Part shown: piece after piece, positions 1 through 64,000 of the stretch | Position numbering within the stretch: position 1 is the first letter of the stretch | How the letters are laid out: every line of letters begins with the position of its first letter | Source of the DNA: Escherichia coli | Lineage (GTDB): Bacteria > Pseudomonadota > Gammaproteobacteria > Enterobacterales > Enterobacteriaceae | Length of the DNA stretch: 64,000 nt | Assembly: GCF_024700885.2 (NCBI RefSeq) | Contig: NZ_CP117016.1 | Direction: 5' to 3' (one strand) | Program-made: the position numbers and the translations under genes | Notes under the pieces: model-generated | Told to the model about the DNA's origin: nothing | What the model saw: only the letters and a program-made list of their open reading frames with translations | The model's database searches: none

Positions 1-167
1 CTGAAAAGCTGTTTGGAGTTATCATTTATATCGTTTTGGGTTTTATTGCACTCGATTATCGTCGTATGCACAGTCAGCAGGCGCGCACTATTGCCTTCCC
101 GCTGGCGTTGGTGGTGCTGTACATCATCATTAAACTCGCCACCACAAAAGTACCGTTACTGGGGTAA
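1..167 (+). CDS. sirB2: C-terminal fragment of a small inner-membrane protein (SirB2/YchQ-like); 5' end lies outside the window
   Basis: Open frame runs from the window edge to TAA at 165-167; hydrophobic tail (...LALVVLYIIIKLATTKVPLLG); sits directly upstream of sirB1 and kdsA as in K-12. Confidence 0.5.
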   Translation, partial: EKLFGVIIYIVLGFIALDYRRMHSQQARTIAFPLALVVLYIIIKLATTKVPLLG

Positions 168-170
168 GTC

Positions 171-980
171 ATGAGATCGTTAGCTGATTTCGAATTTAAT
201 AAAGCGCCATTGTGCGAAGGCATGATCCTGGCTTGCGAAGCAATCCGCCGCGATTTTCCCTCGCAAGATGTTTACGACGAACTGGAGCGTCTCGTTAGTC
301 TGGCGAAGGAAGAAATCAGCCAGCTTCTGCCTTTAGAAGAGCAGCTGGAAAAACTGATCGCGCTGTTTTACGGCGACTGGGGATTTAAAGCCTCACGCGG
401 CGTTTATCGTCTTTCCGATGCATTATGGCTGGACCAGGTGTTAAAGAATCGACAGGGCAGTGCCGTATCATTAGGTGCCGTTTTATTATGGGTCGCGAAT
501 CGTCTCGATTTGCCGCTGCTGCCGGTGATTTTCCCTACGCAGCTGATATTGCGCATTGAATGTCCGGATGGCGAAATTTGGCTGATTAATCCTTTTAACG
601 GTGAATCGTTAAGCGAACATATGCTGGACGTATGGTTAAAGGGAAATATCAGCCCGTCGGCGGAACTGTTTTATGAAGACCTTGATGAAGCTGATAACAT
701 TGAGGTAATCCGCAAATTGCTGGATACACTCAAAGCTTCGTTGATGGAAGAAAATCAGATGGAGCTGGCGTTACGCACCAGCGAAGCTTTATTACAATTC
801 AACCCGGAAGATCCCTATGAAATTCGCGATCGCGGGTTGATTTATGCGCAACTGGATTGCGAACACGTTGCGTTGAACGATTTAAGTTATTTCGTTGAAC
901 AGTGTCCGGAAGACCCGATCAGCGAAATGATCCGTGCGCAAATAAATAACATCGCGCATAAACATATTGTGCTGCATTAA
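171..980 (+). CDS. sirB1: SirB1/YchA-like protein (269 aa)
   Basis: Track ORF of 269 aa; position between sirB2 and kdsA matches K-12 synteny. Confidence 0.7.
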   Translation: MRSLADFEFNKAPLCEGMILACEAIRRDFPSQDVYDELERLVSLAKEEISQLLPLEEQLEKLIALFYGDWGFKASRGVYRLSDALWLDQVLKNRQGSAVSLGAVLLWVANRLDLPLLPVIFPTQLILRIECPDGEIWLINPFNGESLSEHMLDVWLKGNISPSAELFYEDLDEADNIEVIRKLLDTLKASLMEENQMELALRTSEALLQFNPEDPYEIRDRGLIYAQLDCEHVALNDLSYFVEQCPEDPISEMIRAQINNIAHKHIVLH

Positions 981-1006
981 TTAATCGACATTTTACTCAA
1001 GATTAA

Positions 1007-1870
<864 letters not shown>

Positions 1871-1891
1871 TCTTTTTTGCTTGAAAACTAA

Positions 1892-1921
1892 AGCCTTAGC
1901 GTTCTGCGTTAAGGCTTTTTT
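1892..1921 (+). terminator. Rho-independent terminator downstream of kdsA
   Basis: Inverted repeat aagccttagcg...cgttaaggc followed by a T-run (ttttttc). Confidence 0.55.
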
Positions 1922-2017
1922 CATGGGGCCGGATACAAAAAAGGCCGCAGGCTGTTACTCCTGCGGCCGGTTTCGGGCGCATATTGCCATCACGGCAGCC
2001 TGACGCCCGTTTTCACC

Positions 2018-2125
2018 TTACTTCCGGTTACGCCACCAGCTGACAATCGCTGCGGTAATAATTCCCGCCAGGATCGGTGTTGCCAGGTCGTGCCAGAAAG
2101 TCATGGCAAACTGCGTGAGCGTCAT
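2018..2125 (-). CDS. ldr: Ldr-family type I toxin peptide (35 aa), copy 1
   Basis: Minus-strand ORF ATG(2125)..TAA(2018) translating to MTLTQFAMTFWHDLATPILAGIITAAIVSWWRNRK, matching the Ldr toxin family; below the 60-aa cut-off of the ORF track. Confidence 0.8.
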   Translation of the reverse strand: MTLTQFAMTFWHDLATPILAGIITAAIVSWWRNRK

Positions 2126-2181
2126 ATAGCCGCCTTGTTGTAATGACAACATTTTGCGGCTATTCTTGAATTGTTCTGGTT

Positions 2182-2242
2182 CAAGATTAGCCCCCGTTCT
2201 GTTGTCAGGTTATACCTCTCAACGTGCGGGGGTTTTCTCTTT
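2182..2242 (+). ncRNA. rdl: Putative Rdl antisense RNA (antitoxin), copy 1; ends approximate
   Basis: Plus-strand stem cccccg...cggggg followed by ttttctcttt, 57-117 nt upstream of the ldr start on the opposite strand, i.e. antisense to the ldr leader. 5' end not determinable from sequence. Confidence 0.4.
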
Positions 2243-2552
2243 CCAGCAACCAATGCCACCAGGGATAGAGCCCCCGCAACATTGCGCCTCACCGGATAAC
2301 GCCGGCTTGGTGTGGATACTACGACTCAATTAATCTTCACTTCATCCCTGAAATGTATGCAATGAAGAGTGCATTCCGGTTTTTCAACAGCTGTTACAGT
2401 CGTTTCATGAGTGCTCTGGATGATGCTTCCAGCTCGGGTTGCCAATATTTACTTGTGGAAGAGATAAAGACAAAAAAGGCCGCAGGCTGTTACCCCTGCG
2501 GCCGGTTTCGGGCGCATATTGCCATCACGGCAGCCTGACGCCCGTTTTCACC

Positions 2553-2660
2553 TTACTTCCGGTTACGCCACCAGCTGACAATCGCTGCGGTAATAATTCC
2601 CGCCAGGATCGGTGCTGCCAGGTCGTGCCAGAAAATCATGGCAAACTGCGCGAGCGTCAT
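2553..2660 (-). CDS. ldr: Ldr-family type I toxin peptide (35 aa), copy 2
   Basis: Minus-strand ORF ATG(2660)..TAA(2553) translating to MTLAQFAMIFWHDLAAPILAGIITAAIVSWWRNRK. Confidence 0.8.
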   Translation of the reverse strand: MTLAQFAMIFWHDLAAPILAGIITAAIVSWWRNRK

Positions 2661-2717
2661 ATAGCCGCCTTGTTGTAATGACAACATTTTGCGGCTATTC
2701 TTGAATTGTTGATGGTT

Positions 2718-2778
2718 CAAGATTAGCCCCCGTTCTGTTGTCAGGTTTTACCTCTCAACGTGCGGGGGTTTTCTCTTT
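2718..2778 (+). ncRNA. rdl: Putative Rdl antisense RNA (antitoxin), copy 2; ends approximate
   Basis: Same hairpin+T-run as copy 1, in the second repeat unit. Confidence 0.4.
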
Positions 2779-3065
2779 CCAGCAACCAATGCCACCAGGG
2801 ATAAAGCCCCCGCAACATTGCGCCTCACCGGATAACGCCGGCTTGGTGTGGATACTACGTCTCAATTCATCTTCACTTCATCCCTGAAATGTTTGCAATA
2901 AAGAGTACATTCCGGCTTTTCAACAGCTGTTGCAGTGGTTTCGTGCAGGTTCTGGTACAGGCTCGCAATTCTGATTAACAACCTGTTCAGGTAGTATGAA
3001 GAAATACAATAAGCAGGAATTTATATTATCTCCCCCGATTTCTGTCATCGGAGGAGATATAACTG

Positions 3066-4166
3066 TCAGGCAAATATCGTCATCAAATAGGCGGCAAACA
3101 GTGCGAGATGCGCTGCGCCATTGAGCACGTTAGTACGTCCGGTGGAGAAGGAGATATGGCACAGCACTAAAGAGGCCACCATCACCACCATTTCTGGCGC
3201 ACCAAGTGCAAACTGCAATTCGTTACCCGTCATAAAGGCAATTAGCGTGACGACAGGTACGGTAAGCGAAATGGTTGCTAACACTGAACCAAAGAACAGA
3301 TTCATCGCGCGCTGGACCTGGTTGTTCAACACTGCTTTTAACGCACCTAAACCTTCCGGCGACAGAATCAACAGAGCCACCAGGAAGCCAGTAAAGGCGA
3401 CAGGGGCATTCATGCTGTCGAGCAATGTCTCCAGTGGGCTGGCGTTCATTTTGGTCACCGCAATAACGGCAATCAGATGGACAATCAACCAGATAGCATG
3501 CCACAGGCTGCTATGGGCAGACGGTTTACCGTGGTGCGGGTCGTCATCATCACTGTCATCTTCGTGCTCGTAGACAAATAAACTTTGATGCGTTTTGGTC
3601 TGGATCAGCAAAAATACGCCATACATTGCCGCAGAAATTAATGCTACCAGTAACGCCTGACCGGTTGAAAAATTCGCCGCAGGCAGAGCCATTGGAAATA
3701 CCAGTACGATTATCGCCAGGGGGAACAGCGCAATTAAATACTGCTTGATACCAAACAGATTCATATATTGGGTGGCAAACTTACGACCGCCCAACAATAA
3801 TGAAAAGCCAACCAGCCCACCGGTAACAATCATAATGATTGAATAGAGCGTATCACGCATTAGCGTTGGTGCGGCGTCGCCGGTTGCCATTAAAGCTGAA
3901 ATCAAACTGACTTCAAGAATAACCACTGAAAGGCTAAGAATAAGCGAACCGTAAGGTTCTCCCAGGCGATGGGCTAATACGTCCGCATGACGGACAACAC
4001 TAAAGGCGCTACTTAAAATACCAATAAGAGCAAGAAGATTGATGGCAATGACCACTGGTAGTGTCTGGCTGCTTCCCCACAGGAACAGCACTACCAGCGC
4101 CAGAACCGGGAAAATAAGCGAAGTCTCCTTGTGGCGGGTTTTTACCGCCTCTTGAGCATTTGACAT
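3066..4166 (-). CDS. chaA: Ca2+/H+ (Na+/H+) antiporter ChaA
   Basis: Polytopic membrane ORF; start moved to the internal ATG at 4166 (MSNAQEAVKTRHK..., 366 aa) because the 29-codon upstream extension of the track ORF is low-complexity with no RBS. Confidence 0.85.
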   Translation of the reverse strand: MSNAQEAVKTRHKETSLIFPVLALVVLFLWGSSQTLPVVIAINLLALIGILSSAFSVVRHADVLAHRLGEPYGSLILSLSVVILEVSLISALMATGDAAPTLMRDTLYSIIMIVTGGLVGFSLLLGGRKFATQYMNLFGIKQYLIALFPLAIIVLVFPMALPAANFSTGQALLVALISAAMYGVFLLIQTKTHQSLFVYEHEDDSDDDDPHHGKPSAHSSLWHAIWLIVHLIAVIAVTKMNASPLETLLDSMNAPVAFTGFLVALLILSPEGLGALKAVLNNQVQRAMNLFFGSVLATISLTVPVVTLIAFMTGNELQFALGAPEMVVMVASLVLCHISFSTGRTNVLNGAAHLALFAAYLMTIFA

Positions 4167-4435
4167 TATGGTTATCCCTTTGCAGATGAATTTATCGAAA
4201 ATGTAAAAAATAGGTAGGAAAAATAACAGAAAGTGTCTGGATGTCGGTAACATTTTACGAATTTTTACCCCGCTGTCGATTTTTTACTCATCGGGCCATA
4301 AAAATAAGCAATGCGTTTAGACAATGTTTGTTTTAGCGTTTCTTAAGAAGAGTCTGACATGAAAATTCTTATGTTTTGGCAAGAGTGGATATTGTTGACC
4401 ACACTTAATGTTCAACTTTGTAAAAGGAGTCAACG

Positions 4436-4666
4436 ATGCCGTATAAAACGAAAAGCGATCTGCCGGAAAGCGTAAAGCACGTGCTACCGTCTCATGCTCA
4501 GGATATCTATAAAGAAGCGTTCAACAGCGCATGGGATCAATATAAAGATAAAGAAGATCGGCGTGATGACGCCAGTCGCGAAGAAACCGCGCATAAAGTG
4601 GCCTGGGCTGCTGTGAAGCATGAATATGCCAAAGGGGATGATGATAAATGGCATAAAAAATCGTAA
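4436..4666 (+). CDS. chaB: Cation transport regulator ChaB (76 aa)
   Basis: 76-aa ORF MPYKTKSDLPESVKHV... next to chaA; K-12 synteny. Confidence 0.8.
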   Translation: MPYKTKSDLPESVKHVLPSHAQDIYKEAFNSAWDQYKDKEDRRDDASREETAHKVAWAAVKHEYAKGDDDKWHKKS

Positions 4667-4823
4667 AACCGGTAGCTTAGTTAAAGCTATTCGTGCGGTG
4701 TTGCCTTGCAAGTGGTCCGTGGATTGCATATTGTCCCGTTAGTGGTTTCAAAATGAGCAGTAAAAATGTCCGGAAGACACCAAAAAGTTGTCGCAGGGAA
4801 GTATGCAGTGGCGGAGGTGTAAG

Positions 4824-5519
4824 GTGATAACGCGTGATTTCTTGATGAATGCCGATTGTAAAACGGCATTTGGTGCCATTGAAGAATCACTCTTATGGTC
4901 AGCAGAGCAACGGGCGGCTTCGCTGGCGGCGACGCTGGCTTGTCGACCTGATGAGGGACCGGTGTGGATCTTCGGTTATGGATCGTTGATGTGGAATCCG
5001 GCACTGGAGTTTACCGAGTCGTGCACCGGTACACTGGTTGGATGGCATCGTGCGTTTTGCCTGCGCCTGACCGCCGGGCGCGGGACTGCGCACCAGCCGG
5101 GACGGATGCTTGCACTGAAAGAGGGCGGACGCACCACAGGCGTCGCCTATCGACTGCCAGAAGAGGCGCTGGAGCAGGAACTAACCCTGTTGTGGAAGCG
5201 CGAGATGATTACCGGCTGTTATCTGCCAACCTGGTGTCAGCTTGATCTTGATGATGGACGCACAGTAAACGCCATTGTGTTTATTATGGACCCGCGACAT
5301 CCAGAATATGAATCTGACACTCGCGCTCAGGTCATAGCGCCGTTGATTGCGGCGGCGAGCGGTCCGCTGGGAACCAATGCACAATACTTGTTTTCACTGG
5401 AACAGGAGCTTATCAAACTGGGAATGCAGGACGATGGGCTGAATGATTTGCTGGTATCGGTAAAAAAACTGCTGGCGGAGAATTATCCGGATGGTGTGTT
5501 ACGGCCGGGATTCGCCTGA
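4824..5519 (+). CDS. chaC: ChaC, gamma-glutamylcyclotransferase-like protein
   Basis: ORF with YGSLMWNP motif; GTG start at 4824 preceded by GGAGGTG gives 231 aa; track ORF begins 36 nt earlier. Confidence 0.8.
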   Translation: MITRDFLMNADCKTAFGAIEESLLWSAEQRAASLAATLACRPDEGPVWIFGYGSLMWNPALEFTESCTGTLVGWHRAFCLRLTAGRGTAHQPGRMLALKEGGRTTGVAYRLPEEALEQELTLLWKREMITGCYLPTWCQLDLDDGRTVNAIVFIMDPRHPEYESDTRAQVIAPLIAAASGPLGTNAQYLFSLEQELIKLGMQDDGLNDLLVSVKKLLAENYPDGVLRPGFA

Positions 5520-5562
5520 GTAAACTTCCCTCATAGTGGGGCGTCAGACGCCCCCTCAAACA

Positions 5563-5916
5563 TTAAAATGTGAGCACTTTATCGGCTGACAGCGTCCATT
5601 GCGCCAGTTCCACAAGCGTACCGATTTCCACCCCATCAATCAGAGGAAGTGTGCTAATCCCGCGCCCGTCGGTACAGGTTTTGCACAATTTCACCGGTAC
5701 ATTCTGAGCGGTAAGGATCTCCAGCATTTGCTGAATGTTGTAGCCTTCCCCTGGTTTTTGCCCGCGCAACCCGGCTGTGACCGCATCAGACATCAGGAAC
5801 AGGCGCAGATCCAGATTGCTCTCCTGCTCTCGTAACGCAATGGCCAGCCGCAAGCTGTTAAACAAGGATTCGCTCCCGTAAGGTGCGCCATTGGCAACGA
5901 TCACGATTTTTTGCAT
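5563..5916 (-). CDS. ychN: DsrE/YchN-family protein (117 aa)
   Basis: 117-aa ORF MQKIVIVANGAPYGSESLFNSLRLA...; position matches K-12. Confidence 0.8.
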   Translation of the reverse strand: MQKIVIVANGAPYGSESLFNSLRLAIALREQESNLDLRLFLMSDAVTAGLRGQKPGEGYNIQQMLEILTAQNVPVKLCKTCTDGRGISTLPLIDGVEIGTLVELAQWTLSADKVLTF

Positions 5917-5933
5917 TATTTACTCCTGTATTC

Positions 5934-6037
<104 letters not shown>

Positions 6038-6065
6038 TTACCAGTAATCGTTATTCTTTAGGGCT

Positions 6066-7496
6066 ATGGTTTTTCATTTTTTACCGGAAGTTACCGACGT
6101 TTTGAGCCGTTTCGTTCCTCGCATTATTCCGTTTTATTTACTCTTGCTGGCGGCAGGCGGTACCGCTAACGCACAATCTACCTTCGAGCAAAAAGCGGCA
6201 AATCCCTTTGATAATAACAATGATGGTCTGCCGGATTTAGGCATGGCACCTGAAAATCATGATGGGGAAAAACACTTTGCTGAAATTGTGAAAGATTTCG
6301 GCGAAACCAGTATGAATGATAACGGGCTGGATACTGGCGAGCAGGCAAAAGCTTTCGCATTGGGAAAAGTCCGCGACGCGCTTAGTCAACAGGTTAATCA
6401 GCACGTAGAGTCCTGGCTATCACCGTGGGGAAATGCCAGTGTTGACGTCAAAGTGGATAACGAAGGACATTTCACCGGCAGTCGTGGAAGCTGGTTTGTG
6501 CCGTTACAAGATAATGATCGTTATCTCACCTGGAGCCAGCTTGGTCTTACTCAGCAGGATGATGGGTTGGTGAGCAATGTGGGCGTTGGGCAACGCTGGG
6601 CGCGCGGCAACTGGCTGGTGGGTTATAACACTTTTTATGACAATTTGCTGGACGAAAATCTTCAGCGAGCGGGCTTTGGTGCCGAAGCGTGGGGCGAATA
6701 TTTGCGACTATCGGCAAACTTTTATCAGCCATTTGCTGCATGGCATGAACAGACAGCCACGCAGGAACAACGGATGGCGCGCGGGTACGACCTGACAGCC
6801 CGGATGCGCATGCCGTTCTATCAACACCTCAATACCAGTGTCAGCGTTGAACAGTATTTTGGTGATCGTGTCGATTTGTTTAACTCTGGTACGGGTTATC
6901 ACAATCCCGTCGCGTTGAGTCTGGGATTAAATTACACCCCTGTGCCCTTAGTCACTGTGACGGCCCAGCATAAACAGGGTGAAAGTGGCGAGAATCAAAA
7001 TAACCTCGGGCTGAATCTTAACTACCGCTTTGGTGTACCGCTCAAAAAACAACTTTCTGCGGGCGAGGTTGCCGAAAGTCAGTCGTTACGTGGTAGTCGC
7101 TATGACAATCCGCAGCGAAATAATCTACCGACTCTTGAGTACCGACAGCGAAAAACGTTAACGGTGTTTCTGGCGACACCGCCGTGGGATCTAAAACCTG
7201 GCGAAACAGTGCCGCTGAAATTACAAATCCGCAGTCGTTACGGTATTCGGCAACTGATTTGGCAGGGCGATACGCAGATATTAAGTTTGACGCCGGGCGC
7301 ACAAGCCAACAGCGCGGAGGGCTGGACGCTGATCATGCCTGACTGGCAAAACGGGGAAGGGGCAAGCAATCACTGGCGATTGTCTGTAGTGGTGGAAGAT
7401 AACCAGGGGCAGCGTGTCTCCTCCAATGAGATCACGCTAACGCTTGTCGAACCGTTCGACGCATTGTCAAACGACGAACTGCGCTGGGAACCGTAA
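6066..7496 (+). CDS. ychO: Putative invasin/intimin-like outer-membrane protein YchO (start uncertain)
   Basis: 476-aa ORF with signal-peptide-like N-terminus and beta-rich body; lies between ychN and narL as in K-12. True start may be downstream. Confidence 0.6.
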   Translation: MVFHFLPEVTDVLSRFVPRIIPFYLLLLAAGGTANAQSTFEQKAANPFDNNNDGLPDLGMAPENHDGEKHFAEIVKDFGETSMNDNGLDTGEQAKAFALGKVRDALSQQVNQHVESWLSPWGNASVDVKVDNEGHFTGSRGSWFVPLQDNDRYLTWSQLGLTQQDDGLVSNVGVGQRWARGNWLVGYNTFYDNLLDENLQRAGFGAEAWGEYLRLSANFYQPFAAWHEQTATQEQRMARGYDLTARMRMPFYQHLNTSVSVEQYFGDRVDLFNSGTGYHNPVALSLGLNYTPVPLVTVTAQHKQGESGENQNNLGLNLNYRFGVPLKKQLSAGEVAESQSLRGSRYDNPQRNNLPTLEYRQRKTLTVFLATPPWDLKPGETVPLKLQIRSRYGIRQLIWQGDTQILSLTPGAQANSAEGWTLIMPDWQNGEGASNHWRLSVVVEDNQGQRVSSNEITLTLVEPFDALSNDELRWEP

Positions 7497-8147
7497 TCAG
7501 AAAATGCGCTCCTGATGCACCCATACCGCTGCTTCCACGCGAGACTTGAGCTTCATTTTCTTCAGCATGTGCTTGACGTGCACTTTTACTGTGCTTTCGG
7601 TGATGTCCAGGCGGCGGGCAATCATCTTGTTCGGCAAACCCTGGGCAATCAGCTTGAGAATATCGCGCTCGCGTGGGGTTAACTGGTTAACATCGCGTTC
7701 AGTCGTGGCACGGTTAGCGCGCAAGCTGGCGGCCAGAACCGGCGTTAATGCTTCGCTTAATACCATTTCGCCAGCAGCTGCCTGATGCAATGCTTTCAGC
7801 AGATCTTCCGGCTCCATATCTTTTAACAGATAGCCATCCGCGCCGCGTTTCAGTGCGGTGACCACATCTTCTTCATGGTTAGAGACGCTGAATACCACAA
7901 TGCGCCCGGAGAGGGACTTTTCGCGCAGTTTATCCAGCGTTTCCAGACCATTCATGCCGGGCATATTGAGATCTAACAGGATCAGATCGGGATCAAGAGA
8001 TTCCGCCAGTTCAATACCCTGTTCGCCATTACTCGCTTCGCCAACCACGGTGATATCTGGTGCCATACTGATAAGCTGTTTTACGCCAGTTCGCAGCATC
8101 GGGTGATCGTCGATCAGCAGGATAGTAGCCGGTTCCTGATTACTCAT
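7497..8147 (-). CDS. narL: Nitrate/nitrite response regulator NarL
   Basis: Start set at ATG 8147 ([25 protein letters not shown]..., 216 aa): receiver domain plus LuxR-type HTH; 8-bp overlap with narX as expected. Confidence 0.9.
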
Positions 8148-9936
8148 GGGTATCTCCTTGGACGTCTGTGAAAGTTTTTTCGGGAATAAAGGTGACAACC
8201 ACTTCGGTGCCACCTGATTCACGACGGCGGACGCGGCAATCGCCTCGTAAACTTTGCGCACGGTCGCGCATTATTATCATGCCGTAGTGATTGCTGCGGA
8301 TGGCATTTTCAGGCACGCCGCAGCCGTTATCCTGGACGGTCAGTTTGACCTGATTATCGTTTTGCGCCACCGTCACCACGACCTCACTCGCTTGCGAATG
8401 TTTGAGGGCGTTACTTAATGCCTCACGGGCAATTTGCAACAAGTGGATTGCCTGATGCGAAGGCACCAGACGAGGCGGCAATTGATAATCCAGCTTCACC
8501 GGGAAGCCAAATTTGGCGCTGTACTCTTCGCAACTCGCCTCCAGCGCTGGACGTAATCCAGGCTCGGTGAGCTGCAAGCGGAATGTGGTGAGCAATTCAC
8601 GCAACTGCGCCCAGGATGCATTCAGTTCGTTACGGATCTGACTTAACAGTTCGCGGCTGCTTTCTGGCAGCGCATCGCCCTGCATCTGTAAACAACTCAC
8701 CTGCATCTTCATGCAAGAGAGAGATTGGGCAATAGAATCATGCAGTTCGCGCGCAATGGTGGCACGCTCTTCCATCACGATCAACTGTTGCTGACGTTCC
8801 TGATGGCGATCCAACGCCAGCGTGGCGGTGAGTTGTTCAACCAGGGTATCCACCAGTTGTTGTTGATCATGGCTAAGATGACGCCCCTGCGGCAGGGTCG
8901 CCAGCAAAATACCGTACTGCGTATGAGAGTCAGCCAGCCGCCACTTCAGGGTTGTGCCGCGATCGCCAACGGGTAATACGCCGCGCGGGCAGAGCTGGCA
9001 GCCTTTATCATCACAAGTCATATCTGGCTGGCAGGTAAACTCCTGATGATTCTCTTCATCATCAGTGTCATACACCCGCAGTTCAATATCACGTAGCAGG
9101 GTCAAATTCTGTAAGCCGTTGAGTACAGGTGACAGGCGTTCACACAGCGGGGCGCGGGAATGCAATCGGCGGTTGGCCTGCCATAAAAAAGAGAGGATCT
9201 GATTTTTATGCTCCAGCCCGGCGGTTTTCTCCTGAACCCGCTGCTCAAGTACGGCATAACTTTCGGCCAGTTCTGCAGACATATTGTTCAATGCAGTTCC
9301 AAGCATCGCCATTTCGTTGCGCCCGCTGATGTTTGCGCGTTGGGTAAAATCGCGATGGCTGACGGCACTCGCCATTGCCAGCAGTTGCCGCCACGGTTGT
9401 AGCAGTCGCGCCCGCAACCAGATAATAGTGAACACCAGTAAAAGTGCCATAAATACCGCCATTACCCGATGGACCAGTACCACTGTCTCAATGCGCATTT
9501 CCGTGGTGCGGTCAAAACCAGATACCAGCTGATCAAGCCCGGCAACAAACTGGCTGACATCCGCTGACACCGTTTCGCGGTTTTGTGCACGCATCAGCGC
9601 AGGGATCAGTTCATTACGCCAGTAATCTTGTAAACCCTGTAATTGCGCCAGTTGTCCGTCTCGTTCCGCTGCTCGAGTCAACTCGGCGCTAAATGCCGTT
9701 TGTTCCATTTCTTTAATTAAGGGCTTGTCTTTCTCGCTTAATGGCACTGCCGCCAACAGACGATAACTTTGCATGCGCAGCGATCCCGCTTTGTTGATCG
9801 CATGGGCGCTACCCTGAACGCCTTGCACCAGCCAGCCAGAAACTGCCATCCCTGCCAGTCCAATAGCAGTAGAAAGCAACACAATAAGCGCAACCTGATT
9901 AACCAGGGTGAGCGGAGAGAGACAACGTTTAAGCAT
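8140..9936 (-). CDS. narX: Nitrate/nitrite sensor histidine kinase NarX
   Basis: 598-aa ORF with N-terminal TM segments, HAMP and histidine-kinase domains (ELHDSIAQ H-box). Confidence 0.9.
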
Positions 9937-10201
9937 GTAAACCTCTTCCTTCAGGCTTTAAATGAGCAATAACCTTAATGAATGTGACGATACATTCTGG
10001 AATGGCAGTATTCTCGGCTATTGGCTGAAGTATACCCATACCCGGAAAGAGTTACTCCTTATTTGCCGTGTGGTTAGTCGCTTTACATCGGTAAGGGTAG
10101 GGATTTTACAGCACCGTGAAAAATCTCATAATTTTTATGAAATCACTGTACTCACTATGGGTAATGATAAATATCAATGATAGATAAAGTTATCTTATCG
10201 T

Positions 10202-10215
10202 TTGATTTACATCAA
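10202..10215. promoter_or_regulatory. FNR-box-like palindrome upstream of narK
   Basis: TTGATTTACATCAA matches the FNR consensus TTGAT-N4-ATCAA; lies about 60 bp upstream of the narK ATG. Confidence 0.55.
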
Positions 10216-10274
10216 ATTGCCTTTAGCTACAGACACTAAGGTGGCAGACATCGAAACGAGTATCAGAGGTGTCT

Positions 10275-11666
10275 ATGAGTCACTCATCCGCCCCCGAAAG
10301 GGCTACTGGAGCTGTCATTACAGATTGGCGACCGGAAGATCCTGCGTTCTGGCAACAACGCGGTCAACGTATTGCCAGCCGCAACCTGTGGATTTCCGTT
10401 CCCTGTCTGCTGCTGGCGTTTTGCGTATGGATGTTGTTCAGCGCTGTTGCGGTGAACTTACCGAAAGTCGGTTTTAATTTTACGACCGATCAGCTATTTA
10501 TGTTGACTGCGCTGCCTTCGGTTTCTGGCGCGTTATTACGTGTTCCATACTCCTTTATGGTTCCTATCTTCGGTGGTCGTCGCTGGACGGCGTTCAGCAC
10601 CGGTATTCTGATTATTCCTTGCGTCTGGCTGGGTTTTGCCGTGCAGGATACCTCCACGCCTTATAGCGTCTTCATCATCATCTCTCTGCTGTGCGGCTTT
10701 GCTGGCGCGAACTTCGCTTCCAGTATGGCAAACATCAGTTTCTTCTTTCCGAAACAGAAGCAGGGTGGCGCGCTGGGTCTGAATGGTGGTCTGGGCAACA
10801 TGGGCGTCAGCGTCATGCAGTTGGTTGCTCCGCTGGTGGTATCACTGTCGATTTTCGCAGTATTTGGTAGCCAGGGTGTCAAACAGCCGGATGGGACTGA
10901 GCTGTATCTGGCGAATGCGTCCTGGGTATGGGTGCCGTTCCTTGCCATCTTCACCATTGCGGCGTGGTTTGGCATGAACGATCTTGCTACCTCGAAAGCC
11001 TCCATCAAGGAGCAGTTGCCGGTACTCAAACGGGGTCATCTGTGGATTATGAGCCTGCTGTATCTGGCAACCTTCGGCTCCTTCATCGGCTTCTCCGCAG
11101 GCTTTGCGATGCTGTCAAAAACGCAGTTCCCGGATGTTCAGATTCTGCAATACGCTTTCTTCGGGCCGTTTATTGGTGCGCTGGCGCGTTCTGCAGGTGG
11201 TGCATTATCTGACCGTCTGGGCGGAACTCGTGTCACACTGGTGAACTTTATCCTGATGGCGATTTTCAGCGGCCTGCTGTTCCTGACCTTACCGACTGAC
11301 GGGCAGGGCGGAAGCTTCATGGCGTTCTTCGCAGTATTCCTGGCGCTGTTCCTGACAGCTGGGCTGGGTAGTGGTTCCACTTTCCAGATGATTTCCGTGA
11401 TCTTCCGTAAACTGACAATGGATCGCGTGAAAGCAGAAGGGGGTTCTGACGAACGTGCGATGCGTGAAGCGGCAACCGACACGGCGGCGGCGCTGGGTTT
11501 CATCTCTGCGATTGGCGCGATTGGTGGCTTCTTTATCCCGAAAGCGTTCGGTAGCTCGCTGGCATTAACGGGTTCGCCAGTCGGCGCAATGAAAGTATTT
11601 TTGATTTTCTATATCGCCTGCGTAGTGATTACCTGGGCGGTATACGGTCGGCATTCTAAAAAATAA
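10275..11666 (+). CDS. narK: Nitrate/nitrite transporter NarK (MFS)
   Basis: ATG at 10275 (MSHSSAPERATGAVITDWRPEDPAFW..., 463 aa) preceded by AGAGG; multi-TM MFS protein. Confidence 0.9.
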   Translation: MSHSSAPERATGAVITDWRPEDPAFWQQRGQRIASRNLWISVPCLLLAFCVWMLFSAVAVNLPKVGFNFTTDQLFMLTALPSVSGALLRVPYSFMVPIFGGRRWTAFSTGILIIPCVWLGFAVQDTSTPYSVFIIISLLCGFAGANFASSMANISFFFPKQKQGGALGLNGGLGNMGVSVMQLVAPLVVSLSIFAVFGSQGVKQPDGTELYLANASWVWVPFLAIFTIAAWFGMNDLATSKASIKEQLPVLKRGHLWIMSLLYLATFGSFIGFSAGFAMLSKTQFPDVQILQYAFFGPFIGALARSAGGALSDRLGGTRVTLVNFILMAIFSGLLFLTLPTDGQGGSFMAFFAVFLALFLTAGLGSGSTFQMISVIFRKLTMDRVKAEGGSDERAMREAATDTAAALGFISAIGAIGGFFIPKAFGSSLALTGSPVGAMKVFLIFYIACVVITWAVYGRHSKK

Positions 11667-11790
11667 ATCTTAATATTTGATTATCCTTTGCGCGGCATGA
11701 TGTCGCGCTTTTTTTATGCATCATTTAGTTACAACATACTAATGTTATATGGCTTATTTCGCCGGATTTCATTAAGAGCCATTAATATGT

Positions 11791-11820
11791 TACCCATGGG
11801 GAATACTCCTTAATACCCAT
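11791..11820. promoter_or_regulatory. Cluster of NarL heptamer-like sites upstream of narG
   Basis: TACCCAT (11791-11797), TACTCCT (11804-11810) and TACCCAT (11814-11820) fit TACYYMT, about 240-270 bp upstream of the narG start. Confidence 0.4.
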
Positions 11821-11953
11821 CTGCATAAAAATCTTAATAGTTTAAATAACTACAGGTATAAAATGCCTTAATTTACAGTCTTTTATGCTGTAACTGTTAA
11901 TTATCCTAAAGGGGTATCTTAGGAATTTACTTTATTTTTCATCCCCATCACTC

Positions 11954-11967
11954 TTGATCGTTATCAA
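11954..11967. promoter_or_regulatory. FNR box of the narG promoter
   Basis: Perfect TTGATCGTTATCAA palindrome about 90 bp upstream of the narG ATG. Confidence 0.6.
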
Positions 11968-12058
11968 TTCCCACGCTGTTTCAGAGCGTTACCTTGCCCT
12001 TAAACATTAGCAATGTCGATTTATCAGAGGGCCGACAGGCTCCCACAGGAGAAAACCG

Positions 12059-15000
12059 ATGAGTAAATTCCTGGACCGGTTTCGCTACTTCAAACAGAAG
12101 GGTGAAACCTTTGCCGATGGGCATGGCCAGCTTCTCAATACCAACCGTGACTGGGAGGATGGATATCGCCAGCGTTGGCAGCATGACAAAATCGTCCGCT
12201 CTACCCACGGGGTAAACTGCACCGGCTCCTGCAGCTGGAAAATCTACGTCAAAAACGGTCTGGTCACCTGGGAAACCCAGCAGACTGACTATCCTCGTAC
12301 CCGCCCGGACCTGCCAAACCATGAACCTCGCGGCTGCCCGCGCGGTGCCAGCTACTCCTGGTATCTTTACAGTGCCAACCGCCTGAAATACCCGATGATG
12401 CGCAAACGCCTGATGAAAATGTGGCGTGAAGCGAAGGCGCTGCATAGCGATCCGGTTGAGGCATGGGCTTCTATCATTGAAGACGCCGATAAAGCGAAAA
12501 GCTTTAAGCAGGCGCGTGGACGCGGTGGTTTTGTTCGTTCTTCCTGGCAGGAAGTGAACGAACTGATCGCCGCATCTAACGTTTACACCATCAAAAACTA
12601 CGGCCCGGACCGTGTCGCTGGCTTCTCGCCAATTCCGGCAATGTCGATGGTTTCTTACGCGTCGGGTGCGCGTTATCTTTCGCTGCTTGGCGGTACTTGC
12701 TTAAGCTTCTACGACTGGTACTGCGATCTGCCTCCTGCGTCTCCGCAAACCTGGGGCGAGCAAACTGACGTACCGGAATCTGCTGACTGGTACAACTCCA
12801 GCTACATCATCGCCTGGGGGTCAAACGTGCCGCAGACGCGTACTCCGGATGCTCACTTCTTTACTGAAGTGCGTTACAAAGGCACCAAAACTGTTGCCGT
12901 CACACCGGACTACGCTGAAATCGCCAAACTGTGCGATCTGTGGCTGGCACCGAAACAGGGCACCGACGCAGCAATGGCGCTGGCGATGGGCCACGTAATG
13001 CTGCGTGAATTCCACCTCGACAACCCAAGCCAGTATTTCACCGACTATGTGCGTCGCTACACCGACATGCCGATGCTGGTGATGCTGGAAGAACGCGACG
13101 GTTACTACGCTGCGGGTCGTATGCTGCGCGCTGCTGATCTGGTGGATGCGCTGGGCCAGGAAAACAATCCGGAATGGAAAACTGTCGCCTTTAATACCAA
13201 CGGCGAAATGGTTGCGCCGAACGGTTCTATTGGCTTCCGCTGGGGCGAGAAGGGCAAATGGAATCTTGAACAGCGCGACGGCAAAACTGGCGAAGAAACC
13301 GAGCTGCAACTGAGCCTGCTGGGTAGCCAGGATGAGATCGCTGAGGTGGGCTTCCCGTACTTTGGTGGCGACGGCACGGAACACTTCAACAAAGTGGAAC
13401 TGGAAAACGTGCTGCTGCACAAGCTGCCGGTGAAACGCCTGCAACTGGCTGATGGCAGCACCGCCCTGGTGACCACCGTTTATGATCTGACGCTGGCAAA
13501 CTACGGTCTGGAACGTGGCCTGAACGACGTTAACTGTGCAACCAGCTATGACGATGTGAAAGCTTACACCCCTGCCTGGGCCGAGCAAATCACTGGCGTT
13601 TCTCGCAGCCAGATTATCCGTATTGCCCGTGAATTTGCCGACAATGCTGATAAAACGCACGGTCGTTCGATGATTATCGTCGGCGCGGGGCTGAACCACT
13701 GGTATCACCTCGATATGAACTATCGTGGTCTGATCAACATGCTGATTTTCTGCGGCTGTGTAGGTCAGAGCGGTGGTGGCTGGGCGCACTATGTAGGTCA
13801 GGAAAAACTGCGTCCGCAAACCGGCTGGCAGCCGCTGGCGTTTGCCCTTGACTGGCAGCGTCCGGCGCGTCACATGAACAGCACCTCTTATTTCTATAAT
13901 CACTCCAGCCAGTGGCGTTATGAAACCGTGACCGCAGAAGAGTTGTTGTCGCCGATGGCGGATAAATCCCGTTATACCGGACATCTGATCGACTTTAACG
14001 TCCGTGCAGAACGTATGGGTTGGCTGCCGTCTGCGCCGCAGTTAGGCACTAACCCGCTGACTATCGCTCGCGAAGCGGAAAAAGCGGGCATGAATCCGGT
14101 GGATTACACCGTGAAATCTCTGAAAGAGGGTTCTATCCGTTTTGCGGCAGAACAACCAGAAAACGGTAAAAACCACCCGCGTAACCTGTTCATCTGGCGT
14201 TCTAACCTGCTCGGTTCTTCCGGTAAAGGTCATGAGTTTATGCTCAAGTACCTGCTGGGGACGGAGCACGGTATCCAGGGTAAAGATCTGGGGCAGCAGG
14301 GCGGCGTGAAGCCGGAAGAAGTGGACTGGCAGGACAATGGTCTGGAAGGCAAGCTGGATCTGGTGGTGACGCTGGACTTCCGTCTGTCGAGCACCTGTCT
14401 CTATTCCGACATCATTTTGCCGACGGCGACCTGGTACGAAAAAGACGACATGAATACTTCGGATATGCATCCGTTTATTCACCCGCTGTCTGCGGCGGTC
14501 GATCCGGCCTGGAAAGCGAAAAGCGACTGGGAAATCTACAAAGCCATCGCGAAGAAATTCTCCGAAGTGTGCGTTGGTCATCTGGGTAAAGAAACTGACA
14601 TCGTCACGCTGCCTATCCAGCACGACTCTGCCGCTGAACTGGCGCAGCCGCTGGATGTGAAAGACTGGAAAAAAGGCGAATGCGACCTGATCCCAGGTAA
14701 AACTGCACCGCACATTATGGTCGTAGAGCGCGATTATCCGGCAACTTACGAACGCTTTACCTCTATCGGCCCGCTGATGGAGAAAATCGGTAACGGCGGT
14801 AAAGGGATTGCCTGGAACACCCAGAGTGAGATGGATCTGCTGCGTAAGCTCAACTACACCAAAGCGGAAGGTCCGGCAAAAGGTCAGCCGATGCTCAATA
14901 CCGCAATTGATGCGGCAGAGATGATCCTGACGCTGGCACCGGAAACCAATGGTCAGGTAGCTGTAAAAGCCTGGGCTGCCCTGAGCGAGTTTACCGGTCG

Positions 15001-15802
15001 TGACCATACGCATCTGGCGCTGAATAAAGAAGACGAGAAGATTCGCTTCCGCGATATTCAGGCACAGCCGCGCAAAATCATCTCCAGCCCGACCTGGTCT
15101 GGCCTTGAAGATGAACACGTTTCTTACAACGCCGGTTACACCAACGTTCACGAGCTGATCCCGTGGCGTACGCTCTCTGGCCGTCAGCAGCTGTATCAGG
15201 ATCACCAATGGATGCGTGATTTCGGTGAAAGCTTGCTGGTTTATCGTCCGCCGATCGACACCCGTTCGGTGAAAGAAGTGATGGGCCAGAAATCTAATGG
15301 CAACCCGGAAAAAGCGCTCAACTTCCTGACGCCGCACCAGAAGTGGGGTATCCACTCCACTTACAGCGACAACCTGCTGATGCTGACTTTAGGTCGCGGT
15401 GGTCCGGTGGTCTGGTTGAGTGAAGCCGATGCCAAAGAGCTGGGTATCGCCGATAACGACTGGATTGAAGTCTTCAACAGCAACGGTGCACTGACTGCCC
15501 GTGCGGTTGTCAGCCAGCGTGTTCCGGCAGGGATGACCATGATGTACCACGCGCAGGAACGTATCGTTAACCTGCCTGGTTCAGAAATCACCAGCCAGCG
15601 CGGCGGTATTCATAACTCGGTCACCCGTATCACGCCGAAACCGACGCATATGATCGGTGGCTATGCCCATCTGGCATACGGCTTTAACTACTACGGCACC
15701 GTAGGTTCTAACCGCGATGAGTTTGTTGTGGTGCGTAAGATGAAGAACATTGACTGGTTAGATGGCGAAGGCAATGACCAGGTACAGGAGAGCGTAAAAT
15801 GA
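12059..15802 (+). CDS. narG: Respiratory nitrate reductase A, alpha subunit
   Basis: 1247-aa ORF; N-terminal Fe-S motif (HGVNCTGSCSWKIY); overlaps narH by 4 nt. Confidence 0.95.
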   Translation: MSKFLDRFRYFKQKGETFADGHGQLLNTNRDWEDGYRQRWQHDKIVRSTHGVNCTGSCSWKIYVKNGLVTWETQQTDYPRTRPDLPNHEPRGCPRGASYSWYLYSANRLKYPMMRKRLMKMWREAKALHSDPVEAWASIIEDADKAKSFKQARGRGGFVRSSWQEVNELIAASNVYTIKNYGPDRVAGFSPIPAMSMVSYASGARYLSLLGGTCLSFYDWYCDLPPASPQTWGEQTDVPESADWYNSSYIIAWGSNVPQTRTPDAHFFTEVRYKGTKTVAVTPDYAEIAKLCDLWLAPKQGTDAAMALAMGHVMLREFHLDNPSQYFTDYVRRYTDMPMLVMLEERDGYYAAGRMLRAADLVDALGQENNPEWKTVAFNTNGEMVAPNGSIGFRWGEKGKWNLEQRDGKTGEETELQLSLLGSQDEIAEVGFPYFGGDGTEHFNKVELENVLLHKLPVKRLQLADGSTALVTTVYDLTLANYGLERGLNDVNCATSYDDVKAYTPAWAEQITGVSRSQIIRIAREFADNADKTHGRSMIIVGAGLNHWYHLDMNYRGLINMLIFCGCVGQSGGGWAHYVGQEKLRPQTGWQPLAFALDWQRPARHMNSTSYFYNHSSQWRYETVTAEELLSPMADKSRYTGHLIDFNVRAERMGWLPSAPQLGTNPLTIAREAEKAGMNPVDYTVKSLKEGSIRFAAEQPENGKNHPRNLFIWRSNLLGSSGKGHEFMLKYLLGTEHGIQGKDLGQQGGVKPEEVDWQDNGLEGKLDLVVTLDFRLSSTCLYSDIILPTATWYEKDDMNTSDMHPFIHPLSAAVDPAWKAKSDWEIYKAIAKKFSEVCVGHLGKETDIVTLPIQHDSAAELAQPLDVKDWKKGECDLIPGKTAPHIMVVERDYPATYERFTSIGPLMEKIGNGGKGIAWNTQSEMDLLRKLNYTKAEGPAKGQPMLNTAIDAAEMILTLAPETNGQVAVKAWAALSEFTGRDHTHLALNKEDEKIRFRDIQAQPRKIISSPTWSGLEDEHVSYNAGYTNVHELIPWRTLSGRQQLYQDHQWMRDFGESLLVYRPPIDTRSVKEVMGQKSNGNPEKALNFLTPHQKWGIHSTYSDNLLMLTLGRGGPVVWLSEADAKELGIADNDWIEVFNSNGALTARAVVSQRVPAGMTMMYHAQERIVNLPGSEITSQRGGIHNSVTRITPKPTHMIGGYAHLAYGFNYYGTVGSNRDEFVVVRKMKNIDWLDGEGNDQVQESVK

Positions 15803-17337
15803 AAATTCGTTCACAAGTCGGCATGGTGCTGAATCTCGATAAGTGCATCGGCTGCCACACCTGTTCAGTTACCTGTAAAAACGTCTGGACCAGCCGCGAA
15901 GGTGTGGAATACGCGTGGTTCAACAACGTGGAAACCAAGCCGGGCCAGGGCTTCCCGACTGACTGGGAAAACCAGGAAAAATACAAAGGCGGCTGGATCC
16001 GTAAAATCAACGGCAAACTGCAGCCGCGCATGGGTAACCGCGCCATGCTGCTGGGTAAAATCTTTGCTAACCCGCATCTGCCGGGTATCGACGATTATTA
16101 CGAGCCGTTCGATTTTGATTATCAGAACCTGCATACCGCGCCGGAAGGCAGCAAATCGCAGCCGATTGCCCGTCCGCGTTCGCTGATTACCGGCGAACGG
16201 ATGGCGAAAATCGAAAAAGGGCCGAACTGGGAAGATGACCTGGGCGGTGAGTTTGACAAGCTGGCGAAAGACAAGAACTTCGACAACATCCAGAAGGCGA
16301 TGTATAGCCAGTTCGAAAACACCTTCATGATGTATTTGCCGCGCCTGTGCGAACACTGCCTGAACCCGGCATGTGTGGCGACCTGCCCGAGTGGTGCGAT
16401 TTACAAGCGTGAAGAAGATGGCATCGTCCTGATCGACCAGGATAAATGCCGTGGCTGGCGTATGTGCATCACCGGATGCCCGTACAAAAAAATCTACTTC
16501 AACTGGAAGAGCGGTAAGTCTGAGAAGTGCATCTTCTGCTATCCGCGTATTGAAGCCGGTCAGCCGACGGTATGCTCTGAAACCTGTGTCGGTCGTATCC
16601 GTTATCTCGGCGTGCTGCTGTACGATGCGGACGCCATTGAACGTGCAGCCAGCACCGAGAACGAGAAAGATCTCTACCAGCGTCAGCTGGAGGTGTTCCT
16701 CGATCCGAACGATCCGAAAGTCATCGAGCAGGCAATTAAAGACGGTATTCCGCTGAGCGTTATTGAAGCCGCACAGCAGTCGCCGGTTTATAAAATGGCG
16801 ATGGAATGGAAACTGGCGCTGCCGCTGCATCCGGAATATCGCACACTGCCGATGGTCTGGTACGTGCCGCCTCTGTCTCCGATTCAGTCTGCAGCAGATG
16901 CGGGCGAGCTGGGCAGCAACGGAATTCTGCCAGACGTCGAAAGCTTGCGTATTCCGGTACAGTATCTGGCGAATCTGCTGACCGCCGGTGATACCAAACC
17001 GGTACTGCGCGCGCTGAAACGTATGCTGGCGATGCGTCATTACAAACGTGCTGAAACCGTTGACGGTAAAGTTGATACCCGTGCGCTGGAAGAGGTCGGT
17101 CTGACCGAAGCCCAGGCACAGGAGATGTACCGTTATCTGGCGATTGCTAACTACGAAGATCGCTTTGTGGTGCCGAGTAGTCATCGTGAACTGGCACGGG
17201 AAGCCTTCCCGGAGAAAAATGGCTGCGGCTTTACCTTTGGTGATGGCTGCCACGGTTCAGATACCAAATTCAATCTGTTCAACAGCCGTCGTATCGATGC
17301 CATCGATGTGACCAGCAAAACGGAGCCGCATCCATGA
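15799..17337 (+). CDS. narH: Respiratory nitrate reductase A, beta subunit
   Basis: 512-aa ORF with multiple ferredoxin-type Cys clusters (CIGCHTCSVTC, CEHCLNPACVATCP...). Confidence 0.95.
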   Translation: MKIRSQVGMVLNLDKCIGCHTCSVTCKNVWTSREGVEYAWFNNVETKPGQGFPTDWENQEKYKGGWIRKINGKLQPRMGNRAMLLGKIFANPHLPGIDDYYEPFDFDYQNLHTAPEGSKSQPIARPRSLITGERMAKIEKGPNWEDDLGGEFDKLAKDKNFDNIQKAMYSQFENTFMMYLPRLCEHCLNPACVATCPSGAIYKREEDGIVLIDQDKCRGWRMCITGCPYKKIYFNWKSGKSEKCIFCYPRIEAGQPTVCSETCVGRIRYLGVLLYDADAIERAASTENEKDLYQRQLEVFLDPNDPKVIEQAIKDGIPLSVIEAAQQSPVYKMAMEWKLALPLHPEYRTLPMVWYVPPLSPIQSAADAGELGSNGILPDVESLRIPVQYLANLLTAGDTKPVLRALKRMLAMRHYKRAETVDGKVDTRALEEVGLTEAQAQEMYRYLAIANYEDRFVVPSSHRELAREAFPEKNGCGFTFGDGCHGSDTKFNLFNSRRIDAIDVTSKTEPHP

Positions 17338-18044
17338 TCGAACTCGTGATTGTATCGCGTCTCCTTGAATATCCGGATGCTGCCTTATGGCAGCATCAAC
17401 AAGAGATGTTTGAGGCGATTGCCGCGTCGAAAAATCTGCCAAAAGAGGATGCCCACGCGCTGGGCATTTTCCTGCGCGATTTAACGGCGATGGATCCGCT
17501 CGATGCTCAGGCCCAGTACAGCGAACTGTTCGACCGTGGCCGCGCCACGTCGTTGTTGCTGTTTGAACATGTGCACGGCGAATCCCGCGACCGCGGTCAG
17601 GCGATGGTAGACCTGCTGGCGCAGTATGAGCAGCACGGTTTGCAGTTAAACAGCCGCGAATTGCCGGACCATCTGCCGCTGTATCTGGAGTACCTGGCGC
17701 AGCTGCCGCAAAGCGAAGCCGTGGAGGGTTTGAAAGATATTGCGCCGATTCTGGCATTGCTGAGTGCGCGTCTGCAACAGCGTGAAAGCCGTTATGCCGT
17801 GCTGTTTGATCTGCTGCTGAAACTGGCGAATACCGCAATCGACAGCGACAAAGTGGCGGAAAAAATTGCCGACGAAGCGCGCGACGATACGCCGCAGGCG
17901 CTGGATGCTGTCTGGGAAGAAGAGCAGGTTAAATTCTTTGCTGACAAAGGCTGCGGTGATTCAGCAATCACTGCCCATCAACGTCGCTTTGCCGGTGCCG
18001 TCGCGCCGCAATATCTGAATATCACCACCGGAGGACAGCACTAA
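17334..18044 (+). CDS. narJ: Nitrate reductase assembly chaperone NarJ
   Basis: 236-aa ORF between narH and narI with overlapping stop/start codons. Confidence 0.9.
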
Positions 18045-18721
18045 TGCAATTCCTGAATATGTTCTTCTTTGATATCTACCCGTACATAGCCGGGGCGGTC
18101 TTCCTGATTGGTAGCTGGCTGCGTTATGACTACGGGCAGTATACCTGGCGCGCGGCGTCCAGCCAGATGCTGGATCGCAAAGGGATGAACCTGGCGTCGA
18201 ACCTGTTCCATATCGGTATTCTGGGGATTTTTGTCGGTCACTTCTTCGGTATGCTGACGCCGCACTGGATGTATGAAGCCTGGCTGCCGATTGAAGTGAA
18301 ACAGAAAATGGCGATGTTTGCTGGTGGTGCCAGCGGCGTGCTGTGTCTGATTGGCGGCGTACTGTTGCTGAAACGTCGTCTGTTCAGCCCACGCGTGCGT
18401 GCAACGACTACCGGAGCGGATATCCTGATCCTGTCGCTGCTCGTTATCCAGTGCGCACTCGGCCTGCTGACCATTCCTTTCTCCGCCCAGCATATGGATG
18501 GTAGCGAGATGATGAAACTGGTTGGCTGGGCGCAGTCGGTGGTGACCTTCCACGGTGGTGCTTCTCAACACCTTGATGGCGTGGCGTTTATCTTCCGTCT
18601 GCACCTGGTACTGGGGATGACGTTATTCCTGCTGTTCCCGTTCTCACGTCTGGTGCACATCTGGAGCGTACCGGTGGAGTATCTGACACGTAAGTATCAG
18701 CTGGTGCGCGCTCGTCACTAA
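18044..18721 (+). CDS. narI: Respiratory nitrate reductase A, gamma subunit (cytochrome b)
   Basis: 225-aa membrane ORF ending the narGHJI operon. Confidence 0.9.
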
Positions 18722-18742
18722 GCGAATTTTAGTTTGCATAGA

Positions 18743-18766
18743 CCCCGCTTCGGCGGGGTTTTTTTA
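18743..18766 (+). terminator. Rho-independent terminator of the narGHJI operon
   Basis: ccccgcttcggcgggg hairpin followed by TTTTTTT, 20 bp after the narI stop. Confidence 0.7.
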
Positions 18767-18779
18767 TGGGCACGGTACG

Positions 18780-18860
18780 GGGTGAGTTGTCGGATGCGCT
18801 TCGCTTATCCGACCTACAGGGGAGGATATTGTAGGTCCGGTAAACGCGGTGCCATTGGGC
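18780..18860. repeat. REP-like extragenic palindromic element(s)
   Basis: gtcggatgcgcttcgcttatccgacctaca...tgtaggtccgg: imperfect inverted repeats of REP type between narI and the tyrT locus. Confidence 0.35.
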
Positions 18861-18902
18861 AGAATTAGCTCGGAGTAACAGGTTTTGAGTATTTACAGGA
18901 AG

Positions 18903-19616
18903 TGATGGTGGTGGGGGAAGGATTACTCAGCGCTGCGCGCTTCACCCTTCGGGTCGTTGCCTGCGGCAACGCTTTCTCGCTGGCGCTCGAGTCGCACCTT
19001 GGTCGAAGCTTCTCATCCTTCCCCGCATGGGCAGAATATTTAATTGCGGATTCGTTTGAGAGTTCACGGACTTTTGAAAAGTGATGGTGGTGGGGGAAGG
19101 ATTACTCAGCGCTGCGCGCTTCGCCCTTCGGGTCGTTGCCTGCGGCAACGCTCTCTCGCTGGCGCTCGAGTCGAACCTTGGTCGAAGCTTCTCATCCTTC
19201 CCCGCATGGGCAGAATATTTAATCGCGGATTCGTTTGAGAGTTCACGGACTTTTGAAAGTGATGGTGGTGGGGGAAGGATTACTCAGCGCTGCGCGCTTC
19301 GCCCTTCGGGTCGTTGCCTGCGGCCACGCTCTCTCGTTGGCGCTCGAGTCGAACCTTGGTCGAAGCTTCTCATCCTTCCCCCGCTTGGGCAGAATATTTA
19401 ATTACGGATTCGTTTGAGAGTTCAGGGACTTTTGAAAGTGATGGTGGTGGGGGAAGGATTACTCAGCGCTGCGCGCTTCGCCCTTCGGGTCGTTGCCTGC
19501 GGCCACGCTCTCTCGCTGGCGCTCGAGTCGAACCTTGGTCGAAGCTTCTCATCCTTCCCCGCATGGGCAGAATATTTAATCGCGGATTCGTTTGAGAGTT
19601 CACGGACTTTTGAAAG
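18903..19616. repeat. rtT: Four tandem ~178-bp repeats of the tyrT-operon distal region (rtT/tpr-type), each starting with a copy of the tRNA-Tyr 3' end
   Basis: Units begin at 18903, 19081, 19259 and 19438 (period 178-179 bp, >95% identical); each starts with gtgatggtggtgggggaaggatt, which is the reverse complement of the tRNA-Tyr acceptor/T-arm 3' end. Confidence 0.85.
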
Positions 19617-19619
19617 TGA

Positions 19620-19704
<85 letters not shown>

Positions 19705-19738
19705 AGGGGTAATTCAAATTTTGAGGTAATGCTTGAGA

Positions 19739-19823
<85 letters not shown>

Positions 19824-19982
19824 ACGGGGTAATGCTTTTTACTGGCCTGCTCCCTTATCGGGAAGCGGGGCGCATCATATCAAATGACGCGCCGCTGTAA
19901 AGTGTTACGTTGAGAAAAATGAACTGGTTGCGTAATTTTCACCCGTAACGGATTAAAGGTAACCAGTTATTTTTGCTGGCGA

Positions 19983-20825
19983 TTAAAGAATAATCGTCCG
20001 ATTACCGTAAACAAAGACGCGCTGCGCCAGTACTTTGTAGAGTGCGCGACTTAAGACGTTTTTCTCGACGTCACGACCTGCGCGCATCATATCTTCAGCT
20101 GTGTAGGTATGATCGACATGAATAACGTCCTGCATGATGATTGGACCTTCGTCCAGATTGTCATTCACATAGTGAGCGGTTGCGCCAATAATCTTCACGC
20201 CACGTTCATAGGCCTGGTGATAAGGACGTGCGCCGATAAACGCTGGCAGGAATGAATGGTGAATATTGATGATCTTATTCGGGAAGCGTGCCACAAATTC
20301 TGGCGTTAATACCCGCATATACTTCGCCAGCACCACGTAGTCAGGCTGATAAGCATCAATGGCATCCGCCATCTTTTGATCGTGCTCGTTGCGGCTTAAC
20401 CCTTCATGGCTTACCAGCTCAAACGGAATATCAAAACGCTCAACCAGAGAACGTAAAGTATCGTGGTTACCAATAACTGCCGCGATTTCGACATCCAGGC
20501 CGCCGTAATTGGCTTTCATCAACAAATCGCCGAGGCAATGCGCCTCTTTAGTGACCAGAATCACTATCCGGCGACGACCGGCAGGATTCAGCTCACGTAC
20601 GGAGCCTTCTGGCAATGCGCTGTCGAGATCCGCCAGCAGGGTGGAATCATTAAAAATTCCTTCCAGTTCCGTGCGCATAAAAAAGCGCCCGGTACGGTGA
20701 TCAACAAATTCATTGTTCTGTACGATATTTAACTCGTGCTTGTAGCAAATATTGGTAATACGTGCGATCAGACCTTTTTGGTCCGGACAAATAGTACGCA
20801 GAACTTTACGTTGGAGTGAATGCAT
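19983..20825 (-). CDS. purU: Formyltetrahydrofolate deformylase
   Basis: 280-aa ORF with N-terminal ACT-like and C-terminal formyltransferase domains; K-12 synteny next to tyrT. Confidence 0.9.
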   Translation of the reverse strand: MHSLQRKVLRTICPDQKGLIARITNICYKHELNIVQNNEFVDHRTGRFFMRTELEGIFNDSTLLADLDSALPEGSVRELNPAGRRRIVILVTKEAHCLGDLLMKANYGGLDVEIAAVIGNHDTLRSLVERFDIPFELVSHEGLSRNEHDQKMADAIDAYQPDYVVLAKYMRVLTPEFVARFPNKIINIHHSFLPAFIGARPYHQAYERGVKIIGATAHYVNDNLDEGPIIMQDVIHVDHTYTAEDMMRAGRDVEKNVLSRALYKVLAQRVFVYGNRTIIL

Positions 20826-20874
20826 TGCTGGAAAAACCTTGTTGAGAGTGTTTGCTAAACCGTACCGTCAACCA

Positions 20875-21333
20875 TTATTGGCCGCAGCACTTTTTAAATT
20901 TTTTACCTGAACCACAAGGGCAGGGATCGTTGCGGCCAAACTGCGGACGTGTACCGTCAATATAGTACCATTGACCGTTTTCTTTCAAAAATCGCGAACG
21001 TTCAATTATTGCACCTGTTTTGCCACCTTCGGTAAATCGCGCAACAAAACTGACAAATCCGATATTGTCGCCGTCCTGCCAACAATGTTCAAATACGGTC
21101 AATCCCAACCATTCAGTATGCGCAAATCCGGCAATCAATTCGGCACGTAACGCCGCCGCTCCACAAGATGGATGCCAGGTCTTTATTAAATAATCTGCGT
21201 CTTGCATCACAAAAGCGCAGTAACGCGAACGCATGAGATGTTCTGGATCAGGTGCAACCTTTTCACCAGACACATAAGGGTGGCAACATAGGCTATACTC
21301 GACAGCACTACCACAGGGACAAAGCTGAGACAC
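20875..21333 (-). CDS. ychJ: YchJ (UPF0225, SEC-C-motif protein)
   Basis: GTG start at 21333 preceded by AGGGAG ([20 protein letters not shown]..., 152 aa); C-terminal [17 protein letters not shown] motif. Confidence 0.75.
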
Positions 21334-21445
21334 AAATAATCTCCCTGGAAACAATAACGGCGTATTAACCGCCTGAGTAGCACTATGTTAACCGAGCAGT
21401 AGCGATGTTGCTACGATTGCATTCCAGGGGAATCTTGCGGGAATA

Positions 21446-22351
21446 ATGAGAAAGATAAAAATAGGGCTGGCGCTGGGATCTGGCGCGGCGAGAGGTTGGT
21501 CGCATATTGGCGTTATTAATGCGCTAAAAAAAGTGGGTATTGAAATTGATATCGTTGCAGGATGTTCAATTGGTTCGCTGGTGGGCGCTGCCTATGCATG
21601 CGATCGATTATCTGCGCTGGAAGATTGGGTGACCTCTTTCAGTTATTGGGATGTTTTACGCCTGATGGATCTCTCCTGGCAGCGCGGTGGGTTACTGCGC
21701 GGCGAGCGTGTCTTCAATCAATATCGCGAAATAATGCCGGAAACAGAGATCGAAAATTGTTCCCGTCGCTTCGCGGCTGTTGCCACCAATTTAAGTACTG
21801 GGCGCGAATTATGGTTTACTGAAGGCGATCTCCATCTTGCTATTCGTGCATCATGCAGTATTCCAGGACTAATGGCACCCGTTGCGCATAACGGCTACTG
21901 GCTGGTTGATGGCGCTGTAGTTAACCCAATTCCTATTTCGCTCACGCGTGCATTGGGTGCTGATATTGTGATAGCGGTCGACCTGCAGCACGATGCTCAT
22001 TTGATGCAACAAGATCTGCTCTCCTTTAATGTCAGTGAAGAAAATAGCGAGAATGGTGATTCTCTGCCGTGGCATGCGCGTCTGAAAGAAAGGTTGGGCA
22101 GCATAACGACACGTCGGGCGGTGACAGCGCCAACGGCAACAGAGATTATGACCACTTCTATCCAGGTGCTGGAGAACCGCCTTAAAAGGAACCGCATGGC
22201 AGGTGATCCGCCCGATATTCTGATTCAACCTGTTTGCCCGCAAATATCTACGCTTGATTTCCATCGCGCGCACGCTGCCATTGCGGCTGGGCAGCTGGCA
22301 GTGGAAAAGAAAATGGACGAACTTTTGCCGTTGGTACGCACCAACATTTGA
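21446..22351 (+). CDS. rssA: Patatin-like phospholipase RssA
   Basis: 301-aa ORF with GxGxxG and GCSIG (GxSxG) patatin motifs. Confidence 0.8.
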   Translation: MRKIKIGLALGSGAARGWSHIGVINALKKVGIEIDIVAGCSIGSLVGAAYACDRLSALEDWVTSFSYWDVLRLMDLSWQRGGLLRGERVFNQYREIMPETEIENCSRRFAAVATNLSTGRELWFTEGDLHLAIRASCSIPGLMAPVAHNGYWLVDGAVVNPIPISLTRALGADIVIAVDLQHDAHLMQQDLLSFNVSEENSENGDSLPWHARLKERLGSITTRRAVTAPTATEIMTTSIQVLENRLKRNRMAGDPPDILIQPVCPQISTLDFHRAHAAIAAGQLAVEKKMDELLPLVRTNI

Positions 22352-22442
22352 CCAGAATTTTTATCTACACTTAAGTTAATTCTGACAGGCGCAGGTGGCA
22401 ATAGCATGCCACTATTGAGTAAAGCCAGTCAGGGGAGAGAAC

Positions 22443-23456
22443 ATGACGCAGCCATTGGTCGGAAAACAGATTCTCATTGTTGAAGATGAGCAGGTATTTC
22501 GCTCGCTTCTGGATTCGTGGTTTTCCTCATTGGGAGCGACAACGGTACTGGCGGCTGATGGGGTGGATGCCCTTGAGTTGCTGGGAGGTTTCACTCCAGA
22601 CCTGATGATATGTGATATCGCGATGCCACGAATGAACGGGCTTAAACTGCTGGAACATATACGCAACAGAGGTGACCAGACACCGGTTCTGGTGATATCT
22701 GCCACTGAAAATATGGCAGATATTGCCAAAGCGTTACGTCTGGGCGTTGAAGATGTTTTGCTGAAACCAGTTAAAGATCTGAATCGCTTGCGCGAGATGG
22801 TTTTTGCCTGTCTCTATCCCAGCATGTTTAATTCCCGCGTTGAGGAAGAGGAAAGGCTTTTTCGCGACTGGGATGCAATGGTTGATAACCCTGCCGCAGC
22901 GGCGAAATTATTACAGGAACTACAACCGCCGGTTCAGCAGGTGATTTCCCATTGCCGGGTTAATTATCGTCAATTGGTTGCCGCGGACAAACCCGGCCTG
23001 GTGCTTGATATTGCCGCACTTTCGGAAAACGATCTGGCATTTTATTGCCTTGATGTCACCCGAGCTGGACATAATGGCGTACTTGCTGCCTTGTTATTAC
23101 GCGCATTGTTTAACGGATTATTACAGGAACAGCTTGCACACCAAAATCAACGGTTGCCAGAGTTGGGCGCGTTATTGAAGCAGGTAAACCATTTACTCCG
23201 TCAGGCCAATCTGCCGGGGCAGTTTCCGCTATTAGTTGGCTATTATCATCGCGAACTGAAAAATCTCATTCTGGTTTCTGCGGGGCTGAATGCGACGTTA
23301 AATACCGGCGAACACCAGGTGCAAATCAGTAATGGTGTTCCGTTAGGCACTTTAGGTAACGCTTATTTGAATCAATTGAGCCAGCGATGCGATGCCTGGC
23401 AATGCCAAATATGGGGAACCGGTGGTCGGCTGCGCTTGATGTTGTCTGCAGAATGA
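22443..23456 (+). CDS. rssB: RpoS-degradation adaptor/response regulator RssB
   Basis: 337-aa ORF with N-terminal receiver domain (ILIVEDEQVFRSLL...); downstream of rssA. Confidence 0.85.
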   Translation: MTQPLVGKQILIVEDEQVFRSLLDSWFSSLGATTVLAADGVDALELLGGFTPDLMICDIAMPRMNGLKLLEHIRNRGDQTPVLVISATENMADIAKALRLGVEDVLLKPVKDLNRLREMVFACLYPSMFNSRVEEEERLFRDWDAMVDNPAAAAKLLQELQPPVQQVISHCRVNYRQLVAADKPGLVLDIAALSENDLAFYCLDVTRAGHNGVLAALLLRALFNGLLQEQLAHQNQRLPELGALLKQVNHLLRQANLPGQFPLLVGYYHRELKNLILVSAGLNATLNTGEHQVQISNGVPLGTLGNAYLNQLSQRCDAWQCQIWGTGGRLRLMLSAE

Positions 23457-23657
23457 GCAAACGATAACGCGGGCTAAATTTGCATTACCAGCTAATGTCG
23501 GCTGGTGGTACTATCGTCGCCATTCGTATAAGTAATTGTCTTAATTATGCTAACTCGCATCCTTTTCAGAACTTAGCCCCTTCGGGGTGCTGATATACTG
23601 GGATGCGATCCAGAAATATGAACACGTTCAAAACACGAACAGTCCAGGAGAATTTAA

Positions 23658-24566
23658 ATGGCTGCCATTAATACGAAAGTCAAAAAAGCCGTTATCCCCG
23701 TTGCGGGATTAGGAACCAGGATGTTGCCGGCGACGAAAGCCATCCCGAAAGAGATGCTGCCACTTGTCGATAAGCCATTAATTCAATACGTCGTGAATGA
23801 ATGTATTGCGGCTGGCATTACTGAAATTGTGCTGGTTACTCACTCATCTAAAAACTCTATTGAAAACCACTTTGATACCAGTTTTGAACTGGAAGCAATG
23901 CTGGAAAAACGTGTAAAACGTCAACTGCTTGATGAAGTGCAGTCTATTTGTCCGCCGCACGTGACTATTATGCAAGTTCGTCAGGGGCTGGCGAAAGGCC
24001 TGGGACACGCGGTATTGTGTGCTCACCCGGTAGTGGGTGATGAACCTGTGGCTGTTATTTTGCCTGACGTTATTCTGGATGAATATGAATCCGATTTGTC
24101 ACAGGATAACCTGGCAGAGATGATCCGCCGCTTTGATGAAACGGGTCATAGCCAGATCATGGTTGAACCGGTTGCTGATGTGACCGCATATGGCGTTGTG
24201 GATTGCAAAGGCGTTGAATTAGCGCCGGGTGAAAGCGTACCGATGGTTGGCGTGGTTGAAAAACCAAAAGCGGATGTTGCGCCGTCTAATCTCGCTATTG
24301 TGGGTCGTTACGTTCTTAGCGCGGATATTTGGCCGTTGCTGGCGAAAACACCTCCGGGTGCTGGTGATGAAATTCAGCTCACCGACGCAATTGATATGCT
24401 GATCGAAAAAGAAACGGTGGAAGCCTATCATATGAAAGGGAAGAGCCATGACTGCGGTAATAAATTAGGTTACATGCAGGCCTTCGTTGAATACGGAATT
24501 CGTCATAACACCCTTGGCACGGAATTTAAAGCCTGGCTTGAAGAAGAGATGGGCATTAAGAAGTAA
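23658..24566 (+). CDS. galU: UTP-glucose-1-phosphate uridylyltransferase
   Basis: 302-aa ORF with nucleotidyltransferase motif ([24 protein letters not shown]). Confidence 0.9.
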
Positions 24567-24589
24567 CTTCTGTATCGGTGTTATCCACG

Positions 24590-24622
24590 AAACGGCGTTG
24601 AGCAATCGACGCCGTTTTTTTA
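24590..24622 (+). terminator. Rho-independent terminator after galU
   Basis: aacggcgttgagcaatcgacgccgtt hairpin followed by TTTTTTT. Confidence 0.65.
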
Positions 24623-24660
24623 TAGCTTATTCTTATTAAATTGTCTTAAACCGGACAATA

Positions 24661-24689
24661 AAAAATCCCGCCGATGGCGGGATTTTAAG
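24661..24689 (-). terminator. Rho-independent terminator after hns
   Basis: On the minus strand, aaatcccgccatcggcgggattt hairpin followed by a T-run, immediately 3' of the hns stop. Confidence 0.6.
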
Positions 24690-24709
24690 CAAGTGTAATC
24701 TACAAAAGA

Positions 24710-25123
24710 TTATTGCTTGATCAGGAAATCGTCGAGGGATTTACCTTGCTCATCCATTGCTTTTTTGATTACAGCTGGAGTACGGCCCTGGCCAGTCCAG
24801 GTTTTAGTTTCGCCGTTTTCGTCAACGTAGCTATATTTTGCCGGACGCTGAGCACGTTTAGCTTTGGTGCCAGATTTAACGGCAGCAAGGCTATTCAGCA
24901 GTTCGTTCGGGTCAATACCGTCAGCGATCAGCATTTCGCGATATTGCTGCAGTTTACGAGTGCGCTCTTCAACTTCAGCAGCAGCCGCGCTTTCTTCTTC
25001 GCGACGTTCGTTAACAACAACTTCTAATTTTTCCAGCATTTCTTCCAGCGTTTCAAGTGTACATTCTCTTGCCTGCGCACGAAGAGTACGGATGTTGTTC
25101 AGAATTTTAAGTGCTTCGCTCAT
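24710..25123 (-). CDS. hns: Nucleoid-associated protein H-NS
   Basis: 137-aa [47 protein letters not shown]... with C-terminal [12 protein letters not shown]-binding motif. Confidence 0.95.
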
Positions 25124-25726
25124 TGTAGTAATCTCAAACTTATATTGGGGTGGTTTGTTGAGGTAATAATAGAGCCTTAAATTCAGTTGTGCAATAGCCA
25201 GGAATGTAAGGAATTCAAAATTGTTCTTTATTTTGTGCCGCCAATAAATATCTTTTCATAAAATTAGCCAGAAAAGACGCGGCATATAGCCCTATTTGCG
25301 CCGATGATTTCGCAGCACGTGAGGTTAAAACTTCCTGATTCATGTCACATTTTATGGGGAGATTATCGTAGGCTGACGACCTTTCAGTCTTCTGTATTAG
25401 TCGTGTTTACGAGAATTCCCTATTAAGCGAATGATGAAAAGTAGAACAGTCGCAATAAGAGCAGGGACTTAGTATTGCACTATCTCCAGGAGGTCAACAG
25501 AGGGCTATTACTTGCACAACAGGTTAAAGATTGTGAATAGTTACCAGCAGTCATTTACCCGCTTATAACAAGCGAGGCAGTTGTAATGATAGCTCAGAAG
25601 GATTATGCAAGGCTTCGTAAGGGAGAACGCATATACTACTTCTATGCATACTGTTGAGCTGAAAAACTGACGAATTATGATAAACTCCAGCCAACTTTAA
25701 TTCATATCATTGAGGGCCTGTGGCTG

Positions 25727-26344
25727 ATGGCACAGCTATATTTCTACTATTCCGCAATGAATGCGGGTAAGTCTACAGCATTGTTGCAATCTTCATACAA
25801 TTACCAGGAACGCGGCATGCGCACTGTCGTATATACGGCAGAAATTGACGATCGCTTTGGTGCCGGGAAAGTCAGTTCGCGTATAGGTTTGTCATCGCCT
25901 GCAAAATTATTTAACCAAAATTCATCATTATTTGATGAGATTCGTGCGGAACATGAACAGCAGGCAATTCATTGCGTACTGGTTGATGAATGCCAGTTTT
26001 TAACCAGACAACAAGTATATGAATTATCGGAGGTTGTCGATCAACTCGATATACCCGTACTTTGTTATGGTTTACGTACCGATTTTCGAGGTGAGTTATT
26101 TATTGGCAGCCAATACTTACTGGCATGGTCCGACAAACTGGTTGAATTAAAAACCATCTGTTTTTGTGGCCGCAAAGCAAGCATGGTGCTGCGTCTTGAT
26201 CAAGCAGGCAGACCTTATAACGAAGGTGAGCAGGTGGTTATTGGTGGTAATGAACGCTACGTTTCTGTATGCCGTAAACACTATAAAGAGGCGTTAGAAG
26301 TCGGCTCATTAACGGCTATTCAGGAAAGGCATCGCCACGATTAA
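25727..26344 (+). CDS. tdk: Thymidine kinase
   Basis: 205-aa ORF with P-loop ([10 protein letters not shown]) and C-terminal zinc-ribbon cysteines. Confidence 0.85.
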
Positions 26345-26602
26345 TAAGAATTTCTTTACTGACAGGGTGAGCAGGGCGCTTTTATCCTGTCAGTTCGTTT
26401 TACTCACTTCATCCGGTGTATATACCCTTCTCGACAGTTCTTTAACGCTACTATACCCCTCACAGAGCGCTTTACAGTGACGTTGACTTGTGACCTGTAA
26501 AGTACAATATCGCTGTGTGTAGGCGTTATACATCGCCGTAAATATGATGAAGGCAAATGCTGTCGGTTTATGGGAAAGTTGCTTTGGGTAAAACAAAAAA
26601 AC

Positions 26603-26627
26603 GGCCCCAGAAGGGACCGTTTATGTT
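26603..26627 (-). terminator. Rho-independent terminator after adhE
   Basis: On the minus strand, acggtcccttctggggccgt hairpin followed by TTTTTTT, just 3' of the adhE stop. Confidence 0.6.
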
Positions 26628-26645
26628 GCCAGACAGCGCTACTGA

Positions 26646-29321
26646 TTAAGCGGATTTCTTCGCTTTTTTCTCAGCTTTAGCCGGAGCGGCTTCTTTTTTC
26701 GCTGCAGTTTCACCTTCTACATAATCACGACCGTAGTAGGTATCCAGCAGAATCTGTTTCAGCTCGGAGATCAGTGGGTAACGCGGGTTAGCACCGGTGC
26801 ACTGGTCATCGAATGCATCTTCAGACAGTTTATCCACATTCGCCAGGAAGTCTGCTTCCTGAACGCCAGCTTCACGGATAGATTTCGGAATACCCAGTTC
26901 AGCTTTCAGCGTTTCCAGCCATGCCAGCAGTTTCTCGATCTTAGCAGCAGTACGGTCGCCCGGTGCGCTCAGACCCAGGTGGTCAGCAATTTCAGCATAA
27001 CGACGGCGAGCCTGCGGACGGTCATACTGGCTGAATGCAGTCTGCTTGGTCGGGTTGTCATTCGCGTTGTAGCGAATAACGTTACAAATCAGCAGGGCGT
27101 TTGCCAGACCGTGCGGAATATGGAACTGGGAACCCAGTTTGTGCGCCATTGAGTGACATACACCCAGGAAGGCGTTCGCAAACGCGATACCCGCGATAGT
27201 TGCTGCACTGTGAACACGTTCACGCGCTACCGGATTTTTAGATCCTTCGTGGTAGGACGCTGGCAGATATTCTTTCAGCAGTTTCAGCGCCTGCAGAGCC
27301 TGACCATCAGAGAACTCAGATGCCAGTACAGAAACATAAGCTTCCATGGCGTGAGTTACTGCGTCCAGACCACCGAAAGCACACAGGGACTTCGGCATGT
27401 CCATAACCAGGTTGGCATCGACAATCGCCATATCCGGGGTCAGCGCATAGTCTGCCAGCGGATATTTCTGACCAGTAGCGTCGTCAGTTACAACCGCAAA
27501 CGGAGTGACTTCAGAACCTGTACCAGAAGTGGTGGTGACAGCGATCATTTTCGCTTTCACGCCCATTTTCGGGAACTTGTAGATACGTTTACGGATATCC
27601 ATAAAGCGCAGCGCCAGTTCTTCGAAGTGAGTTTCCGGATGTTCGTACATGACCCACATGATCTTCGCGGCGTCCATCGGGGAACCACCACCCAGCGCGA
27701 TAATCACGTCTGGTTTGAAGGAGTTTGCCAGTTCTGCACCTTTACGAACGATGCTCAGGGTCGGGTCAGCTTCTACTTCGAAGAAGACTTCAGTTTCAAC
27801 GCCTGCTGCTTTCAGTACGGAAGTGATCTGATCAGCATAACCATTGTTGAACAGGAAGCGGTCAGTCACGATGAGCGCACGTTTGTGGCCATCAGTAATC
27901 ACTTCATCCAGCGCGATTGGCAGAGAGCCACGGCGGAAGTAGATAGATTTCGGAAGTTTGTGCCACAACATGTTTTCAGCTCGCTTAGCAACGGTTTTCT
28001 TGTTGATCAGGTGTTTCGGACCAACGTTTTCAGAGATGGAGTTACCACCCCAGGAACCACAACCCAGAGTCAGGGAAGGTGCGAGTTTGAAGTTATACAG
28101 GTCACCGATACCACCCTGAGAAGCCGGGGTGTTAATCAGGATACGAGCCGTTTTCATTTTCTGACCGAAGTAAGAAACGCGAGCCGGTTGGTTATCCTGG
28201 TCAGTGTACAGGCAAGAGGTATGACCGATACCGCCCATAGCTACCAGTTTCTCTGCTTTTTCTACCGCGTCTTCGAAATCTTTAGCGCGGTACATTGCCA
28301 GAGTTGGGGACAGTTTTTCATGTGCGAACGGTTCGCTTTCATCAACAACGGTCACTTCACCGATCAGAATCTTGGTGTTTTCTGGTACAGAGAAGCCTGC
28401 CAGTTCAGCAATTTTATAGGCTGGCTGACCAACGATAGCCGCGTTCAGCGCACCGTTTTTCAGGATAACATCCTGAACAGCTTTCAGCTCTTTACCCTGC
28501 AACAGATAGCCGCCGTGGGTTGCGAAACGTTCACGTACTGCGTCATAAACAGAGTCAACAACAACAACAGACTGTTCAGACGCACATATTACGCCGTTGT
28601 CGAAGGTTTTGGACATCAGCACAGATGCAACTGCACGTTTGATATCAGCAGTTTCATCGATAACAACTGGCGTGTTACCCGCGCCTACACCGATAGCTGG
28701 TTTACCGGAGCTGTATGCGGCTTTAACCATGCCCGGACCACCAGTCGCGAGGATCAGGTTGATGTCTGGGTGGTGCATCAGTGCGTTAGACAGTTCAACA
28801 GAAGGTTGATCGATCCAGCCGATCAGATCTTTCGGAGCACCGGCAGCGATAGCAGCCTGCAGAACGATATCAGCCGCTTTGTTGGTTGCATCTTTTGCAC
28901 GCGGGTGCGGGGAGAAGATAATGGCGTTACGGGTCTTCAGGCTGATCAGCGATTTGAAGATAGCAGTTGAAGTCGGGTTAGTGGTCGGAACGATACCGCA
29001 AATAATACCGATTGGTTCAGCGATAGTGATGGTACCAAAAGTGTCGTCTTCAGACAGAACACCACAGGTTTTTTCATCTTTATAGGCGTTATAGATATAT
29101 TCAGAAGCAAAGTGGTTTTTGATCACTTTATCTTCGACGATACCCATGCCGGATTCGGCAACGGCCATTTTCGCGAGTGGGATTCGAGCATCTGCAGCAG
29201 CCAGAGCGGCGGCGCGGAAGATTTTGTCTACTTGCTCTTGAGTGAAACTGGCATATTCACGCTGGGCTTTTTTTACACGCTCTACGAGTGCGTTAAGTTC
29301 AGCGACATTAGTAACAGCCAT
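26646..29321 (-). CDS. adhE: Bifunctional aldehyde/alcohol dehydrogenase AdhE
   Basis: 891-aa ORF: N-terminal aldehyde dehydrogenase and C-terminal Fe-alcohol dehydrogenase domains ([26 protein letters not shown]...). Confidence 0.95.
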
Positions 29322-29797
29322 AATGCTCTCCTGATAATGTTAAACTTTTTTAGTAAATCATCTGCTCGAATACGAGAGTATAGTCAGTGCGGTGATGATT
29401 TGCTTAACCGATGAAAATCAAAAGCTTACTCGCGCTCACACTCACTGTGATTTACTAAAAGAGTTTAAACATTAGAGTTATTATCTCTAATGCGTCACTT
29501 CCAGGTGGCGTAAGCAAGATTACTCACTTCTGGGTACTGATTACGTGATCCAAATCAAATTTTTGCAAAGCTGACACCTTTCAGCATCGCTTTTCGCCAT
29601 TATAGCTAACAGTTAATAAATTGTAGTATGATTTGTTGGCTACATTATCATGTTTTGCACAACTAGATAACAATAACGAATGATAGCAATTTTAAGTAGT
29701 TAGGAGGTGAAAAATGCTGTCAAAAGGCGTATTGTCAGCGCGTCTTTTTAACCTTATTTATGGCTAACATTATCCGGCTTTTGCTTCGGAGCTAACC

Positions 29798-30445
29798 GTG
29801 ATTCAGACCCTTTTTGATTTTCCCGTTTACTTCAAATTTTTCATCGGGTTATTTGCGCTGGTCAACCCGGTAGGGATTATTCCCGTCTTTATCAGCATGA
29901 CCAGTTATCAGACAGCGGCAGCGCGAAACAAAACGAACCTTACAGCCAACCTGTCTGTGGCTATTATCTTGTGGATCTCGCTTTTTCTCGGCGACACGAT
30001 TCTGCAACTTTTTGGTATATCAATTGATTCGTTCCGTATCGCCGGGGGCATCCTGGTGGTGACGATAGCGATGTCGATGATCAGCGGCAAGCTTGGCGAG
30101 GATAAACAGAACAAGCAAGAAAAATCAGAAACCGCGGTACGTGAAAGCATTGGTGTGGTGCCACTGGCGTTGCCGTTGATGGCGGGGCCAGGGGCGATCA
30201 GTTCTACCATCGTCTGGGGTACGCGTTATCACAGCATTAGCTATCTGTTTGGTTTCTTTGTGGCTATTGCATTGTTCGCTTTATGTTGCTGGGGATTGTT
30301 CCGCATGGCACCGTGGCTGGTACGGGTTTTACGCCAAACCGGCATCAACGTGATCACGCGTATTATGGGGCTATTGCTGATGGCATTGGGGATTGAATTT
30401 ATCGTTACTGGTATTAAGGGGATTTTCCCCGGCCTGCTTAATTAA
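29798..30445 (+). CDS. ychE: MarC-family integral membrane protein YchE
   Basis: 215-aa multi-TM ORF; position between adhE and oppA. Confidence 0.8.
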   Translation: MIQTLFDFPVYFKFFIGLFALVNPVGIIPVFISMTSYQTAAARNKTNLTANLSVAIILWISLFLGDTILQLFGISIDSFRIAGGILVVTIAMSMISGKLGEDKQNKQEKSETAVRESIGVVPLALPLMAGPGAISSTIVWGTRYHSISYLFGFFVAIALFALCCWGLFRMAPWLVRVLRQTGINVITRIMGLLLMALGIEFIVTGIKGIFPGLLN

Positions 30446-31182
30446 TTCCTTTCAAATGAAACGGAGCTGCCATGCTCCGTTTACTTCGTCATTATTTTTA
30501 CTTTGTACCCGCGCAGTTATCAAAAGCAAAAGGAATAGGTAAAAATATTCTTCTCAAATTACAGTTAGTTATAAGGATTTCCTTAACTGCTTCTCCTCAC
30601 CATCATGTTATTTTCGCCACATCATAATCCTGGGCTTGCTGAAGAATAATTGAAATGATATTAGTAATTCCACTGCCTTTGGTAGAGGAAAGTGCTAAAT
30701 AATAATCAATTGTTAAATTATTGTGCATTTCACTACTGGAACTGTAATCAGAAAAGAGAGACATGCTTAACCAATCTCTATTTGATTGAATTAAAAGATG
30801 TTTGTTAAGACATGGATGCAAGCTATAGATTCTGATACGGTCAATAAAAGAGAATTGCTTAACAATTTTGCAAAATGTATTGGCGAGTAAGAAGCGCATT
30901 TGGTACTTTCCGGGCAACCGCCAGACGATTCTTTATTGGTAATGAGAATAATTAACAATTAAAGAGCGTCGCGAAAGAATAATGTGTCTCGACAGGGGAG
31001 ACACAGTACGAATCGACATAAGGTGATCGTCTGAATCACCAGAATAAATAAAGTCGGTGATAGTAATACGTAACGATAAAGTAACCTGACAGCAGAAAGT
31101 CTCCGAGCCTGTGCAGGGTCCCAATCCGGGATTACACATGCTGGTTAATACCAGTAATTATAATGAGGGAGTCCAAAAAACA

Positions 31183-32814
31183 ATGACCAACATCACCAAG
31201 AGAAGTTTAGTAGCAGCTGGCGTTTTGGCTGCGCTTATGGCAGGGAATGTCGCGCTGGCAGCTGATGTACCCGCAGGCGTCACACTGGCGGAAAAACAAA
31301 CGCTGGTACGTAACAATGGTTCAGAAGTTCAGTCATTAGATCCGCACAAAATTGAAGGTGTTCCGGAGTCTAATATCAGCCGAGACCTGTTTGAAGGCTT
31401 ACTGGTTAGCGATCTTGACGGCCATCCGGAACCTGGCGTCGCTGAATCCTGGGATAATAAAGACGCGAAAGTCTGGACCTTCCATTTGCGTAAAGATGCG
31501 AAATGGTCTGATGGCACGCCAGTCACAGCACAAGACTTTGTGTATAGCTGGCAACGTTCTGTTGATCCGAACACTGCTTCTCCGTATGCCAGTTATCTGC
31601 AATATGGGCATATCGCCGGTATTGATGAAATTCTTGAAGGGAAAAAACCGATTACCGATCTCGGCGTGAAAGCTATTGATGATCACACACTAGAAGTTAC
31701 CTTAAGTGAACCCGTTCCGTACTTCTATAAATTACTTGTTCACCCATCAACTTCACCGGTGCCAAAAGCCGCTATCGAGAAATTCGGCGAAAAATGGACC
31801 CAGCCTGGTAATATCGTCACCAACGGTGCCTATACCTTAAAAGATTGGGTCGTAAACGAACGAATCGTTCTTGAACGCAGCCCGACCTACTGGAACAACA
31901 CGAAAACCGTTATTAACCAGGTAACCTATTTGCCTATTGCTTCTGAAGTTACCGATGTCAATCGCTACCGTAGTGGTGAAATCGACATGACTTATAACAA
32001 CATGCCGATCGAATTGTTCCAGAAGCTGAAAAAAGAGATCCCGGACGAAGTTCACGTTGATCCATACCTGTGCACTTATTATTACGAAATTAACAACCAG
32101 AAACCGCCATTTAACGATGTACGTGTGCGTACCGCACTGAAACTGGGTATGGACCGCGATATCATTGTTAATAAAGTGAAAGCGCAGGGCGACATGCCCG
32201 CCTATGGTTACACTCCACCGTATACTGATGGCGCAAAATTGACTCAGCCGGAATGGTTTGGCTGGAGCCAGGAAAAACGTAACGAAGAAGCGAAAAAACT
32301 GCTGGCTGAAGCGGGTTATACCGCAGACAAACCGTTAACCATCAACCTGTTGTATAACACCTCCGATCTGCATAAAAAGCTGGCGATTGCTGCCTCTTCA
32401 TTGTGGAAGAAAAACATTGGTGTAAACGTCAAACTGGTTAACCAGGAGTGGAAAACATTTCTCGACACCCGTCACCAGGGCACTTTTGATGTGGCCCGTG
32501 CAGGCTGGTGTGCAGACTACAACGAACCAACTTCCTTCCTGAACACCATGCTGTCGAACAGCTCGATGAATACCGCGCATTATAAGAGCCCGGCCTTTGA
32601 CAGCATTATGGCGGAAACGCTGAAAGCGACTGACGAGGCGCAGCGCACAGCTCTGTACACTAAAGCAGAACAACAGCTGGATAAGGATTCGGCCATTGTT
32701 CCTGTTTATTACTACGTGAATGCGCGTCTGGTGAAACCGTGGGTTGGTGGCTATACCGGCAAAGATCCGCTGGATAATACCTACACCCGGAATATGTACA
32801 TTGTGAAGCACTAA
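31183..32814 (+). CDS. oppA: Periplasmic oligopeptide-binding protein OppA
   Basis: ATG at 31183 after GAGGGA; MTNITKRSLVAAGVLAALMAGNVALA signal peptide; 543 aa, SBP family 5. Confidence 0.9.
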   Translation: MTNITKRSLVAAGVLAALMAGNVALAADVPAGVTLAEKQTLVRNNGSEVQSLDPHKIEGVPESNISRDLFEGLLVSDLDGHPEPGVAESWDNKDAKVWTFHLRKDAKWSDGTPVTAQDFVYSWQRSVDPNTASPYASYLQYGHIAGIDEILEGKKPITDLGVKAIDDHTLEVTLSEPVPYFYKLLVHPSTSPVPKAAIEKFGEKWTQPGNIVTNGAYTLKDWVVNERIVLERSPTYWNNTKTVINQVTYLPIASEVTDVNRYRSGEIDMTYNNMPIELFQKLKKEIPDEVHVDPYLCTYYYEINNQKPPFNDVRVRTALKLGMDRDIIVNKVKAQGDMPAYGYTPPYTDGAKLTQPEWFGWSQEKRNEEAKKLLAEAGYTADKPLTINLLYNTSDLHKKLAIAASSLWKKNIGVNVKLVNQEWKTFLDTRHQGTFDVARAGWCADYNEPTSFLNTMLSNSSMNTAHYKSPAFDSIMAETLKATDEAQRTALYTKAEQQLDKDSAIVPVYYYVNARLVKPWVGGYTGKDPLDNTYTRNMYIVKH

Positions 32815-32899
32815 TGGCAATACGTGGGGCAGGCGTGTCCTGCTCCACGGTGTCTGATTTTTATCGCATTACAGAAGGCACAGGCCAGAAGGTAGGGCA

Positions 32900-33820
32900 A
32901 TGTTAAAATTTATTCTACGTCGCTGTCTGGAAGCGATTCCGACGCTATTTATTCTTATTACTATTTCGTTCTTTATGATGCGCCTCGCGCCGGGAAGCCC
33001 TTTTACCGGCGAACGTACTTTACCGCCGGAAGTGATGGCCAATATCGAAGCGAAATATCATCTTAATGATCCGATCATGACACAGTATTTCAGCTACCTG
33101 AAACAACTGGCGCATGGCGATTTCGGTCCATCGTTTAAATATAAAGATTATTCGGTCAACGACCTGGTTGCATCCAGTTTTCCCGTTTCTGCCAAACTGG
33201 GAGCCGCAGCATTTTTCCTTGCGGTAATACTGGGTGTTAGTGCTGGCGTTATTGCCGCATTAAAACAAAACACCAAATGGGACTATACCGTGATGGGGCT
33301 GGCAATGACCGGGGTTGTTATCCCCAGTTTTGTGGTTGCGCCATTATTAGTCATGATATTTGCGATCATTTTGCATTGGCTGCCGGGCGGTGGCTGGAAT
33401 GGTGGGGCGCTTAAATTCATGATATTGCCGATGGTGGCGTTGTCACTCGCCTATATCGCCAGTATTGCGCGTATTACCCGTGGCTCTATGATTGAGGTTT
33501 TACACTCCAACTTTATTCGTACTGCCCGGGCGAAAGGGTTACCTATGCGGCGGATCATTTTACGCCACGCATTAAAACCTGCTCTGTTACCCGTGCTCTC
33601 CTATATGGGCCCCGCATTTGTCGGCATTATTACCGGTTCTATGGTTATCGAAACCATTTATGGTTTGCCGGGGATTGGGCAACTGTTCGTTAATGGCGCA
33701 TTGAACCGTGACTATTCCTTAGTGTTAAGCCTGACTATCCTGGTTGGTGCGTTAACCATTTTGTTTAATGCCATTGTCGATGTGCTATATGCGGTTATCG
33801 ACCCGAAAATCCGTTACTGA
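32900..33820 (+). CDS. oppB: Oligopeptide ABC transporter permease OppB
   Basis: 306-aa membrane ORF following oppA. Confidence 0.9.
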   Translation: MLKFILRRCLEAIPTLFILITISFFMMRLAPGSPFTGERTLPPEVMANIEAKYHLNDPIMTQYFSYLKQLAHGDFGPSFKYKDYSVNDLVASSFPVSAKLGAAAFFLAVILGVSAGVIAALKQNTKWDYTVMGLAMTGVVIPSFVVAPLLVMIFAIILHWLPGGGWNGGALKFMILPMVALSLAYIASIARITRGSMIEVLHSNFIRTARAKGLPMRRIILRHALKPALLPVLSYMGPAFVGIITGSMVIETIYGLPGIGQLFVNGALNRDYSLVLSLTILVGALTILFNAIVDVLYAVIDPKIRY

Positions 33821-33834
33821 TACTGGAGCTCGCG

Positions 33835-34743
33835 ATGATGTTAAGTAAGAAAAACAGCGAGACGCTGGAAAATTTCAGTGAAAAGCTGGAGGTCGAAGGG
33901 CGCAGCTTGTGGCAGGACGCACGTCGACGTTTTATGCATAACCGTGCGGCGGTTGTCAGTCTGATAGTGCTGGTGCTGATCGCGTTATTTGTAATCCTGG
34001 CACCGATGCTTTCGCAGTTTGCCTATGACGATACTGACTGGGCGATGATGTCCAGTGCCCCGGATATGGAGTCCGGTCACTACTTTGGTACTGACTCATC
34101 CGGTCGCGACCTGCTTGTGCGTGTTGCGATTGGCGGGCGTATCTCACTCATGGTCGGTGTTGCTGCGGCACTGGTGGCTGTGGTCGTCGGGACACTTTAT
34201 GGTTCGCTTTCCGGTTATCTGGGCGGTAAAGTGGATTCGGTAATGATGCGTCTGCTGGAAATCCTCAACTCCTTCCCATTCATGTTCTTCGTCATTTTGC
34301 TGGTGACCTTTTTCGGTCAAAACATCCTGCTGATTTTCGTGGCGATTGGCATGGTTTCCTGGCTGGATATGGCTCGTATTGTGCGTGGGCAAACCCTGAG
34401 TCTGAAGCGTAAAGAGTTTATTGAGGCGGCACAAGTTGGCGGTGTATCGACGTCGGGCATTGTTATTCGCCACATTGTGCCGAATGTACTCGGTGTGGTG
34501 GTGGTCTACGCATCACTTCTGGTGCCCAGCATGATCCTCTTTGAATCTTTCCTTAGCTTCCTGGGGTTGGGTACGCAAGAGCCGTTAAGCAGCTGGGGTG
34601 CATTGCTGAGTGATGGCGCGAACTCGATGGAAGTCTCTCCATGGTTATTGTTGTTCCCAGCGGGATTCCTCGTGGTGACACTGTTTTGTTTCAACTTTAT
34701 CGGCGATGGCTTGCGTGATGCCCTCGACCCGAAAGATCGTTAA
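33835..34743 (+). CDS. oppC: Oligopeptide ABC transporter permease OppC
   Basis: 302-aa membrane ORF following oppB. Confidence 0.9.
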   Translation: MMLSKKNSETLENFSEKLEVEGRSLWQDARRRFMHNRAAVVSLIVLVLIALFVILAPMLSQFAYDDTDWAMMSSAPDMESGHYFGTDSSGRDLLVRVAIGGRISLMVGVAAALVAVVVGTLYGSLSGYLGGKVDSVMMRLLEILNSFPFMFFVILLVTFFGQNILLIFVAIGMVSWLDMARIVRGQTLSLKRKEFIEAAQVGGVSTSGIVIRHIVPNVLGVVVVYASLLVPSMILFESFLSFLGLGTQEPLSSWGALLSDGANSMEVSPWLLLFPAGFLVVTLFCFNFIGDGLRDALDPKDR

Positions 34744-34754
34744 GGAGTGCAGCC

Positions 34755-35768
34755 ATGAGCGTAATTGAAACTGCAACTGTGCCGCTCGCACAACAACAGG
34801 CTGACGCACTTCTGAACGTGAAAGATTTGCGTGTCACCTTTAGTACCCCGGACGGCGACGTCACGGCGGTCAATGATTTGAATTTTTCCCTACGTGCCGG
34901 AGAAACGCTGGGCATTGTAGGTGAGTCTGGTTCGGGTAAATCGCAAACTGCATTTGCGTTGATGGGCCTGTTGGCTGCCAACGGACGTATTGGCGGATCG
35001 GCAACCTTCAATGGGCGTGAAATCCTCAATTTGCCAGAGCGTGAACTCAATAAACTGCGCGCTGAACAAATCTCAATGATTTTTCAGGACCCAATGACTT
35101 CGTTGAATCCCTATATGCGCGTCGGTGAGCAGTTGATGGAAGTGCTGATGCTGCATAAGAACATGAGCAAAGCTGAGGCGTTTGAAGAGTCGGTGCGGAT
35201 GCTCGATGCGGTAAAAATGCCGGAAGCGCGTAAACGCATGAAAATGTACCCGCACGAATTTTCTGGCGGCATGCGTCAGCGAGTTATGATTGCGATGGCA
35301 TTGCTATGTCGACCTAAGCTGCTGATTGCGGATGAACCCACTACTGCGCTGGACGTCACCGTACAGGCGCAGATCATGACGCTATTGAATGAACTGAAGC
35401 GGGAATTTAATACCGCCATCATTATGATCACCCACGATCTTGGCGTGGTTGCGGGGATCTGCGACAAAGTGCTGGTAATGTACGCCGGGCGCACGATGGA
35501 ATATGGCAACGCGCGCGATGTCTTTTATCAACCCGTTCATCCTTATTCTATCGGTTTACTCAACGCGGTGCCGCGTCTCGATGCGGAAGGTGAAACAATG
35601 TTGACCATCCCGGGTAATCCGCCAAACCTGTTGCGATTACCGAAAGGTTGCCCGTTCCAGCCACGTTGTCCGCATGCGATGGAAATTTGTAGTAGCGCAC
35701 CGCCGCTGGAAGAGTTTACGCCTGGCCGTCTGCGTGCTTGCTTTAAACCGGTGGAGGAACTGTTATGA
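34755..35768 (+). CDS. oppD: Oligopeptide ABC transporter ATP-binding protein OppD
   Basis: 337-aa ORF with Walker A GESGSGKS and ABC signature. Confidence 0.9.
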   Translation: MSVIETATVPLAQQQADALLNVKDLRVTFSTPDGDVTAVNDLNFSLRAGETLGIVGESGSGKSQTAFALMGLLAANGRIGGSATFNGREILNLPERELNKLRAEQISMIFQDPMTSLNPYMRVGEQLMEVLMLHKNMSKAEAFEESVRMLDAVKMPEARKRMKMYPHEFSGGMRQRVMIAMALLCRPKLLIADEPTTALDVTVQAQIMTLLNELKREFNTAIIMITHDLGVVAGICDKVLVMYAGRTMEYGNARDVFYQPVHPYSIGLLNAVPRLDAEGETMLTIPGNPPNLLRLPKGCPFQPRCPHAMEICSSAPPLEEFTPGRLRACFKPVEELL

Positions 35769-36769
35769 ATGCTGTAACCGAAGGAAGAAAAGTCCTCCTC
35801 GAAATCGCCGATCTGAAAGTGCACTTTGAAATCAAAGATGGCAAACAGTGGTTCTGGCAACCGCCGAAAACGCTCAAAGCCGTCGATGGTGTCACTCTTC
35901 GCCTGTATGAAGGGGAAACATTAGGTGTGGTAGGGGAATCGGGATGCGGTAAGTCCACCTTTGCTCGCGCCATCATTGGTTTGGTCAAGGCGACCGACGG
36001 TCATGTTGCCTGGTTAGGTAAAGAGTTGCTGGGCATGAAGCCCGATGAATGGCGTGCCGTTCGCAGTGATATTCAGATGATTTTCCAGGATCCATTGGCA
36101 TCGCTTAACCCGCGTATGACCATCGGCGAGATTATCGCTGAACCGCTGCGTACCTATCATCCGAAAATGTCACGCCAGGAAGTTCGCGAGCGCGTGAAGG
36201 CGATGATGCTGAAAGTCGGGTTATTGCCTAACCTGATTAACCGCTATCCGCATGAGTTCTCTGGTGGGCAGTGCCAGCGTATCGGGATTGCTCGTGCTCT
36301 TATTCTTGAACCGAAGCTGATTATCTGTGATGAGCCGGTGTCGGCGCTGGACGTGTCAATTCAGGCGCAGGTGGTCAACCTGCTCCAGCAGCTGCAACGC
36401 GAGATGGGATTGTCATTAATTTTTATCGCTCACGACCTGGCCGTGGTAAAACACATTTCCGATCGTGTGCTGGTGATGTATCTCGGCCATGCGGTAGAAC
36501 TGGGGACCTATGATGAGGTCTATCACAATCCGCTACATCCTTACACCAGGGCATTGATGTCGGCAGTCCCCATACCTGATCCGGATCTGGAGAAGAACAA
36601 AACCATCCAGTTACTGGAAGGGGAATTACCGTCGCCGATCAACCCGCCTTCCGGTTGTGTTTTCCGTACCCGTTGCCCGATTGCCGGTCCGGAGTGTGCC
36701 AAAACACGTCCTGTGCTGGAGGGGAGTTTCAGACACGCTGTTTCTTGCCTGAAAGTCGATCCGCTTTAA
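35765..36769 (+). CDS. oppF: Oligopeptide ABC transporter ATP-binding protein OppF
   Basis: 334-aa ORF with Walker A GESGCGKST; 4-nt overlap with oppD. Confidence 0.9.
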   Translation: MNAVTEGRKVLLEIADLKVHFEIKDGKQWFWQPPKTLKAVDGVTLRLYEGETLGVVGESGCGKSTFARAIIGLVKATDGHVAWLGKELLGMKPDEWRAVRSDIQMIFQDPLASLNPRMTIGEIIAEPLRTYHPKMSRQEVRERVKAMMLKVGLLPNLINRYPHEFSGGQCQRIGIARALILEPKLIICDEPVSALDVSIQAQVVNLLQQLQREMGLSLIFIAHDLAVVKHISDRVLVMYLGHAVELGTYDEVYHNPLHPYTRALMSAVPIPDPDLEKNKTIQLLEGELPSPINPPSGCVFRTRCPIAGPECAKTRPVLEGSFRHAVSCLKVDPL

Positions 36770-36776
36770 ACACAAT

Positions 36777-36804
36777 AAGGGCTGACAGTTGTCAGCCCTT
36801 TTTC
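36777..36804. terminator. Bidirectional terminator between oppF and yciU
   Basis: aagggctgacagttgtcagccctt perfect palindrome flanked by a T-run on the plus strand and an A-run 5' of it. Confidence 0.7.
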
Positions 36805-36821
36805 ACGCCAAAAGCGATTAT

Positions 36822-38646
<1,825 letters not shown>

Positions 38647-38788
38647 AGATTAGAAATCCTTTTGAAAGCGCATTGTTATGAGTTTACGCATATGGATTCA
38701 TCTGGCAAATAAAAACGCGGGAAAAGCACTGGTCAGCGTCGGGGGTGGGGGTATAATGACCATTCTGTTATTGCATAGAGTAGTTAAC

Positions 38789-38962
38789 ATGAAGCGGAGT
38801 AGAACGGAAGTGGGGCGCTGGCGCATGCAGCGTCAGGCTAGCCGACGTAAATCGCGTTGGCTTGAGGGGCAGTCGCGCCGAAATATGCGTATCCACAGCA
38901 TCAGGAAGTGCATTCTAAACAAACAGCGTAACTCGTTATTGTTTGCGATCTACAATATCTAA
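38789..38962 (+). CDS. yciY: Small basic protein YciY-like (57 aa)
   Basis: ATG at 38789 gives a 57-aa Arg/Lys-rich peptide (MKRSRTEVGRWRMQRQASRRKSRW...) in the cls-kch intergenic region where K-12 carries a 57-aa gene; the upstream part of the track ORF is rejected. Confidence 0.45.
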   Translation: MKRSRTEVGRWRMQRQASRRKSRWLEGQSRRNMRIHSIRKCILNKQRNSLLFAIYNI

Positions 38963-39016
38963 ATGTACTGGGCACCATTGCGGTGCCCAATAAGTTTACT
39001 CTTCCGTCTTTAAAGT

Positions 39017-40270
39017 CTATTTTTGCGCCGATTCTTTATTGTCAGCTTTCGTTTCTTGTTCATCGTTATCGCTGAAAATACCATGACCGGAGTTCAACAA
39101 CATTGAAACGAGCATATCATTATTAATCTCTTCACCATTTAAAACTCGCGCCAGAATTTCGCTGCCAAACAGTTGCGGTGAGAGAATGATATCCGGATGT
39201 ACCATCTTAATCTTATTCAGGTTTTTGCTATCACTGACGGCGAGAACTGTTTTGACATCACTGCTCATATCTTTTGCCGAGAGTACAACAAACGCGTTAT
39301 CTGCATCGTTATCACTCAGCGCCAGAATGGCCCGGCATCGATCGATTCCCGCTTTCTTTAATACTGAACTGTCATTACTGTCACCGGGGATAACATCAGC
39401 GTTATCGCCTAAGCGTTGCTCAAGTTGCTTGATATCATCTTCAGGCAAGTTGCTGATAACCGTTACGTTTTGTCCGCGTTGATTCAGTTGCAGGATCGTA
39501 TTGATGGCGAGAATCGAATGTCCGCAAACAATAAAATGATCTTTACGATGCATTGTATGATTGTTTCCTTTTACAAGTTTGTTGAATCCCCCGCGGATAA
39601 GCGGACCAAAAATTGAGGTCATAGAGGTGGCAAAAACGGTAATGCCGGAAATAATGACCGAAATAGTGAACAATCGTGCTGATTCAGAAACAGGGACAAT
39701 ATCGCCATAGCCGACGGTTGACATGGTTTCTATCGAAAAATAGAACGCGGTCATCAAACTTTCTATTCGCGGATTAAAACCTTCGCTTAAATAAAGCGCA
39801 CCGTAGGTGGAGTAAAACAGTAACGTCGTGAAACTAATAAATGCGAAAATTGTCCCGGCTGCGGCGCTACTGTGGGAGAAGTCTTTGCGCAGTATCAGCA
39901 AAAACACCAGCGTAAAAATGCAAAATCCAATACTAAATTTCAGCCAGGGATAAAAATGCAGGGTGTAAATTAGCGCTATCAACAACAAAATGATACTGAT
40001 TGCCCATGCGAGCTTTGCCCGGAACAGTAAGCCAATGGAGTTCAGGACAAGAAAGACGCCGAGCATAAATAGTGGGGCGTTTGCCAGCAAGGAGAGATCC
40101 AACTCTGAAAATGCTTTGATATGGAAAATATCAAGCAAATTGACCGACATACCATAGATTGTTTTAAAAATAAGCAATCCATTTAAAAAGACGGCCAGCG
40201 CGAGAATGTCGTGCCGTAGGGTCACCCATAAATTTGTTGCTGTTTGTTTGAATGTAGCCCAGTGACTCAC
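39017..40270 (-). CDS. kch: Voltage-gated potassium channel Kch
   Basis: GTG start at 40270 (VSHWATFKQTATNLW..., 417 aa); selectivity filter TVGYGD present; C-terminal RCK/TrkA domain. Confidence 0.85.
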   Translation of the reverse strand: MSHWATFKQTATNLWVTLRHDILALAVFLNGLLIFKTIYGMSVNLLDIFHIKAFSELDLSLLANAPLFMLGVFLVLNSIGLLFRAKLAWAISIILLLIALIYTLHFYPWLKFSIGFCIFTLVFLLILRKDFSHSSAAAGTIFAFISFTTLLFYSTYGALYLSEGFNPRIESLMTAFYFSIETMSTVGYGDIVPVSESARLFTISVIISGITVFATSMTSIFGPLIRGGFNKLVKGNNHTMHRKDHFIVCGHSILAINTILQLNQRGQNVTVISNLPEDDIKQLEQRLGDNADVIPGDSNDSSVLKKAGIDRCRAILALSDNDADNAFVVLSAKDMSSDVKTVLAVSDSKNLNKIKMVHPDIILSPQLFGSEILARVLNGEEINNDMLVSMLLNSGHGIFSDNDEQETKADNKESAQK

Positions 40271-40570
40271 TGATACCTCTGTAACCACAATTTTGTTTAA
40301 TTATCTCAACGTGCACATTTTCTGAACATACATGCGGCACGTGAATGTGTTAAACAATAGTAGATGACTTTATCCGCAGTAATCAAAGGTTTTGAGTGAG
40401 CAACTCTGCGTCAGGAAAGGGCATTTTTCCTGAATATGCTCACATCATATAAAGAAATACAGATAAAGTTATTATCTGCTTGTGGGGGTGAATGCACTGA
40501 CCGACCTATAAGGAAAGGCCAAACAAGAACACGGTTGCAAAAACCGTGCCCTTAAATATTGAATCTCTAT

Positions 40571-40867
40571 TCAGAACACTTTCTTAAATGGTTTCACTGA
40601 AACGTGTTCATAGACTCCTGCCGCTACGTACGGGTCAGCATCGGCCCAGGCCTGAGCTGCTTCCAGCGATTCAAATTCAGCAATAACGGTTGAGCCAGTA
40701 AATCCCGCAGCCCCTGGATCGTTACTGTCTACCGCTGGCATTGGACCAGCTGTCAACAAACGACCTTCATCATGCAGTAACTGTAAACGTGCTAAATGTG
40801 CCGGACGAACGGAAAGGCGTTTTTCGAGGCTATCAGCTTTGTCTTGAGCGTAAATAACATACAACAC
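40571..40867 (-). CDS. yciI: YciI-like protein (98 aa)
   Basis: GTG start at 40867 preceded by AAGGAG; 98-aa product ([25 protein letters not shown]...). Confidence 0.75.
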
Positions 40868-41090
40868 GGGCACAACTCCTTGTTCGGGAAAGTTGTAAAG
40901 TACGTTATTTGAAAGGGCGAAGATCTGCAACGGAAAGATGATGTCTTTGTTAAGACCATGCATAAAGTAAGGTCAATTACGCCAAAAATGACATTTTCAC
41001 TGATCCTGATCGTCTTGCCTTATTGAATATGATTGCTATTTGCATTTAAAATCGAGACCTGGTTTTTCTACTGAAATGATTATGACTTCA

Positions 41091-41810
41091 ATGACCCTTG
41101 ATTTACCTCGCCGCTTCCCCTGGCCGACGTTACTTTCGGTCTGCATTCATGGTGCTGTTGTGGCGGGTCTGCTCTATACCTCGGTACATCAGGTTATTGA
41201 ACTACCTGCGCCTGCGCAGCCAATTTCTGTCACGATGGTTGCGCCTGCGGATCTCGAACCGCCACAAGCCGTTCAGCCGCCACCGGAGCCGGTGGTAGAG
41301 CCAGAACCGGAACCTGAGCCGATCCCCGAACCGCCAAAAGAAGCACCGGTGGTCATTGAAAAGCCGAAGCCGAAACCTAAGCCAAAACCGAAGCCGGTGA
41401 AAAAGGTACAGGAGCAGCCAAAACGCGATGTCAAACCCGTAGAGTCGCGTCCGGCATCACCGTTTGAAAATACGGCACCGGCACGCCCGACATCAAGTAC
41501 AGCAACGGCTGCAACCAGCAAGCCGGTTACCAGTGTGGCTTCAGGACCACGCGCATTAAGCCGTAATCAGCCGCAGTATCCGGCACGAGCACAGGCATTG
41601 CGCATTGAAGGGCAGGTTAAAGTTAAATTTGACGTCACGCCGGATGGTCGCGTGGATAACGTACAAATCCTCTCAGCCAAGCCTGCGAATATGTTTGAGC
41701 GTGAGGTGAAAAATGCGATGCGCAGATGGCGTTATGAGCCGGGTAAGCCAGGCAGTGGGATTGTGGTGAATATCCTGTTTAAAATTAACGGCACCACCGA
41801 AATTCAGTAA
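41091..41810 (+). CDS. tonB: TonB energy transducer
   Basis: 239-aa ORF from ATG 41091 ([26 protein letters not shown]...) with the EP/KP proline-rich spacer ([15 protein letters not shown]...[12 protein letters not shown]). Confidence 0.95.
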
Positions 41811-41819
41811 GCATAAAGT

Positions 41820-41843
41820 CAAAAGCCTCCGACCGGAGGCTTT
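41820..41843. terminator. Bidirectional terminator between tonB and yciA
   Basis: aaaagcctccgaccggaggctttt palindrome with flanking T/A runs on both strands. Confidence 0.7.
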
Positions 41844-41849
41844 TGACTA

Positions 41850-42248
41850 TTACTCAACAGGTAAGGCGCGAGGTTTTCCTTCAGGATCAACCGCGACATA
41901 CTTAAATAATGCTTCTGTCGCTTTATAGCGTTGCCCGATGGGTTCAGACGCGACTTTTTTCACCCACACTTCAATATTAATGCTGACCGATGTCGTCCCT
42001 TTCTGGACACAGCGTGCATAGCAGCACACCACATCGCCGACCGCAACCGGCCGTAAGAAAGTCATTCCTTCAACCCGCACGGTCACTACGCGACCGTGGG
42101 CAATTTCTTTCGCCAGAATAGCGCCGCCAATATCCATTTGTGACATTAACCAACCACCAAAGATGTCACCATTGGCATTGGTATCGGCGGGCATGGCTAA
42201 AGTACGTAAAACAAGATCGCCCTGAGGGACGTTATGTGTTGTAGACAT
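41850..42248 (-). CDS. yciA: Acyl-CoA thioesterase YciA
   Basis: 132-aa hotdog-fold-like ORF; K-12 synteny. Confidence 0.85.
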   Translation of the reverse strand: MSTTHNVPQGDLVLRTLAMPADTNANGDIFGGWLMSQMDIGGAILAKEIAHGRVVTVRVEGMTFLRPVAVGDVVCCYARCVQKGTTSVSINIEVWVKKVASEPIGQRYKATEALFKYVAVDPEGKPRALPVE

Positions 42249-42352
42249 GGTAAAACCGACTTAAAAGGAAAATCACAGGCGCGATGCTACTATGATTTTC
42301 CTGAGGAGAACAGAGGAGATACAGCGCCAGCCCCGAAGGACTGGCAGTCTGG

Positions 42353-42892
42353 TTAGGATTTATCTTCCTGCGGCATGTGGCGGTAGATATAGATACCGCT
42401 TAACAATGTGAAGATTAAGGTAAGGGCGGTCAGGCCAAAGACTTTAAAGTTGACCCAAATATTTTGCGGCAGCCAGAATGCGATGTAGATGTTTGCCAGA
42501 CCGCAAAGGATAAAGAAAACAGCCCAGGCCAGATTCAGCTTCGACCATACCGGTTGCGGCAGCGTGAGTTCTTTACCCAGCATCCGCTGAATTAGCGGCT
42601 TTTTCATCACCCATTGGCTGACTAACAGGGCTCCCGCAAACAGAGCATAAATGACTGTAACCTTCCATTTAATAAACTCATCATTGTGGAAGAACAGCGT
42701 CAAGCCACCGAAGACGACCACCAGAACAAAAGTGATCAGGGCCATCTTCTCAACCTTACGAAAGCGAACCCAGCTATATATAAGCACAATCGCCGTGGCG
42801 ACGATCAGCGCCGCAGTAGCCGCATAGATGTCATAAATCTTGTAAAACGCGAAAAAGACAACCAGCGGTAAAAAATCAAGAAACTGCTTCAT
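42353..42892 (-). CDS. yciB: Inner-membrane protein YciB (intracellular septation protein family)
   Basis: 179-aa multi-TM ORF. Confidence 0.85.
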
Positions 42893-42921
42893 TTTACGAT
42901 TCCGTAATCAAATGCTTAAGG

Positions 42922-43665
42922 TTATTGGCGAATCAACATATACAGGCGGAACAGATAGATGAGCAGTACGGCTGAAATCAGGTTGCTCAAGGTGTTCGCC
43001 AGTACGGCACCAATTTCCGGGGTTAATGCGGCAAAAGAAGAGGCAAAAAGCAGCAACAGTGTCTTTGCCAGCAACCAGCTCAGTACTGCGGGTGCCACCA
43101 GACGCATATTCGCCCAAGTCAGCCGCATACTGCTACGCATCGAGGCAAAAACGCCCATTTTGTCCTGTACCAACATCACCGGTGCCAGAGCCAGTAAAAT
43201 GGCCATGATAATTCCCGGAACGACCACCAGCATGATGCCAATCTGTACTAAAAGGGTAGTCAGAAAAATCAGAATAAATAACTTTGGCAATATCGGCGCA
43301 CTGGCACCAATAGCTCGAAGCGCACTGACTCTCTGACCCGCAGACACCAGCTGGATAATTAATATTACGCCTCCGGCGAGAATGGCGTTACCGATTAATC
43401 CTGAAAAAGTGGACGCCGCTGAAGCCTGCAGCAAAATTTGTTGCTGTTCCGGTGACATATTCTGAACCAGGTCGAACAACCCACTACTGCCGCTAACGGG
43501 CACGCCGTCATTGAGCTGCGCAAGCTGTGCATCACTGGGTGAGAAAACATGCCCTAACACCACTGTGATAAACGCACATAGCAACGATACCAACAGAATG
43601 GTCATAAATTGATTACGGAAGAAATTTCCGGTGTCACGGTATACGGACTGCGCCGTGATAGACAT
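42922..43665 (-). CDS. yciC: UPF0259 membrane protein YciC
   Basis: 247-aa multi-TM ORF. Confidence 0.85.
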
Positions 43666-44021
43666 GCACTCTCCTTGAGTTTTATGCAGGTGTTAATTAG
43701 CGGGCAATTGTACCCTGGTTAAGCCTCGGGTGGCAGCATCAGGTCTTGTATGGAAAAGCATATCTTTGTAAAGCGGAGGTAATTGCTGGCCTTCAGGCGT
43801 GGGCAAACCGCTGCAAGTGGCGAGCGAGTTAATATTTGCGTAGCGAAAATATGTAAAAATTGATTTAAATCACATTAACCAGGATTTTCAATGCAACTTC
43901 TAAATTAATCCAGATCAATAAAGGGTGAATTATCATATGTAATGTGATCTATGTAGGATCATTTGTTACTCCAATGTAGGTATATTCGTCACGTTTTTAT
44001 AACCATAACGACGGAGCGGAT

Positions 44022-44660
44022 ATGAAAAAGTTAACAGTGGCGGCTTTGGCAGTAACAACTCTTCTCTCTGGCAGTGCCTTTGCGCATGAAGCAGGCGAAT
44101 TTTTTATGCGTGCAGGTTCTGCAACCGTACGTCCAACAGAAGGTGCTGGTGGTACGTTAGGAAGTCTGGGTGGATTCAGCGTGACCAATAACACTCAACT
44201 GGGCCTGACGTTTACTTATATGGCGACCGACAACATTGGTGTGGAATTACTGGCAGCGACGCCGTTCCGCCATAAAATCGGCACCAGGGCGACCGGCGAT
44301 ATTGCAACCGTTCATCATCTGCCGCCAACACTGATGGCGCAGTGGTATTTTGGTGATGCCAGCAGCAAATTCCGTCCTTATGTTGGGGCAGGCATCAACT
44401 ACACCACCTTCTTTGATAATGGATTTAACGATCATGGCAAAGAGGCGGGGCTTTCCGATCTCAGTCTGAAAGATTCCTGGGGAGCTGCCGGGCAGGTGGG
44501 GGTTGATTATCTGATTAACCGTGACTGGTTGGTTAACATGTCAGTGTGGTACATGGATATCGATACCACGGCTAAGTACAAATCTGGTGTTACTACCGTA
44601 AAAGACTCGGTACGACTGGATCCGTGGGTGTTTATGTTCTCCGCAGGATATCGTTTTTAA
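44022..44660 (+). CDS. ompW: Outer-membrane protein W
   Basis: 212-aa ORF with signal peptide (MKKLTVAALAVTTLLSGSAFA) and C-terminal aromatic residue (…YRF) typical of beta-barrel OMPs. Confidence 0.9.
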   Translation: MKKLTVAALAVTTLLSGSAFAHEAGEFFMRAGSATVRPTEGAGGTLGSLGGFSVTNNTQLGLTFTYMATDNIGVELLAATPFRHKIGTRATGDIATVHHLPPTLMAQWYFGDASSKFRPYVGAGINYTTFFDNGFNDHGKEAGLSDLSLKDSWGAAGQVGVDYLINRDWLVNMSVWYMDIDTTAKYKSGVTTVKDSVRLDPWVFMFSAGYRF

Positions 44661-44705
44661 TTTTCTCTGCAAAACCTCTGCAAAACCCCTCTGCAAAACT
44701 GGTCA

Positions 44706-45836
44706 TCAAATGACCAGTTTTTTCCATTCCTTACCGCGTGCATCGTTATAAATATCGGTCATTTTTTGATTCGAATGGCCTAGCAAAATTTTGGTATCAA
44801 CCCCCTGCTCTCTGAACAATCGCTCTGATAAAGATCTCTGCTCATGGAAAGAGGGTGGGGTGCCATTAGCACGCCAGTTGTAATCCACAGAATCCCGGGC
44901 TTTTTTAAATGCAACGGTTAATGTTGCTGGCTTAACCATCCCGCCGCGCTTAGCTGTCCCTTTCGCGTGATGGTGGTGCAATAGCCACGGACTAAGAACG
45001 CAATCGCGGCAGGATGACACTACATCATCCAGGGTGAGATTTAATTTATCGCAACGCAGAGCCAGAGGGATGGCAATCCGGGTTCCTGTTTTTTGCTGTT
45101 CGACATGAAGATAACCATCCCGGATATCCGAAAATTGCATTTTGCAAATATCTGAAAGGCGCTGGCCTGTCATCAGTGCCAGCAGCATACCGCGCTGTAA
45201 AAAGTAACCATCCTTTTCCGCTGCGTTATAAATCATCATCCACTCATCAAAAGTCAGTCGCTGTCTTGATATCCGCACCTGCGGTTTTTTTGCCGATTCT
45301 GCAGGGTTAAAGCCTGGCGGGACATCGCCCGTTTGCTGAGCTTCCCGGAAAACATCGATCAGTACTTTCCTGAAAATTTGTCCCATTCTGTTATGTCCTC
45401 TGGCCTTGTACTCTTCCAGTACTGATACCACATCTTTTACGGTTATGGCATCTAACGGTCTGGTGCCAAAACGTTCATCAAATACCCTGAGAGGGGCCGC
45501 TTTCTGTTTCAGCGTGTTGAGTTTGATCTCGCCGTTTTCATATCTTTCCTGTTGAATTTTTCTGTAATTATTCAGAAAAATGGTAACGGTTGATGAACCG
45601 CCGGTATCACTAATAATTTTCTCCTGCAGACTGAGCATTTGTTCCATTTGCTGCCGGGCAAGACGGCTGTTCGCTTCTGCTGCAATAGTTTCTGCCAGTT
45701 TCTGGTCAATACTGCCGAGACCGTGATTTTTGCCTGTTATGGGATGCCTGTAACGCCAGTAAACTTTGTTATTTCTTTTGTCAAAATACGGAGATAATCC
45801 CGGAACATCGGTTTTATATTTTCGCGGGCGCGCCAT
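44706..45836 (-). CDS. int: Phage tyrosine integrase
   Basis: 376-aa ORF ending at the ompW-proximal junction; C-terminal LLGHSNQKMTDIY box II with catalytic Tyr; overlaps the upstream xis gene by 23 nt. Confidence 0.9.
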   Translation of the reverse strand: MARPRKYKTDVPGLSPYFDKRNNKVYWRYRHPITGKNHGLGSIDQKLAETIAAEANSRLARQQMEQMLSLQEKIISDTGGSSTVTIFLNNYRKIQQERYENGEIKLNTLKQKAAPLRVFDERFGTRPLDAITVKDVVSVLEEYKARGHNRMGQIFRKVLIDVFREAQQTGDVPPGFNPAESAKKPQVRISRQRLTFDEWMMIYNAAEKDGYFLQRGMLLALMTGQRLSDICKMQFSDIRDGYLHVEQQKTGTRIAIPLALRCDKLNLTLDDVVSSCRDCVLSPWLLHHHHAKGTAKRGGMVKPATLTVAFKKARDSVDYNWRANGTPPSFHEQRSLSERLFREQGVDTKILLGHSNQKMTDIYNDARGKEWKKLVI

Positions 45837-46062
45837 CTTCCAGTATCCTCTTCAAAGCAGGGTGATCTGTGGCGATCACCTCCGGCTTGTTTACCATTCC
45901 GACAAAGCGAGCTTGCGGATCCACTCGCCAGCGTCTTCCAACTTTTTTGGGGAGAGGAAATATCATTCCGGCTTTAGCGTATTTACTTAACGTACTCGGA
46001 GTAGGGACCGGTTCACTGAATTCCTCTTTTGCCCACTCAGTGAGCAGAATAAGTCTTGCCAT
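45814..46062 (-). CDS. xis: Excisionase (lambda Xis-like)
   Basis: 82-aa ORF just upstream of and overlapping int; basic winged-helix-like core (GMIFPLPKKVGRRWRV). Confidence 0.65.
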   Translation of the reverse strand: MARLILLTEWAKEEFSEPVPTPSTLSKYAKAGMIFPLPKKVGRRWRVDPQARFVGMVNKPEVIATDHPALKRILEDGAPAKI

Positions 46063-46126
46063 GAGCGTCGTTCGCTAATCATGGTCGCCGCCACTATAGC
46101 TGGTGGGCAACGACCGGGGTTGAACA

Positions 46127-48571
46127 TTAAAAATCAGCCTGATTCGGGATCAGTTTTTGCCAGATAACTGAAACGTATTTTGCCTGGTAACGGGCGTCAT
46201 CAAGTGCATTATGGCGCTCACCTTCGAATGGAATAGCCGTTCTGGCATCGAAGTCTATGGCTTTCCCCAGCTCAACGATTGTGCGTACATCTCGATCGTT
46301 GTAGTAACGCCACGGGCAGGGGATCCCCTGCCGTTCGTATGAACGGCGCAAAATCGTGTTGTCGAAGTTGGCTCCATTTCCCCAGACCTGAACAAAAAAT
46401 TCACCGGAGTTTTCGTCGATAAATTCCCGCAATTGTAACAGTGCATCATCTAACGGGATTTCATCGGTCATAATGGCAGATTGCGCTTCGCGTGATTGCT
46501 TAAGCCACCATTTAATGGTGTCCCGATCAATGACCCCGCCAGCAGTTTCCAGATCGATAGTCTTACTAAATTCCGGTCCCATATCTCCGGTTTGCGGATC
46601 GAAAAATATTGCACCTATTGAGATGATCGGGGCATCAGGATTTTTTCCCATGGTTTCAAGGTCGATCATTAGATGGTCACACGTCCTGCTGGTGGATGTG
46701 ATAATGTAATGATCGTTCACCGTAATTAAGGGATCTGCCGTCTCGCCAGTTTCACTATCGCTGGCGTGATCCTGAGCGCTGCCAGCATTCTCCTTGTGTG
46801 GATGTTCAGCGCCTTCCATTTCCTTCGGATCATTTTCCTGAACTTCAACCTGATTCTCTTCATCGAATGTTTCCTGGTATGTTGCGTCGCCCATCACCGC
46901 GCCACAATCAGGGCAGTTACCGCCGCCGGTCTGACCGCAGGCGGTGCAGACTTTTTCCACTTCCTGTTGCGCCACTGGTTCAGGCTGTTTCGTTTCTGGC
47001 TCGTTTTGTTGCGTATTTGGGCTGTTTTGTTCCGCTTTCTGGTCGTTCTGTTCCGATTCTTGCTGGTTCTGGTTTACAGAATCGCGGGTTTCAATCCCCT
47101 TTACCCATTTCGGATCATTCGGGTCGCTAATCCCTGCAACAAATTCTCCGCGAGAGGCAGCCAGTAATTTGTCTGCATCGACAGGATTTTTGGGCGGAAT
47201 GTTTTTCCGGGCTTCATAGAGTTCTGCCCGCAGTTTCTGATATTTCGCATCAACAGAATTTACCTGTGACTGAGCATCCAGCGGCTGCGTGTCCTGATGA
47301 TGTTCAGTTGCATCCGGTTCCACTGTTTCAGCCGTTGCCTGTTCATCTGCCATTGCGCAAGATGGTTGCAGTTTTTCTTCATCATCCTGTTTTTCTTCTT
47401 CTGTTACACGCTGCGGCATCGGGGCAGAGGAACGACCGCAGGCAATATCCACGATTTCTGGATCAGGGTTGGCATGATCAGTTTCAGTCAGTACTTTGTT
47501 AAGATATTCAGTGACGTGTGCGGGGATAACCTCGATCCCAATTGGTGCTTCTTTTACGGACGCAACCACGATGGCGCGGGAATAATCCAGCCCGCCAGGC
47601 ATGGTGATGAATTTGTCGCGGAAAACAGAAAAGGGCGGTTTATTTTCAGCGATAATTTCCTCGACACGTTTAGCGTGTGCCGGATGAAGGTTATAAATGT
47701 CCACGTCCATTGAACGAGCCAGTACGCCAGTGGCTACGTCGCGCGCCAGTGACGTCAGATCGTGAACGAAACCTTCGCCGCGATCGGTGAGGTTCCCGCC
47801 GCCAGCATTAGCGCCGGAAGCCGTGCGCGTGATGCGTGAAACACGATTTCCTTTCATCCACTCTTTTGTCAGCAGACCGCGATCGGTGTAGTCTGCGTCC
47901 AGGTATGCTTCGAAAAAAGCAGTCATCAGCCCCAGGCTTGAATTGCCTGGATTAGGGAAAACTCTGTCAGTATCACGCACCAGTTTGTGGAGATCGCGAA
48001 TTTCCAGCGGGTCGAGCAGGCTGGTTTTGTGGGAAACAGCCAGGGCAGTAACAGCTGGTAGTTCTTCAGCTCGTGCAATGTGTAATGCCTGTAGTTCGTT
48101 GCGTGAAACGTGCGTTACCGGTTTTTCGCTGCCGTGTTGAGCAAGCCAGCGAATGGGCAGCTCCTGACCGGAAATCGGGAGTAGCATATTCTCCTCAATC
48201 TCCGTCATGTCTTCGCCATTAACATTGGTATTGTCAGTGCTGGCTGGCTTGTCCTGCGCAGAGGATGAGGGCGCGATAAATACCATTGTGATGCCATCTT
48301 CCCCGCCTTTTTCGTAACGGTTGCAGAATTCCGTATCAAATACGCCTTCTGGTGGAAGGTCATCAACAACGGGCAAATTGACGCGAACAGGTTTTTTAAA
48401 GTCATCTTCATCGTAGCCAGCATCGTCAATCGCAACAGCACCACGATAGATGGCAATGGATAATTTTTTCGCTTCAGCCCAGTAGAAACCGCCTTTAATA
48501 CCGAGACGTTTTCTTACTTTGTCATTTTTTGCTTCGTAATACAGTGGGTAAACTTGTTTATCGGTGCTCAT
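46127..48571 (-). CDS. Large early-region protein (814 aa) with C-terminal DEDDh (DnaQ-like) 3'-5' exonuclease domain
   Basis: C-terminal ~180 aa carry Exo I (MIDLETMG), Exo II ([12 protein letters not shown]) and Exo III (HNALDDARY) motifs; the central segment is highly acidic/low-complexity with a CxxC...CxxC zinc ribbon ([16 protein letters not shown]). Confidence 0.6.
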
Positions 48572-48670
48572 TGCTTTTTAACCTCAACTCAGATTAAAAT
48601 TAATGCGAGTGATGAATAAATGTCCCAGGTTCTTCACTCAGGCCTGCACAGTGTGCAGGCTTTCTTTTTT

Positions 48671-48946
48671 TCAGATTTCACCTTTTAATTTCATTGCAAT
48701 CAGAGTTGCCAGAAATTCGGCTTTTTTTTCTGCGGGCAGATTCTTTCCTATGTGCACCAGACACATTTTTTTAACACCATCGTTAAGTGTTTTAACGTTG
48801 CCTGTTGAACTGTCGATATCAACCACAGTGAATGGGGTTTCTTTATTTTCTGTTTTAATCACGTAGCCAATACGTTTTCCCTCCAGGATAACTTCGAGCA
48901 CAATGCCATCAGTAGTAACAATGGTGGCTTCATAACTGTTAATCAT
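48671..48946 (-). CDS. Hypothetical phage protein (91 aa)
   Basis: ATG at 48946 preceded by AAGGAG at 6-nt spacing (MINSYEATIVTTDGIVLEVILEGKRIGYV...); the 16-codon upstream extension in the track is rejected. Confidence 0.5.
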   Translation of the reverse strand: MINSYEATIVTTDGIVLEVILEGKRIGYVIKTENKETPFTVVDIDSSTGNVKTLNDGVKKMCLVHIGKNLPAEKKAEFLATLIAMKLKGEI

Positions 48947-49020
48947 GTTTTTCTCCTTAATTAAGGTTGAGCGAATCTCTGCCATTGCTGGCATAAATTC
49001 AGTTTTGAATAGTCAGTTAA

Positions 49021-49308
49021 TTAAAGTTCGTGTGCCATCTGGTATTTTTCGGCGCATTGCTTACAGCAGTATTTATGCTCCTTACGTGCAATAAGGGAAC
49101 CGTGCATATAAATAATTTCAGCGGTAAAGGCTTTTTCAGGTTCAATTTGTTTATTACAGAGCGTATATGCACAGGGAATTAAATCCGGGTCACCCTTTTG
49201 CTGGAGGATTTTTCTGATTCTCCACAGCCATTTTTTAATTCCGGTGTGACTGATGGTCTGCCTGGAGGCAGGCGTAAAACAATAATCAAGCATGGGGTTC
49301 ATATCCAT
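49021..49308 (-). CDS. Hypothetical Cys-rich phage protein (95 aa), possible zinc-binding
   Basis: ORF with clustered cysteines (PCAYTLC, KYCCKQC); same strand and operon context as neighbours. Confidence 0.4.
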   Translation of the reverse strand: MDMNPMLDYCFTPASRQTISHTGIKKWLWRIRKILQQKGDPDLIPCAYTLCNKQIEPEKAFTAEIIYMHGSLIARKEHKYCCKQCAEKYQMAHEL

Positions 49309-49318
49309 AGCTCCATTT

Positions 49319-49873
49319 TTATTTTAAGGAAAGCAACTGCTCTACGGTCATATTTTTAATTGCGCTCCGGTTTACAAGAGTCCAGCCTTGTTGCTCCAGA
49401 TAAAACAGGAAGGTATCCAGGGTGCAGACCATTGCGCCGTCAGGAACGGTTTCAGTGAATTTGATATTGCCGTGTTCGTCGAGACGGATAACCAGGGTGC
49501 GTCCGTCCCCGTGAATCATTTTGTCGGGAGACGGGGCGTTATTCTGGCGCAGTTCAGCTTCCATGCGGTCGAACTCAGCAATGTATGCCTCTTTAAATGC
49601 AGCGGCTTTTTTGCCAGTGAAGCCCATCACCAGGAAAACGAAGCCGTTTTTGGTGATTTGGTACATTGGGAGTTTGCGCCCGGTTGAGTCGGTGTATTCG
49701 CTCGACACAAAATTGTGCTCAGTGAATTTTGCTGAACAGTCCAGATTGCGAATTTTATCCAACACTCGTTCGTGGCGTTTGCCAAAGAACTCGGCGATCG
49801 CAACAGACGTAGTGACAGCGCGACCATTTTCGATGGTTACGTCAGGGTGAGAAAGGGTAAGGATAGTAGCCAT
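49319..49873 (-). CDS. Rha-family phage regulatory protein (184 aa)
   Basis: ATG at 49873 preceded by GGAGG; N-terminal motif VTTSVAIAEFFGKRHERVLDKIRNL and downstream PMYQITKNGFVFLVMGFTGKKAAAFKEAYIAEFDRME match the pRha pattern. The 100-codon upstream extension of the track ORF reads through a terminator hairpin and is rejected. Confidence 0.65.
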   Translation of the reverse strand: MATILTLSHPDVTIENGRAVTTSVAIAEFFGKRHERVLDKIRNLDCSAKFTEHNFVSSEYTDSTGRKLPMYQITKNGFVFLVMGFTGKKAAAFKEAYIAEFDRMEAELRQNNAPSPDKMIHGDGRTLVIRLDEHGNIKFTETVPDGAMVCTLDTFLFYLEQQGWTLVNRSAIKNMTVEQLLSLK

Positions 49874-50042
49874 GATGGCAGCCTCCGCGATGAATTTGAT
49901 TAACTCACCACCGAGGTTTTCCACGACCATAAGGGTGGTGAGACGTACAGGGGTGGAAATACCGGTCATCACGGAACCCGGCCAGCCTTGCGGCTGCCCT
50001 GCACGCCCCACCATAATGCGAATGTGGCTGTGCTTAACGCAT

Positions 50043-50064
50043 AAAAAAACCGCCTGAGCGCGGT
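50043..50064 (-). terminator. Rho-independent terminator downstream of the DicF-like sRNA
   Basis: On the minus strand, aaccgcgctcaggcggtt hairpin followed by TTTTTTT. Confidence 0.55.
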
Positions 50065-50352
50065 TATGCGCCGTGAATGATTTCGGGTTTCCACGCCCGG
50101 CACCCGTTTTATGAGGTGCAGGTGCACTATAATTCCACCCGTTCTGGTTTTCAATAGCTACATTCAACATTTTCTCTACCTTTCATCACCGAAGTGAACT
50201 TTGTTGATGCGGTGCCTGGTGCCTCCAGGTGATGTTAACCAGTTAACAATTAACGCCGGATACAGAGAATCCACCCATAACACTGTTTTTGGTTTTAACT
50301 GTTCCGCGTGCGCTGAGCCGCATTCACCGCATCACAAAATTCACTTTAAAAA

Positions 50353-50405
50353 GGGCGGCAGAGCAGTCACGGAGTAAAACTGATACCGCCAAAAGTCACC
50401 AGAAA
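50353..50405 (-). ncRNA. dicF: DicF-like sRNA (cell-division inhibitor sRNA of Qin-type prophages)
   Basis: Minus-strand 53 nt TTTCTGGTGACTTTTGGCGGTATCAGTTTTACTCCGTGACTGCTCTGCCGCCC differs at one position from the K-12 DicF sequence as I recall it; followed by a T-run. Confidence 0.65.
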
Positions 50406-50737
50406 ATTGATAACAGAGGGCGTTGCAGCGGAGTTGTCACTTAAGCGTATGGTCAACCTGACAACCCGGTGTCCTCAACGGGGGAAGGAATAACCCCGCC
50501 ATACTTACCGCCGCGCCATTTCGCGGAGTGCCACAACCGGAAGCGCACGGTCGAACTAAATTTAACGACACCGTACAGAGAGACCAATTTCGCCGTGCGC
50601 TTTCGCGTTATGCCCTGACTTTTCAGGGACATATCCTTTCAGTAAACTGTCAGTGCCGGATGTTCACCCGTGTCCGGCGCACGCACTCCACCTGACCCGT
50701 GGAGAACTCCTTAATTACCAACCCTCAGGAGGGTGAA

Positions 50738-51016
50738 ATGGATAAAAAGCAAATTGAGGCCCTGCAATCTATTATTGAAAAACAAGATGAAGCTATCAGG
50801 ATTCTTTCATATCGCACTGATATGATACTAAATATGCTTTCTGCATTAACGGCTGCGCTTGGTGGTACAAAAACAAACGTATACCGCGAAGTTGTTATTC
50901 AACAGATAGATAAATTTGAAAAAACCATACCAGGTATTAATGCTCATCTTGCAGAACAAGAGAAAGACCATGCTCTTATGGCAATTTCTTCAGTAGCTCT
51001 CCCGAAAGTTGAGTAG
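50738..51016 (+). CDS. Hypothetical AT-rich cargo protein (92 aa), convergent to the neighbouring minus-strand operon
   Basis: ATG at 50738 preceded by AGGAGG at 6-nt spacing (MDKKQIEALQSIIEKQDEAIRILSYRTDMILNMLSALTAALGG...); local GC is clearly below the flanks; 3' end overlaps the convergent 137-aa gene by 41 nt. Confidence 0.5.
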   Translation: MDKKQIEALQSIIEKQDEAIRILSYRTDMILNMLSALTAALGGTKTNVYREVVIQQIDKFEKTIPGINAHLAEQEKDHALMAISSVALPKVE

Positions 51017-51389
51017 TTTTAATTGTTGTTTTGAAATAATCACTGCTTTCACATTTGAGTGATTTCATGGCAATCCAAATGCGGGCCTCTGTGCCTGCAT
51101 TTGGTTCCAGTTGCTGTAGACGTTTTGCGTCTTCCAAAAGTAAGGCGATAATGTGTTTCAGCTTCTCATCATTTGCTTGATTCTTGTTTTCAGGCGAATT
51201 CTGTCCGCCGAATAGGCGCTTCTCTTCATACAGACCTATAAAGGCACGACGCACGTTACCGGATATAGTATCGATGGTTTCCTTTTCTACAGTACTCAGG
51301 TCAAGAGTCGCCAGTTGAGAGCGAACCACATTCGATGCCATTTCCTGGAATGGTACTGGTAAATCTTTAAATTCCATCGTCAACCTCAT
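50976..51389 (-). CDS. Hypothetical phage protein (137 aa; alternative start at 51377 after GAGG)
   Basis: ORF whose ATG overlaps the stop of the upstream gene (ATGA), suggesting translational coupling. Confidence 0.5.
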   Translation of the reverse strand: MRLTMEFKDLPVPFQEMASNVVRSQLATLDLSTVEKETIDTISGNVRRAFIGLYEEKRLFGGQNSPENKNQANDEKLKHIIALLLEDAKRLQQLEPNAGTEARIWIAMKSLKCESSDYFKTTIKTTQLSGELLKKLP

Positions 51390-51541
51390 CAGTCAGTGTT
51401 TCTGGTTAACCAGCGACGTGCGCCAGCTTCAGTTTTAAACGTTTTGCTTCTGGTATATGTCATCGCGGTAAACGTGCCGTCCTGGTTGGGAAACACGCCG
51501 CATACCAGAGATTCGTTGTTGCCAAGCTCGATAGTATCCAT
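51389..51541 (-). CDS. Small YdfA-like protein (50 aa)
   Basis: ATG at 51541 preceded by GAGG (MDTIELGNNESLVCGVFPNQDGTFTAMTYTRSKTFKTEAGARRWLTRNTD); it is the first gene after the repressor terminator, as ydfA follows dicA in Qin. The track ORF extends 27 codons upstream. Confidence 0.45.
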   Translation of the reverse strand: MDTIELGNNESLVCGVFPNQDGTFTAMTYTRSKTFKTEAGARRWLTRNTD

Positions 51542-51783
51542 GCTGACCTCATTTCCCCTTAACGCCGGGGTAGCGGAACAAAAACCTGCTGCATAGTTAT
51601 TAAAGTTGAACCCTGCCGTCATGTTCTTACGCCTCGGGCTGGCTACTTACCCCCTGACCACTGCTTGGTAACTCGAAGTATTGCCCGGCGTTCTGTGGGG
51701 CGGGGTGGGTTGGTATGTTGTTAAGGTAACAAGAGTTACCTTTCGAGTCAATACAATGTTGCAAAAGGTACATTTGAGGGCAT

Positions 51784-51807
51784 AAAAAACCCGCAATGAA
51801 TGCGGGT
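51784..51807 (-). terminator. Rho-independent terminator immediately after the cI-like repressor gene
   Basis: On the minus strand, acccgcattcattgcgggt hairpin followed by TTTTTTAT, starting 7 nt after the repressor stop. Confidence 0.6.
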
Positions 51808-51813
51808 TCTGAC

Positions 51814-52488
51814 TCAGTCTAAGTATTGATGTATTTGTGAAACTTTACCTTTAATGGTGTAACCACCATTCAGTTCGATGGGTTTGTAAAGCGGATTCAG
51901 TGACAACAGATAGATGTTTGGTCCGTCAATCGCAACTTTTTTTAGTGTTACGTTTGGCGTTCCTTCCAATTGGATTAAGATTATTTTTCCCACCAGTTCT
52001 CTAATGTTACTTGAGCATGGTGTGATCAGCACGGTAGATCCGTCGGGGATGGTTGGGAGGCCGTTAGAGTTTGTCATCGCATCTCCCTCAACATGCAATA
52101 AAAAAGAGTTTTCAGCGGTTTTTGTCATGACATCAACCCAGTTCTTAATACCAGGAATCTTGGTTACTGGACAACTCATATCCCAATAACCAGCCTGTTC
52201 CCACGTTAAAACGGGCAACCGGGCGATGTTGTCACTAATGTAAGGGTACTGATTCAGACGCAGATCATCGGTTTTATCGTGACCGTCCTTTCCATAAAGA
52301 ATCCATTCAGGAGATTTGGAAAGCAATTTTGACAGTAGATACAAATTCTCACCGTCAGGTTTTGAAGAGCCATTTTCCCATTTTGTTACGGATACACGAG
52401 ATATGCCGATTGCTTTCGCAACCTGCTGTTGGGTTAATCCAACGTCTTTTCGACGATTCCGAATACGTTCGCTGATAGTGTTTTTCAT
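51814..52488 (-). CDS. cI: CI-like prophage repressor (HTH_XRE plus S24 LexA-like peptidase domain)
   Basis: N-terminal XRE HTH (GLTQQQVAKAIGISRVSVTKWENG) and C-terminal S24-like domain; divergent from the cro-like gene. Start chosen at ATG 52488 (MKNTISERIR..., 224 aa, no SD, compatible with a leaderless PRM-type transcript); alternative start at 52530. Confidence 0.8.
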   Translation of the reverse strand: MKNTISERIRNRRKDVGLTQQQVAKAIGISRVSVTKWENGSSKPDGENLYLLSKLLSKSPEWILYGKDGHDKTDDLRLNQYPYISDNIARLPVLTWEQAGYWDMSCPVTKIPGIKNWVDVMTKTAENSFLLHVEGDAMTNSNGLPTIPDGSTVLITPCSSNIRELVGKIILIQLEGTPNVTLKKVAIDGPNIYLLSLNPLYKPIELNGGYTIKGKVSQIHQYLD

Positions 52489-52550
52489 GTAACCAATGTT
52501 ACTACCAAGTGATGTTGCTATGGTTGACATTGTTATGTAACTATTGTTAC
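52489..52550. promoter_or_regulatory. Putative operator/divergent-promoter region between cI and cro
   Basis: Two 14-bp inverted repeats of the same form, GTAACCAATGTTAC (52489-52502) and GTAACTATTGTTAC (52537-52550), plus a TTGACA hexamer at 52524-52529. Confidence 0.4.
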
Positions 52551-52579
52551 CCTTCTGCTCGAAATAACAGGAGAGTTTT

Positions 52580-52795
52580 ATGTTCAAAGATGATGTTCTG
52601 CGCTATTTCAAAAAAAAGCGACTAGTAGCTGAGGCTCTTGGAATTTCACATGTGGCTGTTGTGCGGTGGAAAGCAGTTATTCCCAAACTTCGCGCAATGG
52701 AACTGGATGAAATTACTAACGGTGAATTGAAATACAACCCAGAACTTTACAAGAAGCAGGATAGCACCTCGAACGAAGGAAAGAATGATTCATGA
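52580..52795 (+). CDS. cro: Cro-like / YdaS-family HTH regulator (71 aa)
   Basis: Small HTH ORF (RLVAEALGISHVAVVRWKAVIP) divergent from cI; AGGAG RBS; stop overlaps the next gene (ATGA). Confidence 0.7.
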   Translation: MFKDDVLRYFKKKRLVAEALGISHVAVVRWKAVIPKLRAMELDEITNGELKYNPELYKKQDSTSNEGKNDS

Positions 52796-53217
52796 AAATC
52801 AAGCATGAACACATCCGCATGGCGATGAATGCCTGGGCGCATCCGGACGGCGAAAAAGTACCGGCTGCGAAAATTACCAAAGCGTATTTCGAGCTGGGAA
52901 TGACGTTCCCGGAACTGTATGACGACAGCCATCCGGAAGCCCTGGCCCGTAATACCCAGAAAATTTTCCGTTGGCTGGATAAAGACACCCCTGATGCTGT
53001 TGAAAAAATGCAGGCTCTGTTACCGGCGATCGAAAAGGCGATGCCGCCTTTGCTGGTGGCCCGTATGCGCAGCCACAGTTCTGAATATTACCGTGAGATC
53101 GTCGAACGGAGGGATCGGCTGGTGAAGGATGTCGATGATTTTGTTGCGTCAGCGGTTGTTTTGTATGACCAGATGAATCGCGGCGGCCCGGCAGGGAATG
53201 CTGTGGTGATGCACTAA
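52792..53217 (+). CDS. YdaT-family protein (141 aa), CII-position gene
   Basis: Starts MKIKHEHI and ends ...VVMH, like Rac YdaT; translationally coupled to the cro-like gene. Confidence 0.65.
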   Translation: MKIKHEHIRMAMNAWAHPDGEKVPAAKITKAYFELGMTFPELYDDSHPEALARNTQKIFRWLDKDTPDAVEKMQALLPAIEKAMPPLLVARMRSHSSEYYREIVERRDRLVKDVDDFVASAVVLYDQMNRGGPAGNAVVMH

Positions 53218-53239
53218 AAGCACGGTGTTCGGGGGTTTT

Positions 53240-54202
53240 ATGAGCAGCAAGCTTCATGGTCTTGTCTGGGAAGGGTGCGCCTTCACCGGCATGATCTTAT
53301 CCAGGGTGGCGGTTATGGCCCGTCTTGCAGACTACAGCAATGACGAGGGCGTGTCATGGCCTGCCATTGAAACTATCCGGCGTCAGATCGGTGCAAGAAG
53401 TGAATCCACAGTGAAATCGGCTATTGCAGAACTGGCGAAAGAGGGCTGGCTGACGAAGGAAGAGCGTAAGGTCGGTGGGCGTAATGTAAGCAATATCTAT
53501 CGGCTTAATGTGGAAAAACTCGAAGCAGCTGCGGCGGCGGCGCGTGAGTCATATAAACCGAAAAGAAAAATTAGCCCGGCAAAAAATGACCCGTTAACAG
53601 TTGACCCGTCAAATATTGACCCCTCAACGGTTGACCCGTCAAATTTTGATGGATCAACTGTTGATAAAAAACTGCCGATTAGGGGGCCGATGATTGACCC
53701 CGATCCGTCAGTATTAAAACCTGATCCGTCAGATAAAAGATCTTCTTGTCCGGACGCTTCGCAACCGGACCCGCAGACGGCTGAACAGGATTTTTTAACC
53801 CGACACCCTGACGCGGTTGTGTTCAGTGCGAAAAAACGCCAGTGGGGAAGTCAGGAAGATTTGGTGTGCGCACAGTGGATCTGGGGACGAATCGTGAGTC
53901 TTTACGAGCAGGCGGCCAGCTATGATGGCGAGATCACTAGACCGAAAGAACCCAACTGGACAGCATGGGCCAATGACGTTCGCACAATGCGGATGCTGGA
54001 TGGCAGAACTCACAGACAAATTTGTGAAATGTTTGGGCGTCTCCAGCGGGATTCGTTCTGGGTAAAAAACATCATGAGTCCGGCAAAACTCCGGGAAAAA
54101 TGGGATGAACTGGTTATCCGCCTGGGGCGTTCGCCTGCGCAGCGTTGCGTGAATCACATTTCTGAACCGGACACTGAAATACCGCCGGGATTCAGGGGGT
54201 GA
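53240..54202 (+). CDS. Replication initiator (lambda O-like / YdaU-like) containing the putative origin iterons
   Basis: ATG at 53240 preceded by GGGGG; N-terminal winged-helix-like region; iterons lie inside the coding sequence; followed by a DnaC-like gene. Confidence 0.6.
   Translation: MSSKLHGLVWEGCAFTGMILSRVAVMARLADYSNDEGVSWPAIETIRRQIGARSESTVKSAIAELAKEGWLTKEERKVGGRNVSNIYRLNVEKLEAAAAAARESYKPKRKISPAKNDPLTVDPSNIDPSTVDPSNFDGSTVDKKLPIRGPMIDPDPSVLKPDPSDKRSSCPDASQPDPQTAEQDFLTRHPDAVVFSAKKRQWGSQEDLVCAQWIWGRIVSLYEQAASYDGEITRPKEPNWTAWANDVRTMRMLDGRTHRQICEMFGRLQRDSFWVKNIMSPAKLREKWDELVIRLGRSPAQRCVNHISEPDTEIPPGFRG
53586..53726. repeat. Putative phage replication origin: iterons within the O-like gene
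   Basis: Repeated TGACCCGTCAA-type motifs at 53586-53599, 53600-53614, 53616-53629 and 53629-53644, related ATCCGTCAG copies at 53703-53726, and an A-rich stretch at 53661-53671. Confidence 0.5.
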
Positions 54203-54208
54203 CGTGTC

Positions 54209-54955
54209 ATGAAAAACATTGCGGCAGTTGGGGTTCTTGAACGTATTCGCAGACTTGCACCACAGGGGTCGGTTCCACCGTACCGGACGGTGGAGGAGTG
54301 GCGGGAATGGCAACTTGCTGAAGGACGAAAACGCAGCGAGGAGATTAACCGCCAGAATCGCCAGTTGCGGGTGGAAAAAATCCTGAATCGTTCGGGCATC
54401 CAGCCTCTGCACAGCAAATGCTCGTTTGCAAATTATCAGGTGCAGAACGACGGGCAAAAATACGCGCTGAGCCAGGCCAAATCCATAGCTGACGAACTGA
54501 TGACCGGGTGCACGAATTTTGTGTTCAGCGGTAAAACCGGCACCGGGAAAAATCACCTTGCAGCGGCGATGGGCAACCGGCTGATGGTGAAGGGGCGCAG
54601 CGTGATTATCGTCACCGTGTCTGACGTCATGAGCGTGTTGCATGACAGCTACGACAACGGCAAATCCGGGGAAAAATTTTTACAGGAGCTTTGCGGGGTT
54701 GATTTGCTGGTCCTGGATGAAATAGGCGTTCAGCGGGAGACGAAAAACGAGCAGGTGGTATTGCACCAGATAATTGATCGCCGGACAGCATCACTGTGCA
54801 GTGTCGGGATGTTAACAAACCTGAATCATGCCGCAATGAGTACGCTTCTTGGTGAGAGGATTATGGACCGCATGACCATGAACGGTGGTCGATGGGTGAC
54901 GTTTAACTGGGATAGCTGGCGTCCAAATGTCAGCAATATGAGGGTTGTGAAGTAA
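54209..54955 (+). CDS. DnaC-like helicase loader (IstB-like AAA+ ATPase)
   Basis: Walker A GKTGTGKNHL and Walker B LLVLDEIG; 248 aa; directly after the initiator gene. Confidence 0.8.
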   Translation: MKNIAAVGVLERIRRLAPQGSVPPYRTVEEWREWQLAEGRKRSEEINRQNRQLRVEKILNRSGIQPLHSKCSFANYQVQNDGQKYALSQAKSIADELMTGCTNFVFSGKTGTGKNHLAAAMGNRLMVKGRSVIIVTVSDVMSVLHDSYDNGKSGEKFLQELCGVDLLVLDEIGVQRETKNEQVVLHQIIDRRTASLCSVGMLTNLNHAAMSTLLGERIMDRMTMNGGRWVTFNWDSWRPNVSNMRVVK

Positions 54956-54976
54956 TTTTGTCCGGAGGAAATTTTA

Positions 54977-55747
54977 ATGGAAACCGTATCTGACGCACTG
55001 AAAGCACTGAAAAAAGCCTCTTCACATGTGGTGGCAGCTCGCCTTGGAATCAGTCGTGAAGAGGCTGTCAACGAGCTGTGGGAACTCAAAAGAAATGGCG
55101 TCGTTGATAAAACTGGTCACACCTGGTTTCTGGCTGGCGAAGGTGAATCCCGGGTAACCGAAGAGCGGCCAGTAAAATCTGAAGCACAGGATATGCTGAC
55201 CGGGGAGGTCGAACAAAAAGTTACCGCAGACATGATGATTGAGTTTATCGGTCAGGATGGGGCTAAAACGTGTGAGGAACTGGCGGGTAAGTTCGGTGTC
55301 AGTACTCGCAAGGTTGCTTCCACGCTGGCGGTGGTAACCGCAACGGGGCGGCTGGCACGCGTTAATCAGAACGGTAAATTTCGTTACTGCATGCCGGGCG
55401 ATAATTTACCAGCAGAGCCGAAAGCCGCGCTGGTAACGGAAAGTGATGGTAAGGCCTTTCCTCAGCCAGCAGGTGCTGCGTTACCAGTCCGGGAAGCCGC
55501 AACACAGGAAGAAATTAAAACAGAAACTGTGGCGGACATTGTGCAGCCGTTGCCATCGTTTACCGAAACGCAAGCAGATGAGCTGATTTTTCCGTCCCTT
55601 CGCAGGGCAAACCTGGCGCTGCGCAGGGCGAAAAGTGATGTTCAGAAGTGGGAGCGAGTCTGCGCCGCGCTGCGGGAGCTGAACAAGCACCGGGATATTG
55701 TTCGACAGATTACTGATTCTTCCCGCCGTGTTGTATCGGAAAAGTGA
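54977..55747 (+). CDS. Hypothetical phage protein (256 aa) with two winged-helix-like segments
   Basis: ORF with RBS-like GGAGG upstream; segments VAARLGISREEAVNELWELKRNGVV and CEELAGKFGVSTRKVASTLAVV resemble HTH units. Confidence 0.45.
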   Translation: METVSDALKALKKASSHVVAARLGISREEAVNELWELKRNGVVDKTGHTWFLAGEGESRVTEERPVKSEAQDMLTGEVEQKVTADMMIEFIGQDGAKTCEELAGKFGVSTRKVASTLAVVTATGRLARVNQNGKFRYCMPGDNLPAEPKAALVTESDGKAFPQPAGAALPVREAATQEEIKTETVADIVQPLPSFTETQADELIFPSLRRANLALRRAKSDVQKWERVCAALRELNKHRDIVRQITDSSRRVVSEK

Positions 55748-55762
55748 TTGCCGGAGGCGCTT

Positions 55763-56185
55763 ATGGCAAAAGTATTTACACAAGAAGAGCGGGAAAAAAT
55801 TAAAGGGCAGGTTGTTGAACTTGTACGTCTGAGCGGTCGCGAGACGTTGCGGCAACTGGAAGCCAAGACAGGTGCGACAAGATATCTGATGAGTGTTCTC
55901 GCCAGAGAGCTGGTTGCCAGTGGCGATGTATACAACTCTGTTTACGGGTTATTCCCGTCTGAACAGGCGCGTAAGGACTGGCAAAACGCCCGCAAAAAAC
56001 TCTCAAGGGCAAATCTGAAGAAACCATCTGTGGTTGATCCTGACCTTATCTGGACATTACCCGACGGAGAAATACGCCGCTACGACAGGCGTATGAACAT
56101 AATCTGTCGCGAGTGCCGGAAGAGTGAAGTTATGCAGCGCATATTGTCGTTTTATCAGGGTGATGTTCGGTATTTATTGAAGTGA
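55763..56185 (+). CDS. Hypothetical phage protein (140 aa)
   Basis: ATG at 55763 preceded by GGAGG at 5-nt spacing (MAKVFTQEEREKIKGQVVELV...). Confidence 0.45.
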   Translation: MAKVFTQEEREKIKGQVVELVRLSGRETLRQLEAKTGATRYLMSVLARELVASGDVYNSVYGLFPSEQARKDWQNARKKLSRANLKKPSVVDPDLIWTLPDGEIRRYDRRMNIICRECRKSEVMQRILSFYQGDVRYLLK

Positions 56186-56352
56186 CGAGATTAAAGTGCA
56201 TTAGTTCAGATGCAAATTGACATTTTGTGGCACAGGGTAGAGCTAGCGTGGTTGTCCGCTTTGTGCCAGAAGCGGACATAGCAGGTGCCAGATGCATTTG
56301 TTATTCTTCATTGAATTGAGCAGTATCCTTAACAGGAACTCTGAATACATAA

Positions 56353-56991
56353 ATGAAGATGAAAAACATGTCTGAAGTGTTGACCCAAGAAAAGCTTATT
56401 TTTGTTGCCCAGAGACTAAATGCCCTCGCGCAGTCAGGCCTGACCTATTCAAAAGACGTCTTTGACAAGGAACGCTATGAAGCCTTGCGTGAAATTGCCG
56501 CTGGACTGCTGAGTTCGCAGTTTGATATTAGCCGCAATGATTTGTTTCATGTATCGGAAACGGGTTACGCGACGCCCAAAACAGATGTGCGTGCGTTTAT
56601 CCTGCGTAATAATCGTATTCTGATGGTGAAAGAGGCTGCAGATGGATTATGGAGTCTTCCTGGCGGATGGGCAGATGTTGGAGATACACCTTCTGAAGCT
56701 GTGCGTCGAGAGGTCGAAGAAGAAACCGGATTAAAAGTCAGAGTGACTAAACTATTGGGAGTTTGGGATCGTAATCTTCACGGCCATCCGCCTTTACCCT
56801 GGCATGTTTACAAGCTGATTTTTCTCTGTGAAGAAGTAGGTGGCAGCCTGTCAATCAGCCATGAGTCACTCGATGCTGATTTTTTTGATGTCAACGACCT
56901 GCCTGAATTGTCGCTTTCAAGAATTGTGCCTGAGCAGATTGCTGTCAGCCTGAGAGTAGCGAAAGGTGATGAAAAAACATGGTTTGATTAA
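56353..56991 (+). CDS. NUDIX hydrolase with Nudix_N-type N-terminal domain (prophage cargo)
   Basis: Nudix box GGWADVGDTPSEAVRREVEEETGL (Gx5Ex7REUxEExGU); N-terminal ~60 aa resemble the Nudix N-terminal extension of ADP-ribose pyrophosphatase-type enzymes. Start may be 56359 or 56368. Confidence 0.8.
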   Translation: MKMKNMSEVLTQEKLIFVAQRLNALAQSGLTYSKDVFDKERYEALREIAAGLLSSQFDISRNDLFHVSETGYATPKTDVRAFILRNNRILMVKEAADGLWSLPGGWADVGDTPSEAVRREVEEETGLKVRVTKLLGVWDRNLHGHPPLPWHVYKLIFLCEEVGGSLSISHESLDADFFDVNDLPELSLSRIVPEQIAVSLRVAKGDEKTWFD

Positions 56992-57020
56992 CTTTCTTCT
57001 GCAACCATTAAGGAATGGCA

Positions 57021-57659
57021 ATGATATTCAACGCTAAGGGTTTTTTATTCGATATGGACGGTACGCTGGTTGATTCAACAGCCGTAGTGGAAAGCGTCTG
57101 GAGAGATTTTTGTGCAGAATACGGTCTTGATACTCAGGCTGTGATTGCTTACGCACACGGGCGGCAAACGATTGATACACTGACGCATTTTATTGGTGCA
57201 GGTGAGAAAACCAATAAAATCGCGGCCTCACTCGAAGAGGTTGAAATCAACACGACAGAAGGCGTTACTGAAGTAAAAGGGGCCGCTGCACTCTTATCAA
57301 AACTGCCACCGGATAGCTGGGCACTTGTTACTTCTGCAGGCAGAATGCTTGCCGAAAACAGGATGAAAGCGGCTAATCTCCCCTTACCCATAGTAATGGT
57401 GTGTGCAGAAGATGTAATGACGGGAAAACCAAGTCCCGAGGGTTACATCAAAGCAGCTTTGGCTTTGGGCCTTGAGCCTGGTGAATGCGTGGTATTTGAG
57501 GATGCATCTGCGGGTATAAAAGCAGGGCTGGCAAGTGGAGCTTCGGTAATAGCTGTTCAGCCTGACGCTCTGGGATCATCTGAAGCCCATGCCGTCAGCG
57601 AGCTGTCTGACATTATGGTCAAGATTTCCGGAGAACGTTTCAATATCATCTGTGGTTAA
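57021..57659 (+). CDS. HAD-superfamily phosphatase (beta-phosphoglucomutase-like subfamily)
   Basis: Motif I FDMDGTLVDS, motif II VTSAG, motif IV EDASAGIKAG; ATG at 57021 is 6 nt after AAGGA; 29 bp downstream of the Nudix gene. Confidence 0.8.
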   Translation: MIFNAKGFLFDMDGTLVDSTAVVESVWRDFCAEYGLDTQAVIAYAHGRQTIDTLTHFIGAGEKTNKIAASLEEVEINTTEGVTEVKGAAALLSKLPPDSWALVTSAGRMLAENRMKAANLPLPIVMVCAEDVMTGKPSPEGYIKAALALGLEPGECVVFEDASAGIKAGLASGASVIAVQPDALGSSEAHAVSELSDIMVKISGERFNIICG

Positions 57660-57922
57660 TCACGTTACACAATACGCATCAATGGACGCTGAGTAGTTCG
57701 CGAGTTTTAAACTTCCAACGTCCGCTTTTCGCTCAAAGCGGACTAGAAGGTTAGCTTGCGTCGGACTTGGCGTATTTAAAGAAGTGCTGGTGGTGACTGG
57801 TTGTTGTGTTCCATTTCTACAGAACAAAATCACAGAAACTATACCCAATAGTTGTATTGAATCACTGACGAGACAGCCTCATATTTATCAGGACTGGTGT
57901 ACGTCCAATACAGGAGGTTGTG

Positions 57923-58012
57923 GTGCTGGTTCTCAAATGTGCGCTGGCTATTGCTGCTGTAATGGCAATTTATTGCCTTGCTGTTGTTCTTATGGATCGC
58001 CTTTCTGATTGA
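57923..58012 (+). CDS. Candidate small hydrophobic peptide (29 aa) with strong Shine-Dalgarno
   Basis: AGGAGG at 57912-57917, then GTG at 57923 (or 57920); translation MLVLKCALAIAAVMAIYCLAVVLMDRLSD has a single predicted TM helix and charged tail; not in the ORF track (<60 aa). Confidence 0.3.
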   Translation: MLVLKCALAIAAVMAIYCLAVVLMDRLSD

Positions 58013-58223
58013 TTTCATATTGGCGAGGTGACGGGAGTTAAGTAGAATGGCTGCGGGTGCTTGAGGCTATCTGTCTCAGGCATGAACACCAAAGGCAGAT
58101 AGAGAAAAGCCCCAGTTAACATTACGCGTCCTGCAAGACGCTTAACATTAATCTGAGGCCATATCTATGCTCTACACACGTAGGTTAGCCTCTTACGTGC
58201 CGAAAGGCAAGGAGAAGCAGGCT

Positions 58224-58379
58224 ATGAAGCAGCAAAAGGCGATGCTAATCGCCCTGATCGTCATCTGTTTAACCGTCATGGTGACGGCACTGGTAACGAG
58301 GAAAGACCTCTGCGAGGTACGAATCCGAACCGGCCAGACGGAGGTCGCTGTCTTCACAGCTTACGAACCTGAGGAGTAA
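58224..58379 (+). CDS. hok: Hok/Gef-family type I toxin (51 aa), near-identical to HokD/RelF
   Basis: MKQQKAMLIALIVICLTVMVTALVTRKDLCEVRIRTGQTEVAVFTAYEPEE; the in-frame upstream extension in the track (from 58167) is not the toxin start. Confidence 0.85.
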   Translation: MKQQKAMLIALIVICLTVMVTALVTRKDLCEVRIRTGQTEVAVFTAYEPEE

Positions 58380-58447
58380 GAGACCCGGCGGGGGAGAAAT
58401 CCCTCGCCACCGCTGATGTGTCAGGCATCCTCAACGCACCCGCACTT

Positions 58448-58474
58448 AACCCGCTTCGGCGGGTTTTGTTTTTT
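58448..58474 (+). terminator. Rho-independent terminator after hok
   Basis: aacccgcttcggcgggtt hairpin followed by TTGTTTTTT. Confidence 0.65.
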
Positions 58475-58546
58475 CTGGTCGTTCTGGTTTACAATCCATC
58501 CGTCAGCCTGAACAACTGGCACCTGCTGCGCCAGCAGAGAAAACAG

Positions 58547-58825
58547 ATGGCGCACGATACCAAATTTTACAATTCGGATAACTCTGCCGCCCCTGCCAGC
58601 AGGCACGGGCGGCGTTCTCATGCATTCAAATCTGACTGGTATCAGCACGACCCCTGCACCGAAGAACAGGCTGAATGGCTCATTCAGTGTTACCGCAGGC
58701 GCGGATGCGAGGTTAAAAAAGCCCTTAGCCTCGACTACCGTCACTGGATAATCTCCGTCAGGCTCCCTTACTCAGAACGGCCAGCGCGTCCGTCCCGCAC
58801 ATTCCAGCAACGGATCTGGAGGTAA
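58547..58825 (+). CDS. Hypothetical protein (92 aa), Rem-position gene
   Basis: ATG at 58547 after the hok terminator (MAHDTKFYNSDNSAAPASRHGRR...); occupies the slot between hok and the DUF968-like gene, as rem does in Qin. Confidence 0.4.
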   Translation: MAHDTKFYNSDNSAAPASRHGRRSHAFKSDWYQHDPCTEEQAEWLIQCYRRRGCEVKKALSLDYRHWIISVRLPYSERPARPSRTFQQRIWR

Positions 58826-58826
58826 T

Positions 58827-59885
58827 GTGCGGGTATTACTTCGACCTGTTCTGGTACCGGAACTCGGTCTGGTTATCGTTAAGCCAGGCCGTGAATCAAT
58901 GTCAGCATTCCATAACGGCAGAATACTGGTGGAGCCGGAACCAAAAAGCATGCGTAATCTGCCGTCCGGGGTCGTTCCTGCCGCTCGCCAGCCGCTGGTG
59001 GAAGACAAAACATTGCTGCCGTTTTTCAGTAACGCACGGGTGATTCGTGCTGCTGGTGGTGCTGGTGCATTGTCTGACTGGCTGTTGCGCCATATTAAAT
59101 CCTGCCAGTGGCCACACGGCGATTATCATCACAGCGAAACCGTCATTCACCGTTATGGTACCGGCGCAATGGTGTTGTGCTGGCACTGCGACAACCAGCT
59201 GCGTGACCAGACATCCGAATCACTCGGGCAACTTGCTCATCAAAACCTGTCAGCATGGATGATTGACGTCATCGGTCACGCAATAAGCGGTACGCAGGAG
59301 CGTGAATTATCTCTGGCTGAATTATCCTGGTGGGCGGTCCGCAATCAGGTGGCGGACGCGCTACCGGAAGCGGTATTACGTCGTTCGCTGGGGTTGCGTG
59401 CGGAAAAAATTCGCTCTGTGTACAGTGAAAGCGACATCATACCGGGAGAGCAGACCGCCACCAGCATACTGAAGCAGCGCACAAAAAATATTGCGTTACT
59501 GCCTCACGTCCACCAGCAACAGAACCCACCACAGGAAAAGACGGTGGTCAGCATTGCCGTTGATCCGGAGTCACCGGCTCAGTATCTCCAGCGCCAGAAA
59601 TCACAACGGGAAGAGATGCCTGTATACACGCGCTGGGTAAAAACGCAGAAATGCATGACGTGTGGCAATCAGGCAGATGATCCGCATCACATCATTGGTC
59701 ATGGACTGGGAGGGATGGGAACAAAGGCTGATGATTTGTTTGTTATTCCGTTATGCCGTAAATGCCGTAACGAACTACATGCCGGAGTAAAAGATTTTGA
59801 AGAGAAACACGGCAGTCAGCTGTTGTTGCTGATTCGTTTTTTAATGCACGCGAGAAATTCGGGTGTTCTGAAGTGGAAAGCATAA
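58827..59885 (+). CDS. DUF968-like protein (YdfU-like, 352 aa)
   Basis: GTG at 58827 preceded by GGAGG; Cys/His-rich C-terminal segment (CMTCGNQADDPHHIIGHGLGG...CRKCRNELH); synteny hok-rem-ydfU as in Qin. Confidence 0.55.
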   Translation: MRVLLRPVLVPELGLVIVKPGRESMSAFHNGRILVEPEPKSMRNLPSGVVPAARQPLVEDKTLLPFFSNARVIRAAGGAGALSDWLLRHIKSCQWPHGDYHHSETVIHRYGTGAMVLCWHCDNQLRDQTSESLGQLAHQNLSAWMIDVIGHAISGTQERELSLAELSWWAVRNQVADALPEAVLRRSLGLRAEKIRSVYSESDIIPGEQTATSILKQRTKNIALLPHVHQQQNPPQEKTVVSIAVDPESPAQYLQRQKSQREEMPVYTRWVKTQKCMTCGNQADDPHHIIGHGLGGMGTKADDLFVIPLCRKCRNELHAGVKDFEEKHGSQLLLLIRFLMHARNSGVLKWKA

Positions 59886-60266
59886 ATGACCGAGCGCATA
59901 GAATTTGTTTTACCTTACCCGCCGACGGTGAACACTTACTGGCGACGCCGTGGCAGCACATATTTTATCTCGGAGGAGGGAAAGCGTTATCGCCGGGCTG
60001 TGGCGCTTATTGTTCGCCAGCAGCGGCTGAAATTAAGCCTGTCCGGAAGGCTGGCGATAAAGGTGATTGCAGAGCCACCGGATAAGCGTCGTCGCGACCT
60101 GGACAATATCCTGAAAGCACCGCTGGATGCGCTGACGCATGCGGGAGTGTTAATGGACGATGAGCAGTTTGATGAAATCAATATCGTTCGTGGTCAGCCA
60201 GTATCTGGTGGACGTCTGGGGGTGAAGATTTACCCCATAATGCATGAAGAGCAGGTCAAAAAATGA
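59886..60266 (+). CDS. rusA: RusA-family Holliday-junction resolvase
   Basis: 126-aa ORF with MTERIEFVLPYPPTVNTYWRRRG and the catalytic-region motif DKRRRDLDNILKAPLDALTHAGVLMDDEQF. Confidence 0.75.
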   Translation: MTERIEFVLPYPPTVNTYWRRRGSTYFISEEGKRYRRAVALIVRQQRLKLSLSGRLAIKVIAEPPDKRRRDLDNILKAPLDALTHAGVLMDDEQFDEINIVRGQPVSGGRLGVKIYPIMHEEQVKK

Positions 60267-61084
60267 AACTGGAAGATTTACCGAAATACTACTCCCCAAA
60301 ATCCCCTGGCCTGACCGATGCATCGGCCTCAACGTCAAAAGATGCGCTGAGTATCACTGATGTGATGGCCGCGCAGGGCATGACACAGAATCGGGCTGAG
60401 ATGGGGTTTTCTGCGTTCCTGGGGAAAATGGGCATCAGTATGAATGACAGGGCGCGGGCAACAGAATTACTGGCAGATTATGCACTCAGTCGGTGCGATC
60501 GTGTGGCGGCGTTGAGAAAACTTCCGGCAGAAATAAAACCGGTAGTGATGCGCATTATGGCTTCGTACGCTTTTGAGGATTATGCCCGCAGCGCAGCGAG
60601 TAAAAAGCAGTGCCCCTGTTGCCGAGGGGAAAAATTTATTGAAGGCGAAGTTTTTACAAACAAGGTTCAGTATCCGGATGGCAAGCCGCCAGTATGGGCA
60701 AAGTGTACGAAAGGTGTGTATCCGTCTTACTGGGAAGAATGGAAAAAAATTCGGGAGGTGGTGAAAGTTTCTTGTCCTGAATGTAAAGGGAAGGGGGAGA
60801 TTTCCACTGCCTGTAAAGACTGCCGTGGGCGTGGTGTTGCCATTCATCGTGAAGAGTCGGTAAAACGTGGTATGCCTGTTATCAGAGACTGCCAGCGTTG
60901 TGGTGGTCGTGGCTGTGAAAGACTACCATCAACGGAGGCATTTAATGCCATACGCAAAGTGACGAGTGCTATCACGCTTGATACGTGGAAAAAATCAGTG
61001 AAACGCTTTTACGATACGTTGGTGGTTCGGTTTGACATTGAAGAGGCATGGGCGGAGCGGCAGTTAAAGAGGGTAACGCGATAG
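60263..61084 (+). CDS. Putative late-gene antiterminator (Q-like) with four DnaJ-type CxxCxGxG zinc-finger repeats
   Basis: Position (after rusA, before a strong terminator and the late region) is that of Q; contains CPCCRGEK, CPECKGKG, CKDCRGRG and CQRCGGRG. Confidence 0.5.
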   Translation: MKLEDLPKYYSPKSPGLTDASASTSKDALSITDVMAAQGMTQNRAEMGFSAFLGKMGISMNDRARATELLADYALSRCDRVAALRKLPAEIKPVVMRIMASYAFEDYARSAASKKQCPCCRGEKFIEGEVFTNKVQYPDGKPPVWAKCTKGVYPSYWEEWKKIREVVKVSCPECKGKGEISTACKDCRGRGVAIHREESVKRGMPVIRDCQRCGGRGCERLPSTEAFNAIRKVTSAITLDTWKKSVKRFYDTLVVRFDIEEAWAERQLKRVTR

Positions 61085-61165
61085 TGTTGTTGATTTTTCC
61101 CGAATCTGTGGTAAATTTGCTCTAACGATGGGCGTTTTATGCCTGACGTTAGAAGATTTTTTACA

Positions 61166-61188
61166 CCCCGCCGCCTGGCGGGTTTTTT
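61166..61188 (+). terminator. Rho-independent terminator downstream of the Q-like gene (tR'-like)
   Basis: cccgccgcctggcggg hairpin followed by TTTTTT. Confidence 0.65.
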
Positions 61189-61310
61189 ATGACTGAAATC
61201 GCGTCAGTACAGTAAACGCGCTGGTGGCGGTGAATACCTGTCTTTCAGCTTGCTGGCTTTTTCGACAAGAGTTATTGGTGTGTCACGTTAACCGGAAAAG
61301 GGAAAAAGAC

Positions 61311-61508
61311 ATGCTAAAACAGCAGGATATGACAGAAACCGCCAGAGTGGTGTTTAATGAATTAAGCGTTACCGAACCGGCGACAGTCGGGGAGATAGCG
61401 CAGAATACTTACCTTTCACGCGAACGCTGCCAGTTAATACTGACCCAGCTGGTTATGGCGGGTCTGGCAGACTATCAGTTCGGTTGTTACAGACGCCTTC
61501 AGTCCTGA
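61311..61508 (+). CDS. Small hypothetical protein (65 aa)
   Basis: ATG at 61311 after AAGGGA (MLKQQDMTETARVVFNELSVTEPATVGEIAQN...); ends inside a terminator hairpin. Confidence 0.4.
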   Translation: MLKQQDMTETARVVFNELSVTEPATVGEIAQNTYLSRERCQLILTQLVMAGLADYQFGCYRRLQS

Positions 61509-61518
61509 AGGCTTTTTT
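61494..61518 (+). terminator. Rho-independent terminator
   Basis: gccttcagtcctgaaggc hairpin followed by TTTTTTATTT. Confidence 0.65.
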
Positions 61519-61658
61519 ATTTGTGGTAAATGGGCGGCTGGTGGGTGTTAGGGGCACCCACCAGCCATCTGCTCATGCGTTGGGTTCACAAGCAAACCTC
61601 AGGCCCACTGCTTTGCGCAAAAGCAGAATGAGCCTATCAGAGACAGGCTTAATGATCC

Positions 61659-62708
61659 ATGCTTAATACTGTAAAAATATCCAGTTGTGAGTTAATCAAC
61701 GCCGACTGCCTGGAATTTATCCGGTCGTTACCCGAAAATTCTGTTGACCTGATAGTCACGGACCCGCCGTACTTTAAAGTGAAGCCTGAGGGCTGGGATA
61801 ACCAGTGGAAGGGCGACGATGATTACCTGAAGTGGCTGGACCAGTGTCTGGCGCAGTTCTGGCGGGTGCTGAAACCTGCCGGAAGTCTTTACCTGTTCTG
61901 TGGTCATCGCCTGGCATCTGATATCGAAATCATGATGCGTGAACGCTTCAGTGTGCTGAACCATATTATCTGGGCGAAGCCGTCCGGACGCTGGAACGGA
62001 TGCAACAAGGAAAGCCTGCGGGCGTATTTCCCCGCCACAGAGCGCATTCTGTTCGCGGAACATTATCAGGGGCCGTATCGTCCGAAAGATGCCGGGTATG
62101 CGGCGAAGGGCAGTGCACTGAAACAGCATGTGATGGCCCCGCTGATTTCTTACTTTCGTGATGCGCGCGCGGCCCTGGGGATAACGGCAAAACAGATTGC
62201 AGATGCCACAGGAAAGAAAAACATGGTGTCGCACTGGTTCAGTGCCAGTCAGTGGCAGCTACCGAATGAAAGCGATTATCTGAAATTACAGGCGCTGTTT
62301 GCCCGGGTGGCAGAAGAGAAGCATCGGCGTGGTGAACTGGAAAAGCTCCACCACCAGCTGGTGGATACGTATACCTCACTGAACCGGCAGTATGCGGAGC
62401 TGCTGAGTGAATATAAACATCTGCGGCGGTATTTTGGCGTGACGGTGCAGGTGCCGTATACCGATGTGTGGACGCATAAACCGGTGCAGTTCTATCCCGG
62501 GAAACATCTGTGCGAAAAACCGGCAGAAATGCTGCAGCAGATAATCAGCGCAAGCAGTCGTCCGGGTGACCTGGTTGCAGATTTTTTCATGGGGTCGGGT
62601 TCAACGGTAAAAGCGGCGATGGCACTGGGGCGTCGTGCGATTGGCGTTGAACTGGAGACCGGACGTTTTGAGCAGACAGTCAGGGAAGTTCAGGATTTAA
62701 TCGTTTGA
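61659..62708 (+). CDS. Orphan DNA methyltransferase (beta-class N6-adenine/N4-cytosine type)
   Basis: Motif IV DPPY (LIVTDPPYF) near the N-terminus and AdoMet motif I FFMGSGST near the C-terminus (beta-class order); no adjacent restriction endonuclease gene. Confidence 0.8.
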   Translation: MLNTVKISSCELINADCLEFIRSLPENSVDLIVTDPPYFKVKPEGWDNQWKGDDDYLKWLDQCLAQFWRVLKPAGSLYLFCGHRLASDIEIMMRERFSVLNHIIWAKPSGRWNGCNKESLRAYFPATERILFAEHYQGPYRPKDAGYAAKGSALKQHVMAPLISYFRDARAALGITAKQIADATGKKNMVSHWFSASQWQLPNESDYLKLQALFARVAEEKHRRGELEKLHHQLVDTYTSLNRQYAELLSEYKHLRRYFGVTVQVPYTDVWTHKPVQFYPGKHLCEKPAEMLQQIISASSRPGDLVADFFMGSGSTVKAAMALGRRAIGVELETGRFEQTVREVQDLIV

Positions 62709-62757
62709 AACGGATGAGATTGCAGAATTAATTACGCACCATTATTATTCTGCTTCC

Positions 62758-62833
62758 GGCCCTTTAGCTCAGTGGTGAGAGCGAGCGACTCATAATCGCC
62801 AGGTCGCTGGTTCAAATCCAGCAAGGGCCACCA
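62758..62833 (+). tRNA. Prophage tRNA with CAU anticodon (Ile2/lysidine-type, ileZ-like; Met not excluded)
   Basis: 76 nt folding into a cloverleaf by hand: acceptor GGCCCTT/AAGGGCC, D-stem GCTC/GAGC, anticodon loop CTCATAA, T-arm GCTGG-TTCAAAT-CCAGC, 3' ACCA. Confidence 0.8.
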
Positions 62834-62933
62834 TCACAAACCGCCATTAGCTTATCAGGAAGAGCAGACGACACGATAACAGGGTTGTTGGTGCGGGGGC
62901 GGGTCCCCGATGGCGGTCCATTATCGGTATTCA

Positions 62934-63010
62934 GCGTTGTTAGCTCAGCCGGACAGAGCAATTGCCTTCTAAGCAATCGGTCACTGGTTCGAATCCAGTA
63001 CAGCGCGCCA
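62934..63010 (+). tRNA. Prophage tRNA-Arg (UCU)
   Basis: 77 nt: acceptor GCGTTGT/ACAGCGC, D-arm TAGCTCAGCCGGACAGAGCA, anticodon loop CTTCTAA, T-arm ACTGG-TTCGAAT-CCAGT, 3' GCCA; related to argU-type tRNAs. Confidence 0.8.
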
Positions 63011-63117
63011 TATTCATTCTTCCAGATTCCTTTCGGCAGAGCCTTATACTGAAATATACCTGGCTCAGGATATTGTTGAAAATATTATATGTTTGTCAAA
63101 AATAAAAGTTCTGTTAA

Positions 63118-63474
63118 GTGTTGATTGAGTGTTTGTTATACGGTCTAATGGTTTTTTCAGCATTAAATATTTATCATTCATATGGTGTGGGTAGAGTGAA
63201 TATTGATGAGGCGTCGGGGTGTTTCATCCTTAGGCAGCGTATTGATATAGTCAATGCAGAACGAGCAAAGGCCTTCAGCCGTTTGACAGTTTTGTTCTGT
63301 ACTCCTGATCGTCTTTCGGGAAGAGACGTTATTATTCTGAATAGTGATGCTATACAGAGGGTTTGCGATGAGTTCATGGTGGCTAATTCAGAATTATTTG
63401 CTCTTGTTCAGGAGTACAACAGAATAGCCAGGACCTGTGGTATGGATGAACTTCGGATTACTCATCTGGGGTAG
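63118..63474 (+). CDS. Hypothetical AT-rich cargo ORF (118 aa) in the post-tRNA slot
   Basis: ORF directly downstream of the tRNA pair; low GC; no recognisable motif (MLIECLLYGLMVFSALNIYHSYGVGRVNIDEASGCFILRQRIDIVNAERAK...). Start uncertain (alternative Met at 63148). Confidence 0.4.
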   Translation: MLIECLLYGLMVFSALNIYHSYGVGRVNIDEASGCFILRQRIDIVNAERAKAFSRLTVLFCTPDRLSGRDVIILNSDAIQRVCDEFMVANSELFALVQEYNRIARTCGMDELRITHLG

Positions 63475-64000
63475 ATACATATCTGGATTATCACCGGTTA
63501 CGGTAAAAAGTGATTGCTTACTGTTTTTGTGAATGGCATTGCAGCAGCCGGATAATGTCAGTGCTGGCTGACGGTGTGCTGGTGGCGGGTGTGGTGGTTG
63601 CTGCTTTCCCGTTGCTGAAAAAGAAAACGCCAGACTGTTAGCCGGGTATCAGTTAGCGGGAGAAATTTTTAAATACTTCACAATTCAGGCGGTTGACTGT
63701 TGTCTGGTTTGCGGGGAGTTTGTTAAAAGAAACTGGCATGGTGAATCCCCCTGTGCGGAGGGGCAATCAGCGAGTAGGTATATGGGATAATCGCGGATTC
63801 AGGTGCTGGTACTGAATTCACCGGGAGGCACCCGGCACCATGCAATGGCACATAGCGCCACTCTCCAGCCCCTCTCCGGAGGGGCTGTTTATATTGATTT
63901 TGTCAGATGTGAGTAAACTCCTTATGGACTTTGTTGTTTTAGCCCATAAGGACATATTTGCAGAGTGCAACGGTTATTAAAGCATTCATTCAATACGTTA

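Follow-up and report, generated by a model that had tools for sequence, protein, structure and literature searches.

What does a lambdoid prophage carry at the position that stxAB occupies in Shiga toxin (Stx) phages, is the AT-rich open frame seen there a gene, and what would its product do? These questions are raised by a locus near the end of a 64,000-nucleotide stretch of Escherichia coli DNA (NCBI RefSeq assembly GCF_024700885.2, contig NZ_CP117016.1; hereafter the window), in which a preliminary description made from the sequence alone had noted an open reading frame (ORF) of 118 amino acids (aa) directly after two rare-codon tRNA genes. The locus belongs to a lambdoid prophage, of which it forms the late regulatory region, and has the layout of a Stx phage (Table 1); the part of the frame that we regard as a gene is referred to below as ORF92.

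Table 1. Features of the prophage late region, in window coordinates
Feature	Position	Strand	Evidence
Q-like late antiterminator, 273 aa	60263..61084	+	phrog_127, phrog_25523 'anti-termination protein Q-like', E 1e-110
tR'-like intrinsic terminator directly after Q	61167..61190	+	terminator scan: CCCGCCGCCTGGCGGG then TTTTTT
DNA methyltransferase, 349 aa	61659..62708	+	phrog_6025, phrog_67
tRNA(CAU), ileZ type (tRNA-Ile2)	62758..62833	+	ARAGORN (CAT); Rfam 72.5 bits
argN (tRNA-Arg UCG) pseudogene, decayed	62834..62933	+	alignment to intact argN
tRNA-Arg(UCU), argO type	62934..63010	+	ARAGORN (TCT); Rfam 68 bits; PGAP
Lineage-specific cargo segment: AT-rich leader, ORF92, 67 bp	63019..63541	.	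breakpoints
Upstream open extension of the 118-aa ORF, non-coding	63118..63195	+	stops and diversity
ORF92, GTG start, 92 aa, predicted helical-hairpin protein, PHROG 2873	63196..63474	+	conservation
tciB (DUF3927) remnant ORF, 5'-truncated, 43 aa	63510..63641	+	PGAP 'DUF3927 family protein'
STnc100-family prophage sRNA	63707..63896	+	Rfam RF02076, 132.4 bits (gathering score 47)
iraM-like gene, 3' end, running off the window	63922..64000	-	PGAP in strain AR_0069

The late region and the stx position

The Q-like gene and the DNA methyltransferase gene that had been described upstream of the tRNAs are both present, identified by PHROG profiles and, in the case of Q, named 'antitermination protein' by PGAP. 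A 65-aa ORF lies between the tR'-like terminator and the methyltransferase gene. The methyltransferase has matches to adenine methyltransferases in NCBIfam, all of them sub-threshold, and a corresponding gene is also found upstream of the tRNAs in a Stx2a phage. Identity of this methylase with the rRNA methyltransferase of Stx prophages was considered and rejected, the latter being an MT-A70 enzyme encoded elsewhere in the prophage (PMC10810198). According to the annotation of a related strain, the prophage adjoins ompW.

Both tRNA genes were recovered by ARAGORN and Rfam at the positions originally given for them, and the proposal that they are of the types that precede stxAB was borne out by matches to ileZ and argO of a Stx2a phage and of phage phi296. 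The CAU tRNA is labelled tRNA-Ile by PGAP in genomes identical over this stretch, so we read it as the lysidine-type tRNA-Ile2 called ileZ in Stx phages; in alignment it is nearly identical to the first tRNA of the Stx-type trio of phi296. The ileZ-type tRNA-Ile2 decodes ATA once lysidine-modified, and the argO-type tRNA-Arg(UCU) decodes AGA and AGG. As in the tRNA island of Stx phages, the first tRNA is CAU/Ile2 and argO stands last before the cargo, and a functional argN as second gene is absent here, its place being taken by a homologous remnant only. The spacer in question had been suspected of being a decayed third tRNA and given as 98 bp (62836-62933); its extent is in fact 100 bp, and the suspicion was well founded. 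It can be aligned over its whole length with argN of phi296 and of the E. coli prophage L004, with the anticodon arm scrambled and a 3-nt insertion, and no tRNA was called in it by ARAGORN, nor by Rfam at E<=1. Among 80 related viral-contig loci, ARAGORN found an intact tRNA-Arg(TCG) at this position in about 10 (97-nt spacer), and the remaining loci have the decayed spacer, with a G run ranging in length from G5 to G13. Nucleotide diversity (pi) among copies of the block is 0.094 in the decayed argN as against 0.004-0.006 in the flanking tRNAs. On these alignments, the two tRNAs correspond to ileZ and argO of Stx-type phages and the spacer is a decayed argN.

For the proposed comparison with the tRNA-stx region of Stx phages we used the Stx2a phage Stx2_EH2201 (LC567829), in which the order is Q, orf65, methyltransferase, ileZ, argN, argO, stx2A, stx2B, STnc100, iraM (minus strand), nanS-p (an esterase gene annotated there as yjhS) and holin. 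The phage was aligned by blastn with a strain that does not differ from the window over 62700-64000, and coordinates are given as window positions. Homology at 92% identity extends over 61168-63018, ending 8 nt past argO, and returns at 63678, just before the STnc100 sRNA, so that 659 bp here (63019-63677) stand in place of the 1368 bp of stx2AB. These breakpoints (63018 and 63678) uphold the earlier placement of the ORF in the stx slot and indicate that the AT-rich segment occupies the exact position of stx2AB. The flanks are the same in kind and order, the window having Q, tR', a small ORF, DNA methyltransferase, ileZ, decayed argN, argO, cargo, STnc100 and iraM (minus strand), with the left flank at 92% identity. 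The STnc100-family element was found 75 nt downstream of stx2B in Stx2_EH2201, in agreement with a published description (PMC12370729); in the window its terminal terminator was placed by a terminator scan at 63866-63887. The iraM gene likewise lies downstream of stx2B in the Stx2a phage, and strain AR_0069, whose sequence over 62700-64000 is the same, has 'anti-adapter protein IraM' annotated on the minus strand of L001 at 7223-7558, equivalent to 63922-64257 in window numbering. The segment has two properties of cargo, namely an argO-to-STnc100/iraM/nanS-p position exchanged with stxAB and a deviant base composition: GC content is 0.34-0.42 over 63000-63500 and 0.50-0.57 in the flanks, in agreement with the AT-richness first noted.

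The 3' part of this segment is related to a different occupant of the slot. The genes tciA-tciB of phage JLK-2012 (JQ347801) and of the Citrobacter prophage L006 lie in the same place, between the tRNAs after Q and nanS-p/holin, and in L006 a relative of ORF92 is found immediately upstream of them. Compared with JLK-2012, the window has no tciA, and its tciB is missing the first 22 codons; the 3' two-thirds of the gene remain, 93% identical, with homology beginning at 63542. The DUF3927 ORF at this point matches phrog_1470 (TciB-like) over profile positions 23-51 of 54 only, and in tblastn TciB residues 23-51 align with it at 93% identity, other sequence standing in place of the first hydrophobic segment; a full-length TciB with both hydrophobic segments is not present there. 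The ORF is a tciB of which the 3' two-thirds are left, joined to a different 5' end, and its pi of 0.0106 is twice that of ORF92. In consequence, the truly lineage-specific part of the cargo is limited to 523 bp, bounded on the left at 63018/63019 relative to the Stx2a phage and on the right by the tciB homology, and this segment is present in only one of 50,697 phage records. A dependence of ORF92 on tciA/tciB was rejected since the alleles L003, L004 and L098 occur without tciA or tciB. Different phages have stxAB, tciAB, or an AraC-type regulator followed by ORF92 in the slot, and the stx position acts as an exchange slot with argO on its left and the STnc100 element on its right.

A 92-codon gene and its family

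The 118-codon frame (63118-63474, GTG start) is present in the window as originally described, but only its last 92 codons appear to be a gene, the N-terminal 26 not being conserved. In AT-rich DNA the length of such a frame is not significant by itself and conservation carries the evidence. We compared three deep alleles, those of the window, L003 and L004. The L003 and L004 products are 61-64% identical to that of the window at the aa level, and all three alleles have the same GTG start, stop and 92-codon length with zero indels and pairwise dN/dS of 0.24-0.28 at dS near 1. The 92-codon frame is also intact in 81 of 81 copies from related viral contigs, in which five polymorphic sites are synonymous and three nonsynonymous. 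Since start, stop and length are kept, dN/dS is 0.24-0.28 and all copies are intact, we consider ORF92 a real gene, and the substitution pattern is indicative of purifying selection. In 62 copies of the block that are full-length, pi is 0.0053 for ORF92, similar to the tRNAs and the lowest of the non-RNA segments, and 0.011 for the AT-rich leader. The L003 allele is annotated by PGAP as a 92-aa CDS (WP_001017777.1), and a GenBank entry from E. coli O104:H4, labelled hypothetical protein, is exactly that of the window (AFS57527.1). The GTG is preceded by a weak Shine-Dalgarno sequence in the window allele and by a strong one (AGGAG) in L003 only.

A longer product, of 118 or 108 aa with a hydrophobic N-terminal segment anchoring it in the membrane, is suggested by the frame being open from 63118 in the window allele and by the 108-118-aa forms used by some gene callers and by PHROG 2873, which ORF92 matches at E 1.7e-70 over profile positions 1-108 (full-length). 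We consider this very unlikely, because L003 and L004 have in-frame stops upstream of the GTG, distant homologues are 91-95 aa long, and the 26-codon extension gathers aa changes, with nine translations in about 80 near-identical copies, one of them interrupted by a stop, and a pi of 0.018, 3.5 times that of ORF92. The comparison of alleles thus favours a gene of 92 codons, not 118.

The main allele was left uncalled by PGAP in every near-identical RefSeq genome sampled, and this might be taken to mean that there is no gene at all, the frame having arisen by chance in an AT-rich spacer or its signal coming from the opposite strand. The wobble positions of the antisense frame coincide with those of ORF92, and its stops are few. 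Its 67-aa ORF (63174-63377) was nonetheless rejected as a candidate, since in other alleles it has stops at varying positions, and protein-level homologues, down to 33% identity, exist for the plus frame only. Together with the retention of start, stop and length across alleles of about 60% identity at dN/dS near 0.25, and with a confident AlphaFold2 (AF2) model of the product, this makes the absence of a gene extremely improbable.

ORF DNA is present in 1311 of 5426 complete E. coli genomes (24%), and for 126 of the 1311 the identity of the best match is no higher than 60-80%. When 1.84 billion representatives were searched exhaustively with an HMM, only 21 clusters were recovered, all unnamed. 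Relatives at 33-44% identity, 91-95 aa in length, come from Citrobacter and metagenomic contigs. Members with at least 40% identity are found downstream of Q in Escherichia, Citrobacter and one sequencing-run contig, and occupy the Q-to-lysis slot of five lineages (the window, L003, L004, L006 and L098) that have differing Q and holin types; more distant members are found at other genomic positions. By these searches the family is very small and confined to prophages of the Enterobacteriaceae. Our search of the literature on the slot tRNAs, morons and TciA/TciB found nothing on ORF92.

Predicted fold and expression of ORF92

The statement that the product has no recognisable motif was supported at every level of search. 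Neither the single sequence nor a 10-member alignment matched Pfam, ORF92 has no NCBIfam match, PDB searches by sequence and by profile returned nothing informative, and no PADLOC defence model was matched at E<=1 by any of the three alleles. The AF2 monomer (pLDDT 83.6, pTM 0.69) is an antiparallel hairpin of two 32-residue helices, and a GS-linked tandem model has a pTM of 0.66 despite its 30-residue linker, with residues 44-48 and 87-91 becoming strands. The predicted layout would accordingly be helix 3-35, strand 44-48, helix 50-81 and strand 87-91. As the tandem model, a proxy for a true dimer model, keeps its pTM and gains these strands, the protein is probably a homodimer. Residues of the loop TPDR-SG are the most conserved, together with R23, N64 and Y74-N75. 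The helical hairpin is a generic fold: Foldseek searches of PDB, AFDB50 and BFVD returned only the protein's own uncharacterised family and generic hairpins, all matches outside the family having E>0.001 and the named ones, which are unrelated (EmrA, TraM, prefoldin and HR1), E>0.1. A weak profile similarity (E 2e-5) links ORF92 to PHROG 4827, whose members are of the same length (~96 aa) and also a predicted hairpin; their genes are found in tail/baseplate modules, not in the Q-to-lysis slot, and homology is marginal. The protein is acidic (pI 5.3), as is its N-terminus (MNIDEASG), and the 92-aa sequence has no signal peptide, membrane segment or hydrophobic N-terminus. The product would be cytoplasmic.

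The codons ATA, AGA and AGG make up 8.6% of ORF92; the figure is 7.2% for stx2A but 1.0% for the chromosomal genes in the window, so ileZ and argO would be expected to aid translation of ORF92. In other ORF92 alleles these codons account for 1-5%, and L003 has no adjacent tRNAs. The GC content at third positions is 0.42 in ORF92 versus 0.49-0.60 in neighbouring genes, and its richness in rare codons may be a by-product of low GC.

A promoter scan found sites no more numerous than in shuffled sequence; a TTGATT-17-TCTAAT element upstream of ORF92, common to L004, is without the key A2 of the -10 hexamer. The terminator scan found none between the methylase gene and ORF92. From the position of the gene, the tR'-like terminator and the lack of both an intervening terminator and a convincing local promoter, the most likely source of ORF92 mRNA, as of that of stx2, would be the late promoter directly following Q, by read-through under antitermination by Q. 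Without Q, the transcript would end at tR', and one started locally would end at the STnc100 terminator.

Possible roles of the slot cargo

ORF92 is an ordinary prophage cargo gene, encoding neither a toxin nor IraM, a known defence protein or a known lysis accessory. The account that we think probable, if not by much, is that it is cargo of the Q-to-lysis slot, transcribed with the late operon, whose product binds protein. The binding partner would be another protein of host or phage, and ORF92 would not be an enzyme, toxin or membrane protein; this binding is a weak inference from the predicted fold. The anatomy of the locus is secure and the mechanism only weakly inferred.

Several known systems resemble ORF92 in part. 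Lambda bor and lom and the lc porin gene, the last with IpeX of PA-2/DLP12, are late-operon extras of foreign composition, not needed for phage growth and exchanged between phages. These lambdoid morons (bor, lom, lc) have known products and their own promoters. IraM, an inhibitor of RssB, is like ORF92 a small prophage-borne protein of the cytoplasm, encoded in the same island. An identification of ORF92 as IraM was rejected, since the PGAP label belongs to the neighbouring minus-strand gene; the two also differ in family (PHROG 4407 for IraM, 2873 for ORF92, which has no NCBIfam counterpart).

The stx2AB cassette of Stx2_EH2201 is a close parallel in position, and like ORF92 is AT-rich and rare-codon-rich cargo. 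From the slot and from a rare-codon content like that of stx2A, ORF92 might be supposed to encode a counterpart of Stx, either a toxin that is secreted or a virulence effector. The cargo differs, however, in consisting of one 92-aa helical, presumably cytoplasmic protein and a tciB remnant in 659 bp rather than 1368 bp, with argN decayed in the window. Neither toxin subunit is encoded, the ORF92 product lacks a signal peptide and homology to the toxin, and Pfam, PDB and Foldseek gave no similarity in sequence or fold to an A/B subunit of Shiga toxin/AB5. The signal peptide or toxin fold for which a check had been proposed was found in neither case, no other toxin family or fold was matched, and the protein is acidic and helical. 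As, moreover, 24% of complete genomes from E. coli of every kind have its DNA, a toxin is scarcely credible.

A role in the lytic cycle deserves more consideration; the product would then assist late transcription, the timing of lysis or the release of virions, would not be conversion cargo, and would be encoded between Q and the holin because of a late requirement for it. Five separate lineages of varied Q and holin type have relatives of at least 40% identity placed after Q and before the lysis genes, and the scan detected no promoter belonging to ORF92 itself. Only one in 50,697 deposited phage genomes has ORF92, however, so lambdoid phages manage without it, and the gene is swapped with stxAB and tciAB and is AT-rich compared with the phage backbone. 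A known late-region or lysis function had been named in advance as the finding that would speak against novel cargo, and none was matched among the families searched, including those of lysis and late regulation. We regard a lytic role as possible but unlikely, and cargo of the slot as the better description.

Protection of the lysogen from other phages, by superinfection exclusion, defence or anti-defence, is a further candidate since variable prophage slots often house such genes. In this prophage family there is another variable hotspot, occupied by IteA/IteS in one strain and by a NUDIX-HAD pair here. The codon for residue 22 has three alleles, encoding E, A and G, among near-identical copies, as might arise at a contested interface. 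Overall dN/dS is that of purifying and not diversifying selection, however, the protein lacks the membrane segment of most exclusion proteins, and PADLOC matched no allele, leaving an anti-phage function rather improbable.

As slot cargo, ORF92 represents a selectively maintained gene, at the virulence position best known from phages of E. coli, that the RefSeq pipeline leaves uncalled in the sampled copies, and pangenome and association studies using RefSeq annotation will miss it. A more specific proposal, which we put forward as speculative and on balance doubtful, is that ORF92 is a new lysogenic-conversion protein, a dimeric hairpin binder that would re-tune a host regulator or block a competing phage. 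If true, ORF92, the STnc100 sRNA and an IraM-like anti-adaptor would reach the host together on a single island, and about one-fifth of E. coli genomes would carry this protein. The practical importance of the gene is modest until a phenotype is found, and the exchange slot in which it lies helps to account for the gain and loss of stx.

Variation within and beside the cargo gene

The copies of ORF92, the 92-aa gene occupying the prophage slot that holds stx2AB in Stx2a phages, are 97-99% identical apart from codon 22 (window 63259-63261), for which three alleles, GAA, GCA and GGA, encode E, A and G respectively. This codon is the sole three-variant site in the gene and may mark a contact residue. 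In another E. coli prophage carrying an ORF92 allele (L004), the gene is preceded by an AraC-type regulator (Table), of a type resembling the prophage-borne Psr/PatE regulators of EHEC. The ORF annotated by PGAP as a DUF3927 family protein retains only residues 23-51 of TciB, with 11 unrelated residues in place of the first hydrophobic segment. Its polymorphism is twice that of ORF92, so the ORF may no longer be functional and may represent a remnant. The decayed argN, the middle tRNA of the ileZ-argN-argO trio (window 62834-62933; sister loci L041 and L092), contains a G-run ranging from 5 to 13 in length among otherwise near-identical copies, the result of slippage in an unconstrained pseudogene.

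Table. Features of the prophage and of related loci
Feature	Location	Strand	Remarks
NUDIX-like protein and HAD-family hydrolase	window 56353-57659	+	between replication genes and DUF968/RusA
Hok/Mok-like host-killing peptide gene	window 58167-58379	+	phrog_251, E 5e-32; nin-like region of prophage
Conserved 65-aa ORF	window 61311-61508	+	phrog_331, E 1e-37; between tR' (terminator just after the Q-like gene) and methylase
5'-truncated tciB ('DUF3927 family protein')	window 63510-63641	+	
STnc100-family sRNA	window 63707-63896	+	single copy, beside cargo
iraM-like anti-adaptor gene	window 63922-64000, continuing past window end	-	convergent to cargo
AraC-type helix-turn-helix regulator (phrog_1450)	L004 4254-4979	+	directly 5' of L004 ORF92 allele

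A second hotspot and other small genes

An anti-phage pair, IteA/IteS, was found in a closely related prophage of strain AR_0069 at the position equivalent to that of the NUDIX-like and HAD-family genes, making this position a second variable hotspot. The NUDIX-like protein has a weak PADLOC match (PDC-S07, E 7e-10), and the NUDIX-HAD locus is a possible defence candidate. Two further small prophage genes are a Hok/Mok-like gene and a conserved 65-aa ORF, the latter having its own terminator (61495-61512) and being present also in Stx2a phages.

Elements bordering the cargo

The iraM-like gene is convergent to the cargo (the segment between argO and the STnc100-family sRNA), as it is in Stx2a phages. 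The chromosomal rssB, encoding the protein inhibited by IraM, also falls within the window (about 22440-23460); the co-occurrence of the two genes is a coincidence of the chromosomal map. One STnc100-family copy lies 75 nt 3' of stx2B in the Stx2a phage (L014 6707-6918), and five copies, four of them in tandem, are found in the L004 prophage (3665-3877 and 5637-6616). Each element ends in a terminator, which would halt transcription lacking Q modification. Flanking the cargo, the STnc100 elements look like repeated boundaries for the exchange of cargo cassettes.

Follow-up and report, generated by a model that had tools for sequence, protein, structure and literature searches.

Several small RNAs (sRNAs) related to the element analysed here have already been described in prophages of pathogenic Escherichia coli. 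EcOnc27 of the O157 strain Sakai was recovered by Hfq-CRAC, with a peak over its last ~80 nt, and gives northern bands of ~235 and 247 nt, the longer of which is destabilised without Hfq (PMC4104026). For eight prophages of Sakai, Tree et al. (2014) reported in the same work "convergent sRNA pairs 3' of PR' in the moron insertion site" (PMC4104026). The strain EDL933 contains 11 STnc100 copies that are transcribed in LB; one of them (STnc100_4) was verified by northern blot, and some carry ribosome footprints with a coverage value of up to 3.2 (PMC5331693). Overexpression of sRNA103 of EDL933 raises the fimZ and espA transcripts, directly or indirectly (PMC7873438, PMC12711010). In a machine-learning analysis, the strongest predictors of haemolytic uraemic syndrome included sequence variants in the element located downstream of stx2a (PMC12711010), and STnc100 RNA is present in outer-membrane vesicles (PMC12370729). 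The sRNAs PasD1 and PasD2 of EPEC are abundant RNAs of 172-173 nt that have many RIL-seq partners on Hfq; their seed (UGUGAG) and their RIL-seq chimeras are situated in the 3' region equivalent to the linker of the RNA studied here (PMC8550237). Because deleting hfq barely shifts the levels of PasD (log2 fold change of +0.55 and -0.18; PMC8550237), it is uncertain whether the scaffold of the RNA studied here depends on Hfq. A common ancestor of PasD and STnc100 has been proposed (bioRxiv 10.64898/2026.05.13.724894).

The window, i.e. the whole stretch of 64,000 nucleotides of E. coli DNA that was analysed, ends within a lambdoid prophage. Its positions 63475-64000, referred to below as the flagged stretch, had been singled out in an earlier note as a structured, non-coding zone ahead of the holin gene. 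The observation itself is confirmed, the stretch being mostly non-coding and structured, and the interpretation given to it is partly supported. We consider that the flagged stretch probably contains two small accessory (moron) genes of the prophage, namely a DUF3927/TciB-like gene truncated at its 5' end and an autonomous sRNA of the STnc100 family, of the Hfq/base-pairing type. The genes are found in the order RusA, Q antiterminator (273 aa, 60263-61084; Pfam PF03589, E 9e-51), a small ORF, a DNA methyltransferase, tRNA-Ile2 (CAT), tRNA-Arg (TCT), an ORF of 118 aa, DUF3927 and STnc100. The 118-aa ORF (63118-63474), located between the tRNA genes and DUF3927, is unannotated, has no match in Pfam or NCBIfam and is found, among phage records, only in mEp460. 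In the genome AR_0069, which is 100% identical over 62700-64000, the region past the window carries a convergent iraM-like gene and an esterase gene of the SASA family (NanS-p-like), then, ~2.5 kb from the end of the window, a class II holin gene, and YdfR. The flagged stretch is part of the variable ("moron") region that separates the Q antiterminator from the lysis cassette and, as stated in the earlier note, it precedes a holin gene. In AR_0069, YdfR is followed directly by lom and by a pseudogene of a tail fibre, so this prophage is defective.

The Rfam model RF02076 (STnc100) matches the element with 132.4 bits (gathering threshold of 47, E 3.3e-30), from position 1 to position 206 of the 206 positions of the model and without truncation, in a cmscan search of 61000-64000 that was repeated on the whole window. 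With the same model, the Sp5 element located 3' of stx2B obtains 207.7 bits, and the two RNAs align throughout the core. The element is a member of an already known and curated Rfam family, STnc100; it is related to EcOnc27 and sRNA103 and, more distantly, to PasD. No other Rfam family, riboswitches included, matched 61000-64000 at E <= 1. The Rfam match identifies the two hairpins of the stretch, ccccctgtgcggagggg (63747-63763) and cagcccctctccggaggggctg (63866-63887, followed by TTTATATTGATTTT), as the helix P1 and the intrinsic terminator of the STnc100 RNA, respectively; both had been located to within one base in the earlier note. No larger gene encloses these elements and their homologues are transcribed, two points on which the earlier note had made its reading depend. 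The 29-nt core is found once in the window and in 0 of 100 shuffles. The stability of the fold is modest (z = -1.86; 13 of 200 shuffles fold equally well) and, since this stability is unremarkable in itself, the assignment to STnc100 is based on homology and covariation and not on energy. The 1.3-kb stretch that contains the element has a match in 3336 of the 5426 E. coli genomes searched, and the last 1.3 kb of the window is present at >=99% identity in more than 600 E. coli genomes. Annotation pipelines, e.g. Bakta, already label STnc100.

Table 1. Features located between the Q antiterminator gene and the end of the window (positions in the window).
Feature	Position	Strand	Basis or details
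Lambda-like late promoter pR'	61090-61117		-35 TTGATT, N16, TGgTAAATT, TGCTCT, pause element AACGATGGG; alignment with lambda
tR'-like terminator	61167-61190		3' of pR'
Gene of a small membrane protein of the DUF3927 (TciB-like) family, 43 aa, GTG start	63510-63641	+	ORF list, Pfam, RefSeq
Candidate sigma-70 promoter	63700-63729	+	-35-like TTGTCT 63700-63705, 18-nt spacer, extended -10 TGtTAAAAG 63721-63729
STnc100-family sRNA gene	63707-63896	+	Extent set by the Rfam RF02076 match
Structured and conserved 5' scaffold, ~108 nt	63736-63843	+	Fold and covariation
P0 closing helix	63736-63743 with 63836-63843	+	MFE fold, covariation
P1 (hairpin 1)	63748-63751 with 63760-63763	+	MFE fold
Pseudoknot	63766-63771 (AUCAGC, just 3' of P1) with P3 loop 63805-63810 (GCUGGU)	+	Complementarity
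P2 region, variable	63770-63794	+	
P3	63795-63802 with 63812-63819	+	MFE fold, covariation
P4	63821-63825 with 63831-63835	+	MFE fold
46-codon frame, rejected as a gene	63840-63980	+	AUG invariant; frame crosses the terminator into unrelated flanking DNA
Variable linker AAUGGCACAUAGCGCCACUCUC, candidate seed and Hfq-contact region	63844-63865	+	Mosaic alignment, scaffold-by-cassette table
Intrinsic terminator (hairpin 2)	63866-63897	+	Stem 63866-63887, then U-rich tail UUUAUAUUGA
Convergent iraM-like anti-adaptor gene, 3' end (last 25 codons and stop)	63922-64000	-	Continues to the equivalent of 64257

The structure was analysed from about 90 STnc100 copies gathered from IMG/VR with the 14-mer CATGGTGAATCCCC, to which were added PasD1, PasD2 and divergent copies from Escherichia albertii, Superficieibacter electus, Enterobacter cloacae and Pantoea stewartii. 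A scan of genome contigs with the pattern GGTGAATCCN{55,85}CGGGAGGC was too loose: among the matches listed, 9 of 124 passed the closing-helix filter, eight being real family members and one (L232) an apparent chance match in G+C-rich DNA. The minimum-free-energy fold of the window RNA gives P0, P1, P3, P4 and the terminator, in agreement with the helices of Rfam. In an alignment of 16 diverse sequences, 96.8% of the cells of the nested helices are paired (24 sequences gave a similar value), and this pairing drops to 36-47% when the helix partners are slid. Compensatory changes are observed at 4 of the 8 pairs of P0 and at 7 of the 8 pairs of P3, values that were reached by 0 of 500 shuffles. 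P1, P4 and the junction GGUGAAUCC are invariant from Escherichia to Pantoea.

An additional pairing, which is absent from the Rfam consensus and of which no description was found in the consulted papers that mention STnc100, joins the segment that follows P1 to the loop of P3. Because MAFFT sets the two main classes of sequences one column out of register, the duplexes of this pseudoknot were scored sequence by sequence in Python, together with non-cognate and shuffled controls. Six classes of sequences preserve this complementarity: AUCAGC with GCUGAU or GCUGGU; CUGGUG with CACCAG, UACCAG or CACCGG; ACCAGU with ACUGG or GGCUGG; AAUGAUC with GAUCAUU in PasD; GCUAGG with UCUAGC in Enterobacter; and AGCCACAA with UUGUGGCU in Pantoea. 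The median duplex energy is -9.6 kcal/mol for the cognate pairs vs -2.2 kcal/mol for the non-cognate pairs, and only 1.2% of the 5' segments, once shuffled, give a duplex as strong as this cognate median. Three variants (L002a, L061d and L067) have a nested helix in place of the pseudoknot. Covariation in these alignments supports a 5' scaffold of ~108 nt that includes the pseudoknot. The words "pseudoknot", "promoter" and "DUF3927" are all absent from the 2026 preprint on the Pas sRNAs (bioRxiv 10.64898/2026.05.13.724894).

Immediately upstream of the scaffold, about 40 variants share a promoter-like motif with the same spacing. Across genera, a -10-like hexamer precedes the start of P0 by 6-8 nt; it reads TAAAAG, TAAAAA or TAGAAA in Escherichia (often with TGn before), TAAGAT in Superficieibacter and TAGAGT in Enterobacter, and the corresponding element of Pantoea is TGtTATTTT. 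The Escherichia copies have a TTGnCT or TTGATT motif 17-18 nt farther upstream. Moreover, the 5' end of PasD2, as estimated by RNA-seq, aligns exactly to the G of GCAUGGUG. For the window sRNA, we infer from these comparisons a -35 element at 63700-63705, a -10 element at 63724-63729 and a start near G63736. The hexamers are weak, and the consensus promoter scan did not list them. The two northern bands of EcOnc27 exceed the length predicted for a start at the closing helix, which suggests, by analogy, a longer form starting ~55-75 nt upstream; should this longer form exist, the A-rich stretch UUAAAAGAAAC would alternatively belong to the RNA rather than to a promoter. A sigma-54 promoter at CTGGCATGG was considered and is not supported, the -12 GC element being absent by eye.

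The 3' part of the RNA is composed of a linker and a terminator that exist in at least 20 unrelated versions. The common versions are found on both main scaffold types, among them the cassette of the window (AAUGGCACAUAGCGCCACUCUC and the CCCCUCUCCGGAGGGG terminator), which indicates that scaffold and cassette have recombined. Some copies, e.g. L007, combine an STnc100 scaffold with a PasD-like 3' region. The terminator stem of the window comprises 9 pairs, of which 7 are G-C, and a loop of 4; it comes first in the list of the terminator scan and corresponds to the 3' hairpin of the Rfam consensus. The earlier note had already described this second hairpin together with its T-rich tail. The U-tract located 3' of the stem is interrupted (UUUAUAUU). 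Seven terminator-like sites are present in 61000-64000, vs 3.7 +/- 2.0 in shuffles. The copies can also be repeated in the same locus: paired copies 467-468 nt apart occur in 11 loci, and arrays with a spacing of 257-273 nt occur in L061, L120 and Superficieibacter, L061 displaying four consecutive copies at 6956-7937 and a fifth ~2 kb upstream (Rfam). Each of the tandem copies has its own promoter-like element and its own terminator. This arrangement, like the convergent genes found after the copies (iraM-like in the window, AsxR in Sp5), speaks for an autonomous gene.

The invariance of P1, P4 and GGUGAAUCC across genera exceeds what a simple base-pairing sRNA needs and hints at an additional or different function; it is the chief point for which the simple sRNA model gives no explanation. 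We tentatively put forward the possibility that the invariant pseudoknotted 5' domain (P0, P1, P3, P4, GGUGAAUCC and the pairing of the post-P1 segment with the P3 loop) is a dedicated module on which seed-plus-terminator cassettes are swapped, constituting a plug-and-play sRNA platform in the prophages of Enterobacterales. If so, the partner of the domain might be a small ligand or a conserved protein of the host or the phage, or the domain might be a nuclease-resistant cap, and the cassettes would be attached to it by recombination, sometimes in tandem arrays with different seeds.

By analogy with EcOnc27, STnc100_4 and PasD, we infer that the window RNA is expressed and associated with Hfq. 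In the lysogen, it would be transcribed most likely from its own weak sigma-70 promoter, starting at or near the closing helix (~63736), a longer form that begins 55-75 nt upstream being also possible. As the covariation shows, the RNA folds into the conserved pseudoknotted scaffold, which is followed by the linker of ~22 nt and by the terminator. By analogy with the homologues, the 3' linker and the terminator would bind Hfq and the linker would pair in trans with RNAs of the host or of a prophage; a stabilising or partner-binding role may fall to the invariant scaffold. During lytic growth, the Q-modified polymerase coming from pR' would, by analogy with the biology of lambda, read through the sRNA terminator toward the lysis genes.

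The location of the element would also be compatible with a role in cis, which we judge unlikely. The terminator, perhaps aided by the scaffold, would act as an insulator that shields the esterase and lysis genes of the lysogen from read-through from tRNA or moron promoters; only the Q-modified polymerase would pass, and the stable RNA would be a by-product. The element is indeed on the late-operon strand and always between pR' and the lysis genes (including in PMC4104026), its terminator stem is strong and G+C-rich, and tandem copies would stack several terminators. However, a bare terminator needs neither an invariant pseudoknotted scaffold of 108 nt nor a promoter-like element of its own, and a diversification of the linker by cassette exchange is not expected for an insulator. 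In addition, the homologues engage many RNAs on Hfq, and the next gene is here convergent, so that there is little to insulate immediately downstream.

More doubtful still is the proposal that the scaffold is an aptamer-like or protein-binding domain, working either as a riboswitch over its own terminator or as a decoy or sponge, with the pairing of the linker being secondary. The succession of a promoter, a structured domain of ~108 nt, a linker and a terminator resembles the layout of a transcriptional riboswitch; P1, P4 and GGUGAAUCC do not vary from Escherichia to Pantoea while P0, P3 and the pseudoknot covary, and the levels of PasD are nearly Hfq-independent. Nevertheless, the Rfam search gave neither a riboswitch nor any other family at E <= 1, and the gene located downstream is not conserved: it can be convergent, or its place can be taken by a further copy of the RNA. 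With linker cassettes that are unrelated to one another, a conserved antiterminator pairing is not evident, and the RNA that ends at the terminator builds up to high abundance. An autonomous sRNA of the Hfq/base-pairing type is the reading that we retain.

The 43-aa ORF that precedes the sRNA matches Pfam PF13064 (DUF3927) with 92.7 bits (cut-off of 25, E 1.3e-26, profile positions 7-53 of 53) and is annotated as WP_001438304.1 by RefSeq in a 100% identical genome. The earlier note had read the hydrophobic peptide MSVLADGVLVAGVVVAAFPLLKKKTPDC, from ATG 63555, as a possible small lysis regulator. The peptide is present and is the C-terminal part of the 43-aa protein; it belongs to a real family of small membrane proteins (DUF3927/TciB-like), and its reading as a lysis regulator is not supported. 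Compared with the full-length homologues of 52-54 aa, such as TciB of phage JLK-2012 (54 aa) and the E2348/69 proteins (52 aa), the window copy is devoid of the first hydrophobic segment. The nucleotide homology with JLK-2012 begins only at 63542, which indicates that a mosaic junction near this position has cost the gene its 5' part. PasD1 and PasD2 are also situated ~41 nt 3' of a DUF3927 gene; DUF3927 followed by an sRNA therefore represents a recurring pair. In Stx2 phages, stx2B occupies the upstream place of DUF3927.

The second short frame, of 46 codons, is found as announced 3' of GGGAGG (63823-63828) and is not conserved as a protein: its equivalents in 130 copies span 1-46 codons with unrelated tails, and the frame has no match in Pfam or NCBIfam. 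Its AUG and the GGGAGG motif are invariant because they are base-paired residues of the scaffold. The frames that have the same linker cassette share the common start MQWHIAPLSSPSPEGL and then diverge along with the flanking DNA. On the opposite strand, the translation of the window end is the C-terminus of a 111-aa protein in L003; this iraM-like gene matches NCBIfam NF007393 with 162 bits (cut-off of 121), and the RefSeq annotation agrees. A remnant of STnc100 beside the iraM gene of K-12 was considered and discarded, the homology being in the iraM coding region only (71% nucleotide identity). The small lysis regulators expected by the earlier note were not found in the flagged zone, where the Pfam and NCBIfam matches are DUF3927 and IraM only; no ORF of 63475-64000 matched a holin, antiholin or lysis family in these two databases.

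The late promoter that had been expected in the flagged stretch is located 2.6 kb upstream, directly after the stop codon of Q. The -10 sequence TAAATT and the promoter-proximal pause element AACGATGGG are identical in the alignment to those of lambda, in which the aligned sequences are the well-established pR' and its pause element. Within 63475-64000, the scan gave only one weak site (63527-63556), and no promoter of the pR' type with a pause element and tR' was detected. Even though the zone is upstream of a holin gene, the hydrophobic peptide comes from a real small membrane-protein family and some EDL933 copies of STnc100 have ribosome footprints (value of up to 3.2), it is very improbable that the stretch holds a late promoter and lysis-regulator peptides (the hydrophobic peptide and the 46-codon frame), since pR' with its pause element and tR' is elsewhere, the 46-codon frame is not conserved and its GGGAGG and AUG are paired in the scaffold, no ORF matches a holin, antiholin or lysis family, and the holin gene is 2.5 kb farther on, behind two other genes.

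The finding itself is ordinary, and an STnc100 homologue is found directly after stx2B in Stx2 phages. For experiments on the family, the analysis adds a covarying pseudoknot, a probable promoter from which transcription would begin at the closing helix, the recombination of 3' cassettes, the existence of tandem arrays and the linkage with DUF3927.

Among the known systems of the late region, the pR'-tR' transcript of lambda (6S RNA) and StxS of the Stx phages are likewise short terminated RNAs that are read through by the Q-modified polymerase. The pR'-tR' element is situated directly after Q (here 61090-61190, outside the flagged stretch) and is unrelated to STnc100 in sequence and structure. 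The anti-sRNAs AsxR and AgvB share with STnc100 a location in the moron zone of lambdoid prophages and the joining of a conserved part to a variable targeting part; unlike STnc100, they are RNAs of 51-60 nt that are encoded on the opposite strand, and their sequences show no relationship to it. No match to these anti-sRNAs (RF02703, RF02702) was obtained at E <= 1 on either strand of 61000-64000 or in L003 3500-13301, a coverage that reaches 6 kb past the end of the window, and the same tool detected AsxR in Sp5. IpeX of the K-12 prophage DLP12, which we assumed to be a possible STnc100 relative, was also considered and set aside, as the Q-to-lysis region of DLP12 gave no STnc100 match at the gathering threshold.

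PasD1 and PasD2 (EPEC E2348/69; EcOnc13 in EHEC) have a 5' scaffold homologous to that of the window RNA, with GCAUGGUGAAUCC, P1, P3, the pseudoknot and GGGAGGC. As in the window, DUF3927 is upstream and esterase or holin genes are downstream, the RNA ends with a terminator and its overall size is similar. Unlike the window RNA, PasD is below the gathering score of STnc100 and the 3' strand of P4 is missing. The window RNA lacks the seed UGUGAG that in PasD precedes the GGCUGCGCA terminator, and its linker and terminator are unrelated to those of PasD.

The closest system is represented by STnc100/EcOnc27 (Sp5)/sRNA103. In Sp5, a distance of 75 nt separates stx2B from the start of the element, and the convergent AsxR lies directly next to the element. 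The score with the STnc100 model is 208 bits for Sp5 vs 132 bits for the window, where the P2 region is shorter and the linker cassette is different (AAUGGCACAUAGCGCCACUCUC in the window). The pseudoknot is formed by AUCAGC and GCUGGU in the window and by CUGGUG and UACCAG in Sp5. The upstream neighbour is DUF3927 in the window vs stx2B in Sp5, and the convergent downstream neighbour is the iraM-like gene in the window vs AsxR in Sp5. Both RNAs display a full-length match to the model, the scaffold helices, invariant P1, P4 and junction, and a 3' terminator. In both prophages, the sRNA gene is located after Q, pR' and the tRNA genes and before the esterase and lysis genes, on the strand of the late operon.

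The STnc100-family sRNA gene of the window belongs to a family whose copies are also found in tandem. Four consecutive copies are present in one IMG/VR contig (L061 6956-7937), and Superficieibacter electus (locus L164) has a minus-strand array of three with a spacing of 257 nt. Pairs of copies spaced by 467-468 nt were detected in 11 loci (L002 3561-4218 and ten others). Every tandem copy displays its own promoter-like element and its own terminator, with a differing linker. Five IMG/VR loci (L007, L018, L035, L036 and L054) contain hybrid RNAs, composed of a typical STnc100 scaffold including P4 and of a PasD-like 3' region (...UUUAUUUCCGGCUGCGCAUGGCGCG). These hybrids bridge two named families, STnc100 and PasD.

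The sRNA scaffold is overlapped by an antisense annotation, the PGAP (RefSeq) pseudogene "hypothetical protein, incomplete" (63726-63851, minus strand). PasD2 and PasD1 of E2348/69 likewise overlap with a comparable pseudogene or hypothetical gene on the opposite strand. These antisense gene calls over the STnc100 scaffold, PasD1 and PasD2 are probably artefacts of ORF calling in a structured RNA gene. A second minus-strand feature is the iraM-like gene that faces the sRNA (see table). Its product of 111 aa is recognized by NCBIfam with a score of 162 bits, and the gene shares 71% nucleotide identity with K-12 iraM, in the coding region only. Its stop codon and the U-tail of the sRNA are separated by only ~25 nt. 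As no terminator is evident on the minus strand, transcription of the iraM-like gene may read through into the sRNA in antisense. Past the window end, in the 100% identical AR_0069 genome (L003 9823-12903), lom and a truncated tail-fibre gene come immediately after the holin and YdfR genes. This prophage lacks endolysin, Rz, terminase and head genes and is therefore defective.

Features of the window outside the sRNA, including the coordinates of the other Rfam matches
Feature	Position in window	Strand	Context
Two rdlD antitoxin RNAs	2173-2774		Rfam match
Four RtT repeats with two tRNAs (tyrT-like locus)	18906-19823		Rfam match
C4 antisense RNA, isrK and DicF, clustered	49931-50404	-	Rfam match
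sok antitoxin RNA	58055-58229		Rfam match; upstream of Q region
Lambda-like late promoter pR' and tR'-like terminator	61090-61190		directly 3' of Q stop codon
65-aa ORF	61311-61508	+	between pR'/tR' and methyltransferase gene
Two tRNA genes	62758-62833 and 62934-63010		3' of methyltransferase gene
118-aa ORF	63118-63474	+	A+T-rich stretch between tRNA-Arg and DUF3927 gene
iraM-like anti-adaptor gene, prophage-borne	63922-64000, continues in L003 7223-7558	-	convergent with sRNA

For the 65-aa ORF, labelled hypothetical protein in RefSeq, the match to the TrmB helix-turn-helix family is weak and falls short of the threshold (E 0.0024); this ORF has a terminator-like hairpin of its own at 61495-61512. 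The 118-aa ORF, a candidate gene, is not annotated by RefSeq in the identical genome and has no match in Pfam or NCBIfam; among 50,697 phage records it is present in mEp460 only (97.5% identity). Concerning the tRNA genes, one encodes tRNA-Arg (TCT) and the other, with the anticodon CAT, is assigned to Met by ARAGORN and to Ile by RefSeq (ileZ-like tRNA-Ile2). The tRNA set of Stx phages at the equivalent position is ileZ-argN-argO, whereas the pair of the window lacks the middle gene argN.

The late promoter pR' comprises the -35 element TTGATT, the extended -10 element TGgTAAATT and the pause element AACGATGGG, and the tR'-like terminator (61167-61190) consists of CCCGCCGCCTGGCGGG followed by a T run. 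No Rfam match was reported in the window for the short transcript, predicted at ~65-70 nt, that would extend from pR' to tR'. This predicted RNA would be the analogue of lambda 6S RNA or StxS.
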